Shown here piece by piece: positions 1 through 43,400 of a DNA stretch of 43,400 nucleotides. The stretch covers positions 1-43,400 of the forward strand of contig CAZWBY010000001.1 in the NCBI GenBank assembly GCA_964632825.1, written 5' to 3'. Numbering within the stretch: position 1 is the first letter of the stretch; every line of letters starts with the position of its first letter. Source of the DNA: an uncultured Candidatus Bathyarchaeia archaeon (GTDB taxonomy: Archaea > Thermoproteota > Bathyarchaeia > Bathyarchaeales > Bathycorpusculaceae). Below the pieces are notes generated by a model. It was not told the DNA's origin and did not search any database. It was given only the letters and a program-made list of their open reading frames with translations. Position numbers and translations under genes: made by a program.

Positions 1-431
1 GCTTGGCTTAAGCCTTGAGTTGTTGTTTTTGCCTTGACGTTGAAAGCAATTTTTGGTGTTGGAACCTCTTCTTCTGACGCTTCGAGAGTGGGCATCGTGA
101 AATTGCGGCTGTATTTCCCCAGTATCTTAACCTGCAAACGCCCGGTCTTGTCATCAAGAGACATCTCCACAGACTCGTCCTTGCCGGCTCTTTTGAGCAG
201 TTTGAGAAGTTCGCTTATGTTTATGCACATTTTTGTGGGTTCTTGCGCAATGTATTCTTCAAATATGGTTTTGGGCCACTCAAAATCGATCATGGCAACG
301 CGAGAAGGATCCATCGCCCGCAGTTTCAACCCTTCTGGTTCTATCTTGAAGGTTGCCTCGTCAACAAGAATGGAGATGGCGGTTGCCATGTCTCGTAAGA
401 GTTTAGCGTCAGAGACTTTGAGCTTAAACAT
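1..431 (-). CDS. pcn: DNA polymerase sliding clamp PCNA, N-terminal ~143 aa; the gene continues beyond the left edge
   Basis: Hand translation of the minus strand from ATG at 431-429 gives MFKLKVSDAKLLRDMATAISILVDEATFKIEPEGLKLRAMDPSRVAMIDFEWPKTIFEEYIAQEPTKMCINISELLKLLKRAGKDE..., open to position 1. The pattern LVDEA.F....GL.LRAMDPSRV..ID is the archaeal PCNA N-domain signature. It is absent from the ORF track because it has no stop in the window. The listed + ORF 34..525 is its antisense shadow. Confidence 0.8.
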   Translation of the reverse strand, partial: MFKLKVSDAKLLRDMATAISILVDEATFKIEPEGLKLRAMDPSRVAMIDFEWPKTIFEEYIAQEPTKMCINISELLKLLKRAGKDESVEMSLDDKTGRLQVKILGKYSRNFTMPTLEASEEEVPTPKIAFNVKAKTTTQGLSQ

Positions 432-521
432 TGGATTTTCCTCGCTTAATGCATATACCGAGGGGTATAAAAGACTTACATCAAAGCGTTTCCGCGAAAA
501 TAGCGGGGTTCCAGTTGTTGC

Positions 522-875
522 TTAGCTATACTCTCTGAAGGTGAAACTGCATTTTGTGCAGCGCAGAAACTGGGTGGAAGATTCGTCCGCGCCTCGGGTT
601 TGCACCTGCCAAACGTATGCCGTGTTGTTGCCGCATTTCGGGCATTCGATTCTGACAGTTGGCAGCGTATTGAGCTTCTGTTCTTCCTTACCTATGACTG
701 CCACAAATTTCTGTGGATTTGGCTGAATAACCTTGGCTACCAGGGGCTCAATCTTCTTGGCTGACTCCTGTTTCTTATACCCACATTTGGGGCATACAAG
801 CATCAAAGAAGCACTCTTGCCATTCTTAGCTTTCTTCGGTTCCAGACGGGAACCGCATTTTGGGCAAAACTCCAT
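522..875 (-). CDS. tfs: Transcription factor S (TFS; TFIIS/RpoM-like cleavage factor)
   Basis: 117 aa. N-terminal zinc ribbon (CPKCG...CPKCG). C-terminal zinc ribbon CPKCG...WQVQTRGADESSTQFLRCTKC, with the acidic hairpin typical of TFS/TFIIS domain III. Confidence 0.85.
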   Translation of the reverse strand: MEFCPKCGSRLEPKKAKNGKSASLMLVCPKCGYKKQESAKKIEPLVAKVIQPNPQKFVAVIGKEEQKLNTLPTVRIECPKCGNNTAYVWQVQTRGADESSTQFLRCTKCSFTFREYS

Positions 876-958
876 TGTGCGCTACTCCGTTATCCGTTTT
901 ATCTTCCGTTTACATAGTCTCTTTTAAACGTTTGCTTACCCCGAAAAAAGCATGAAAA

Positions 959-1564
959 CTAGGAATGACTTACGCCCGAAGCAACAAGATGAGCGACACG
1001 CAATGCCTCAGGGATCTTGCTGCGGGTTGAAGACAATCGAACGATTCTCGTGGCCTCATCAATCGACAATCCAGCCACATGCAAGAATACGCTTTCATGC
1101 GGATTCCGGGTGCAGACTTCAAAACATTCTCCGGCAGCAAGAATTGATTTCCAGCGTTCCTCTGTCCCGGAGAGATTTTCTATTGCCTCGCGAATACCCT
1201 TCAAATCGGGTTTTTCACTAGTTACAGCAATAACGGGAAGCCCAGTTTTCACGCTCAGCAATTGGATGTCAACCACATTAAAACCTGCGAAGGTGACACC
1301 GTTCAGCATGATCACTCTCAGTTGCTTGTGATGAGGCGAACTCGTTACCATGTTTGAGATTTTCTCTGTGGCGTCAAAACCATCAATAGCCACATGGGTA
1401 TGCATTGCCCCGTCAAGCCAGTAACCTCCCCTGAAAACGACTCCTACCACAAGAGCCTTGCCGCTGTTGTGAGGGATGAATATACCATCGTCAACTCCCA
1501 GAATTCGAATTTCGGGTTTAACAACGTGAATGCGCTTGCGGCTCAACGCGAACCCTCGACACAC
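959..1564 (-). CDS. DUF99/UPF0215 family protein (endonuclease-V-like fold)
   Basis: 201 aa. IRILGVDDG...VVGVVFRGGYWLDG...IDGFDAT...VIMLNGVTFAGFNVVD matches my memory of the archaeal DUF99 family layout. Confidence 0.55.
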   Translation of the reverse strand: MCRGFALSRKRIHVVKPEIRILGVDDGIFIPHNSGKALVVGVVFRGGYWLDGAMHTHVAIDGFDATEKISNMVTSSPHHKQLRVIMLNGVTFAGFNVVDIQLLSVKTGLPVIAVTSEKPDLKGIREAIENLSGTEERWKSILAAGECFEVCTRNPHESVFLHVAGLSIDEATRIVRLSSTRSKIPEALRVAHLVASGVSHS

Positions 1565-1798
1565 GAGCGAGAATAAAATATTGATTGAAGTGTTATAAGC
1601 GTAGCGAGCAAGAAGTGGGGAGAATGGAGATCAACTAAGTGCCGAAGGACTCTCAACCGCCTTTCCTTCCTTAAGGCCTATCAGTCGCTTCAAGAAGTCT
1701 TGGTGGATCGACAATTAGAAGCCCTCGGTGAGGGCTTACGTTAACTTTGTCCATTCACTTGCACTATCTGGCAGAAAAGGGAGCCGGGAGGGAAGAAA

Positions 1799-2011
1799 GT
1801 GAAAGGAAGCACACTGGCGGAGGCACTGAGGGAGACGGAACTGCGTAGAGTATTACCCTCGAGAATTGACAAACATGTTATAAGCGACGCTGCAGATGCG
1901 CTGGCTGTCTACGCGTGGCTCAATAAGATCCTAACCTTGGAGGAAAGCGTTGAAATCCTAGAAAGAACGGACGATATGCAAAAAGGATTTGCTTACTGCT
2001 CACAAGGGTGA
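1799..2011 (+). CDS. Hypothetical 70-aa protein (GTG start); may not be a real gene
   Basis: Only ORF in the 456-bp gap 1565-2020. No family recognised. An in-frame stop 57 nt upstream prevents extension. Confidence 0.2.
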   Translation: MKGSTLAEALRETELRRVLPSRIDKHVISDAADALAVYAWLNKILTLEESVEILERTDDMQKGFAYCSQG

Positions 2012-2020
2012 AAGAATTAA

Positions 2021-2356
2021 TCAGACTTTCAAGGCTTTTTGAAAAGCCTCGCTGAAAGTTTGGTTGGATTCCCTCGCTTTCTCGGCGGCCTTCTTAAGAG
2101 CCTCTTCGGGCTTGGCTGATCCTTTCATGCGGATGTAGATGACTGGATTGGAAGCCAGTGGGTGAGGGATATCGTATCCGGCCATATCTACGCTCTTGTC
2201 GTCCAACAGTCTCTTCTGAAGCAGGTTACATAGACCGTGCCCTGTACCTTCGATTTCAATCTTAAGCTCCTTGCCTGATTTCTTAATAACATTTATTTTC
2301 AGTCGCGACACTTCCCGTATTCTTTTACATCGGTTCTTGTCCATAGTCCGTGGCAA
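2021..2356 (-). CDS. rpoL: DNA-directed RNA polymerase subunit L (Rpo11/RpoL)
   Basis: LKINVIKKSGKELKIEIEGTGHGLCNLLQKRLLDDKSVDMAGYDIPHPL...IYIRMKG is the classic RpoL/Rpb11 pattern. The true start is probably the internal ATG at 2344. It overlaps the csl4 3' end. Confidence 0.8.
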   Translation of the reverse strand: MPRTMDKNRCKRIREVSRLKINVIKKSGKELKIEIEGTGHGLCNLLQKRLLDDKSVDMAGYDIPHPLASNPVIYIRMKGSAKPEEALKKAAEKARESNQTFSEAFQKALKV

Positions 2357-2930
2357 TTTTGCGGTGGTCTATGTTACCGCATTTTGTGCACCGCATATCG
2401 TTCCGCTTGGATTCAAGCAAGCCTCCACAAACTGAACAGAAGCCATACAGCACGCCTAAATCGCCTTCAACCGTTGAAAGGTGAAAAATCTGGTTCTTCG
2501 CGCTGATGACTTTAGCACGTATTATGTCCCCGGACCTGCAAGCATCATTCATAGAGTCTACATACCTATCTTGTACGTCTGAGATGTGAAGGATTCCTGT
2601 GAAGACGCCAGAGAGTCGCTTGGGGCCAATCTTGAATATCCTCACCAGAACATTATCTGACTGGGCGTTGCCAACTTGACCGATAACTGTCGTGCCGACT
2701 TTAGGATAGCAGGCTTCGTTGACAAGCGGATAGACTGAAACATGCCTGCTCAACATATCCATGAGGGCGCGACCGATTATCTTTGAGTAGATAACGCCGT
2801 CTTTTGAGTAAGTCCCCGAGTCTGGCGTGAACTCTTCGATTACGCCCAAACGCTCTCCGGGCAATACTAAATGACCGCTACGTTGTTCAGATGATTTAAC
2901 GTTCATCATAATTTCCTTGCCATTAAACAT
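2325..2930 (-). CDS. csl4: Exosome complex RNA-binding subunit Csl4
   Basis: 201 aa. N-terminal domain, S1-like barrel (VGTTVIGQV...VRI...GILHISDV...GDIIRAKVIS) and C-terminal zinc ribbon CSVCGG...CTKCG. The adjacency csl4-rpoL is a known archaeal arrangement. Confidence 0.8.
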   Translation of the reverse strand: MFNGKEIMMNVKSSEQRSGHLVLPGERLGVIEEFTPDSGTYSKDGVIYSKIIGRALMDMLSRHVSVYPLVNEACYPKVGTTVIGQVGNAQSDNVLVRIFKIGPKRLSGVFTGILHISDVQDRYVDSMNDACRSGDIIRAKVISAKNQIFHLSTVEGDLGVLYGFCSVCGGLLESKRNDMRCTKCGNIDHRKIATDYGQEPM

Positions 2931-3021
2931 GTGAATATAGAGTATTCGGCTGATGGTACAACTTTTAGTTTATCAGCTGCGCAATAAACCTTTTGATCAA
3001 AGTGGCAAATCCTCAGGGAGA

Positions 3022-3723
3022 CTAAACTTTCTTTTTTATTATGTATAGATCGACGATTATTTCGTGTTTCGCTTTTGTGTGAAAATCAAACATTTTGGGA
3101 ATGGTCATGAGAAGCGAGAATACTGACTGTATGGTTCCACCGTGTTCTTCAGCAAAACGTTTCATGAATGGAGAAGCCTGAATCTGCAACAGGTTTTCTC
3201 CGCTCTTCTTCAGTAGTCGGTGCAATTGTTTATCGTCGGTTGGATGATTGTGGAGGGAATAGACTATACTGGCAACTTCGAGGGCTTTTTGCAGGAACTT
3301 TCGATCAGCTGACCGCTTCTGGATCCCAAACGGCGGATTCTGCAAGACCGTGTCGAATTTGCCGGTGATAGCCCCAACGTCCCCAGTGATCCATTGAACT
3401 AAGCCGTAGCAACCTGTTTTCCGAGAATTAGCACGAGCTGATTGTATCGCGGTCCTGTCGATATCGACTCCTACGACCGCCTTGGCGCCCAAAAAAGCTG
3501 CGCCCAATGCAAGTCGCCCCGTGCCGCAAGCCAGATCTAGTACAGTTTTTCCGATAAGGTCGTTGTTTGAATATGCTGATATGTAGAGCATTGTTGCAGC
3601 AACGCTCTCAGAAATCGTGTACTGTTCAAGACTTGCTCGAGGAAGAGGATTGGGCTCAACTTGGGATAGGAATAGTTCCAAGTCTAATTTTCGAACAAGC
3701 CTCTTCTGAGCAGGTTTTCCCAC
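3022..3723 (-). CDS. METTL5-like SAM-dependent (rRNA N6-adenine type) methyltransferase
   Basis: LEQYTISESVAATMLY...GKTVLDLACGTGRLALGAAFLGAKAVVGVDID...FDTVLQNPPFG..RSADRKFLQKALEVASIVYSLH. It has SAM motif I and an NPPF motif IV. The layout matches archaeal COG2263 proteins. Confidence 0.75.
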   Translation of the reverse strand: MGKPAQKRLVRKLDLELFLSQVEPNPLPRASLEQYTISESVAATMLYISAYSNNDLIGKTVLDLACGTGRLALGAAFLGAKAVVGVDIDRTAIQSARANSRKTGCYGLVQWITGDVGAITGKFDTVLQNPPFGIQKRSADRKFLQKALEVASIVYSLHNHPTDDKQLHRLLKKSGENLLQIQASPFMKRFAEEHGGTIQSVFSLLMTIPKMFDFHTKAKHEIIVDLYIIKKKV

Positions 3724-4685
3724 GAGTCTTCGCCGAACACAACTTTAAGCTCGCTCTTGGTTAAAACAGGTTTCGAAAACTTTGCAGGAGCCTCAAGAGA
3801 TATTCTCGGGCAAGCAGTGTTAACATACACGTCGACAGTCGGGAATTCAAGAAGCACTTCTGGAGACAATTCCCTAACTGCAAACAGGTAACCAACTTTC
3901 TTGTTCTTTTCGACCGATTCTTTGATTTTCAATGCTTCGTCGAGACGGCTTTGTCCTGGTTTGAGACCAACAATAATGCCAAAACTTTTGGCTTTTAGCG
4001 CCTCCTCTATGTATGCCCATCGTTGCTTTATGGTTTTTTGGGCTACTGAGTCGATAACAAAGGCGCTGTTGGTGTATGGATCCGCAACTATCGTTGGTTT
4101 AGACGTGGCAAGATGAATACCCAACGCGTGAAATTGCCCGCCTCCGATGAAAAGGAAAGCGTCGACTTCATTGGCAACGGACTTGGCGTTCCCATATTCA
4201 CATCCAGTGACTTGCCCTGAGTAGACGGCGCGACCTGCGTCTCCAATAACCACTGTCTTTCCTGCTCGAATAAGCATCTCTCTTGCTTGATCAAGTGTTT
4301 GTATGTGCTGAACTGTTGTTACCAAACCCATGGTCTTGAAGCTAGCTAGAAACGAGAGAGCTTTCTGGATTGCTCCATCTATTGCCACGGTTGCTCTGGC
4401 CTCAATATAGACCGTGGGCACCTTTTCATGTTTCATCATTCTCGAGTGCCCAAAATGCAGGATAAGGTCCACGCCCAAGCTTTCAGCTTCAGCAGTAGCT
4501 ATGTCGCACGCTCCGTAGCATGGATCGCCGGCAATTATGGGAAGTGCTCCAGCTTTCTCAACCAAAGATGCTAAACGCGGACCTTCAGGTTTTAGACCTT
4601 CAGGAAATTGTAGCAAAACACGCTTTGCGCCAAGTTTGCCAATTTCCCGTTTGATCCGTTCTTCCTCAAAGTCAAATCCTTTCAA
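3684..4685 (-). CDS. dph2: Diphthamide biosynthesis protein Dph2 (2-(3-amino-3-carboxypropyl)histidine synthase)
   Basis: 333 aa. RVLLQFPEGLK...GDPCYGACD...ILHFGHS...TTVQH...G.VTGC matches the archaeal Dph2 layout. Confidence 0.85.
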   Translation of the reverse strand: MKGFDFEEERIKREIGKLGAKRVLLQFPEGLKPEGPRLASLVEKAGALPIIAGDPCYGACDIATAEAESLGVDLILHFGHSRMMKHEKVPTVYIEARATVAIDGAIQKALSFLASFKTMGLVTTVQHIQTLDQAREMLIRAGKTVVIGDAGRAVYSGQVTGCEYGNAKSVANEVDAFLFIGGGQFHALGIHLATSKPTIVADPYTNSAFVIDSVAQKTIKQRWAYIEEALKAKSFGIIVGLKPGQSRLDEALKIKESVEKNKKVGYLFAVRELSPEVLLEFPTVDVYVNTACPRISLEAPAKFSKPVLTKSELKVVFGEDSWENLLRRGLFEN

Positions 4686-4755
4686 AGTGATCCCCCTTAT
4701 TCGGTTTTCAAGGAAGAGAAGAGAAACAAAAAGCGGGGAAGAGTTTACTCTATTT

Positions 4756-7191
4756 CTAAAGCGACCATTCCCAATCTTGCTTCGGTTTGGATATGGGTTT
4801 GCCAGTAGCTATGGCGGATTGCTCAGCGAGGCGTTCAAGAATTATCTTCTGTTCAAGACTTGCAACCATGTTTTTCGTCGTGGACACCGCATCATTGTTT
4901 ACTGAAATACTGTCTATTCCAAGGCGGACGAGGAATTCGGCAAAGTCCGGCAGGTTTGAGGGACCCTCACCACATATGGAAACTGTACAACCGTTTTCGT
5001 GTGCTGCCTTGATCAAATGGGCGATTATTCTTTTCACTGCGGGATCGCGTTCGTCGAAGTAGCCCATCTGCCCCAAGCGTTCTGAATCCCGGTCAATCAT
5101 GAGAATGCCCTGCGTCAGGTCGTTTGAGCCTATTGAGAATCCATCGACAAGTTTGGAGAACTCGTCAGCCATTATAGCAATTGAGGGTGTTTCAGCCATG
5201 AACCAAACTTTGAAATCGCGGGATCTTTCTAAGCCTTCTTCCTTCATTATTTCTAGGCATTTCTTTGCTTCCCATAATGTGCGAACCATTGGAAGCATAA
5301 CGTAAATGTTCTTTAAACCCCATTCAGTGCGGCATTTCTTTATCGCCTGGCATTCAAGCCTGAAAGCTGCTTGGTACCATTTGCTAATGTATCGACTGCA
5401 CCCTCTCCAACCCAACATCGGATTTTCTTCGACAATCTCGTATTTATCGCCGCCTTTGAGTTCTCTGTACTCATTGGTTTTAAAGTCGCTCAGGCGCACA
5501 ACCACAGGTCGAGGTTGGATTTCGCGAGCAACTGTGGCCACGCCTTCTGCCAGTTTATCCACGAATTTCTGGCTTTCGCCTGTGTCAACAAAGAGCATGG
5601 GGTGCTGACCTATGTAACTTGCTAAAATGAATTCGGTGCGCATTAGCCCAATGCCTTCGAATGGCAAATCCTTGTAATCTGCTATTTTATCAGGAACACC
5701 CAAATTCATGTAAATTTTCGTTGCAGTTACGGGTACAGATTCGATCACACGTATTTCGCCTGTCGCGACAGAGCCCTTTGAACCTGCTGAGTTTGCAGCT
5801 TCAGCCAAGACTCCCTCGTAGACTATGCCATTTCTCGAGTCTATTGTGTACTGCTTTCCCGTCTCCATGACTTTCGTAGCTGTTTCTGTCCCAACGATGC
5901 AAGGAATGGCAAGCTCGCGGCTGACGATTGCCGCATGAGAGGTCACCCCCCCCTTGTCAGTGACTATTGCACTGGCAATCTTCATGAATGGAACGAAGTC
6001 AGGATTAGTCATATCTGTTACGAGTATGTCGCCTTTGACCATAATTTTTGATGCTTCATCAGGACTAAACACGACTTTAGCCACGCCTATGCCGTAGCCT
6101 CTCTTTCCCGCGGATATTCCTTTTGCGACGACTTTGAGTTCTTTTCCAGACCTACCTTCTTCAAATCCACTCGATATTTCCATCGGTTTACCACCCCAAA
6201 CAGTCTCGGGACGAGCTTGAACCAAGAACATATTTTTTGGAAAAGATAAATCTCCATCGATCGCCCATTCTATATCCATAGCCTTGCCATAGTGACCTTC
6301 AATCAATTTCCCCAACTCGGCAAGTTTCATAATTTCTTCATCATTGAGACATGTTTCTTTCTGTTTATCTTCTGGCACATCCAAATGGACCGTTTTGCCC
6401 GTATCTGGATCACGGATGTACTGAATTGTTTTCCTAGCTATTCGCCGTGAAGTAATCTTCATTGTTTCTTTGTCAACAACGAAGTCGTCCGGGTTTACGG
6501 CACCTGAAACGACCGATTCGCCCAGACCATAATTGCCTTCGATAACGATTTCGTCCTTATTGCCGGTTACTGGGTTTATTGTAAACATGACTCCTGCAGC
6601 TCGGGAGTTCACCATTTTCTGAACTCCAACGCTTATGAAAACTTTCTCGTGGGCAAACCCTTTCTCGTTTCTGTAGAAAATCGCGCGAGGAGTAAAGAGA
6701 CTCGACCAGCACTTGACAACTTTATCCAGAAGGTCGTCGGCGCCTTTGACGTTCAAGAAGGTTTCTTGTTGCCCAGCGAAAGAAGCATCTGGAAGATCTT
6801 CCGCAGTGGCGCTCGATCTGACAGCAACGAAAGCGTCCTTCAAGTTGAGCTTTTTGCAGAGCGTCTTATAGGCTGATTTAACCGCGTTCTCGACATCTTT
6901 AGGCATAGATGTCCGATTGATTAGTTCGCGAATTTTCTTGGACGCAGTATCGTACTGTTTTGGATCGTTCGGGTCAGTAACGGTTTCTTTGATTACTTGG
7001 TAGATCTTCTCGGCAATTCGTGTGTCCTCGATAAACTTTTCATAGGAATAGGCTGTGACTGCAAATCCGGGAGGAACAGGAAGGCCCGCATTAATCATTT
7101 CGCCTAAGCTGGCGTTCTTGCCTCCGACAATTGGAACATCAGTGTTTCTTACTGTTTCAAACCAGAGAACAAGATCCTTTTTTGTGCTCAA
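4756..7191 (-). CDS. ppsA: Phosphoenolpyruvate synthase (pyruvate, water dikinase)
   Basis: VPIVGGKNASLGEM (ATP-grasp N-domain), GGVTSHAAIVSRE (phospho-His swivel domain) and a C-terminal PEP-utilising TIM-barrel domain. The track ORF starts at ATG 7257, which overlaps rpl10e by 70 nt. In-frame TTG at 7191 gives MSTKKDLVLWFETV..., the usual PpsA N-terminus, and abuts the rpl10e stop. Confidence 0.9.
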   Translation of the reverse strand: MSTKKDLVLWFETVRNTDVPIVGGKNASLGEMINAGLPVPPGFAVTAYSYEKFIEDTRIAEKIYQVIKETVTDPNDPKQYDTASKKIRELINRTSMPKDVENAVKSAYKTLCKKLNLKDAFVAVRSSATAEDLPDASFAGQQETFLNVKGADDLLDKVVKCWSSLFTPRAIFYRNEKGFAHEKVFISVGVQKMVNSRAAGVMFTINPVTGNKDEIVIEGNYGLGESVVSGAVNPDDFVVDKETMKITSRRIARKTIQYIRDPDTGKTVHLDVPEDKQKETCLNDEEIMKLAELGKLIEGHYGKAMDIEWAIDGDLSFPKNMFLVQARPETVWGGKPMEISSGFEEGRSGKELKVVAKGISAGKRGYGIGVAKVVFSPDEASKIMVKGDILVTDMTNPDFVPFMKIASAIVTDKGGVTSHAAIVSRELAIPCIVGTETATKVMETGKQYTIDSRNGIVYEGVLAEAANSAGSKGSVATGEIRVIESVPVTATKIYMNLGVPDKIADYKDLPFEGIGLMRTEFILASYIGQHPMLFVDTGESQKFVDKLAEGVATVAREIQPRPVVVRLSDFKTNEYRELKGGDKYEIVEENPMLGWRGCSRYISKWYQAAFRLECQAIKKCRTEWGLKNIYVMLPMVRTLWEAKKCLEIMKEEGLERSRDFKVWFMAETPSIAIMADEFSKLVDGFSIGSNDLTQGILMIDRDSERLGQMGYFDERDPAVKRIIAHLIKAAHENGCTVSICGEGPSNLPDFAEFLVRLGIDSISVNNDAVSTTKNMVASLEQKIILERLAEQSAIATGKPISKPKQDWEWSL

Positions 7192-7721
7192 TCCGTTTCC
7201 ATCTCCGCCTTGTTGGTAATGTCTGAAGATTGTATCTTTTCGACAACCACTCTGCACGGGATGGGGAGTTTAGCGCTTCCGTATTTAAGGGATTCTTTTG
7301 CGGTTTCAACGGCACTCGTCTTGACTCTAACCGTTATAATCGGTTGGCCTGGCTCGATTCGAGCCGCAGTCCCAATTGCTTTTCCAAAAGATCTTCGCAT
7401 TCCTTGCTGAAGGCGGTCAGCATGAGCTCCGAAAATCATTTTGTTTTCTCGAAGAATCATATGAGGGTAAGGGTGCACCACCATCAAGTAATCGTTCACA
7501 AGCTTGTCCATCAAAACACGGTTTGCTGCGACTCGCGCTGCTTCAAGAGAACAGTGACGGATCTGAGCTCTTTTCAAAGCTATCAATGTGGCTTCATAAT
7601 CGAAGGATGCTTTGGTGTCTCCCATCGTGAACTTTACTATCTTAGGAGGCGGAAACCCTTTTGAGTATTGTTTCCGCGTGTAAGCTTGTCCTCTTACGGG
7701 TCTGTAATTGCTGGCATGCAT
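7188..7721 (-). CDS. rpl10e: 50S ribosomal protein uL16 (L10e)
   Basis: RPVRGQAYTRKQY.KG.P..KI..F.MG......ALEAARVAANR...RENKM...GADRLQ.GMR..FGK is the L10e signature. Confidence 0.9.
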   Translation of the reverse strand: MHASNYRPVRGQAYTRKQYSKGFPPPKIVKFTMGDTKASFDYEATLIALKRAQIRHCSLEAARVAANRVLMDKLVNDYLMVVHPYPHMILRENKMIFGAHADRLQQGMRRSFGKAIGTAARIEPGQPIITVRVKTSAVETAKESLKYGSAKLPIPCRVVVEKIQSSDITNKAEMETD

Positions 7722-7892
7722 ACAATATCCCTTTTTTAGGTTACCATCTAAGCGCTATTTAAACGATTTGTAACTACCCTCATGAGTCAAGGATTTGACG
7801 TTCCCCATTGAACGTTCACAAGCTTTCAGAGGCAAACTAATTATGCGCTTGCGCAACTTGTTCTTTGTGAAAGAAGCGCAGGAGGATTCCGA

Positions 7893-9191
7893 TTGAATCA
7901 AGTGCTTATCCCCGGAAAAAACTGGAAGCTATCACTCGCAGAGATTATCTTGTTCCTAGAAGCAAGAAGAATCCAGTTCAAAGTGAAAGCGTTTTCGAGA
8001 GAGTTTTTCATAATACAAACTGATGAGAAAGCAGGCTCACTTGATGCCACGAGTCTTGGCGGCACCATAAAGATTGGTGTAATAGCCAAGGTCATACCAA
8101 CAGAGCTGTTCGTGAAAGCCTTTGTCAGCAAAGATAAAGAGGCTAGAGAGCAAATAACAAAGGAAATCGCACTAAGCAATCTGCCTTTTGGAATACCAGA
8201 TAAAGACTCAGCAAAGTATCTCTTCGGAGTTAGTGTCTACTGCTCCGCTGAAACTCTGAGACCTGTGGCAAGCAGCATACAACGGTTCATAGGAAGCGCA
8301 ATCAAGAATGAACTGGCAGAGTGCGAAGTAAGATCGGAGTTCATGGGTTTCCCGAGAACAAGAGCACAACCTCAGCTAACCCATGTAGAAGTTTTGAAGA
8401 AGAAATTGGTCGAAAATAAGGCCGAGGTTTTGTTGTGCATCGACACAACCCAAGCTTGGTTAGGAATAACATCAGGCGTTCATGACCCATTTGAATTCCA
8501 AAAACGCGATGTGGGCAAACCAAACCAGCGGAAGATCTTCGCCATCCCGCCGAGACTGGCGAGGATAATGGTAAACCTATCCGGATGCACTCCTGGAAAA
8601 ACCCTGATAGACCCATTCTGTGGGGTCGGCACCATTCTTCAGGAAGCGTTACTATCCAAAGCCCAGACTATAGGGGTTGACGATAGCAGCTGGTGCGTCG
8701 AAGCTGCCCAAGAGAACCTTGAATGGCTTAGTAGAGAGTATGCGCTTAAAGATCAAGAATTCAGGGTTGTGAAAGGCGATGCACTCAAGCTAAGAAGTAT
8801 AGTGGGATCGAGCATAGACTGTATCGTCACAGAACCGGACTTGGGTCCAGCTCTGAGGGATATACCAACCGCATCTTATGCAAAGAAGATCGTGGACAAT
8901 CTGACTCCTTTGTACTTTAGCTTTCTCAGAGAAACATATGACACGCTCAGGAAAGATGGCAGGCTAGTTCTTGTGACCCCATATTTGAGGACTAGGTCTG
9001 GGAAACCGATGATGATGCACATTGAAGAGAAGGCACAAGAACTCGGTTTCAAGATGATTTACCCGTTCGGTAGCAAGGAGGTTTTCGAGTCATACGATAC
9101 CGTGAAGGAGGAAATGAGAGTGATGAGGCGCGTTGTAGAAATGGCGGAGCGGCATAAGACCGGCCGCGAAATTCATGTCTTACAGAAGTAG
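7893..9191 (+). CDS. Putative RNA (guanine-N2 / Trm11-UPF0020-like) SAM methyltransferase with a ~200-aa N-terminal domain
   Basis: IPPRLARIMVNLSGCTPGKTLIDPFCGVGTILQEALL (substrate-domain linker plus SAM motif I), then IDCIVTEPDLGP at the motif IV position. AGGAGG lies 7 nt upstream of the TTG start. Confidence 0.5.
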   Translation: MNQVLIPGKNWKLSLAEIILFLEARRIQFKVKAFSREFFIIQTDEKAGSLDATSLGGTIKIGVIAKVIPTELFVKAFVSKDKEAREQITKEIALSNLPFGIPDKDSAKYLFGVSVYCSAETLRPVASSIQRFIGSAIKNELAECEVRSEFMGFPRTRAQPQLTHVEVLKKKLVENKAEVLLCIDTTQAWLGITSGVHDPFEFQKRDVGKPNQRKIFAIPPRLARIMVNLSGCTPGKTLIDPFCGVGTILQEALLSKAQTIGVDDSSWCVEAAQENLEWLSREYALKDQEFRVVKGDALKLRSIVGSSIDCIVTEPDLGPALRDIPTASYAKKIVDNLTPLYFSFLRETYDTLRKDGRLVLVTPYLRTRSGKPMMMHIEEKAQELGFKMIYPFGSKEVFESYDTVKEEMRVMRRVVEMAERHKTGREIHVLQK

Positions 9192-9197
9192 ACGTAT

Positions 9198-9716
9198 CTA
9201 TTGTAGCCGTTTGTTTTTGAACCAGATTTTCGCCAGTTCTTCGTAGTTTGGAAGGAGTCGCTTGAGTATGGGAATGTACATGTGTATCTCTTCGTCGGAG
9301 AGATACTGGAATTGAAACTCACCCATGTAAGGAGAGGGTTCGCCATCGCGCGAAATGAACTCCATATGCATGAAAGGGTCTCCTCTCTTGATCACTATGG
9401 GTTTTCGGTCGTTGCTTAGGTTAACCAATTCAAGCACTATCCGCCCAATGAAACCGCTGTGGATTTTTGCAGCATTGAGGAAAGAAAGCCCCATCCGCCC
9501 GTATTTGCTCTTGGCAGTGAGGTGTGCGACGTAATTGGGAGGAGTGAAGACCACCTCGTGTGAAACGATGTTTTTGTGTTCCAGATAGTGAACGGTTGTT
9601 TCCTCCTTAACTGTCAGGATGTAACCGTCGCCGTCCAAAAGAGTGTAATCATGCGGATAAACGCATTTGAAATTGTCAATTAGTTCCTTGAACTTGTCTC
9701 TGCCCAATATACCCAT
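9198..9716 (-). CDS. dCTP deaminase/dUTPase-superfamily protein (divergent)
   Basis: MGILGRDKFKELI..., DGDGYILTV, AKSKYGRMGLSFLNAAKIHSGFIGRIVLELVNLSN, IKRGDPFMHMEF parallel the Dcd motifs (SS.ARLG, DPGF.G..TLE..N, G....Q..F). The track ORF starts at TTG 9743. ATG 9716 is preferred: GAGGG lies 8 nt upstream and a strong TATA box at 9759-9771. Confidence 0.55.
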   Translation of the reverse strand: MGILGRDKFKELIDNFKCVYPHDYTLLDGDGYILTVKEETTVHYLEHKNIVSHEVVFTPPNYVAHLTAKSKYGRMGLSFLNAAKIHSGFIGRIVLELVNLSNDRKPIVIKRGDPFMHMEFISRDGEPSPYMGEFQFQYLSDEEIHMYIPILKRLLPNYEELAKIWFKNKRLQ

Positions 9717-9758
9717 TTGATAGCCCTCAAATCTTTCAACCAATACTCAAAGAGCCCA

Positions 9759-9771
9759 TTATATATTTTTT
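9759..9771 (-). promoter_or_regulatory. TATA box (AAAAAATATATAA on minus strand) for the dcd-like gene
   Basis: AT-rich TATA-like element about 45-50 nt upstream of ATG 9716. Spacing is consistent with an archaeal promoter and a short SD-containing leader. Confidence 0.45.
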
Positions 9772-9903
9772 GCAGAAACGTGAAAACAGTCCTCTTCATG
9801 TGGAGTTAGAGTGAGTTCATTGAAGGGACTAACAACGTACGGTATTGAGAAGGGCAAGTTCTGGTTGACTTTAATCACATGCAGGCTACACTGCTGAGTG
9901 ATT

Positions 9904-10032
9904 CTAGCCGTACCATTTGATTATTTGGGCGATCGCCCTTTTTGAGTACCCATTCTCGTTCAGGATTTTTGCAAGATCATCAAGAGTCTCAATATTCACG
10001 TTAAGCGCCAAAAACACCTTACCCCTGTACAT
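9904..10032 (-). CDS. Small 42-aa ORF (below ORF-track cutoff), hypothetical
   Basis: Hand translation: MYRGKVFLALNVNIETLDDLAKILNENGYSKRAIAQIIKWYG*. ATG at 10032, TAG at 9906-9904. A helix-rich, protein-like sequence in an otherwise empty 465-bp gap. Confidence 0.25.
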   Translation of the reverse strand: MYRGKVFLALNVNIETLDDLAKILNENGYSKRAIAQIIKWYG

Positions 10033-10051
10033 ATTTAATTCTTAATTCGGG

Positions 10052-10079
10052 AACGGAAATATGTCAAAAAACGGAAATA
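10052..10079. promoter_or_regulatory. Direct repeat AACGGAAATA x2 (10052-10061, 10070-10079) in a divergent promoter region
   Basis: Exact 10-nt repeat, 18 nt start-to-start. It lies between the small ORF (minus) and the APH-like kinase gene (plus). Confidence 0.4.
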
Positions 10080-10208
10080 CCCCTGAACAATCCTAAGCTC
10101 TGGACCTGCACCGCTCGCTCGTTTTATGTACTAGCCCAGATAGTTCTATATTGCTCAAAACATTCTTTAAAACAAAAAGTTGCCTAAGCCTATAACGGAG
10201 AAAGCTAA

Positions 10209-11216
10209 TTGACCGATCAAAAGCAGGTAGTTGAGGCTTTGCTTAATCCCAAAGCATACGAAGACGATCCCCAAGGAATAGAACTGGTCCAAACCCACAT
10301 ATCCTTCGTGTTCCTCACCAGAAAATTCGTCTACAAAGTCAAGAAAGCGGTGAACCTTGGATTCCTAGACTTCACGTCCCTTGAGAAGCGGCGTTTCTTC
10401 TGCGAAAGAGAGTTGGAGCTGAACAGGCGCCTTTGCGGGGACATGTACTTGGAAGTTGTCCCCATCAACAAATCAGATGACATTAGGATAAAAGGGGAAG
10501 GAGAAACCATCGAGTATGCTGTTAAGATGAAAAGAATGCCGCAAGACAGAATGCTGAGCAGACTCCTTGAACAGCGAAAAGTGGACGCGAACTTGATCGA
10601 CAAGATTGCTAAAATCATGTCAAAATTCCATTCAGAAGCTGGGACAAAGAACAGAATATGCAAGTATGAACTCGACCCAATTGTAGAGGTAAACTGGAAG
10701 GAGAATTTCGAGCAGACCGTAGAATTCATTGGAAGTACGATATCCAAAGGGATGTACGAACAGATCAACAAGAAGATTGAGGATTTCGCTAGACGAAACC
10801 TGCCAGTTTTCAAAAAGCGTATGAAAGAAGGCAAAGTCAGAGACTGCCACGGAGACGTTCATTCAGGAAATATTTTCGTTACTGATGCAGTCTACATTTT
10901 TGACGCTATAGAATTTAACGAGAGGATCAGCTACTCGGACGTTGCAGGCGACGTTGGGTTTCTGGCAATGGATTTGGATTTTAAAGAAAGAACCGATCTG
11001 TCCAACTCCTTTGTTGAGAGATACATCAGATATTCCGGAGATCGAGAGCTGGAAGTTTTGCTTCCATTTTACAAGTGCTACAGGGCTTACGTGCGCGGAA
11101 AAGTCGTCAGTTTCAGACTCAAGGATCCGAACATTAGCGACCTTGATAAGAAAGAAGCAAAGAAAGAGGCCGAGGCGTACTTCAGGCTTGCTTTCGGCTA
11201 CACAAAGGGACTCTAA
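10209..11216 (+). CDS. Aminoglycoside-phosphotransferase-like kinase, COG2187 N-terminal-domain type
   Basis: VQTHISFVFLTRKFVYKVKKAVNLGFLDFTSLEKRRFFCERELELNRRLCGDMYLEVVPI is the hallmark N-terminus of the family annotated 'bifunctional aminoglycoside phosphotransferase/ATP-binding protein'. The catalytic loop CHGDVHSGNIF and IFDAIEF are present. Confidence 0.6.
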   Translation: MTDQKQVVEALLNPKAYEDDPQGIELVQTHISFVFLTRKFVYKVKKAVNLGFLDFTSLEKRRFFCERELELNRRLCGDMYLEVVPINKSDDIRIKGEGETIEYAVKMKRMPQDRMLSRLLEQRKVDANLIDKIAKIMSKFHSEAGTKNRICKYELDPIVEVNWKENFEQTVEFIGSTISKGMYEQINKKIEDFARRNLPVFKKRMKEGKVRDCHGDVHSGNIFVTDAVYIFDAIEFNERISYSDVAGDVGFLAMDLDFKERTDLSNSFVERYIRYSGDRELEVLLPFYKCYRAYVRGKVVSFRLKDPNISDLDKKEAKKEAEAYFRLAFGYTKGL

Positions 11217-11230
11217 GCAGAAGACAGCTG

Positions 11231-12100
11231 TCAGGCGCCGAATTTGCATGCCATATTCGTTGGAACTTCAACAGTTCCCATCACAATTGGTTTTTGATGG
11301 CAGTCGCTTCCCCCTGTCATAAGGAGTTCTTGTCTTTTTGCGAAACCTACATAGTGGTCAGTCGTTTGCGAGTCGCTTCGCGAGTGCCAACACTCCAATC
11401 CGTCTATAAAAGATAGCATTGAATCCGCAATTATATCTGTCTGCTCAGACAATGATCGGGTTAGTGTAGCCAGAGAAGTTCCATGAGGATCGTTTGGATG
11501 CGCTAAGACGATCTTTCCCCCAGCGTCTCTAACCAGCTTGGAGGCCTCGTCTAGATGAAGTGGATATTTGGGTACATCGCACTTGACAAGATATTTGTCA
11601 AAAGCTTCTTGCCTGTTTTTGACAAACCCTTTTCTTACCAGATAATCGGCTATGTGAGGTCTTCCAAGAGTGCCGTCCACTGATGCTTGAATAGCAGCAA
11701 AGTCTTCTTTGGTCAGTCGGACTAGGCCTTCTTGGTCAAATTCCATGTTCAAGTTCTTCAAGATTCTCGTTGCCCTTTCCTCGCGGTATTCAGCCATCTG
11801 TTTGAGCTTAGCTCTAAGCTTTCGGTTTTTGGGGTCAAACGCATATCCCAAGAAGTCAAGCGAGATGGGCTTTTCCGCATTGTGTTTTGGATACGAGAAG
11901 GTCACGTTTAATTCGACGCCGCAAACGTAATGGATGTTTCGTTTGACCGCCAGGTCAATGGCAAGGTTTTGGCCTTCAAGTGAATCGTGATCTGTAATGG
12001 ATAACACCCCGATCTTCCGCGTTGCAGCCTCGCGCAGGATTTCTGAAACAGTAAGAGCGCCATCGGAGTGTTTGGAATGAACGTGAAGGTCGATTATCAT
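11231..12100 (-). CDS. PHP-domain metal-dependent phosphoesterase
   Basis: MIIDLHVHSKHSDGALTVSEIL...VLSITDHDS...AHPN...SDCH is the PHP (polymerase/histidinol phosphatase) His/Asp motif series. Confidence 0.8.
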   Translation of the reverse strand: MIIDLHVHSKHSDGALTVSEILREAATRKIGVLSITDHDSLEGQNLAIDLAVKRNIHYVCGVELNVTFSYPKHNAEKPISLDFLGYAFDPKNRKLRAKLKQMAEYREERATRILKNLNMEFDQEGLVRLTKEDFAAIQASVDGTLGRPHIADYLVRKGFVKNRQEAFDKYLVKCDVPKYPLHLDEASKLVRDAGGKIVLAHPNDPHGTSLATLTRSLSEQTDIIADSMLSFIDGLECWHSRSDSQTTDHYVGFAKRQELLMTGGSDCHQKPIVMGTVEVPTNMACKFGA

Positions 12101-12116
12101 GACATGTGTGTTCCGG

Positions 12117-12722
12117 CTATCTTCGTTCTAGACTGACGACGTACCAACTCATAGGAGAGTCATTCTCTGTATCTACCGTGAAATGCACAATTTGCAGTCC
12201 AGGAACAGCTCTCTTCAAGGCATCGGTGTCAACAGGTTCAGATTTGCTCTTGTTGTTTAGATACGCTTCAACTGTGAGGGCGTTCGATTCGTATTTTTCC
12301 TTAGTTCGCCGCTGAATTCTATCTACAGACGCCCTTTCGGAGCATTTCGTTTCAAGTATTGCCAAGGGAATCTTGTGTTTTGCCGCAATTTCAGCGGCGC
12401 GCCTCCGAAGGTCTTGGGTAACGAAAGTAGCATCCAAAATCAAACCCTTTCGAGCCTTGCTAAGTGTGTCGTCTGCGCGCTTGAACATTTCGTCGTATAC
12501 GGAAAGTCGTTTGCTCATGTTCCCCGCAACTCTTACGTCAAAAACGTCTTCGTTCTTGAGAACTTCAAGTCGGATCAGATCGCTCCGAAGAATTGGGTAC
12601 CCCTTGATTCTTGAGACTTCCTCCGAAGTCTCCGTTTTCCAAGTTCCCGGAAGGCCTGACGTAATCATGAGAGTCTCTGCAGGTAGTTCCGTCCGGATAA
12701 ATTTTGAAAAAGGTTCTCTCAT
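12117..12722 (-). CDS. P-loop kinase-like protein (AAA_33/zeta-toxin-like; corresponds to the COG2187 C-terminal domain)
   Basis: LMITSGLPGTWKTE at the Walker A position (Trp where the second Gly is expected). LILDATF is Walker-B-like. 201 aa, 16 nt upstream of the PHP gene on the same strand. Confidence 0.5.
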   Translation of the reverse strand: MREPFSKFIRTELPAETLMITSGLPGTWKTETSEEVSRIKGYPILRSDLIRLEVLKNEDVFDVRVAGNMSKRLSVYDEMFKRADDTLSKARKGLILDATFVTQDLRRRAAEIAAKHKIPLAILETKCSERASVDRIQRRTKEKYESNALTVEAYLNNKSKSEPVDTDALKRAVPGLQIVHFTVDTENDSPMSWYVVSLERR

Positions 12723-12766
12723 GGAAATAACCTCAAACAGAAAGGTTCAGCCATGGCTTAATTAAA

Positions 12767-12786
12767 CGTTTCCGCCAACGGAAACG
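12767..12786. promoter_or_regulatory. Inverted repeat CGTTTCCG-CCAA-CGGAAACG in the divergent promoter region between the P-loop kinase and ahcY
   Basis: Perfect 8-bp arms with a 4-nt spacer. The half-site ACGGAAA is shared with the 10052-10079 direct repeats. Confidence 0.4.
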
Positions 12787-12840
12787 CACAGATTAGGCAA
12801 AACTAAAAAGCAAGCCAGCCCTCTCTTTAAGAAAAGAGGA

Positions 12841-14103
12841 TTGAACATGGAGAAATTCCTAGTCAAAGACATCTCGCTTGCAGCACAAGGCTTTCTTCAG
12901 GTTGAATGGGCTTCATCACACATGCCAGTTCTAAACCAAGTCAAAAGCAGATTTGCCAAAGAAAAACCACTCAAGGGTTTGGTGCTTGGCGCTTGTCTCC
13001 ACGTAACCAAAGAGACCGCAGTTCTAGTAGAAGCATTGGTTGCAGGAGGAGCGAAGGTCGCGCTGTGCGCGTCCAACCCGTTGTCCACACAGGACGATGT
13101 GGCAGCTGCCCTTGCAGAAGAAGGTGTTCACGTTTATGCATGGCGCGGGCAATCTACTGAGGACTATTACAAATGCATACACAAAGTATTGGATCACAAA
13201 CCCGAGATAACCCTCGACGACGGAGCGGACCTCGTGGGCACGCTCCACAGCAAACGCACAGAAGGGTTGAAGAACGTGAAGGGCGGAACTGAGGAGACCA
13301 CGACAGGAGTCGTTCGCTTGAGAGCAATGGAAAAAGATGGAAGCCTCAAGTACCCGATAGTAGCTGTTAATGATGCCTACACGAAATACCTTTTCGACAA
13401 CCGCTATGGCACTGGACAGAGCACAATAGATGGTGTAATTAGGGCAACCAACTCGCTGCTTGCAGGCAAAACCTTTGTGGTGTGTGGCTATGGATGGTGC
13501 AGCAGGGGTATAGCAATGCGCGCCCAAGGGCACGGCGCAAACGTGGTTGTAACAGAGGTCCAACCAACTAGGGCACTGGAAGCAGTGATGAACGGATTGC
13601 GCGTTATGCCCATTGCTGAAGCTGCCGAAATAGGAGACATTTTTGTGACAGCCACGGGGGACATAAACGTGATTAGAAAAGAGCACATGCAAAAGATGAA
13701 GGACGGGACCATAATCGCGAACAGCGGTCACTTTAACGTAGAGATTAGCATACCGGACCTGGAGGATTTGTCGAAGTCTAAGAGAACGCTCAGACCCAAC
13801 TTGGTAGAATACACTCTAAAGGATGGAAAGAGGATTATTTTGCTGGCTGAAGGAAGGCTCGTGAACCTTGCTGCAGCGGAAGGACACCCATCCGAGGTAA
13901 TGGACATGTCTTTCGCGAATCAGGCACTTTGTGCCGAACACATTGCAAAGACAGAGCGACTTGCACCTAAAGTCTATGCTGTCCCTCGCGAAATTGACGA
14001 GGGAGTGGCCAGCTTGAAACTGAAGGCAATGGGAATCAAGATCGATACATTAACGCCTGAACAGCAGAAGTATTTAGCCACATGGGAAATGGGAACTACG
14101 TAG
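12841..14103 (+). CDS. ahcY: Adenosylhomocysteinase (SAH hydrolase)
   Basis: 420 aa. [11 protein letters not shown]...[17 protein letters not shown]...[10 protein letters not shown]...[22 protein letters not shown]...[11 protein letters not shown] full-length AhcY pattern. ATG at 12847 is an alternative start. Confidence 0.95.
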
Positions 14104-14179
14104 AGTCCAGTATATCGGAAGTCACGGTAAACTTTAAAAGAATGATCAAATAAACATGGCTGTAAAGTAGTGAATCAAA

Positions 14180-14509
14180 ATGGTTAGCAAAGATCAAACA
14201 ATAGGTGCAGTCATCTGTCTCGTTTGTGTCTTGGTTGCTGTATTCTACGTGGTTAGCCTCTTCTTCCCCGCGTGGCTCGGCTTTCTCGTAAAAGACTTCG
14301 TATTTGACCAGTTCTGGTTAATCGCAATACCAGTGCTAATAGCGTTCGTAGCGATACTCGCGATAGGCGCATGGATAGGCTGGACAATGGCAACAACCCC
14401 ACCACCAAAACCAATCGAAGAAATAACTACTGAAATGGAAGAGAAGAAAGAAGAGACGAAGACAGAGGAACCAGCCACAGAAGAGAAGAAAGCCGAGAAG
14501 AAGAAATAG
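14180..14509 (+). CDS. Small membrane protein (2 predicted TM helices) with a Lys/Glu-rich C-terminal tail
   Basis: Two hydrophobic stretches (AVICLVCVLVAVFYVVSLFF; LIAIPVLIAFVAILAIGAWIGW) followed by EEITTEMEEKKEETKTEEPATEEKKAEKKK. Confidence 0.45.
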   Translation: MVSKDQTIGAVICLVCVLVAVFYVVSLFFPAWLGFLVKDFVFDQFWLIAIPVLIAFVAILAIGAWIGWTMATTPPPKPIEEITTEMEEKKEETKTEEPATEEKKAEKKK

Positions 14510-14675
14510 CTTCAGCCTCGCGCTTCATCAATCCAACCCTAACTGTGCTAAGGGATTCCTAGTTTTCTTTTTTACTTCAACCCCCATAAGATATGCAGTC
14601 TGTTTATCAAGAAGAGTCAATGTTGAAACAAGTCAATTCTAGCAGGATTTTTTCATAACGCAGGATAGCAGTTCA

Positions 14676-14918
14676 TCAGGCCAAACCGCGCGCGCAAAGC
14701 AATGAGCCAGTCATTCCAGGGTCGGCCTGCTTACCGGCGACTCCAAAAAAGATTTCACCAAAGAGCGATTTCGCGGCTTTGAAATCTCCGTTCTGAATGA
14801 GAGCAGAGGCACTGTCAAGTTTTCTTTTCCTTTCGCGCAACAAGAGTGCCCATTTATGACAATGCCGCTCATCCAAGTTAGTCAAGACAATCACCAGCTG
14901 AAGCCATACTACGAACAA
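14676..14918 (-). CDS. Hypothetical 80-aa ORF (doubtful)
   Basis: Only ORF in the gap 14510-15026. No recognisable family. Confidence 0.15.
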   Translation of the reverse strand: MFVVWLQLVIVLTNLDERHCHKWALLLRERKRKLDSASALIQNGDFKAAKSLFGEIFFGVAGKQADPGMTGSLLCARGLA

Positions 14919-15026
14919 GTTTACTGAAATAGTTAGCGGTGATCGAAGCCGTCAGTCAACTGCGAGCTTGCGTGGTGCCCTTTTGAACAGGCACGTTATT
15001 AAAGTCCAGTGCATTGAGTCAATCCA

Positions 15027-15362
15027 GTGAATGGCATGTCCTTCGATTTGATCTTTGCATTAGTGGGGTTCCTAATAATGCTGGGCGTTCTGCTGGGCAT
15101 AGGCATTAATCAGCCAAGAGGCGTGAGCGTAAAGACCTGGTGTTATGGGTACTTGGCCATCTCAATAGTCTTTGACATACTCGTAGTAATTGCGCTAGTC
15201 AGTGGGGCCCAACTGGCATGGCTTACGAATCTTCTACTCGGTCTTTCAGCGGGAGCCGCCACGGGCTTAGGAATCCACGTGGCCCATCATATCTCCGAAG
15301 AAGACGAGCATGAACATGGGACAGAGACAGGCAAGAAGAGCCTCTCACCTTTCGGTTTTTAG
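15027..15362 (+). CDS. Small membrane protein (3 predicted TM helices), acidic/His-rich C-terminus
   Basis: Hydrophobic segments LIFALVGFLIMLGVLLGIGI, YGYLAISIVFDILVVIALV and LTNLLLGLSAGAATGLGI, then HHISEEDEHEHG. Confidence 0.4.
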   Translation: MNGMSFDLIFALVGFLIMLGVLLGIGINQPRGVSVKTWCYGYLAISIVFDILVVIALVSGAQLAWLTNLLLGLSAGAATGLGIHVAHHISEEDEHEHGTETGKKSLSPFGF

Positions 15363-15384
15363 TGAGAGACTGTATTAATGTTGG

Positions 15385-15500
15385 TGGCGCCGGGGAAGGG
15401 ACTCGAACCCCTGCGAGCCAAAGGCCCACTGGCTGGCTTGCCCACTTTTCTTACTACGAGGATCTCGAGGCCAGCGCGATAACCACTCCGCCACCCCGGC
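15385..15500 (-). tRNA. tRNA-Ser (anticodon CGA) with a ~29-nt intron at the canonical 37/38 position; CCA encoded
   Basis: Minus strand reads GCCGGGG-TG-GCG-GAGTGGTTAT-CGC-G-CTGGC-CTCGAG-[ATCCTCGTAGTAAGAAAAGTGGGCAAGCC]-A-GCCAG-TGGGCCTTTGGCTCGC-AGGGG-TTCGAGT-CCCTT-CCCCGGC-G-CCA. It has a 7-bp acceptor stem, a 3-bp D stem, a 5-bp anticodon stem once the intron (about 15435-15463) is removed, a 16-nt class II variable arm (GGGCC/GGCTC stem), and a T arm with TTCGAGT. Confidence 0.8.
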
Positions 15501-15879
15501 TCGAGATAGGATTGCACGTGCTGTCTAAAAACGTTTTCAGTAATTACTCTACCCATAAATCAGCCGCCCTGGGAAACAGGCAGAAATATGTCCGTGAGCA
15601 GTATTTCCCTTTCTTTTAGAAAGGGTGCGAGACTTCCCGTTGCAGTGGCACGATTAAGCTCAACCTTCTTCTGACTGAAGAATTTTGGAAATTACCGAGG
15701 GGGATAGGGACAGATGAATGCTACGGTCAGACATTTTTCCTACGCTGTATTCAGCGGCAACGCCGCCAACATGAGATTGGATTCTTCCTCGACGTATGCC
15801 CCACTCACCTTCAGACGCAAGCAGAGATGTTTTTTAGGAGAAACAAGCAAAGAAGTAGCAGCTCAAGTCAGAAAGCAAA

Positions 15880-17457
15880 GTGCGACAACCCATGGTCGAG
15901 AAAGAGAAACTGCAGAAAGCCATCGAAGCAACGATAGCAGCAGGATACCAACTGAGCAGCGATGCCTTCGAATTCCTCTGCTCGGGGCTTATCACAGAGG
16001 ACCCTCAGAGCCTAATGCACAAGGCATTGCAGAAGGCAGACGGTCTTGCCGAAAAACCAATGTTTATTCAAAGAATCTTCCTGGAGGAGGTCATCCAAGC
16101 TACCGTCAACGCGCCCTTAGAGAATGGCGGCGCCATGTCCCACTCGCTGATGGAGCCTCCATTGGAGGAAACAATCCACGCCAGTGAGAGCGCAGCAGTT
16201 TTTCACCCATATGCGAAAGACGTTGAAGCGGACATAAAGGTAATCGAAGACCCCACGACAAAACTCAGCTCCAACGGAACATTTGATGATTATCTCCACT
16301 ACTTTCAGGACCGGTTTAAGAGAATAGAGCGATTGCTCAGGCAGAGAATAGACGTTAAATCGGCAACACCCATTCGTGAAGCACTCAAGTCCCAACCGAA
16401 GGCAAAACTCAAGATTGTCTGCATGATAAGCGAAAAGAGGGAGTCCAAGCAAAACATAATATTGACGGTAGAAGACCTTGAGGCGAGTGCCACCGTACTC
16501 GTTACCCACAACGCCAAAGAGGAACTTCGAAGAAAGGCCCAGACGCTCCTTTCCGATCAAGTTGTGTGCCTTGCAGTGGTGAAAACTAGAAGCAGACTCT
16601 TCCTAGCAGAAGACATAATATTCCCCGAAGTGGGTCAAAAAATTCCACACAAAGCACCCGAGCCAATTTACGCCGTTCTAACATCCGACATGCACGTTGG
16701 AAGCACAAAATTCCAGAAAGAAGCGTTCAAACGCTTCATCCTCTGGATCAACGGAAAATACGGAAACGAGAAGATGAAAGAGATGGCCAGCCATGTGAAG
16801 TACGTATTGGTGGCGGGAGACATTGTCGATGGCATCGGAGTTTATCCAAACCAAGCGAAGGAACTGGCTATCAGAGACATACAGAAACAGTACAAGTTTG
16901 CCTCAAGACTGATTGAACGAATTCCAGAATACATTGAAGTCGTTATTTCGCCAGGCAATCACGACGCGCCTCGAAAGGCACTTCCACAACCTGCAATAGC
17001 TAAGGAGTTCCTGGCTTGCCTGAAAGAAAGCAGGACGATCCACTCTCTCGGCGACCCCTGCACCGTTAGCCTTCATGGAGTAGAAGTCCTGATGTATCAT
17101 GGCCGGAGCCTAGATGACATAATCGCTAACATACCAGGAATGGACCCACATTATCCTGAGAAGGCCATGAAACTGCTTCTGCAAAGTCGGCACTTGGCAC
17201 CTCTTTACGGCGGAAAAACCTTGCTCTCGCCAGAGAACCGAGATTTCCTAGTAATAGAACGTGTTCCTGACATCTTCCACGCAGGTCACATTCATGTCTT
17301 GGGGTACTGCAACCACCGCGGAGTCCTAACTGTCAACTCTGGAGGCTGGCAGGAGCAGACTGACTATATGGCGAAGTTGGGCATCACTCCGACACCTGGA
17401 AAGGTGCCACTTGTAAACCTTCAGACCCTTGAGACGACAATCCTTTCTTTCGCGTAG
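15880..17457 (+). CDS. polB: DNA polymerase II (PolD) small subunit DP1
   Basis: 525 aa. OB-fold region, then a calcineurin-like phosphoesterase domain with LTSDMHVGS, VAGDIVDG, GNHD and HAGHIHV motifs. The likely start is ATG 15892 (MVEKEKLQKAIE...). Confidence 0.9.
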   Translation: MRQPMVEKEKLQKAIEATIAAGYQLSSDAFEFLCSGLITEDPQSLMHKALQKADGLAEKPMFIQRIFLEEVIQATVNAPLENGGAMSHSLMEPPLEETIHASESAAVFHPYAKDVEADIKVIEDPTTKLSSNGTFDDYLHYFQDRFKRIERLLRQRIDVKSATPIREALKSQPKAKLKIVCMISEKRESKQNIILTVEDLEASATVLVTHNAKEELRRKAQTLLSDQVVCLAVVKTRSRLFLAEDIIFPEVGQKIPHKAPEPIYAVLTSDMHVGSTKFQKEAFKRFILWINGKYGNEKMKEMASHVKYVLVAGDIVDGIGVYPNQAKELAIRDIQKQYKFASRLIERIPEYIEVVISPGNHDAPRKALPQPAIAKEFLACLKESRTIHSLGDPCTVSLHGVEVLMYHGRSLDDIIANIPGMDPHYPEKAMKLLLQSRHLAPLYGGKTLLSPENRDFLVIERVPDIFHAGHIHVLGYCNHRGVLTVNSGGWQEQTDYMAKLGITPTPGKVPLVNLQTLETTILSFA

Positions 17458-17473
17458 AATTTTCGCTTTGGGC

Positions 17474-18721
17474 TCATCTAGAGTTCACGGAAGAAGAGTT
17501 TGATTTGCATCCGACCAAGCGCGCCAGCCTTACATCGCTGCCAAACACATCTTTCAGTAATGAGCGAGAAACTTCAAGCCTTATTTTTTTCGTGCGACCG
17601 TAGCGTCCCATACTTACAACCTTTGCGTTGAGGATCCCCATCGCGTCAAGTTCGCTAATCAACGTTCCCAGACGCCTCTGGGTCAAGAGACCTGCGCCCA
17701 GTTCACCGCAAGACTCCTTATAAACGTCGTAGATCTCGCCCGTAGTTGAGCTGGATTTGTTCAGGTTGTAAACGCTAAGCACGACCAACTTGGAGTGCAA
17801 AGTCAGGTTCTTGACAGCTTCCGCAACCCTGTCATGCTCAATATGCTTCTCTGCGTCTCGAACATGATCCTCTGTGATGACTTCAGCACCCTGGCGTTCA
17901 GCAACTTCTCCGGCCACTCGAAGCAGATCAAGGGCTCGCCTTGCGTCACCATGCTCGGCTGCTGCAAGAGCAGAACATATGCTCAGCGCAGACTCGGACA
18001 GGCACCCCTCTCGGAACGAAATCTTTGAACGTTCAAGAAGGATATTGCGCAGTTCACTTGCATCATAAGGCCTGAATACTATTTCTTCTTCGCTCAGTGA
18101 GCTTAGGACCCGAGGATCAAGAAACTCTTTCAGCCTCAAGTCATTTGATATGCCTATGAGTGAAACTCGGCTCTTACTGAGAGTCTCGTTTATTCGCGTG
18201 AGCTCGTAGAGAAGCCCGTCGCCCCGGTCTTTAACCAACGCGTCAATTTCATCCAAGGCAATTATGAGAAACGTGCGACTTTGCTCAAGGCTTACCCGGA
18301 ACCGATCAAAAACTTCTCCAACAGACAGCCCCGTAAACGGAACAGCCAAGCCCAGACCTAAGCTGAGGCTGGCGAAGACTCTGTACTCAGATCCTGTCAT
18401 GCGACAGTTAATGTAGCAAAATTTGACTTGGGCGCCGTATTCTTTTGCTTTGGACTCCAAATGGCTGAGAACATATTTGGTCACTGCTGTCTTTCCAGTT
18501 CCGCTTTTCCCATAAATGAAGATGTTCGAACTCCGAGCTTCTTTGAGAACTGGTGCTACTGCTTCGCCCAAAGTACGTATTTGATCGTCTCTGTGAGGGA
18601 GTTTGTCTGGTAGATAATCATGCCTCAGAACCTCTCTGTCTTTGAAGAGTTTGGGGCCATTCACGAATCTTTCGAATACATCGTCAAGTATATTCGACTT
18701 ACTGATTTGTTCATCCCTCAA
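17474..18721 (-). CDS. cdc6: Orc1/Cdc6 replication initiator
   Basis: LPHRDDQI..L......FIYGKSGTGKTAV (Walker A), LIIALDEID (Walker B), sensor regions, and a C-terminal winged helix (SGEIYDVYKESC...QRRLGTLISELDAMGIL). The track ORF runs to ATG 18949 (491 aa). Its first 76 aa are hydrophobic junk and contain an ORB box, so I prefer in-frame TTG 18721 (MRDEQISKSNILDDVFERF...), giving 415 aa. Confidence 0.85.
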   Translation of the reverse strand: MRDEQISKSNILDDVFERFVNGPKLFKDREVLRHDYLPDKLPHRDDQIRTLGEAVAPVLKEARSSNIFIYGKSGTGKTAVTKYVLSHLESKAKEYGAQVKFCYINCRMTGSEYRVFASLSLGLGLAVPFTGLSVGEVFDRFRVSLEQSRTFLIIALDEIDALVKDRGDGLLYELTRINETLSKSRVSLIGISNDLRLKEFLDPRVLSSLSEEEIVFRPYDASELRNILLERSKISFREGCLSESALSICSALAAAEHGDARRALDLLRVAGEVAERQGAEVITEDHVRDAEKHIEHDRVAEAVKNLTLHSKLVVLSVYNLNKSSSTTGEIYDVYKESCGELGAGLLTQRRLGTLISELDAMGILNAKVVSMGRYGRTKKIRLEVSRSLLKDVFGSDVRLARLVGCKSNSSSVNSR

Positions 18722-18850
18722 TCTTTTGCAGAGGCAACACCGATATTTCGTGTGGAGAAGATAAAGCGTGCAGTACAAAAAAATGGTTGCCGTGCACAAC
18801 AATCCTAAAACAGAAGGAAAAGTCAACAATAAGAAAGCGAAGGTTATGGG

Positions 18851-18875
18851 CGCACCCCGAGATTTCCACTGGAAC
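18851..18875 (-). promoter_or_regulatory. ORB1 (origin recognition box)
   Basis: Minus strand reads GTTCCAGTGGAAATCTCGGGGTGCG. That is an exact mini-ORB core TTCCAGTGGAAA followed 4 nt later by the G-string GGGGT. Confidence 0.75.
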
Positions 18876-19038
18876 TGGCTAAAGGAACAGTGCTGAAAAA
18901 TGGCAAAAGTTAAGCTTAACGTAATATACTCTGATAGGTAACCAGTCAAAAGAGATATTAATAATTGCTGTAAAGGTTTTTAGACCCAAACTATCAAAAA
19001 TTTTTGACCAACTTTAGCTTGGTTCCGTTCCCAAAAAC

Positions 19039-19060
19039 TGCAGAGGAAATGCAGGGGGGG
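19039..19060 (+). promoter_or_regulatory. ORB2 (degenerate, opposite orientation to ORB1)
   Basis: TGCAGAGGAAATGCAGGGGGGG. The core has 2 mismatches to TCCAGTGGAAA. A 4-nt spacer is followed by a G-string. Confidence 0.5.
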
Positions 19061-19160
19061 CGGTCCAAATACCGTTGCCCCTGCAAGAAACCCGTTTTCA
19101 TCAAGGAATTTTCATGTTTCTTCCAAAATGGCATCAAGTCTCTGCTGCCCCTAAAAAGGC

Positions 19161-19497
19161 TGTGATCCTCTGCACAGCAGGAACTGGATTTCGATTCACA
19201 TTTTGTGAATACCCTGTGAAATTGTATTAGAGGTGTGCCTTTAACTTCGTCCTTTTGCCTGTTATTTTGCTGTTTCTGTCTTTTTCTTGTGAATATGGCA
19301 CCCCAACGCTTCTACTGGAGATACCTGATTAAGGCAGACTCCTTGGGATTTCTCAGTTTCACAACCTTGTGAAGGTTGTAATACCATAAACTCTGCAATT
19401 CTTGGCTGTTTTCCTTATTTCGCCCTTGTGGGGCTGTTTCACTCTTTGCTACTTCACCATAACAGCTATAAATTGTGAAGTGTAAAGCCTGTGAACA
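19161..19497. repeat. Array of TGTGAA/TTCACA hexamers, including two inverted-repeat sites
   Basis: TGTGAA at 19204, 19215, 19288, 19368, 19474 and 19490. TTCACA at 19195 and 19358. TGTGATC at 19161. Inverted repeats: ATTCACA-TTT-TGTGAAT (19194-19210) and TTCACAA-CC-TTGTGAA (19358-19373), the latter overlapping ACAACCTT-GTG-AAGGTTGT (19361-19379). Confidence 0.7.
19298..19320 (-). promoter_or_regulatory. ORB3 (degenerate, same orientation as ORB1)
   Basis: Minus strand reads CTCCAGTAGAAGCGTTGGGGTGC. The core is TCCAGTAGAAG (2 mismatches), then a 4-nt spacer and GGGGTGC, which is identical to the ORB1 G-string context. Confidence 0.55.
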
Positions 19498-19517
19498 TCT
19501 TTCCGGTTGCTCATACA

Positions 19518-19949
19518 ATGCCGGCCAAGAAAATGCGCGTAGAGCTCTTCGATAGCGAAGGCAACAAGTATACTGTCGCCTTCGAAGGTCAAATCACTAG
19601 GGACAAGGCTCTTCGCCTCCTAGATCTGGTTGAGCTGCTTGGAGGGATGCCGAATGACAGCGCAACCCAGAGCGCTGGGCAGTCGATAGGTGTGGTCAAT
19701 CCCTCTAGAATTGAGAAGGTTCGATCGCTTGTCCAGAAGAATTTTCCACTAATATGGTTCTCGTCTCGGGATGTTCAAACGGCTTACGAACAAGAGCTCA
19801 AAGAGCCAGTGACATTGAGCACTGTTTCAACTTACCTATCTCGTATGTCGGGCAAGGGCTGGTTAACCAGAGTTGGAGAGGGCAACAACCTAAAGTACAA
19901 ACTGGCGCCAAGCATACCTCTCGCAAAGATCAAACAACAGAATAAGTAG
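19518..19949 (+). CDS. Hypothetical protein with a C-terminal winged-helix DNA-binding domain
   Basis: MPAKKMRVELFDSEGNKYTVAFEG... with C-terminal VTLSTVSTYLSRMSGKGWLTRVGEGNNLKYKL (HTH plus wing). The track ORF starts at GTG 19491, inside the last TGTGAA site. ATG 19518 is preferred. Confidence 0.5.
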   Translation: MPAKKMRVELFDSEGNKYTVAFEGQITRDKALRLLDLVELLGGMPNDSATQSAGQSIGVVNPSRIEKVRSLVQKNFPLIWFSSRDVQTAYEQELKEPVTLSTVSTYLSRMSGKGWLTRVGEGNNLKYKLAPSIPLAKIKQQNK

Positions 19950-20076
19950 CTGGTTGATAAAAGTGTCAGCAATTTGTCTTGGTTTACTTCAAGCAACGTT
20001 CCAGCAAAACGTAAAATTGTTATAACTAGTCGCGCTATTCTCTCTTTGTCAGATCCTTTACGGGGCAGCAGAATTA

Positions 20077-21096
20077 TTGAACTCCAATGTTGAGATGGAC
20101 TTTGCAGAGATGGAAACCAGGCTGAGAACCTATGTGGACAAGGGCAGGGTCTCCGGCGGATCTGAGTTCAAGGAAGAACCATTGACAAGGGTCAGACCCG
20201 ACGCTTCTCTCATAAGACCCCTTCGTAGAATGAGCGAATCCTCCGGGAGTTTTTTGGCTGTTGATTGCTCGACTCGTACCCTAAAACGAGCCAACAACTG
20301 GGGAATTTATCTAATGCGCCCTTCCTTTGTCGTCGTCCGAAATAGAGACGTAAACTGGGGTTTCGAGGAACGAATCTGTACCGTTGTCGGAGACTCCTAT
20401 ACTCGTAGTAACTTCTTGACAGATGTCCGAATCGAACTTGAGAGTCAAGTTGCTCTAGAACTCTTGCTCGACAAAAACAAGTCTGCTTACTACGAGTATC
20501 CTGATCCCGCAAATGACTACTTGCTGCTGGATGGAGGAGGATACTTTGGGGGAGAGAGGAAGTTTCGTGTCTCGTTGTACGAACAATGTGAGAAGATTGG
20601 ACTGAATCTTGTTGCCGTGTCCAAGAACTCGCCCTCGCTTCACGATGACAAGGGGAGAGATTTCGTTTCAAGCGCCTCTGCACTTTCTCCATGGGGCATA
20701 TGGGTGTATTACCCGGTCAGAAAGGCCGACAAGGATAAGAGCCTATATGGCGACATAACCATTGTTAAACTCTGCGAAGAGAGTAGTCATGTTTTCAGGT
20801 GTGATGTGATGGATTATCTAACCACACGCGAACTAAGCGATCTGTTGTCTCCGCTTACAAGCATATCTGAGGATCCTCGGTGCATCGGCTATCCCATTTG
20901 CCTCTATCTAGCTCATGATTTCTCTGCTCCTTCTGATTCGATGCTTCTCACCTATCATGACATAATTGAAGAGAGGCTGAAGAATGCTAATCTGCTTGAA
21001 AGCCTACGCAGGGAAGAAAAATGCAGTAGTTTTGGTGACGAGCTTCACGGGGTCAAGCGTGCTTTCCAGAGGGAAAGATGGAATGAACAATACTAA
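20077..21096 (+). CDS. nurA: NurA-like 5'-3' nuclease domain protein
   Basis: The ordered motifs FLAVDCS, IELESQ, DYLLLDGGGYF, LVAVSKNSPSL and IGYPICLYLAHDFS correspond to the NurA catalytic Asp/Glu/Asp and C-terminal His-region motifs as I remember them. TTG start; the first ATG is at 20095. Confidence 0.6.
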   Translation: MNSNVEMDFAEMETRLRTYVDKGRVSGGSEFKEEPLTRVRPDASLIRPLRRMSESSGSFLAVDCSTRTLKRANNWGIYLMRPSFVVVRNRDVNWGFEERICTVVGDSYTRSNFLTDVRIELESQVALELLLDKNKSAYYEYPDPANDYLLLDGGGYFGGERKFRVSLYEQCEKIGLNLVAVSKNSPSLHDDKGRDFVSSASALSPWGIWVYYPVRKADKDKSLYGDITIVKLCEESSHVFRCDVMDYLTTRELSDLLSPLTSISEDPRCIGYPICLYLAHDFSAPSDSMLLTYHDIIEERLKNANLLESLRREEKCSSFGDELHGVKRAFQRERWNEQY

Positions 21097-22612
21097 CCCC
21101 ATTGGATTCGTGTGCAAATCGGCGGCGGACTCTGTTTCCTTCCTGGTCAACAAAGAGACATGCCTATCATTTGGTCAAATAGTCCGAATCGAGTCAGATG
21201 AACGAATCTTCTACGCTAGGGTTGTCAACTCTGAAAGCAGCTCCACACTTGATCTCGTAGAACAACTACGGGAAGCTGAAGGCAAGGAGGCGTTTGGTCC
21301 CTATTCTGCCTACAGAAACGTCGATGCCATGCTCTTTCTCGAGAAGAGACTTGGAAGGGTTCGATCTCCCACATTCAATCCGAACTACAGAGACAAAGTA
21401 TTCACTGCCAACCAAGAAGACTGTACCATTCTTAAACTATCCGGGGATATCGAAATCGGTCGCTTGCGTTCTGAAGATCAGCTCTTGGGCTCTGTCGGGA
21501 TCAACATTGAAGCAGTACCACGCATGATGGGCATGTTTGGAATGACTGGCTCGGGCAAAACCAATACAGAACTTATTCTTAACGCACAAATAATTGATCA
21601 AAGCCCCAAGGCTGTCGCTCTGATTTTCGATTTCGCGGGGCAACTTCTAGAAGGGAAGGAAATAACTCCCCAGCAAGGGCTAAAAGATCACCCGCTTTTC
21701 CACACCAAAGTACAGTACTACTCACAGAGAGACGGCAAGCTCTCGGTAGGATTACATACTATAACACCTGGAAGACTCGACACTCTCTTTCCAGATATCC
21801 AGCCCCCGCAGAGGAGACTAGCATGGGCATTGTACAGGCAACTAGGCGCAACGTGGGTTGAAAGAGCCCGCGAAAGCTACCGTGCGAGCGGAACAGTTGA
21901 GATAAGAGCCCAGAAGTCAGTTGTTGAAGCCCTGATGCAGAAACTCGCCTCTTTGCCTGCAGACGTATTTCCAACCTCGAATTACACTTTTGTTGAGAGC
22001 CTTCGCGACAACATCTGCAGAGGCATTACGTGTCTGGTCGATATCTCAGGACTGCGTTCCGAAGACCAAAACCGAATTGTCTGCCTCTCGACCTCAATTA
22101 TTGCTGAACACTACAAACGGACGTGGGAGCAATCCTACGAGGATTGGCAGAAGCTACCCACACTCCTTATCACACTCGAGGAAGCGCACGAGTTTCTTGA
22201 CCCCAACAAGCCACGAACAATATTCTCTGACATTGCACTCACCTATCGAAAGTACCGGGTGGGGCTTAACGCAGTCACTCCGCGACCATCTAGAATTAAC
22301 TTTGATGTTTTTGCAGAACTCTGGACCAAAGTCATCATGAAAACTGAATTGAAGAAAGACAGAATCTACCTAACCGAGAATACTCCTTTTATGGAGTACA
22401 GCGAGACCGAGATCAAGATGCTTGATGTGGGGGAGGCTTTGCTCATTTCGGAACCGAAGATGAAGTTTGCAGTTCCAGTGAAGGTGGTGCACTATCCTGA
22501 GTATCTGAAGAAACGTGGGCACAGCGACTACGGACTTGACTCTCCGCCTCTTGACAAGATGGATAACCGCCTCAGGACGCTTCGGGATCAAACCGCAATG
22601 TCATTTGGTTAG
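21083..22612 (+). CDS. herA: HerA-like (FtsK/HerA superfamily) hexameric ATPase/helicase
   Basis: N-terminal barrel-like region (FGQIVRIESDERIFYARVV), Walker A GMTGSGKTN, Walker B LLITLEEAHEF, and RKYRVGLNAVTPRPSRI (HerA R-finger/sensor segment). ATG 21083 overlaps the nurA-like stop by 14 nt. The track start at 20984 is an in-frame extension through nurA. Confidence 0.7.
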   Translation: MNNTNPIGFVCKSAADSVSFLVNKETCLSFGQIVRIESDERIFYARVVNSESSSTLDLVEQLREAEGKEAFGPYSAYRNVDAMLFLEKRLGRVRSPTFNPNYRDKVFTANQEDCTILKLSGDIEIGRLRSEDQLLGSVGINIEAVPRMMGMFGMTGSGKTNTELILNAQIIDQSPKAVALIFDFAGQLLEGKEITPQQGLKDHPLFHTKVQYYSQRDGKLSVGLHTITPGRLDTLFPDIQPPQRRLAWALYRQLGATWVERARESYRASGTVEIRAQKSVVEALMQKLASLPADVFPTSNYTFVESLRDNICRGITCLVDISGLRSEDQNRIVCLSTSIIAEHYKRTWEQSYEDWQKLPTLLITLEEAHEFLDPNKPRTIFSDIALTYRKYRVGLNAVTPRPSRINFDVFAELWTKVIMKTELKKDRIYLTENTPFMEYSETEIKMLDVGEALLISEPKMKFAVPVKVVHYPEYLKKRGHSDYGLDSPPLDKMDNRLRTLRDQTAMSFG

Positions 22613-23394
22613 TTTTGGTTAGCCTCTGGCTTTTTCAGTAGTTGTTCCATTTCTTTCTTCACGCTATACCTAAAAGGAATCTTTCCGGTCTCCCTCTCAA
22701 CGTAACCTTCTTCGTAGAGCTTCTTCATTACTCTGGCTGTATGTTCGCGGCTTAGCTTGACTCTATCTTTAATCTCAGGAGCAGTTTTCGAACCCTCTGC
22801 AGAGAGCGTCTCTAACACTACTATTTCGGTATCGGTGAGAGTGGCCAGCGCTTTGTCTCTTCTGATCGGAATGACTAGGGCACTCTTAATCTCAGGTGAA
22901 GTTGATAGTTTCTCCAACTGGCTGGCTAACGTCGCTACCTGTTCTCTCAGTGTTTCTTGAGTCGATTCGAAGTCTCTGACTTTCGCAGAGATGTCTCCCA
23001 GCACGATGGAGATGTTTTGGTCCTGCTTTGGGTTTTCAGTCACTTGGGTTTCGAGGGGTGCGATTCTCTTCTCAACTTCTACCGCTCTTTTCAGTGTGGA
23101 ATCGATCTTGCCAGCGTTACCCTCAATCTTGTAACCCATAATCTCAATCTTCTCGGAGGTTCTTCTAAGCTCTCGATTGAAACTGAGGACGATGTCCTCA
23201 ACTAGACCCTTTGATTTTTCGTACTCCGCCTTAGCTCGACGTAGCTGTCTAGAATACTCCACAGTTGCCACGACGGTAGCCGTGAGTAGTATTGCAGCAA
23301 GACCTATGATCCATTCAAACACTTGTTTCACTTCTGTGACCCTGTTGTGATCTTTGTGATCTGGGTCACACATCACAGTTTGCTCCATAGGCAT
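22609..23394 (-). CDS. Membrane-anchored coiled-coil protein with a C-terminal MarR/TrmB-like wHTH
   Basis: His/Asp-rich tip CDPDHKDH. One TM helix FEWIIGLAAILLTATVVATV. About 130 aa of charged heptad-like sequence (LRRAKAEYEKSKGLVEDI...LREQVATLASQLEKL). The wHTH is LTDTEIVVLETLSAEGSKTAPEIKDRVKLSREHTARVMKKLYEEGYVERE. Its stop overlaps the herA-like stop by 4 nt in convergent orientation. In-frame GTG starts just before the TM are possible alternatives. Confidence 0.55.
   Translation of the reverse strand: MPMEQTVMCDPDHKDHNRVTEVKQVFEWIIGLAAILLTATVVATVEYSRQLRRAKAEYEKSKGLVEDIVLSFNRELRRTSEKIEIMGYKIEGNAGKIDSTLKRAVEVEKRIAPLETQVTENPKQDQNISIVLGDISAKVRDFESTQETLREQVATLASQLEKLSTSPEIKSALVIPIRRDKALATLTDTEIVVLETLSAEGSKTAPEIKDRVKLSREHTARVMKKLYEEGYVERETGKIPFRYSVKKEMEQLLKKPEANQN
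23335..23378. repeat. TGTGAY repeat cluster: tandem TTGTGATCT x2 plus flanking TGTGAC / GTCACA / ATCACA
   Basis: TGTGAC (23335), TTGTGATCT (23345-23353), TTGTGATCT (23354-23362), GTCACA (23365-23370), ATCACA (23372-23377). It lies at the extreme 5' end of, or just upstream of, the TM-coiled-coil-wHTH gene. Confidence 0.65.
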
Positions 23395-23427
23395 TTAAGC
23401 GTTATGGTAAATAGGAACGGCGTGTCA

Positions 23428-23438
23428 TGACGTCACAC
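23428..23438. repeat. TGACGTCACAC, copy 1 (contains the 8-bp palindrome TGACGTCA)
   Basis: An exact 11-nt match to 23603-23613. Confidence 0.6.
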
Positions 23439-23600
23439 ATCACGGATTACTCCCTCGCCAATCACAAGACGTTCTTCTTGGAGGCCGCTGAAAAATCGGC
23501 TGATTTGTCCTTTATTTCTGACCAAACCTCCAATTCTTGCTTATTTTGCCAGGGGTTCCTTGGGTCCCTTAGGCAGTTTTCCTGCTGCACCTTCGTGATT

Positions 23601-23613
23601 TGTGACGTCACAC
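23601..23613. repeat. Perfect 12-bp palindrome TGTGACGTCACA; includes copy 2 of TGACGTCACAC
   Basis: TGTGACGTCACA (23601-23612) is self-complementary. It abuts the stop codon of gene 23613-24083. Confidence 0.6.
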
Positions 23614-24083
23614 TACTCTTTTGAGCCTGCTGCAAGGTGTTTGAGGCTCGTTTCGAGCTCTTCTCGGATTAATTCGATGACTTTTTGATGATCTTCGGCT
23701 TCTTGTCCACTTGGGGTGCTATAGTGTGCTTCAACGTAATCGCGCAGTTTGTTCGCGATTTCGAGGTAAGGGTCAAGAGTTGTGCTCTCAAACACTCCCA
23801 AGTAACCCAATAGCAAGACGGTGTATACTGATTTAATTACGTTTTCTTTAGACTGTTTTAGGGTCCTATTGAACGATCCACGGCTTATTTTAGCCTTAGT
23901 TAGCCTTAATCTGGCTTTTTCGTCGTATATAAGCTGTTTGCCTGATAAATTTTCGGCTAAAATGTCTATTAGCAGTGTTTCAAGCTGTGTTTTTGTCAAT
24001 TGACTGTTTTTGGCGAGTATTTTTACTATGGGGTCTGAGAGTGCACTATTTAGCCACGCTTGGACGCCTTCTTTTAGTTTCAA
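23613..24083 (-). CDS. Hypothetical 156-aa helical protein, possible HTH
   Basis: TTG start, and no Met anywhere else in the protein. ISRGSFNRTLKQSKENVIKSV resembles an HTH recognition segment. No family recognised. Confidence 0.4.
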   Translation of the reverse strand: MKLKEGVQAWLNSALSDPIVKILAKNSQLTKTQLETLLIDILAENLSGKQLIYDEKARLRLTKAKISRGSFNRTLKQSKENVIKSVYTVLLLGYLGVFESTTLDPYLEIANKLRDYVEAHYSTPSGQEAEDHQKVIELIREELETSLKHLAAGSKE

Positions 24084-24424
24084 GATGTCCGCTCCGCATT
24101 AATGCTGAATGGATACGCTTTCGTATACCGGTGCCGTTCTTAAGTCTTTTTGGTTGCATTCGAGCGGCACAATATTGAAACCCGGCGACCATTTGATGGG
24201 TGTTCCGCCTCATTGGGGCGTTATTAGCATATTTAATCGCGCATATGGGATTAATTTGGCTTTTGAATTGTTTCTATCAGCTTTAAGGTATTTTGAGGCT
24301 GTTTTTGCTCCCTATTGCTCTCAGCTTATAGATCGGATAGTGCTCAAGCTTTACTCAGTAACATTCTGCTGAGAGGTGGCTCTGTTTCTCAGTTGAGCTT
24401 ATTACACGAAGGTGGCTTGGCGTT

Positions 24425-24576
24425 CACAGATCACTCCTGCTTTTCCCAAGCTCCATTCTGCTACCGTGGAAAGCCGTTCTTTACTGGCTGTGACGATGAT
24501 TGTCACATTCGAATCACGTGTGATTCCTTTGTTTCTTGAGCATCACAGCAGATGTGATCTTGTTGTGATCTGTGTG
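24425..24576. repeat. Second TGTGAT-type repeat cluster in a 548-bp non-coding gap
   Basis: CACAGATCAC (24425-24434) is the reverse complement of GTGATCTGTG (24565-24574). GAATCAC-GT-GTGATTC (24511-24526) has 7-bp inverted arms. ATCACA-GCAGA-TGTGAT is at 24542-24558. TGTGATCT is at 24553-24560 and TTGTGATCT at 24563-24571. Confidence 0.65.
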
Positions 24577-24631
24577 TGGTTAATTCCTGTTTGTGGGCAT
24601 ATTTTAACCGGGGATTGGTGATGCTAACCCC

Positions 24632-25483
24632 TTAGATATTTTCAGCTTCCTTTTTCAACTGATCGAAGAGTTCAGGACGGAGATCTCTAAGTGTTGGAAT
24701 GAAAGCTTCTGCGGGTCGTAAATCCCCGAAGTCAACATCGCAAAGCACGAGGTCTGGCTCGTCATATTTCGCCTTCGCGAGTACTTTTCCAGTGGGGCTC
24801 ACCAATCTGCTTCCTCCCCAGAATTGGAGACCCTCTTCCACCCCGACCAGATTAACATACGCCAGATAGGCAGTGTTCTCTATTGCCCTGGCTGCAGTGA
24901 GGATTTCGAAGTATTCCTTTCGTACGGCTGGTGAGGCGGATATGCAGACTATGAGTTGAGCCCCTTTCAACCGAGTTAACCGGATTGCCTCCGGGAAGAA
25001 GAGATCGTAACAGATACACAAACCCACATTTCCCAAACGCGTGCTGAAAGCAGCGGCTTCGTATCCCAACCGGAAATATCTCTTTTCCTCAAAAACACTG
25101 TGGGTTGGAAGCGCCATTTTGCGATATTTGCCGATTAAGCCATCTGGTCCGATGAAGACGGCTGTGTTGTAGAGCGTTCCCTTGGTCTTTGCGCTTATCT
25201 CGGGGATTCCGAAAATCACGTGCAAGTTTTTCTGGCGGGCCAGTATTTCCATTTTTTCTGTCGTCGGACCGGGGACTGTTTCTGCAAGCTCATAGACTTG
25301 ATCTTTGTTGGTGTACCCTGTCACGCAAAGCTCTGGAAAAATCACGAGTTCTGCCGACAGGTCTTTTGACTCTGAAATCATCTTTTCCATTCTCTGAAGG
25401 TTTTCTTGCTTATCTCCGCGCTTGCTACTCATTTGCGCAAGAGCTAGTTTAACGCTGTTCTTCACTCTGGTTTCCTTCCTCAA
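24632..25483 (-). CDS. Carbon-nitrogen hydrolase (nitrilase superfamily), likely glutaminase partner of NadE
   Basis: The Glu-Lys-Cys triad context is present: LVIFPELCVTGY, YRKMALP and GLCICYDLFFPE. The gene starts 3 nt after the nadE stop. Confidence 0.8.
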   Translation of the reverse strand: MRKETRVKNSVKLALAQMSSKRGDKQENLQRMEKMISESKDLSAELVIFPELCVTGYTNKDQVYELAETVPGPTTEKMEILARQKNLHVIFGIPEISAKTKGTLYNTAVFIGPDGLIGKYRKMALPTHSVFEEKRYFRLGYEAAAFSTRLGNVGLCICYDLFFPEAIRLTRLKGAQLIVCISASPAVRKEYFEILTAARAIENTAYLAYVNLVGVEEGLQFWGGSRLVSPTGKVLAKAKYDEPDLVLCDVDFGDLRPAEAFIPTLRDLRPELFDQLKKEAENI

Positions 25484-25486
25484 CTT

Positions 25487-26329
25487 TCAATACATCTCTC
25501 TTGGAAGTCTAAAATCAGCGCCGACCGTTCGATACCCGAGTTTTGGTCCCAAGAGAACCCCCCTCTTGTGCTCCGAAGAAAGCCACCTAGCCTTGATTCT
25601 ATCAACGACCTCTTCTTGAATGTTCAGCTGTCTTGCTATTTCCTCAGTGTCCATAAACATCTCTAAGCCATAGAGTACTAAGTCTAGAATCTCATAGTGG
25701 ACGCCAAGTTCAGCTTCTGCCAATTGTTTTGGCCACAACGAAGGGGTGGCGGGTTTTTCAGTTAGTTCCTTGGGTAAGCCGAGGTATGCCGCGATTCTGC
25801 GGACTTGCGTTTTGTACAGATCTATTATTGGATATATGTCCGCAGCGCCGTCTCCCCATTTGGTGAAGTAGCCAATCATCGTTTCGGATTTGTCTGAGCT
25901 TCCACAGACTATTCTGTTCAGTTTGTTAGCGTAGTAATAGAGATAGACCATCCTGATTCGCGCTTTCAAGTTCCCTTTGCAGAGTCTGTCCGACTGGTCA
26001 AAAATAGGTATGGCTTTGTAGAGACTCCACAGAACCGGTGTGACATCACATAGCTGGGTCTTCAGGCCGAACTGATTAGCCACCTTGAATGCGTCATCAA
26101 TATCCTCTTGGCAGCGTGTTTCTTCTTCAGGGAGCATTAATCCCAATACTTTGTCGCCGCCGATTGCTCGGCTCGTAAGAGCAGCGATTGTGCTGCTATC
26201 TACTCCTCCTGACAGTCCTATGACTACGCCTTCGGTTCCAGAGTTCTCGACATATTCCTTGATGAACCTTGTCACTCTTCTGCTTGTTTCAACGAGGTCC
26301 ATTTCCAAGACAGAGGGGTCCAGTTTCAA
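25487..26329 (-). CDS. nadE: NAD+ synthetase (NadE, single-domain form)
   Basis: The PP-loop is VVIGLSGGVDSS. Also YYYANKLNRIVCGSSDKSE..IGYFTKWGDG..D..PI..L.K..V. 280 aa. Confidence 0.9.
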   Translation of the reverse strand: MKLDPSVLEMDLVETSRRVTRFIKEYVENSGTEGVVIGLSGGVDSSTIAALTSRAIGGDKVLGLMLPEEETRCQEDIDDAFKVANQFGLKTQLCDVTPVLWSLYKAIPIFDQSDRLCKGNLKARIRMVYLYYYANKLNRIVCGSSDKSETMIGYFTKWGDGAADIYPIIDLYKTQVRRIAAYLGLPKELTEKPATPSLWPKQLAEAELGVHYEILDLVLYGLEMFMDTEEIARQLNIQEEVVDRIKARWLSSEHKRGVLLGPKLGYRTVGADFRLPREMY

Positions 26330-26425
26330 CTATTTCACCTGTCTATGCGGGCTCACCGCAGTAGGCAACTATTTGAGGACAGATATAAATAGCCAATCTA
26401 CGTAAATTGCTTCCCAGAAGGCTGT

Positions 26426-26695
26426 TTGATGGGTAGAAGAAGACGCAAAGTTGTTCATATTCCAAAGAAGCGATTGCCAAAGTTTTTCTCTTGTCCCAGA
26501 TGCGGGAAGGAAACCGTTCGAGTTGAGATTTTCAGAGAGGAGAATCGTGCGGTCGCAGGATGCAGTAGCTGTGGGCTTAAGGAAGAATTGCCCATAAAGT
26601 CTGCTCAGGGGGAAGTTGACGTCTACTGCATGTTTACAGACAGAATCTACGGCTCTTCAAAACGGGCTCCTTCAACAAGCACTGAAAACATCTAG
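26426..26695 (+). CDS. elf1: Transcription elongation factor 1 (Elf1) homolog
   Basis: Basic N-terminus GRRRRKVVHIPKKRLPKFFSCPRCGKE.VRVEI...AVAGCSSCGL.EELPI...GEVDVYC.F.D, i.e. the Elf1 C4 zinc ribbon layout with the (E/P)IDVY-type motif. Confidence 0.7.
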   Translation: MMGRRRRKVVHIPKKRLPKFFSCPRCGKETVRVEIFREENRAVAGCSSCGLKEELPIKSAQGEVDVYCMFTDRIYGSSKRAPSTSTENI

Positions 26696-26709
26696 CAGGC
26701 GGTCTTCTA

Positions 26710-27462
26710 ATGGTTGGTCACGTGGAAGAATACTTGCTCGAAAGCATAAAGGCCTCGGGATCAATCCATGTAACTCTCATTGATCCTGAAAAAGTAACAC
26801 CTGCGCAAGCGTCTGAAATAGCAGGAGCTGCAAATGCGAGCGGAACATCAGCAATAATGATTGGAGGCTCAACATTCGTCTCTCAGAGTCATCTTGACGA
26901 CGTTGTAAAGGCAATAAAGGCGACAGTCCAAATTCCAACAATTCTTTTCCCGAACAACATTTCTGGAATCAGCTGCTACGCGGACGCCATTTGGTTCATG
27001 TCTCTAATGAATTCTGTTGATCCTTACTTCATCATAGGCGCGCAGATTTTGGGCGCTCCACTGATTAAGAAATACGGATTAGAACCGATATCCATGGGAT
27101 ATGTTATTGTGGGCGACGGTGGAACCGCGGGTGTTGTTGGCAAAGCCATTCCCGTGCCTTATGACAAACCCGAGCTTGCCGCGGCTCATGCTCTAGCAGG
27201 GCAATACCTGGGTATGCACTTCATCTATCTTGAAGGAGGCTCAGGGGCAAAATCCCCTGTTCCACCTGAGATGATCCAAGCTGTAAAACGGTACGTGAGC
27301 GTTCCTCTCGTGGTTGGTGGTGGGATAAGAACCAAAGAGGCGGCGTTGGCAGCATCTTCTGCTGGCGCTGATGTGGTAGTTACTGGTAACGTCGTTGAAG
27401 GAACTGATGTAAATCAGCGAGTCTCAGAGATAATTGAAGGCATAAAAAAGTCAAAAACATAG
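26710..27462 (+). CDS. Geranylgeranylglyceryl phosphate synthase (PcrB/GGGPS family)
   Basis: 250 aa. HVTLIDPEK..., IMIGGS, FPNN, YLEGGSGA and PLVVGGGIR are TIM-barrel GGGPS motifs. Confidence 0.85.
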   Translation: MVGHVEEYLLESIKASGSIHVTLIDPEKVTPAQASEIAGAANASGTSAIMIGGSTFVSQSHLDDVVKAIKATVQIPTILFPNNISGISCYADAIWFMSLMNSVDPYFIIGAQILGAPLIKKYGLEPISMGYVIVGDGGTAGVVGKAIPVPYDKPELAAAHALAGQYLGMHFIYLEGGSGAKSPVPPEMIQAVKRYVSVPLVVGGGIRTKEAALAASSAGADVVVTGNVVEGTDVNQRVSEIIEGIKKSKT

Positions 27463-27587
27463 TACATCAAAGCTTGAGTCCAATCCGTCCAACCAAAATC
27501 TGGCGCAGTCAGCTTTTTCGGTTTTTCTGTCAGCAAGGCAAAATAGAGGCGCTGTCGCTGGTAGACTAACTACGAGGAAATCCCAGC

Positions 27588-30500
27588 GTGACCTACAACA
27601 TCAGCTCTAGCTACCAAGCCTACGTTCAAGATCTAGAGCTGAGACTGAAAGAGCTTTACGCAGTTAGTGAAAGGGCTAGATCGGTGGGTTTTGACCCTTG
27701 TCTGAGTACTGAATGCACGGTCGCAAAAGACATAGCTGACCTTGTTGAAGGATTGGTGGGACCGAAAGGCGTTGCTTTAAGCATCCGCGAATTATCAACC
27801 AAACTTCAGAGGGAAGAGATTGCCTTCAAGGTTGCTGAGGAAATCGTCTACGGCAAGTTTGGGCATTTAGAACCAGAAGCCGCGGCGGAGCAAGCAATCA
27901 GAACTGCTCTGGCAATTTTTACGGAGGGTCTAACTGCTGCTCCCATACAAGGGGTCTCAAAAGTAAAAATCAAACTGAACCTTGACAAGACACGCTATCT
28001 GGCAATATACTTTGCAGGTCCGATACGGTCGGCGGGGGGCACGGACCAAGCTCTAACGCTGGTTGTAGGGGATTTCGTGCGCCGATTGCTAGGACTTGAT
28101 CGCTACAAAGTCACAACTGAAGAAATTTCACGTTTTGTAGAAGAGCTTCGGTTGTATGAACGTTCAGTTGGACGCTTTCAATACCACATTCCTGACGAAG
28201 AACTGAAAAAAGCACTCAACTGGCTTCCAGTAGAGGTAACGGGCACGGAGTCTGATCCAGTGGAGGTTTCTTCTTTCAGAAACCTCCAGAGAGTGGAGAC
28301 CAATCGCGTAAGAGGCGGCGCCCTCCGCGTTGTCAACGATGGGATCGTAGGACGGGCTCCAAAAGTCCTCGTAATAATAGAGAAGCTTGGTTTCCAAGGG
28401 TGGGACTGGCTAAGAGAATTCCGCAAGAAATCAGAAAAGAAATCAGCTGGATTCATGGATGACGTGATAGCCGGTAGACCCATTTTCTGTTTTCCCTCGA
28501 GGCGAGGCGGCTTTAGGTTGAGGTACGGCAGATCGCGCAACACAGGGCTTTCCGCGGTGGGCATTCATCCCGCAACAATGCTAGTTCTAGAAAACTTTCT
28601 TGCTGCTGGAACTCAGGTCCGCATCGAACTTCCTGGAAAAGGCGGAGTAACTGTCCCGGTGGACTCACTGGAACCTCCTGTTGTCTTGTTGAAAGATGGC
28701 TCTGTCACGCGCGTAACGCTCGAGACCTTCGGTCAAGTAAAGGGCAAAATTGAAAAGATACTCTTCTTGGGCGACCTTCTGATAAGCTTTGGAGATTTTC
28801 TCTACACGAGCAAACCCCTTTCTCCTTCACCATACGTGGAAGAATGGTGGGTTGAGGATCTCAAGAAGGAAATAACTGAACATTTTGATGGAAATCTAAA
28901 GAAAGCCTCAGAAGCAGCCAAGCTGACGGAAACAAGACTATTAGCACTGTTGGGTTCTCCATTCGTAGAATTGCCCAGTCCGCGAGAAGCCATCTCCCTA
29001 TCCCAGTGCTTGCATGTACCCTTGCATCCGAAATTCACCTTCTTCTGGTCCGGCTTATCTTCCGAGACTGACGTTCTCCACCTTAAAGAATGGTTAAGCA
29101 GTTCAGAGGTCACCCTCGAAGATTCTTGCGCCTCCAAGATAGACGGTCCCTACGAGGCAAAAGTAGTGCAGTCTTTGAGAAACGTTCTTGCTCCACACAG
29201 AGTGTCCAACGATCGAATAGTACTCGAAAACGATGATGCTATTGCTCTTACCTTTTCGCTTGGTTACAAGACTTCGAGAACTGCAAATCAAGCAGACGGA
29301 CAGGTTCTGAAGACAGTAAGCTCTCTTTCAGGGGTGGAGATTCGGGAAAAAGCCCCCACGTTCGTTGGTGCACGTATGGGCAGACCGGAAAAAGCCAAGA
29401 GGCGCGAGATGAAACCCATGGTGCACGTTCTCTATCCCGTCAGCTTGGCTGGAGGCTCTCACCGCGATATCGTTGAGGCTTCAAGGAAAGGACCCGTGTT
29501 CATTGACGTAGCCAAGCGAAAATGTCCAGTGTGCAAATCGTATATGATTAGAGTTTTATGCCCTGATTGCGGCTGCGAGACCCAAGTTGAGAAAAGTTGT
29601 CCGGTTTGTGGGAAATCCCTTAAGGAGAACAGTTGCTCAGTGTGCAAAGCTGCTCCCGTGCCCTACCAGCGGCAGGCTGTGAACTTCAAGGAACTGCTGG
29701 AAGGTGCTTGCCGTTCTCTGGGTGCGCCCACGCCCAAGCGTTTGAAAGGCGTCAAGGGTCTAACAAATGAGGATAAGACCCCAGAGATCCTTGAAAAGGG
29801 AGTTTTACGCGCAAAGTATGATTTGTCTGTCTACAAAGATGGCACAATCAGATTTGATGTTACCAATGCTCCTTTGAGCCACTTTAAGCCGAGAGAGATT
29901 GGTGTGGATGTTGGGGTCCTCACTCGTTTAGGCTACGACCACGACATCTACGGGAAATCATTGGCCAACGCTGACCAGATTTGTGAACTGAAAATCCAGG
30001 ATGTTGTAGTTCCAAGAAAAGCAGCAGAGTATTTCGTCCAGGTAGCTGGCTTCATTGATGACCTCCTAACCAAGATCTACAAGCTTCCTAGTTTCTACAA
30101 TGTTTCCAGCGTGGATGAGATGGTGGGGCATCTCACACTGGGCTTAGCCCCGCATACGTGTGTGAGCATACTAGGACGCATTATTGGCTTCACAGACCTC
30201 GATGTCTGCTATGCTCATCCGATATGGCACTCGGCAAAACGTCGGGATTGTGACGGCGATGAGGACACCCTAATGCTAGCCCTGGATACTCTTCTGAACT
30301 TTTCACGGAGGTATCTCCCCGCTCAAATTGGGGGGATTATGGACGCACCCTTGTTGCTTATTCCTTTCGTGAACACCAAGGAGGTGCAACGGCAGGCTCA
30401 CGATCTGGATGTTGCTTCTGCATACCCGATAGAATTCTACCAGAAGACCCTGGATAAGGTCGAGCCGCGAACCGTCAGCTCAATAATGGATGTAGTGAGT

Positions 30501-31001
30501 CACAGACTTGGCACAGAAGCTCAGTTTGAGGGTTTCAATTTCACGACACCGGTGACTAACATAAACATGGGGAACGCCCACAGTTCATACAAACAGTTCA
30601 AGTCTATGATAGAGAAGCTTAACATGCAGCTTGCGCTCGGTGAAAAAATTGAAGCTGTCGACGCTCGCCGTGTTGCATTAAAAGTTCTGACTACCCACTT
30701 TCTACGTGATATAGCCGGGAACTTGCGAGCGTTCTCAACCCAAAGTTTCAGATGCAAATCGTGCAACAAATCTTTCCGTCGGTTGCCTCTCCGCGGGAAG
30801 TGCTCCTTCTGTGGCGGCTCCCTAACACTCACAGTCTATCGCGGCGGAATTGAGAAATACCTTGATGCTGCTCAACATTTGATTAATGACTATGATTTGC
30901 CACCCTACTACACTCAGCGATTGACTCTGATAAGGTCTGAAATCGCATCAATGTTTGACAACAAGAAACCAAAGCAGATCAGCCTTATGGCCTTCAGCTA
31001 A
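27588..31001 (+). CDS. polC: DNA polymerase II (PolD) large catalytic subunit DP2
   Basis: 1137 aa. YFAGPIRSAGGT, NDGIVGRAP, GRP.F.FPSRRGGFRLRYGRSRNTG and GARMGRPEKAK are present. Cys clusters: CPVCKS...CPDCG...CPVCG...CSVCK, CDGDED, and the C-terminal FRCKSCN...CSFCGG. No intein-sized insertion is evident. Confidence 0.95.
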   Translation: MTYNISSSYQAYVQDLELRLKELYAVSERARSVGFDPCLSTECTVAKDIADLVEGLVGPKGVALSIRELSTKLQREEIAFKVAEEIVYGKFGHLEPEAAAEQAIRTALAIFTEGLTAAPIQGVSKVKIKLNLDKTRYLAIYFAGPIRSAGGTDQALTLVVGDFVRRLLGLDRYKVTTEEISRFVEELRLYERSVGRFQYHIPDEELKKALNWLPVEVTGTESDPVEVSSFRNLQRVETNRVRGGALRVVNDGIVGRAPKVLVIIEKLGFQGWDWLREFRKKSEKKSAGFMDDVIAGRPIFCFPSRRGGFRLRYGRSRNTGLSAVGIHPATMLVLENFLAAGTQVRIELPGKGGVTVPVDSLEPPVVLLKDGSVTRVTLETFGQVKGKIEKILFLGDLLISFGDFLYTSKPLSPSPYVEEWWVEDLKKEITEHFDGNLKKASEAAKLTETRLLALLGSPFVELPSPREAISLSQCLHVPLHPKFTFFWSGLSSETDVLHLKEWLSSSEVTLEDSCASKIDGPYEAKVVQSLRNVLAPHRVSNDRIVLENDDAIALTFSLGYKTSRTANQADGQVLKTVSSLSGVEIREKAPTFVGARMGRPEKAKRREMKPMVHVLYPVSLAGGSHRDIVEASRKGPVFIDVAKRKCPVCKSYMIRVLCPDCGCETQVEKSCPVCGKSLKENSCSVCKAAPVPYQRQAVNFKELLEGACRSLGAPTPKRLKGVKGLTNEDKTPEILEKGVLRAKYDLSVYKDGTIRFDVTNAPLSHFKPREIGVDVGVLTRLGYDHDIYGKSLANADQICELKIQDVVVPRKAAEYFVQVAGFIDDLLTKIYKLPSFYNVSSVDEMVGHLTLGLAPHTCVSILGRIIGFTDLDVCYAHPIWHSAKRRDCDGDEDTLMLALDTLLNFSRRYLPAQIGGIMDAPLLLIPFVNTKEVQRQAHDLDVASAYPIEFYQKTLDKVEPRTVSSIMDVVSHRLGTEAQFEGFNFTTPVTNINMGNAHSSYKQFKSMIEKLNMQLALGEKIEAVDARRVALKVLTTHFLRDIAGNLRAFSTQSFRCKSCNKSFRRLPLRGKCSFCGGSLTLTVYRGGIEKYLDAAQHLINDYDLPPYYTQRLTLIRSEIASMFDNKKPKQISLMAFS

Positions 31002-31047
31002 GTACTAAAGCTTTTCAACTTGAAGTAGTACTTGTAGTTGGTTAAGG

Positions 31048-31314
31048 ATGCCCAAGGAAAGTCATCACCCTAAAGCGTACTTGCAGCAGATCAAAAACGT
31101 TAGGAACGGGGTTTTAGCTAGAACCAAAATACTCGATGTTCTCGATCGTGGTCCTTTCGGCATAAGAGCCATCTCAGAAGAAACCTCTCAGTCATACGGT
31201 GTCATTCTTCATCATCTACGACTGTTGGAAGCTGAGGGGTCTGTAACTCGGGCAGGGAAGAAACCCTACTCTTGGATCCTCACAGGTATCGGACAAAGGC
31301 GCCTAGTACTCTAA
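31048..31314 (+). CDS. ArsR-type winged-helix transcriptional regulator
   Basis: 88 aa. ARTKILDVLDRGPFGIRAISEETSQSYGVILHHLRLLEAEGSVTRAGKKPYSWILT is an HTH plus wing. Confidence 0.55.
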   Translation: MPKESHHPKAYLQQIKNVRNGVLARTKILDVLDRGPFGIRAISEETSQSYGVILHHLRLLEAEGSVTRAGKKPYSWILTGIGQRRLVL

Positions 31315-31598
31315 AAGCTGCATCCACAAGGACAGTGCCCGCACTTTGGGCATTTATGCTTGTATTTCTCAAGTGCTGTCGTCTCAAGGTTAACTCCGAT
31401 CGTGTTGGCCAATGATGCGAGCCAGGCTAAGACGTCTGCGAGCTCTTCCTGTACTGCCTCCATGTTGTTGCTGTCGAGTGCTTCTCCTAATTCTCCAACT
31501 TCATCCACTAGCCAGTCGTAATTTCCTTTAGCTCCGCGTTCCAAGTCTCTTTGAAGATACAACGACCTCATCATCTCCTGAAATTCAGATATTTGCAT
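31311..31598 (-). CDS. MazG-like nucleoside triphosphate pyrophosphohydrolase with a Cys-rich C-terminal tail
   Basis: LVDEVGELGEAL......EELADVLAWLASLANTIGVNLE is the MazG/all-alpha NTP-PPase EExxE/D pattern. The C-terminus is HKCPKCGHCPCGCSF. Its stop overlaps the ArsR gene stop by 4 nt (convergent). Confidence 0.65.
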   Translation of the reverse strand: MQISEFQEMMRSLYLQRDLERGAKGNYDWLVDEVGELGEALDSNNMEAVQEELADVLAWLASLANTIGVNLETTALEKYKHKCPKCGHCPCGCSF

Positions 31599-31713
31599 AG
31601 CAACAACCAGGTCCGTCTCAGTATGTTACGGCAGCAAGTTAAGCGTTGGGGCGCAACATTAATAATACCGAAAACCATAGCGAATAACGCTAACCTGAGC
31701 TAGGTAGACTCCC

Positions 31714-31884
31714 GTGAGCAAGAAGAAAAAAGAAAGCGGTCCGATGCCTGCTGCAAGTGCAGGATTGCTGAGGTTCTTCGAAGAGGAAACCGAAGGAGTC
31801 AAGATCAGACCTGAGCTGCTTATGGTGCTAGCTGTTTCGCTCGTCGTCGTATCTATCTTGGCGAAAGTCTTCTTTCCCTCTTAA
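31714..31884 (+). CDS. secG: Preprotein translocase subunit Sec61beta (archaeal SecG)
   Basis: Hand translation (56 aa, below the track cutoff): VSKKKKESGPMPAASAGLLRFFEEETEGVKIRPELLMVLAVSLVVVSILAKVFFPS*. It shows the SAGL(I/L)R(Y/F)..E....(I/V)K(I/V).PE motif followed by one TM helix. Confidence 0.7.
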   Translation: MSKKKKESGPMPAASAGLLRFFEEETEGVKIRPELLMVLAVSLVVVSILAKVFFPS

Positions 31885-32165
31885 CGCCGAGGCGCATGCA
31901 AGACCTCTATTCTCTGAACAGAATTCAAGTGCAGAAAGATCTCACTCATTTCTTGCCTGCTGGCAACCTGAGGAATAGGCTGAGCAATCGTCGCTCTTAA
32001 CACAATAGCCTCTGCTTCTGAAAGCCATATGCCCGCGGGCGAATGAGTGACAGCCACAAGGTTGCCTTCGAAACCGTATGCTGGATCGAGAATCACTCTT
32101 ATCTTCTTGCCCACATTCTTCTCGAGCATATGGAATATAGAAATGGGCAAGTCTGGCTCTGGCAT
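31881..32165 (-). CDS. Hypothetical protein, possibly Sm-like (LSm) fold
   Basis: LEKNVGKKIRVILDPAYGFEGNLVAV...IWLSEAEAI weakly resembles an Sm1 motif, and IFLHLNSVQRIEVL an Sm2-like strand pair. Confidence 0.3.
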   Translation of the reverse strand: MPEPDLPISIFHMLEKNVGKKIRVILDPAYGFEGNLVAVTHSPAGIWLSEAEAIVLRATIAQPIPQVASRQEMSEIFLHLNSVQRIEVLHAPRR

Positions 32166-32341
32166 AGAGTTCGCAGAATTATACTAGATTGCTCTCCACC
32201 AATAAAACAGTTGCCCCTTTCGAGACCAGCGTTTTGATGGAAAAACCGTTTCCTTGTTGTCTGCTTCGCTTGTTGTTTTGTTAAATTGATGCCAAAATCC
32301 AGATTCTCCCGCTTGAGTTTACCCCTTCTCTGTTTTGTAGG

Positions 32342-34243
32342 TTGCAGCTGCCGCTTTCTCGAATTGGAGAGACTTTAATAGCCGCTCGCGACGTCATAGA
32401 GAAACCTGTCGAGATGGCAAACGTGGCGAGTAGTCAATCACTCAACAAGTCTATAGAAGGTGCATCGAAACACTATTCGTCGCTGTTTTTTCTTCCAACT
32501 TTCAAGAGAGCTCTAACCATATTGTCCGTGGTTTGCATCTGTTTCGTAGGGCTTTCAACTTTCCCCCTCTTTCGGCTGGCAAACGGACTGGCTTGCAGTC
32601 TAGCCGTAGGCGTTTCTCTTTTTGCCCTCACCCTCTTTTCTGATTTTTTGGTCAGTCATTTTGTGTTAAAGCAAGATCCCATTTTTGTAATTCGGAGAAC
32701 AGTAGCGCTCTCGCTATTTTGCTGGATCTTGTGGTTATCCTTCATTGTCATAGGCGTGGTCCTAAGTGCGATGTTCGGCTTTTGGCTTTGGATCAAACTA
32801 TGCCTTCTTGGATTTTGCGCCGTGACAACCCTCCGTGCAGTAGTCTTCTTCTCCGCTTCGTCTGTTGGTTTGCCGCGGAGCATAGCAGCTTCTCTGTTAC
32901 AGCCTTTACCCTGCATCATGCCCTTCTTGTTCTCTTGGGGCAGCATCAGTACTTCAATACCCATTCAAGTTTTGCCTTTCTTGATACTCTCGCCCTTCCT
33001 ATGTTTGGTTTCTGCCAACTTGTTTGTCTCCATGATTGATCGCCAAGGGAGAAAAACTTACGGAATTCCTTCTATGAAGCTATTCAAAGCATTTATGCAG
33101 AACTGGGTAGTCGGTCTCAATGAGCCAATCGAAAAACATCTGGAGAATCTTGGCGAGGATGAGGATATTAAGGTCTCATTTCTGGAATTTGCCTCCACTA
33201 AGCCTAAAGCCACAATAATAGTTCCCACGGTCCATCCGGGGCCGTTCAAAAACATAGGCAGCAGTCTCCTTCCGTCTTTGCTGAAAAGCGAATTTGAAAG
33301 AGAATATGGCGGCGAAGCTTGTGTTCCTCTTGGGATTCTAGGTCATGAACTTGATCTGGCCTCGCAGAAACAGAACCAGAAGATTGTTACTGCAGTGTTG
33401 GCTTCTGCCCAATCAGTGACTTTTGTTGAAGGCGCTACGCCCTTTTTCCAGGTTAGTAACGATACTGCAACTGCGAATTGCCAAGTCTTCGGGAAGACTG
33501 CTTTCCTTTCTTTTACTCTCGCTCCGAAGACAACCGAGGATTTGCCACAAGAACTATCGACAATTGTCAGAGAACAAGCAAGAAAGGTAGGTTTGGATTC
33601 AGCAGTTATTGTCAACACTCACAACAGTTTGACAAACGATCCATTAGAAGACGTCCCTCTCGAAGCCCTGCGGGATGTGGCTTCAAGAGCGCTAGACACA
33701 GCAGCGTCGACTGCCCTGCAACCTTTTCAAGTTGGCGCAGCCACGGTTTATCCTCGAGAATTTAGCTTGGCAGATGGGATGGGTCAAGGCGGAATTACTG
33801 CGATCGCGGTTAGAGTGGCTCAACAAGAGGCTGTCTACGTTATCATCGATGGCAATAATCTTGTCTCAGGGTTGAGAGAGAAGCTCCTTTCGGTTTTCGC
33901 TGAAATTGGTTTTGAGAAGGCTGAAATCTTCACAACAGATACACACGCAGTAAGCGCTGTGGTTCTGGGTAGGCGTGGCTACCACCCCGTGGGAGAGGCA
34001 ATGGACCATGATTTGCTTGTTAAATATCTGAAGGAAGCTGCAACAAAAGCCTTTGGGAACCTGGAACCTTGTAAAGCAGGATGTTTGAGCCTTGTTGTTC
34101 CTAAGGTTCGAGTGATCGGCAAATCGCGGATACATTCATTGTCTACACTTGTAGACCTTGCGCTTCAGAAAGCAAAACAAGTGGTGGTGCCTATTTTTGC
34201 AGTTGAGGGTTTCTTGCTAGTCATGTACCTTGCTGTTCTATAG
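32342..34243 (+). CDS. Large integral membrane protein (about 7 N-terminal TM helices) with a C-terminal soluble domain; DUF2070-like
   Basis: 633 aa. The N-terminal half is multi-pass hydrophobic. The C-terminal half has His/Asp-containing motifs VPTVHPGPF, GILGHELD, VNTHNS and TTDTHAVS. Size and layout recall the archaeal DUF2070 family; this is from memory only. Confidence 0.4.
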   Translation: MQLPLSRIGETLIAARDVIEKPVEMANVASSQSLNKSIEGASKHYSSLFFLPTFKRALTILSVVCICFVGLSTFPLFRLANGLACSLAVGVSLFALTLFSDFLVSHFVLKQDPIFVIRRTVALSLFCWILWLSFIVIGVVLSAMFGFWLWIKLCLLGFCAVTTLRAVVFFSASSVGLPRSIAASLLQPLPCIMPFLFSWGSISTSIPIQVLPFLILSPFLCLVSANLFVSMIDRQGRKTYGIPSMKLFKAFMQNWVVGLNEPIEKHLENLGEDEDIKVSFLEFASTKPKATIIVPTVHPGPFKNIGSSLLPSLLKSEFEREYGGEACVPLGILGHELDLASQKQNQKIVTAVLASAQSVTFVEGATPFFQVSNDTATANCQVFGKTAFLSFTLAPKTTEDLPQELSTIVREQARKVGLDSAVIVNTHNSLTNDPLEDVPLEALRDVASRALDTAASTALQPFQVGAATVYPREFSLADGMGQGGITAIAVRVAQQEAVYVIIDGNNLVSGLREKLLSVFAEIGFEKAEIFTTDTHAVSAVVLGRRGYHPVGEAMDHDLLVKYLKEAATKAFGNLEPCKAGCLSLVVPKVRVIGKSRIHSLSTLVDLALQKAKQVVVPIFAVEGFLLVMYLAVL

Positions 34244-34313
34244 GATCTTTTGCGCTTCAACAATCTTAATATTGCTTCCTCGTGTAGACTCCATTCTTGG
34301 ATTGGCGTAGCAA

Positions 34314-35651
34314 ATGGCAACTTATCCGAGGATTGTTGTCTCTCCTCCAGGTCCCGTTGCGAGAAGTTTCTTGGAAAAAGACGAGCAGTCACTCTCACCA
34401 TCGTATGAGCGTTACTACCCACTTGTCGTTGAATCCGCTCAAGATTGCATAGTCAGAGACGTTGACGGTAATGAATACATTGATTTCAATGCTGGCGCTG
34501 CATGCATGAACGTTGGTCACAACCATCCGAAGATAGTCAGTGCCATAACGAATCAGTGCAATCGTTTTCTTCATTATTCCAATGCGGGTTTCTACTACAG
34601 GGAAGTGATCCAGCTCGCGGAAAAGCTCGCGGAGATTACCCCTGGAGCATTCGAAAAGAAAACATACTTCGGCAACAGCGGCACAGAGGCTATTGAGGCT
34701 GCTGTTAAGCTGGCAAAATGGCACACGCGCAAACAGTTGCTGCTGGGGTTCGTCGGAGCCTTCCACGGGCGAACGGTCGGCGCTTTGTCAATAACAGCGA
34801 GCAAACCAGTTCAAAGACGCCATTTCATTCCTTTGATGCCTGGTGTAGTTCACGTGCCATTCCCCTATTGCTATCGGTGCCCTTTCAAACTTGGACATCC
34901 TGAGTGCCATTGCTGGTGCGTAGACTTCATTGAAGAGTTCGTGCTTCAGAAATATGTCTCTGCTGAGGACCTAGCGGCAATCGTATTCGAACCCATCCAA
35001 GGCGAGGGCGGCTGTGTATTGCCTCCCCCTGAATATTTCCCGAGGCTCAAAAGATTAGCTGACAAATTCGGTCTCTTGCTGATTGACGATGAGGTTCAAA
35101 GCGGCGTAGGCAGGACTGGCAAGTGGTTTGCCATAGAACACTGGGGGGTTGAACCAGACATAATTTGTTGCGCGAAGGCACTAGCTTCGGGGTTGCCCTT
35201 AGGTGCAACGGTGGCAAAAGCCAATATCATGGATTGGACTGCGGGGTCTCACGCGAGCACCTTCGGAGGAAATCCTTTATCGTGTTCAGCAGCAATTGCG
35301 GTCATCGATGTGATTAAGGAAGAGAAGCTTCTTGAAAATGCGAAAAAACAAGGTGACTACCTTCTGAAACGCCTTAGTGCATTCGGAGAAGAATGTGAGC
35401 TCATCGGTGACGTCCGAGGGAAAGGATTGATGGTCGGCGTGGAACTGATAGAGGACAAAGAGAGCAAGAAACCTGCATCAAGAAAAGCCACAGATGTAAT
35501 GACCCGTTCCTGGAAACGAGGTGTTGCGCTAGTGACCTGTGGCGCCTCAACTCTACACATGTCTCCCCCTCTTACAATCAACCGAGAGACGCTTGATGTA
35601 GCGCTCGACATTGTTGAAGATGTGATTGCAGAAGTTTCAAAAGAAACTTGA
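34314..35651 (+). CDS. Class III PLP-dependent aminotransferase (GabT / acetylornithine aminotransferase family)
   Basis: GNSGTEA.E.A.KLA, GAFHGRT.GALS.T, LLIDDEVQSGVGRTGKWFA.EHWGVEPDI.C.AKAL.SGLP.G and STFGGNP. Confidence 0.85.
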   Translation: MATYPRIVVSPPGPVARSFLEKDEQSLSPSYERYYPLVVESAQDCIVRDVDGNEYIDFNAGAACMNVGHNHPKIVSAITNQCNRFLHYSNAGFYYREVIQLAEKLAEITPGAFEKKTYFGNSGTEAIEAAVKLAKWHTRKQLLLGFVGAFHGRTVGALSITASKPVQRRHFIPLMPGVVHVPFPYCYRCPFKLGHPECHCWCVDFIEEFVLQKYVSAEDLAAIVFEPIQGEGGCVLPPPEYFPRLKRLADKFGLLLIDDEVQSGVGRTGKWFAIEHWGVEPDIICCAKALASGLPLGATVAKANIMDWTAGSHASTFGGNPLSCSAAIAVIDVIKEEKLLENAKKQGDYLLKRLSAFGEECELIGDVRGKGLMVGVELIEDKESKKPASRKATDVMTRSWKRGVALVTCGASTLHMSPPLTINRETLDVALDIVEDVIAEVSKET

Positions 35652-35895
35652 TTTATTCCTTCAGAAATCACGTGGTTTAGCGATAACTTCCCTTGTTCTC
35701 AGGGCAAAGATTATAGCTGCTTTCACTCCTGTCTCTCCAGTGCTCAGAGAAATAACTGCGTTGTTCATCTAATCCTTGTAGAACTACTCTTTGACCGCTC
35801 TACGCAGCAGATCCGTGTTTTTGTTTGCGGGCTTCGCAAGATGCGATTGTCTATTTTATCTTTTGGTCTATTCAGTTTCTTCTCGCAAGTGGAAC

Positions 35896-36363
35896 TCATT
35901 GTTTCAGAGTTCTTAGCTTCTTTCGAGGTTTCCGTTTGAGTTCTGTACCACAAACAGTGCATTGAGTGGACGGGCAATCAGCGGGGTATTCTCTGTGGCA
36001 TGCAGGACAGTATCTCATCCATTCAAGCAGCCGACGAATTCCGAAGGTTGCAAGAGAGGCAAACTCCATGCCGAGTTTTGTGGCAACGTTTTGAATCGAA
36101 TAGTCATCTGTTATTATTTGGGGATCGCGCCCTGAGGCTTTGATTTCTAAAGCTAATGCCAGTACTTGTTTGTCGGTCTCCGACAAGAAGAACGTGTCTC
36201 CCACCGAGATTGCTGAGGCTTCGATACTTCTCATGGACCCTTCTGAAGGGTCTCTCACCGTGAGTCTCCCACTGTCCACTGCAGTTTGGAACCGCATTTG
36301 TATCATGCAGTTTGACCGGATTTCCTCTTGGACTTTGGGTGTCGTGACTTGCTTTTCATTCAC
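35896..36363 (-). CDS. nob1: Nob1-like endonuclease (PIN domain plus C-terminal zinc ribbon); 5' end disrupted or ambiguous
   Basis: C-terminal CPACH...CTVCG zinc ribbon. The same frame stays open upstream to 36444 and encodes the PIN N-terminus ERVVVLDTSAFLAGFNPFS, but no ATG/GTG/TTG occurs in that stretch. ATG 36448 (ATGA overlap with the ppnK stop) is in the +1-shifted frame. Confidence 0.65.
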   Translation of the reverse strand: MNEKQVTTPKVQEEIRSNCMIQMRFQTAVDSGRLTVRDPSEGSMRSIEASAISVGDTFFLSETDKQVLALALEIKASGRDPQIITDDYSIQNVATKLGMEFASLATFGIRRLLEWMRYCPACHREYPADCPSTQCTVCGTELKRKPRKKLRTLKQ

Positions 36364-36444
36364 AGAAAATGGGTTGAAGCCTGCGAGAAAGGCAGAGGTG
36401 TCAAGAACAACTACTCGCTCAAGCGAGTTCTTTTCTTTGATGTT

Positions 36445-37284
36445 TCATCCCATGCCCTTGAAAAGTAACCTGTTCCGCAACCGATCGTAGAAGGCATTCT
36501 CAAACCGGATGAAAGATGTCACATTTCTTGAGCGCGTCACAGTCAAGGTCGGCGTTTCCCTCGTCAGTAGTTGGTGATGGTACCCATCGACCAAAACCAG
36601 CATTCTCTTGGGTCTCACTGCCTTGATGGTTACTTTTGAGTCTGCAGGAAAGACTACTGACCTGAACACGGTCAGGGAGCAGATGGGGGTCAATACAAAC
36701 GCGTCAACATCTAAGTCTAAGACTGGTCCTCCTGCAGAGAGTGAATACCCCGTCGATCCCGTTTGTGTGCCCAGTATCAATCCATCCGCCTGACACTTCA
36801 GAACGGGTTTTTCGTCTTTGAAGATCTGCGTGTACAATATCTTTGATGGCTCTCCAGCGGACACCACAACGTCATTGAGTGCGTCGGGAACGCCTCCCTC
36901 ACCCGTGGACACAGCGAGTTTGCAGCATTTTTCAACTCGGAAGTCTTCTTTCAGGCACTTGTCCACGGCTGCATACGCGTCTCTTGGCTCGACTTCCGTT
37001 AGGAAGCCACGGACACCCATGTTTATCGCGAGTATTGGCGATTCGGGCTTTGGGAGTGCAACGCATGTTCGTAGTATGGTTCCGTCACCCCCAATGGTGA
37101 TTATGAAGTCGGTTTTCATATTTTTCAATGCAACTGTTTTTGCCTTGGTTTTGACTTTGCCGCGCAGAGAGTCTTCAACAAAGACTTCAAGGTTTTTGCC
37201 TTCCAAGTACTCGGAGAGGGTTTCCGTGAGTTTCAATGCTTGCTTTTTGTCGTAGCGAGCGACCAGTCCGACACTCTTGAACAA
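36445..37284 (-). CDS. ppnK: NAD kinase
   Basis: DFIITIGGDGTILR, N.G..GFL, GLILGTQTGSTGYSLSAGGP. Confidence 0.85.
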   Translation of the reverse strand: MFKSVGLVARYDKKQALKLTETLSEYLEGKNLEVFVEDSLRGKVKTKAKTVALKNMKTDFIITIGGDGTILRTCVALPKPESPILAINMGVRGFLTEVEPRDAYAAVDKCLKEDFRVEKCCKLAVSTGEGGVPDALNDVVVSAGEPSKILYTQIFKDEKPVLKCQADGLILGTQTGSTGYSLSAGGPVLDLDVDAFVLTPICSLTVFRSVVFPADSKVTIKAVRPKRMLVLVDGYHHQLLTRETPTLTVTRSRNVTSFIRFENAFYDRLRNRLLFKGMG

Positions 37285-37325
37285 TTTTTCACCATTCAGC
37301 TAAATAGCGCTACCTTAAGCTATAT

Positions 37326-37766
37326 ATGGATGTTGTTCAAAATGCATTCAACAGAAACAGAGTTGGTGCGCCCATGACGAGACCAATAGATGTTGGAAGT
37401 TTACGTGTAGGCGGTTACATGATAATCGACAATGAACCCTGCCGCATTGTCGACATAACAAAGTCAAAGCCCGGTAAACATGGTTCAGCAAAGGCCCGGA
37501 TAGTGGCGATAGGCGTTTTCGATAATCAAAAAAGACAGTTTGTCAAACCCGTAGACAGTAACGCTGAAATTCCGATAATCGACAAAAGACCCGGTCAAGT
37601 GTTTGCTGTGAATCCAAACGGCGTCCAAATAATGGATCTGGAGACATTTGAATACCTAGATGCCCCATTTCCTGAAGAAGAGGACCTTAAGGCCAAGCTT
37701 GCTCCTGGTGCTGAGATAGAATACTGGAAGATATTGGGCAGAATGAAGATCGTTAGGGCAAAATAG
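37326..37766 (+). CDS. eif5a: Translation initiation factor 5A (aIF5A)
   Basis: LRVGGYMIIDNEPCRIVDITKSKPGKHGSAKARIVAIGVFD contains the hypusine-site GKHG loop. ATG 37374 (MTRPIDVG...) would give the usual ~130-aa length. Confidence 0.9.
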   Translation: MDVVQNAFNRNRVGAPMTRPIDVGSLRVGGYMIIDNEPCRIVDITKSKPGKHGSAKARIVAIGVFDNQKRQFVKPVDSNAEIPIIDKRPGQVFAVNPNGVQIMDLETFEYLDAPFPEEEDLKAKLAPGAEIEYWKILGRMKIVRAK

Positions 37767-37917
37767 GACTCCTTGTTGGTATACCCCTGCCTTTTGTCGC
37801 TGTGCTTTTTTGCTTTTTCAAGTTGCCAACTCGCATCCCCAACCGTTCTCCAGTGTCTAGTCAGAGAGAAGGAACTGCGGTCAAAGTTTATGTTCTGCAG
37901 GTTGCACTTCTATGAAT

Positions 37918-37978
37918 GAAGCCTGTGATGCATGAAGAGCCGTCTGAATCGTGAAGAGGTTATAGGGACTGAGGCTTC
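37918..37978 (+). ncRNA. Candidate C/D box sRNA (2'-O-methylation guide)
   Basis: GAAGCC-t-GTGATGC(C)-atgaagagccgt(12 nt)-CTGA(D')-atc-GTGAAGA(C')-ggttataggga(11 nt)-CTGA(D)-GGCTTC. There is a perfect 6-bp terminal stem, and the spacer lengths and box order are canonical. The C and C' boxes each deviate from RUGAUGA at one position. It lies in the 300-bp gap between eif5a and srp54. Confidence 0.5.
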
Positions 37979-38068
37979 AACTCAATTAGCTTCCGAATAA
38001 TTCGATTGCTTCAAGCCATGATATATGTTTAAATGCGCTAAAGGGTGTTCTAAACCAAGGAGAATCCA

Positions 38069-39406
38069 ATGGCTCTCGATCGATTGGGCTCATCACTGAC
38101 CGACGCCCTCAAGAAAATATTCCGCGCATCAGTGGTTGATGAGGCTGCAGTGAAGGAACTTGTCCGTGACATTCAGAGGGCACTTCTCCAAGCTGACGTT
38201 AACGTCCAACTCGTCTTAGATATTTCAAAGAGGATCGAGGATCGCTCTCTAGAGGAGAAGGTTCCGCCAGGTATATCACGAAGGGAGCACGTCATAAAAG
38301 TTGTCTACGAGGAACTGACCCGATTCGTCGGTGATAAACCCGTCCCTCTGGAGGTACAGCCTGGCAGGAAGCGTACAATTATGCTCGTAGGCATCCAAGG
38401 TTCGGGAAAGACTACGCACGCCGTCAAGCTAGCTCGTTTCTTCCAGAAAAGAGGGTTGAAACCAGCATTAATCTGCGCCGATACCTACCGACCGGGAGCT
38501 TTTGCGCAGTTGCAGCAGATGGCGAATCGCATAAACGTGCCAGTGTATGGCGATCCTAAGGCAAAGGATCCAGTTAAGGTTGTATCCGAGGGCTTGAAGA
38601 GCTTCGCCGAAAAGGATCTTGTAATTGTCGACACGGCTGGAAGGCACAAAGAAGAACGCGACCTTATCAAAGAAATGACAGCTCTAGAGAAGAGGATCAA
38701 ACCCGATGAAGTTGTGATGGTTATAGATGGGACAATTGGGCAGCAAGCTCTGGTTCAGGCAAAGAGCTTCCATCAAGCCACCCCTATAGGCGCAATCATA
38801 GTAACAAAACTTGATGGCTCAGCCAGAGGCGGAGGCGCTCTGTCGGCAGTGGCAGCAACAGGCGCTCCGATCAAGTTCATTGGAACGGGTGAAAAAATCG
38901 AAGATATCGAGTCTTTCATACCTTCCAGATTCGTGGGCCGTTTACTGGGAATGGGCGACCTGGAAACTCTTCTTGAAAAAGTCAAAGACGCCGAGATAAA
39001 GGTTCCACAGAAAAAAGCCAAGGCGATTCTCAGCGGTAAGTTCACTTTGACAGACATGTATGAGCAGTTTGAAGCAATGAAGGGCATGGGGCCATTCCGC
39101 AAAGTGTTGAAGATGCTTCCGGGGATGTCTTACAATGTGCCCGACGAAATGTTGAATACGGCTGAGGATCGGTTAGAAAAGTGGCGTGTCGTAATCCAAT
39201 CAATGCGCCCTGAGGAGAAGGAAAACCCGAAAATCTTCAACAGCTCTCGAGTCAAACGAGTAGCCCGCGGCTCGGGCACAAGCGAGAAGGATGTAAAGGA
39301 ACTCCTGAAACAATATGTAGTGATGAGGAAGATGCTAAAGATGTTCAAACGGAAGAAGAAACTTCCCTTCAACCTCGGTCAAGGGTTTCCGACTGAGCTC
39401 AAGTAG
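38069..39406 (+). CDS. srp54: Signal recognition particle protein SRP54
   Basis: N domain. G domain with LVGIQGSGKTT, DTAGR and TKLDG.ARGG. C-terminal Met-rich M domain. Confidence 0.95.
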   Translation: MALDRLGSSLTDALKKIFRASVVDEAAVKELVRDIQRALLQADVNVQLVLDISKRIEDRSLEEKVPPGISRREHVIKVVYEELTRFVGDKPVPLEVQPGRKRTIMLVGIQGSGKTTHAVKLARFFQKRGLKPALICADTYRPGAFAQLQQMANRINVPVYGDPKAKDPVKVVSEGLKSFAEKDLVIVDTAGRHKEERDLIKEMTALEKRIKPDEVVMVIDGTIGQQALVQAKSFHQATPIGAIIVTKLDGSARGGGALSAVAATGAPIKFIGTGEKIEDIESFIPSRFVGRLLGMGDLETLLEKVKDAEIKVPQKKAKAILSGKFTLTDMYEQFEAMKGMGPFRKVLKMLPGMSYNVPDEMLNTAEDRLEKWRVVIQSMRPEEKENPKIFNSSRVKRVARGSGTSEKDVKELLKQYVVMRKMLKMFKRKKKLPFNLGQGFPTELK

Positions 39407-39415
39407 GACTAAGGT

Positions 39416-40747
39416 ATGTCCATGCTTGAACAGGCTTTTTCAATGCTGGAAACCCATCCACTTTGTGACAATTGCCTAGGGAGACAGTTCGCCTTGCTCG
39501 GTCGCGGCATCGAAAACAGCGAAAGAGGAAAGGCGCTCAAGCTGATCTTGGTTCTACAGGCAAGCGCCCTCAACCTAACAAACGACCCTCAGGGTACTAA
39601 GGTGCTGAGGCTTCTGATTATGAACGGTTTCTCGCGCGAAGCTGAGGAGGCAATGCGTCAATCAGGCAAACGACTTCCAAGACTACAGTCAAAAGCCTGT
39701 TTTCTTTGCGAGAACAAGTTCCTTTCGTTAAGAAGCTTAGGAGACGAAACTCTTTCCGCTCTGTCCTACTACGAGTACTCATCCTTCCTAGTTGGCGTTG
39801 AATTGCCTGTCTTGGTAGAAGAACGAGAAGACGAGTTCAGGGCCATTCATGGAGTAGCTTATGGCGAGAGCATTCGCCACGAGTTTGGTCGCGCTTTGGG
39901 CAAGATGCTTGAAGAGCGAACTGGTAAGACTGTGGAATACCGAAAACCAGATGTGGCGATAGTTGTCAACCCTTTCTCTGGGACTGTAAGACTTCAAATA
40001 AACCCGTTGTATATTGCTGGGAGATATCGAAAACTTGTTAGAGATATCCCACAGTCAAAGTGGTTCTGTTCCAAGTGCCGAGGGAGAGGCTGTGAGAAAT
40101 GCGGTGGAACAGGAAAAATGTATCCTGAATCTGTGGAAGAACTAGTTTCAAAACCCTTGCTGGAAGCGGCTGAGGGAGAGAAAACAGCCTTCCACGCGTC
40201 AGGGCGCGAGGACATCGATGCACGGATGCTTGGGCGGGGAAGGCCATTCGTCATTGAAGTTTCAAAGCCCAGAAAGAGGGCACTTGACCTGGCTAGTCTG
40301 AAGGAAGCTGTCAACAGTGATTCAGCGGGCAAGGTTGAAATCTCTACCCTGCGAATAGTAAGCAAGGATTTCGTAGGGAAACTTAAGAAAGCGGAGGGCG
40401 TGCAGAAAGAGTATTTCGTTTTGGTCGAATTCGAACACGACATTTTGGAGAAGACCCTTGTCTTTTTGGAAAAAAAGCTTAGTGACGCACTGATAAAACA
40501 GCAAACGCCAAAGCGTGTGTTGCATAGGAGAGCAGACCTTACCCGAGAAAAGTACATATATAAGGTTAATGTTAAGATGGTTTCTCCTAGACGCATTGAG
40601 ATGCAAGTTCGTTGCCAAGGCGGTCTCTATGTTAAGGAATTGGTGTCTGGGGATGATGGAAGAACCACGCCAAGCGTTTCGGAATTGCTCCTTAACAAGG
40701 CCAAAACTCTCAAGCTTGACGTTATGAACGTCTTGATGGATGACTAG
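39416..40747 (+). CDS. pus10: tRNA pseudouridine synthase Pus10 (Psi54/55)
   Basis: N-terminal zinc module LCDNCLGRQFA...CFLCE and CSKCRGRGCEKCGGTG, a THUMP-like region, and a catalytic domain with GREDIDARMLG.GRPFV.E. Confidence 0.85.
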   Translation: MSMLEQAFSMLETHPLCDNCLGRQFALLGRGIENSERGKALKLILVLQASALNLTNDPQGTKVLRLLIMNGFSREAEEAMRQSGKRLPRLQSKACFLCENKFLSLRSLGDETLSALSYYEYSSFLVGVELPVLVEEREDEFRAIHGVAYGESIRHEFGRALGKMLEERTGKTVEYRKPDVAIVVNPFSGTVRLQINPLYIAGRYRKLVRDIPQSKWFCSKCRGRGCEKCGGTGKMYPESVEELVSKPLLEAAEGEKTAFHASGREDIDARMLGRGRPFVIEVSKPRKRALDLASLKEAVNSDSAGKVEISTLRIVSKDFVGKLKKAEGVQKEYFVLVEFEHDILEKTLVFLEKKLSDALIKQQTPKRVLHRRADLTREKYIYKVNVKMVSPRRIEMQVRCQGGLYVKELVSGDDGRTTPSVSELLLNKAKTLKLDVMNVLMDD

Positions 40748-40762
40748 GTAAGGTGAATATGA

Positions 40763-41059
40763 TTGAAGAAGTCAAAAGGATACAGAAGGGGAACGCGCAG
40801 ACTCCTGAAAAAATCCACTCGAGAGAAGGGTAAGCCAAAGCTCGGGAAACTTCTCGTGGCGCATGAGATTGGCTCGCAAGTAATCATAAAAATAGATTCT
40901 AGCGTTCAGAAGAGTCAGCCTCATAGGCGGTTTCACGGAAAGATCGGTATTGTAAAAGACAAACGCGGTCGCGGGTACGTAGTTAGTGTGCCTCAGGGCG
41001 AAGCCGTGAAAGAGATAAATGTGCGCTCTGAACATCTAGAGGCATACAAGGGGAATTAG
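40763..41059 (+). CDS. rpl21e: 50S ribosomal protein L21e
   Basis: SKGYRRGTRRLLKK..REKG...LGKLL....IGSQV.IKIDSSVQK.QPHRRFHGK.G.V...RGRGY.V.V. Confidence 0.9.
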   Translation: MKKSKGYRRGTRRLLKKSTREKGKPKLGKLLVAHEIGSQVIIKIDSSVQKSQPHRRFHGKIGIVKDKRGRGYVVSVPQGEAVKEINVRSEHLEAYKGN

Positions 41060-41064
41060 TTCTT

Positions 41065-41406
41065 ATGGGCAAGAGAGAGTTGAGTGAGACTAGGCTCACC
41101 CTGCCTCAAGTCAAGAAAGAATTGGCGGTTGTTGGCGAAGAGAACCTAGACCAGTTCCAGAGACGTACATTGGACTACGTTTCAAAGTTCTCCAAAATTG
41201 ACGAATTGGCCACACCAGCCCTTGTGGAGCGACTAACCAAAGAGTTTGGACTAGACGATGACGAAGCAGTGCAGGTAGTAAATTGTGCACCCGAAAGCGT
41301 AGACGAGATGCGAGTTTTCTTGGCAGGCGGGCGCAAAATAATCGAAACTACAAAGCTTGAATCAATAATAGGTCTGCTGAACGAGAACAGGGTTACAAAA
41401 CAGTAA
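41065..41406 (+). CDS. rpoF: DNA-directed RNA polymerase subunit F (Rpo4/RpoF)
   Basis: 113 aa, helical. It occupies the RpoF position in the conserved archaeal cluster L21e-RpoF-DUF655-KsgA. LTLPQVKKEL...QRRTLDYVSKFSK... is RpoF-like. Confidence 0.7.
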   Translation: MGKRELSETRLTLPQVKKELAVVGEENLDQFQRRTLDYVSKFSKIDELATPALVERLTKEFGLDDDEAVQVVNCAPESVDEMRVFLAGGRKIIETTKLESIIGLLNENRVTKQ

Positions 41407-41463
41407 TCAGGGGCGAGACTCAGCCAAGTTTTTTAAGCAATAGTAGCTTATAGAAGGGTTATC

Positions 41464-42030
41464 ATGGAGAAGCGGTACGAGGAGTACGCCTACGTGCTTG
41501 ATTTCTTGCCGCACGGGCGTCCAGGGTTTCAACCATCTGGTCGAGCAGGTTACAGAGCGGGAGCTCTGATTCAATGCATGGGCGAAGAGTTCTTTACGCT
41601 TTTGGAAGCTTTGGTGAAGGAAGGCTTGATGCTCAGACCTAGTGATCGCGTTTATGTTGGAAAGGAGTCGCGGGAAGAAGTCACCTACATCATAGGCAGA
41701 GTCGGATACGAAGAGTTGACGGGCGCAGCCAAAGCAGAGCTTCAGGGTGTAATCACAAGGATTGTACTCAATCGGGAAGACTGGTTTGTAAACTTCTTCA
41801 ACACAGCTAGAGCCATTACTCCACGGATGCATGCCTTGGAGCTGGTGCCTGGCATTGGAAAGAAATACATGTGGCAGGTAATCAACGAGCGAGAACGCAA
41901 ACCGTTTGAAAACTTTGAGGACCTACAGAAACGAACGGAACTGCCTAACCCAGCAAAACTCATAACCAAGCGGGTTATGGAGGAACTTGAGGGCGACAGT
42001 AAATACCGCTTGTTCACGCGAGCAAACTAA
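41464..42030 (+). CDS. DUF655 family protein (OB-like N-domain plus helix-hairpin-helix)
   Basis: YEEYAYVLDFLPHG..., FFN.A.AITPRMHALELVPGIGKK....I..ER...PFENFEDLQKR. Confidence 0.7.
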   Translation: MEKRYEEYAYVLDFLPHGRPGFQPSGRAGYRAGALIQCMGEEFFTLLEALVKEGLMLRPSDRVYVGKESREEVTYIIGRVGYEELTGAAKAELQGVITRIVLNREDWFVNFFNTARAITPRMHALELVPGIGKKYMWQVINERERKPFENFEDLQKRTELPNPAKLITKRVMEELEGDSKYRLFTRAN

Positions 42031-42033
42031 GGC

Positions 42034-42864
42034 TTGCACCTGATGAATCTTCTCGAAAAAACGAGGCAGTTACTCTGGACTTACAAGATTGCTCCAAACA
42101 GATTCTTGGGGCAGAACTTCCTCGTTGATGAGACGATTTTCCCAAAGCTATCTGAGTACGCTTCGCTAGGTCAAACAGATGCAGCCTTGGATGTTGGCGC
42201 TGGATTTGGCTTTCTCTCTTGTTTTATGGCAAACAAGTGTGCGCATGTACTAGCAGTTGAAAAAGACGCGCGTGTGGCTTCTGTACTTCGCAAGCAGGTC
42301 AGCGGGAGCACTAACATCTGTGTGATCGAAGGCGACGTGCTAGCTGCTGATGTGCCTGTCTTTGACAAAGTAGTTTCCGCACCTCCATACCAAATAAGTT
42401 CTGAATTACTCAACTGGCTCTTTTTGCGACCCTTCAAATGTGCCGTACTGATCCTCCAAGAGGAATTCGCTAATCGCATAACAGCTCCAACTGGAACCAA
42501 TGATTACAGTTGGATGACCGTCTACGCATACTACCACACAAGCGTGGAGTCGTTGGACGCCGTGCCCCGGCAGAAGTTCTATCCTGAGCCGGAAGTTGAC
42601 TCAACCATTGTCCGATTGATACCGCGTTCCAAACCAGCTTTCCCATTGACTGACGCTCGATTGTTCAAACAAATGCTGAAATCGGTCTTTGCAGAGCGCA
42701 ACAAGAAACTCATAAACGCAGCAATGCCTTTTGCGAAGAATGTTCTTGGGCTATCATCCGGAAATGCCAAATCGCGTTTAAGTAAGCTGCCGTTCTTTGA
42801 AGATAGGGTTAGAACTTTGGCGCCGGAAGCATTTGGAGATGTAGCGTGTGTCCTCATTCGTTAG
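42034..42864 (+). CDS. rsmA: 16S rRNA (adenine1518/1519-N6)-dimethyltransferase KsgA/Dim1
   Basis: LGQNFLVDE, LDVGAGFGFLS, V.AVEKD and V.SAPPYQISS. Confidence 0.9.
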   Translation: MHLMNLLEKTRQLLWTYKIAPNRFLGQNFLVDETIFPKLSEYASLGQTDAALDVGAGFGFLSCFMANKCAHVLAVEKDARVASVLRKQVSGSTNICVIEGDVLAADVPVFDKVVSAPPYQISSELLNWLFLRPFKCAVLILQEEFANRITAPTGTNDYSWMTVYAYYHTSVESLDAVPRQKFYPEPEVDSTIVRLIPRSKPAFPLTDARLFKQMLKSVFAERNKKLINAAMPFAKNVLGLSSGNAKSRLSKLPFFEDRVRTLAPEAFGDVACVLIR

Positions 42865-42868
42865 ACGA

Positions 42869-43400
42869 GTGAGTCTTGGCAATTGTGTGTTTTCTGTTGA
42901 TGAAAACGTATACGAGCCTGCTGAAGATACTTTCCTCTTTGCTGATAACCTCAACGCCCAGGAAAATGACATGGTTCTTGACATGGGCTCAGGCTGTGGG
43001 GCTTTGGGCATAATCGCTGCAAAGAAAGCGCGATCAGTCCTTTCGGTTGACGTGAACCCACATGCCGTCCGCTGCACAAAGGCAAATGCGACACAGAATG
43101 GTGTCTCCAATAGAATGGCTTTCGTGCAAAGCGATTTGTTTTCAGCCCTGCACAAATGTGCAAAGTTCTCTTTGGTACTTTTCAATGCGCCTTATCTGCC
43201 AGTAACAGAAGGCGAAACAGACTCGTGGATCGAGCTTTCATGGACTGGTGGAGCCTCTGGCAGGCTTGTAATTGACCGCTTCATAGCTGGCGTACGGGAT
43301 CATTTAGCACAAGCTGGTCGCGTCCTGCTTATGCAATCCACTCTTGCAGGAGTAGAAGAAACGATCAGGAGGTACGAGGAATGTAGCATGAATGCGCAAG
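42869..43400 (+). CDS. HemK/Mtq2-like N5-glutamine methyltransferase (partial; runs off the right edge)
   Basis: Hand translation from GTG 42869: VSLGNCVFSVDENVYEPAEDTFLFADNL...MVLDMGSGCGALGIIAAKKARSVLSVDVNPHAV...FSLVLFNAPYLP.... It has SAM motif I and an N(A)PY motif IV. It is absent from the track because there is no stop in the window. Confidence 0.7.
   Translation, partial: MSLGNCVFSVDENVYEPAEDTFLFADNLNAQENDMVLDMGSGCGALGIIAAKKARSVLSVDVNPHAVRCTKANATQNGVSNRMAFVQSDLFSALHKCAKFSLVLFNAPYLPVTEGETDSWIELSWTGGASGRLVIDRFIAGVRDHLAQAGRVLLMQSTLAGVEETIRRYEECSMNAQ

Follow-up and report, generated by a model that had tools for sequence, protein, structure and literature searches.

The window, a 43,400-nucleotide stretch of DNA from an uncultured Candidatus Bathyarchaeia archaeon, raises the question of whether a nuclease gene, an ATPase gene and a convergent gene for a membrane-anchored DNA-binding protein, all close to a predicted replication origin, act as one functional module. 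A sequence-only reading had proposed such a three-gene module and suggested either (a) an origin/membrane device or (b) a defence system. The three open reading frames exist with the motifs that were quoted for them:

20077-21096, plus strand: gene 1, NurA-type nuclease of 339 aa (AF2 fold match and subfamily profile)
21083-22612, plus strand: gene 2, HerA-type hexameric translocase/ATPase of 509 aa (Pfam DUF87 and match to 4D2I)
22609-23394, minus strand: gene 3, protein with a single-pass membrane anchor, long helices over about 130 aa and a MarR/TrmB/Lrs14-type wHTH (Pfam and AF2)

Gene 1 is a real but very divergent NurA, as its NurA-like motifs had suggested. Its AF2 model, of moderate quality (pLDDT 64.8), has Sulfolobus NurA as best PDB match (2YGK, E = 1.2e-7, TM 0.52/0.55), with the NurA structures of Tko, Pfu and Dra ranking next, and the subfamily profile reaches 2YGK at 5e-8. 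The predicted catalytic residues D63, E122, D152 and H280 are invariant. Of 46 aligned sequences, which include the window protein along with members of its subfamily and more distant relatives, 37 match Pfam NurA; gene 1 alone scores 15.2 bits, under the gathering score of 21. Gene 2, likewise, is a real but very divergent HerA. It displays the Walker A motif GMTGSGKT, the Walker B motif LEEAH and the RKYRVG...TPRPS segment, and exceeds the Pfam DUF87 cut-off (6.6e-11; 43.2 bits vs 23.2). The best solved relative is Sso HerA (4D2I), matched over residues 108-472 at 3e-16 with the single sequence and at 8.4e-23 with the profile, and the N-domain is presumably barrel-like. The score on NCBIfam HerA_Thermprot is 67 bits, far under the equivalog cut-off of 800. 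A Glu-Glu Walker B, flagged as unusual by the sequence-only reading, is normal for HerA: S. solfataricus HerA carries IEEAHVFL at the same position. The database labels of the two proteins are 'hypothetical protein' and 'ATP-binding protein'.

Both reported overlaps are real. The ATG of gene 2 (21083) lies 14 nt inside gene 1, which ends with a TAA at 21094-21096, and homologue lengths of 509-510 aa favour this start over the upstream ATG at 20984. The reading frames thus show an overlapping two-gene NurA-HerA operon with apparent translational coupling. At its other end, the gene 2 TAG (22610-22612) and the minus-strand stop of gene 3 (22609-22611) overlap by 4 nt. By analogy with the family, a HerA hexamer would load a NurA dimer via the HerA N-terminal domain and feed duplex DNA ends into two RNase-H-like NurA sites. 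The outcome would be DNA end resection for homologous recombination or restart of broken forks, a role that we transfer to the window pair from distant homologues.

The conserved unit exceeds these three genes. The window and all 80 species-level loci belong to the Bathyarchaeia, and across the 80 genomes the order DP1, Cdc6 (convergent with DP1), oriC, small wHTH gene, NurA, HerA, gene 3 (convergent with HerA) and o156 is kept; beyond o156 the island continues to DP2. The remaining features in the window are:

15880-17457, plus strand: DP1 (small subunit of DNA polymerase D), at the left edge of the conserved origin island (Pfam DNA_pol_E_B/Metallophos in the orthologues of L001-L003)
17474-18720, minus strand: Orc1/Cdc6 initiator (orthologues of 401-459 aa have Cdc6 Pfam domains)
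18851-19320, no strand: oriC core, with an A+T-rich stretch separating two ORB-like elements (sequence pattern)
19203-19479, no strand: cluster of five TTGTGAA sites before the small wHTH gene (site count)
19491-19949, plus strand: small wHTH protein (152 aa), encoded ahead of NurA in the same orientation (Pfam Penicillinase_R wHTH)
20013-20028, plus strand: putative BRE/TATA promoter serving the NurA-HerA pair, AAAATTGTTATAAC (sequence pattern only)
23428-23613, no strand: gene 3 promoter spacer, flanked by two TGACGTCACAC palindromes (23428-23438 and 23603-23613)
23613-24083, minus strand: o156, a highly conserved 156-aa orphan directly upstream of gene 3

Among NurA-seeded loci with enough flank, the block is retained on the downstream side in 65/65 and on the upstream side in 60/60; DP1 was found in 59, Cdc6 in all and the small wHTH gene (Penicillinase_R, 23 bits, cut-off 22.6) in 58 of these 60. 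Gene 3 is present in all 65 downstream flanks, with a median gap of 0 nt between its stop codon and that of herA. It is joined there by o156, which also adjoins gene 3 in 50/50 loci, has a median identity of 74%, comparable to DP2, and gave no match in Pfam or the PDB. The block is intact in five loci with a relocated Elf1-PcrB-DP2 segment (L024, L073, L076, L078 and L079) and is still there in L091, where NurA identity is down to 44%. Per-gene identity to the window orthologue correlates with the identities of DP2 and Cdc6 (for NurA and HerA, Spearman 0.62-0.84), which argues for vertical inheritance and not island acquisition. The pair is ancestral to the class and vertically inherited. As reported earlier, mre11 and rad50 are missing from the window: a scan that covered all ORFs from 330 aa upwards and the majority of those of medium size found neither.

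This setting could mean that HerA-NurA is kept near oriC, DP1 and DP2 to process stalled or collapsed forks or origin intermediates; lying near the origin would raise its gene dosage while the genome replicates. Replication genes of Archaea have reported genomic associations with recombination and repair genes (PMC2643942). In Sulfolobus, the finding that HerA-NurA is essential has led to proposals of a link with replication (PMC5797428, PMC4471258), and in about 80 species the pair lies between Cdc6/DP1 and DP2. However, position is the sole evidence, deep lineages hold the pair away from Cdc6 and DP1, and its frequent loss, described below, speaks against indispensability in replication. We regard such a replication-linked role as unlikely.

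Gene 3 is probably an N-terminally membrane-anchored DNA binder of the MarR/Lrs14 type, and its long helices suggest a dimer. It scores 33.6 bits on Pfam MarR and TrmB, over their cut-offs, and the AF2 model comprises a long helix (11-120), a second helix (126-163) and the wHTH (188-228). The hydrophobic N-terminal helix occurs in 75/76 orthologues, and a basic RRAK stretch after it places the wHTH on the predicted cytoplasmic side. The TM helix, coiled-coil and MarR-type wHTH described earlier thus stand, but the His/Asp-rich tip is not conserved; many orthologues begin about 4 residues ahead of the TM helix.

The oriC, earlier placed less than 1 kb from the module, indeed lies about 0.8 kb upstream of NurA-HerA. 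Its ORB-like consensus, GCACCCC-N5-TTCYACTGGA, has copies at 18851-18874 (GCACCCC-N5-TTCCACTGGAA) and 19296-19320 (GCACCCC-N5-TTCTACTGGAG); the true start of Cdc6 is near 18720, and the 491-aa ORF call overruns the first ORB. In orthologous Cdc6-wHTH spacers, the core TTCCAGTAGAA recurs in 40/70, GGGGTGTC repeats in 25/70 and TGTGAAGTG is conserved in 41/70. The TGTGA-type repeats of the sequence-only reading are also real. Of the 11 TTGTGAA sites in the window, five fall within the 277 bp before the small wHTH gene, where TGTGA density is 1.48 per 100 bp compared to 0.20 for the whole window. The gene 3 promoter spacer reaches 1.8-2.3 per 100 bp, and TGTGA/TCACA exceeds its background density 5-12 times in two spacers, Cdc6-wHTH and gene 3-o156, whether the window is taken or about 70 pooled genomes. 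Gene 3's own promoter bears TGTGA-N-TCACA palindromes: TGACGTCACAC has four matches at no more than one mismatch against 0.43 expected, and the orthologous spacers carry TGTGATGT in 64/70 and TGACGTCA in 40/70. The NurA-HerA pair appears, from sequence pattern, to have a BRE/TATA-like promoter of its own, as a AAAATATAAAA / AGATAATAAG-type element 55-75 nt upstream of the NurA start is conserved across about 60 loci and is followed in many of them by a GGAGG-like site. This promoter contains no TGTGA site in the window and 0.27 per 100 bp when pooled, near the background of 0.18. The motif marks the promoters of the wHTH genes, unlike that of NurA-HerA.

These observations bear on reading (a), in which the origin island is one device: gene 3 would bind TGTGA sites in or near oriC and act as a membrane tether for origin DNA or for the HerA ring, while HerA-NurA moves or processes origin-proximal DNA for segregation or replication-coupled repair. 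Reportedly, Iyer et al. proposed in 2004 that HerA is an archaeal FtsK-like segregation pump. The universal adjacency of gene 3 and herA, a block that outlasts flank rearrangement, TGTGA-type sites at the oriC spacer and gene 3 promoter alike, and a conserved TM helix with a wHTH on the predicted cytoplasmic side are all consistent with such a device. However, DP1, Cdc6 and o156 show equally tight linkage, so being adjacent is not enough to set gene 3 apart. As herA and gene 3 are convergent, they are not co-transcribed, and the NurA promoter shows no TGTGA enrichment.

The losses of the pair decide between these views. When sampling was seeded from the gene 3 side, NurA-HerA proved to be deleted in 16 of 28 length-unbiased metagenome loci, all 16 with gene 3, o156 and the small wHTH gene intact; L094 also has no pair. 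Deletion endpoints differ widely, and many of the deletion alleles are independent of one another. Eleven deleted loci among the 54 evaluable gene-3-seeded loci retain fragments, such as NurA residues 1-79, HerA residues 310-485 or a NurA(1-139)/HerA(424-508) junction, and in some the NurA promoter and the final HerA codons are still legible. A neighbour-joining tree requires at least 5-9 changes with the root state 'present', all of them losses. The pair is thus dispensable, and many relatives removed it by internal deletions of varied extent. Conversely, the deep-branching Bathyarchaeia L084 and L087 hold the pair without gene 3 or an origin, at sites remote from Cdc6 and DP1. The copies on mobile elements (L052, L085, L089 and L090) have NurA with or without HerA and neither gene 3 nor an origin.

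Because every locus that has lost the pair still has the membrane-anchored gene 3, the three genes do not make up a single machine. Gene 3 is a constant neighbour but apparently not a functional partner: independent loss of NurA-HerA, gene 3-free copies and a separate promoter without TGTGA argue against the three-gene module. That gene 3 adjoins herA reflects their common membership of an old syntenic block and not joint work; the contact is strikingly tight and found in every locus with the pair, and a facultative interaction with the pair may occur. The loss pattern also weakens the origin/membrane device, which is speculation and in our view improbable. Most probably, the locus holds an ancestral, dispensable two-gene NurA-HerA end-processing cassette that sits within the conserved island around the replication origin, and gene 3 is a separate element.

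A patchy distribution could also point to reading (b), a nuclease-helicase system against mobile elements with gene 3 as membrane-bound sensor or regulator. HerA-family ATPases are known in defence systems, PADLOC gives weak HerA and mad8 matches, and the pair is polymorphic for presence and absence. The second copy in L052 is flanked by an integrase, type I R-M genes (M and S subunits) and a HEPN/AbiV gene, and some relatives sit on ParB- or TnpB-carrying elements; L089 carries the pair, and L085 and L090 have NurA only, with a different partner or none. Against this, the locus is fixed between housekeeping genes wherever a genome has the pair, divergence follows DP2/Cdc6 with losses only, and the partner is NurA and not Sir2, DUF4297 or another known effector. 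NCBIfam anti-phage HerA models give 20 bits on gene 2 against cut-offs of 800-850, compared to 67 for HerA_Thermprot. PADLOC matched neither gene 1 nor a whole system, NurA-HerA was not found in IMG/VR viral contigs, and no excess of defence genes was seen beside the pair in 80 loci. A defence role of the window copy is very unlikely.

Compared with known systems, the cassette resembles the archaeal HerA-NurA end-resection complex of Sulfolobus, Pyrococcus and Thermococcus (4D2I, 2YGK, 3TAL, 9X1L) in its adjacent, overlapping genes, the NurA fold with an Asp/Glu/Asp/His site, the HerA P-loop core with an EEAH Walker B, and size (NurA 339 aa in both; HerA 509 aa vs 500 aa in Sso). It differs in its origin-island position without mre11-rad50 linkage in the window, in sequences too divergent to reach the Pfam NurA and NCBIfam HerA equivalogs, and in being dispensable, with deletions in many relatives; Sulfolobus islandicus, by contrast, cannot do without the pair (PMC4351679). 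Haloferax lacks HerA-NurA, and neither Deinococcus nor Thermus requires it (PMC7776575). The bacterial NurA-HerA of Deinococcus radiodurans (7F6D; chain G is matched by the gene 1 model at E = 1.3e-4) and Thermus thermophilus is likewise a non-essential two-gene pair, but has no origin-island context, and the window sequences are nearer to Thermoproteota proteins.

Anti-phage HerA proteins (Sir2-HerA 8WIV, DUF4297-HerA 8XAU, TdpAB 8WET) share the HerA-family ATPase core, matched by gene 2 at 4e-9 to 6e-5 with the single sequence and at 6e-11 to 6e-8 with the HerA profile, and some paralogous copies of the window family also lie in defence-like islands (L052). In the window, by contrast, gene 2 is paired with a NurA whose nuclease site is intact, the locus is fixed and vertically inherited, and equivalog scores are negligible. 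CedD, the VirD4-like ATPase of the Ced DNA-import system, acts at the membrane (PMC11823120). Like gene 2 it is a P-loop protein of the FtsK-HerA superfamily, and it is the top NCBIfam match of gene 2 by score (72.8 bits, cut-off 600; best-scoring stretch residues 104-186), but gene 2 has no TM segment, no CedA/CedB neighbours and NurA as partner. Finally, archaeal oriC replication islands, such as the Pyrococcus cdc6-DP1-DP2-radB cluster, share an ORB-bearing oriC adjoining cdc6 and PolD genes with embedded recombination or repair genes. Here, the embedded repair genes are nurA-herA, and the small wHTH gene, gene 3 and o156 accompany them as three small genes, DNA-binding or orphan, that are specific to the lineage.

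The window is a housekeeping stretch (43.4 kb) of a Bathyarchaeia chromosome, in which the genes studied here lie among replication genes, including both subunits of DNA polymerase D (PolD). The features are arranged as follows:

15880-17457, + strand, PolD small subunit DP1
17474 to about 18720, - strand, Orc1/Cdc6
between Orc1/Cdc6 and the small wHTH gene, spacer of about 780 bp without genes
19491-19949, + strand, small wHTH protein of 152 aa
20077-21096, + strand, gene 1
21083-22612, + strand, gene 2
22609-23394, - strand, gene 3
23613-24083, - strand, orphan protein of 156 aa (o156)
between o156 and DP2, CN-hydrolase, NAD synthase, Elf1 and GGGP synthase (PcrB family)
27588-31001, + strand, PolD large subunit DP2

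Gene 1, described as NurA-like in the sequence-only reading, is a NurA on three independent lines of evidence: the AF2 fold, intermediate sequences that reach Pfam NurA, and invariant residues. Searched alone against PF09376 (NurA), it scores 15.2 bits (E = 0.016), below the gathering cut-off of 21; its membership is bridged via intermediates. A profile of its close homologues (alignment A1) gave no match to PDB sequences, and a wider, combined alignment of 46 sequences (A2) was needed for a PDB profile match. An exhaustive profile search over 1.84 billion cluster representatives found about 11 full-length clusters that make up a small subfamily and, further out, proteins of ~340 aa that match Pfam NurA. 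PF09376 is matched at E <= 0.001 by 37 of the 46 A2 sequences (best 8e-14), and the distant relatives that carry a name in their source annotation are NurAs of Woesearchaeota, Nanoarchaeota and Thermoprotei. Residues D63, E122, D152 and G271-Y272-P273 are invariant in all 46 sequences, reaching canonical NurAs, while H280 is invariant inside the subfamily and lies in a segment that aligns with GYPFPLLKAH of Sulfolobus solfataricus NurA (2YGK); gene 1 carries both the catalytic Asp/Glu/Asp/His set and the GYP...AH motif. Its AF2 model (pLDDT 64.8) has the RNase-H-like NurA fold (PF09376; 2YGK, 3TAL). The best Foldseek match in the PDB is 2YGK (E = 1.2e-7, TM 0.52/0.55), followed by the NurAs of T. 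kodakarensis, P. furiosus and D. radiodurans, which places four different NurA structures among the top 9. EndoV and PIWI folds come next, as expected for the RNase-H-like fold class.

The HerA-like assignment of gene 2 also stands, as PF01935 (DUF87/HerA) is matched with 43.2 bits against a cut-off of 23.2. The closest solved structure is S. solfataricus HerA 4D2I (3e-16 with the single sequence, 8.4e-23 with the profile, over residues 108-472), followed in the PDB ranking by T. kodakarensis HerA and only afterwards by anti-phage HerAs. Walker A, Walker B and the Arg-containing C-terminal motifs of the central HerA ATPase domain are present, with GSGKT/N, LEEAH and RKYRVG...RP aligning with the motifs of S. 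solfataricus HerA. The Glu-Glu Walker B, first taken as unusual, is the normal HerA form (IEEAHVFL in S. solfataricus). Residues 1-107 gave no sequence alignment to 4D2I; the PADLOC HerA model PDLC01055 covers residues 28-187, and residues 7-113 form a separable module that recurs at 60% identity beside a NurA in locus L085. These two observations lend indirect support to a putative N-terminal HAS barrel that would dock NurA. The NCBIfam equivalog thresholds are missed (HerA_Thermprot NF040937, 67 versus 800 bits; helicase_HerA NF040819, 45 versus 970). CedD, the membrane-bound VirD4-like ATPase of the Ced system (PMC11823120), gave the top NCBIfam score and was rejected: it reaches 72.8 of the required 600 bits, its best stretch covers the P-loop region only, no obvious hydrophobic or transmembrane segment is visible by eye in the translation, and no ced genes lie nearby.

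The two genes form a translationally coupled operon with intact nuclease and ATPase motifs. The gene 2 ATG (21083), a start supported by homologues of 509-510 aa, lies 14 nt inside gene 1, and the stop codons of the convergent genes 2 and 3 overlap by 4 nt; both overlaps are present as the sequence-only reading had them, as are all the sequence features that it listed. nurA and herA lie side by side on the same strand in all 80 genome loci analysed (the best 80 of 111 relatives), and also in the more distant loci L084, L087, L089 and L091. A BRE/TATA-like element of the AAAATATAAAA or AGATAATAAG type is kept 55-75 nt upstream of the NurA start across relatives, with its counterpart in the window at about 20013-20028, and is followed in many genomes by a GGAGG-like site.

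The TGTGA-type repeats that had been noticed around these genes are real and conserved. The Cdc6-wHTH and gene 3-o156 spacers have 1.5-1.8 TGTGA/TCACA sites per 100 bp versus 0.20 in the whole window; pooled over about 70 genomes, the densities are 0.88 and 2.34, respectively, against a background of 0.18. The motif marks the promoters of the small wHTH gene and gene 3. The NurA promoter region, by contrast, has no site in the window and a pooled density of 0.27 per 100 bp, near the background. With its own promoter-like element and without the motif, NurA-HerA looks like a transcription unit of its own, outside the regulon that the repeats suggest. The palindrome TGACGTCACAC occurs twice in the window (23428-23438 and 23603-23613), flanking the gene 3 promoter spacer on both sides, and TGTGATGT was found in 64/70 orthologous gene 3-o156 spacers; gene 3 probably autoregulates through the palindromes at its own promoter. 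Further along the window, TGTGA-N-TCACA palindromes related to TGACGTCACAC fill the 548-bp spacer between o156 and the CN-hydrolase gene (24440-24580), a gene-free stretch (24084-24631) with no Rfam match. Many related genomes have about 1.8 kb, instead of about 1 kb, between o156 and the CN-hydrolase gene, a difference that suggests an additional, variable gene or element in this interval.

The spacer upstream of the small wHTH gene is a replication origin, in agreement with the earlier placement of the genes near oriC. It holds two ORB-like elements, GCACCCC-N5-TTCYACTGGA, at 18851-18874 and 19296-19320. The TTCCAGTAGAA core was found again in the orthologous spacers of 40/70 genomes and the GGGGTGTC element in those of 25/70. 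The mechanical Cdc6 ORF (17474-18949, - strand, 491 aa) covers the first ORB; Cdc6 orthologues measure 401-459 aa, which puts the probable start at a non-ATG codon near 18720. The two arms of a 16-nt inverted repeat (TCTGCTGCCCCTAAAA / TTTACGGGGCAGCAGA, 88% complementary) lie in the oriC spacer (19141-19156) and immediately before the start codon of NurA (20057-20072). Before DP1, Rfam places a tRNA at 15388-15500 (- strand; 113 nt, 47.7 bits), probably an intron-containing archaeal tRNA, which ARAGORN does not report. A scan of all ORFs from 330 aa upwards and of most mid-size ORFs found neither Mre11 nor Rad50 encoded in the 43-kb window, as the sequence-only reading had stated, and mre11-rad50 is likewise absent from the +/-10 kb flanks of L001-L003, the three relatives' loci with called genes. 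A literature search on Mre11, Rad50, HerA or origins in Bathyarchaeia returned nothing relevant.

To follow the locus across relatives, the NurA subfamily was scanned with one genome per GTDB species; 111 relatives were returned and the best 80 loci analysed. All of them, two mis-binned ones included, are from Bathyarchaeia, the lowest identity being 51%, and close homologues in general come from Bathyarchaeia/Bathyarchaeota MAGs or unlabelled metagenomes. Among these best 80 of 111, HerA is followed by gene 3 and o156 in 65/65 loci with enough flank, and the pair is preceded by Cdc6 (60/60), DP1 (59/60) and the small wHTH gene (58/60). In L024, L073, L076, L078 and L079 the Elf1-PcrB-DP2 segment has been relocated to the opposite side and the origin block is nevertheless intact, as it also is in a metagenome lineage with 44% NurA identity (L091). 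For each block gene, identity to the window tracks that of DP2 and Cdc6 (Spearman 0.62-0.90), and the conservation of HerA is close to that of DP2 (medians 72% and 74%). Fixed synteny and this tracking are the pattern of vertical inheritance at a fixed site, not of a defence or mobile island.

A NurA-seeded survey can find only genomes that have NurA, and the pair therefore looked universal and core-gene-like. A second survey was seeded with gene 3 on metagenome contigs, the sample being the 80 metagenome loci most similar to the window gene 3, some near-identical contigs included. In the loci whose length suffices to include the small wHTH gene in either state, the NurA-HerA interval is intact in 12 and missing in 16; in the latter, 33-540 bp separate gene 3 from the small wHTH gene, and o156, Cdc6, DP1 and the rest are retained at normal identity. 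This shows that loss of the pair is common, a figure that describes the 80 loci nearest the window gene 3 and not a class-wide rate. Deletion endpoints vary, and 11 deleted loci (of 54 evaluable) retain fragments such as NurA residues 1-79, HerA residues 310-485 or 365-508, or a NurA(1-139)/HerA(424-508) junction; in some, the NurA promoter and the last HerA codons are still readable. L148-L150, with only a 37-residue HerA remnant, were counted as deleted. More than one deletion event occurred. In a neighbour-joining tree built from o156 and gene 3, deleted loci cluster in one subclade, with a minimum of 5-9 state changes and 'present' as the root state, which makes NurA-HerA ancestral but dispensable. 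The proposed three-gene module does not survive this comparison: gene 3 does adjoin the pair in 65/65 loci, but the pair is deleted in 16/28 loci with gene 3, and gene 3, o156 and the small wHTH gene, kept in those 16, do not depend on it.

Gene 3 itself consists, as first described, of a hydrophobic N-terminal (TM) helix, long coiled-coil-like helices and a MarR/TrmB wHTH domain above Pfam thresholds (PF01047, 33.6 versus 24.6; PF01978, 33.6 versus 25.6). Its His/Asp-rich tip, also remarked on, is not conserved among orthologues. Foldseek with the gene 3 model returned no match at E <= 0.001, and its weak matches (best E = 0.012) are to wHTH domains only (MarR, Lrp and related regulators). 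MarR/TrmB/Lrs14-type regulators do not typically carry such an N-terminal TM anchor and long helices, and the likeliest view of gene 3 is that of an independent DNA-binding protein of the MarR/Lrs14 type, anchored in the membrane. o156, always immediately upstream of gene 3 and staying when NurA-HerA is deleted, has a median identity of 74%, about that of DNA polymerase D; its profile matched nothing in PDB or Pfam, and its central ISRGSFNRTLKQ segment looks like a putative HTH. An origin/membrane device uniting the pair with gene 3, the first of the two earlier readings, keeps some probability, because gene 3 lies close by without exception wherever the pair exists and the oriC spacer has TGTGA sites too. 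Against an obligate link stand the series of deletions, the contexts that have the pair only, the convergent gene order and the promoter of its own upstream of NurA. In another reading, which we regard as improbable, the retained trio (small wHTH, gene 3 and o156) would form a lineage-specific origin-handling system that binds TGTGA-type sites at oriC and in its surroundings and links the origin region to the membrane; HerA-NurA, where present, would be a facultative addition for processing or translocating DNA near the origin. If true, this would amount to a new mechanism of origin tethering or segregation in archaea.

Outside the origin block, deep-branching Bathyarchaeia (L084, 26% NurA identity; the Hecatellales L087/L088) have NurA-HerA beside neither Cdc6 nor DP1; upstream lie a small phosphoesterase and a metallo-beta-lactamase. 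The phosphoesterase (calcineurin-like, 207-210 aa; L084:9242-9874 and L087:4423-5046) is divergent to the pair, with adjacent Lactamase_B_2 genes, an arrangement common to these two distant lineages. As a candidate mini-Mre11, this Metallophos gene was rejected, its best PDB matches being aq_1956 and TT1561-type phosphoesterases. Downstream in L084 are a weakly Snf7-like protein, a small HTH-like protein and a KaiC-like ATPase, all three unrelated to gene 3 and o156; the two genes 3' of HerA showed no BLAST similarity to gene 3 or o156, and their Snf7 and HTH labels come from weak Pfam matches below thresholds.

Paralogues sit on mobile or island DNA. One MAG that holds an origin copy (L011) carries a second NurA-HerA copy (L052:3505-16803; 57% and 69% identity), flanked by an integrase, type I R-M methylase (M) and specificity (S) genes, HEPN/AbiV, a Rad51-like gene and a family-B DNA polymerase. 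The L089 pair occurs with a TnpB-like gene and ParB, and L090 has NurA alone. In an integrated element with ParB and integrase (L085:10001-12554; L086:8572-11125 alike), a NurA-like gene with 43% identity and intact catalytic residues precedes a 518-aa protein. Of HerA, the latter retains no more than the N-terminal ~110 residues, which are 60% identical to residues 7-113 of gene 2; the remainder lacks an ATPase domain and is Toprim-like (Pfam TOP6A/Spo11 Toprim, E = 0.019; PHROG topoisomerase, 5e-5). The protein may represent a new architecture among NurA partners. A scan of IMG/VR viral contigs found no relatives of the NurA subfamily. Some NurA-HerA paralogues may have been recruited into defence-like islands. 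For the window copy, a defence system with gene 3 as membrane-bound sensor or regulator, as had also been proposed, fails on the NurA partner, the stable locus, which is fixed and syntenic in 80 species, vertical descent, the flanks and the model scores (20 bits for gene 2 with the anti-phage HerA models NF042943 and NF042944, against cut-offs of 800-850).

We read the pair as a highly divergent, previously unannotated new member of a known system, in a setting that is unusual but explicable. A HerA hexamer would, by analogy with the complexes of Sulfolobus, Pyrococcus, Thermococcus and Deinococcus, dock a NurA dimer on its N-terminal face and drive duplex ends into the nuclease, for resection ahead of recombination or fork restart; the position at the origin makes a replication-linked repair role plausible. 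HerA-NurA is essential in Sulfolobus (PMC4351679). Its loss in many mesophilic relatives of the window fits its absence from Haloferax and its non-essentiality in Deinococcus and Thermus (PMC7776575), and the repeated deletions offer a natural test of how far a system essential in Sulfolobus can be dispensed with. Through the assignment, a protein that carries no label but 'hypothetical' throughout an abundant, uncultured archaeal class acquires a name and a catalytic site, and the HerA-NurA of that class is located in a replication-origin island rather than with mre11-rad50. For novelty at an archaeal origin, the small wHTH gene, gene 3 and o156, with their shared TGTGA-type motif, are better candidates than HerA-NurA.

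Partnership with mre11-rad50, in the operon or the genome, is a thermophile hallmark of HerA-NurA. The window pair shares adjacency and co-orientation with the HerA-NurA end-resection system, whereas the mre11-rad50 linkage is lacking here, both in the 43-kb window and within +/-10 kb of L001-L003. Compared with the anti-phage HerA systems (Sir2-HerA, DUF4297-HerA and Tdp), PADLOC gave no match for gene 1, and the partner is NurA where those systems have Sir2, DUF4297 or TdpB as effector. Their spread is patchy and island-like, whereas the pair described here occupies one fixed syntenic locus in 80 species.
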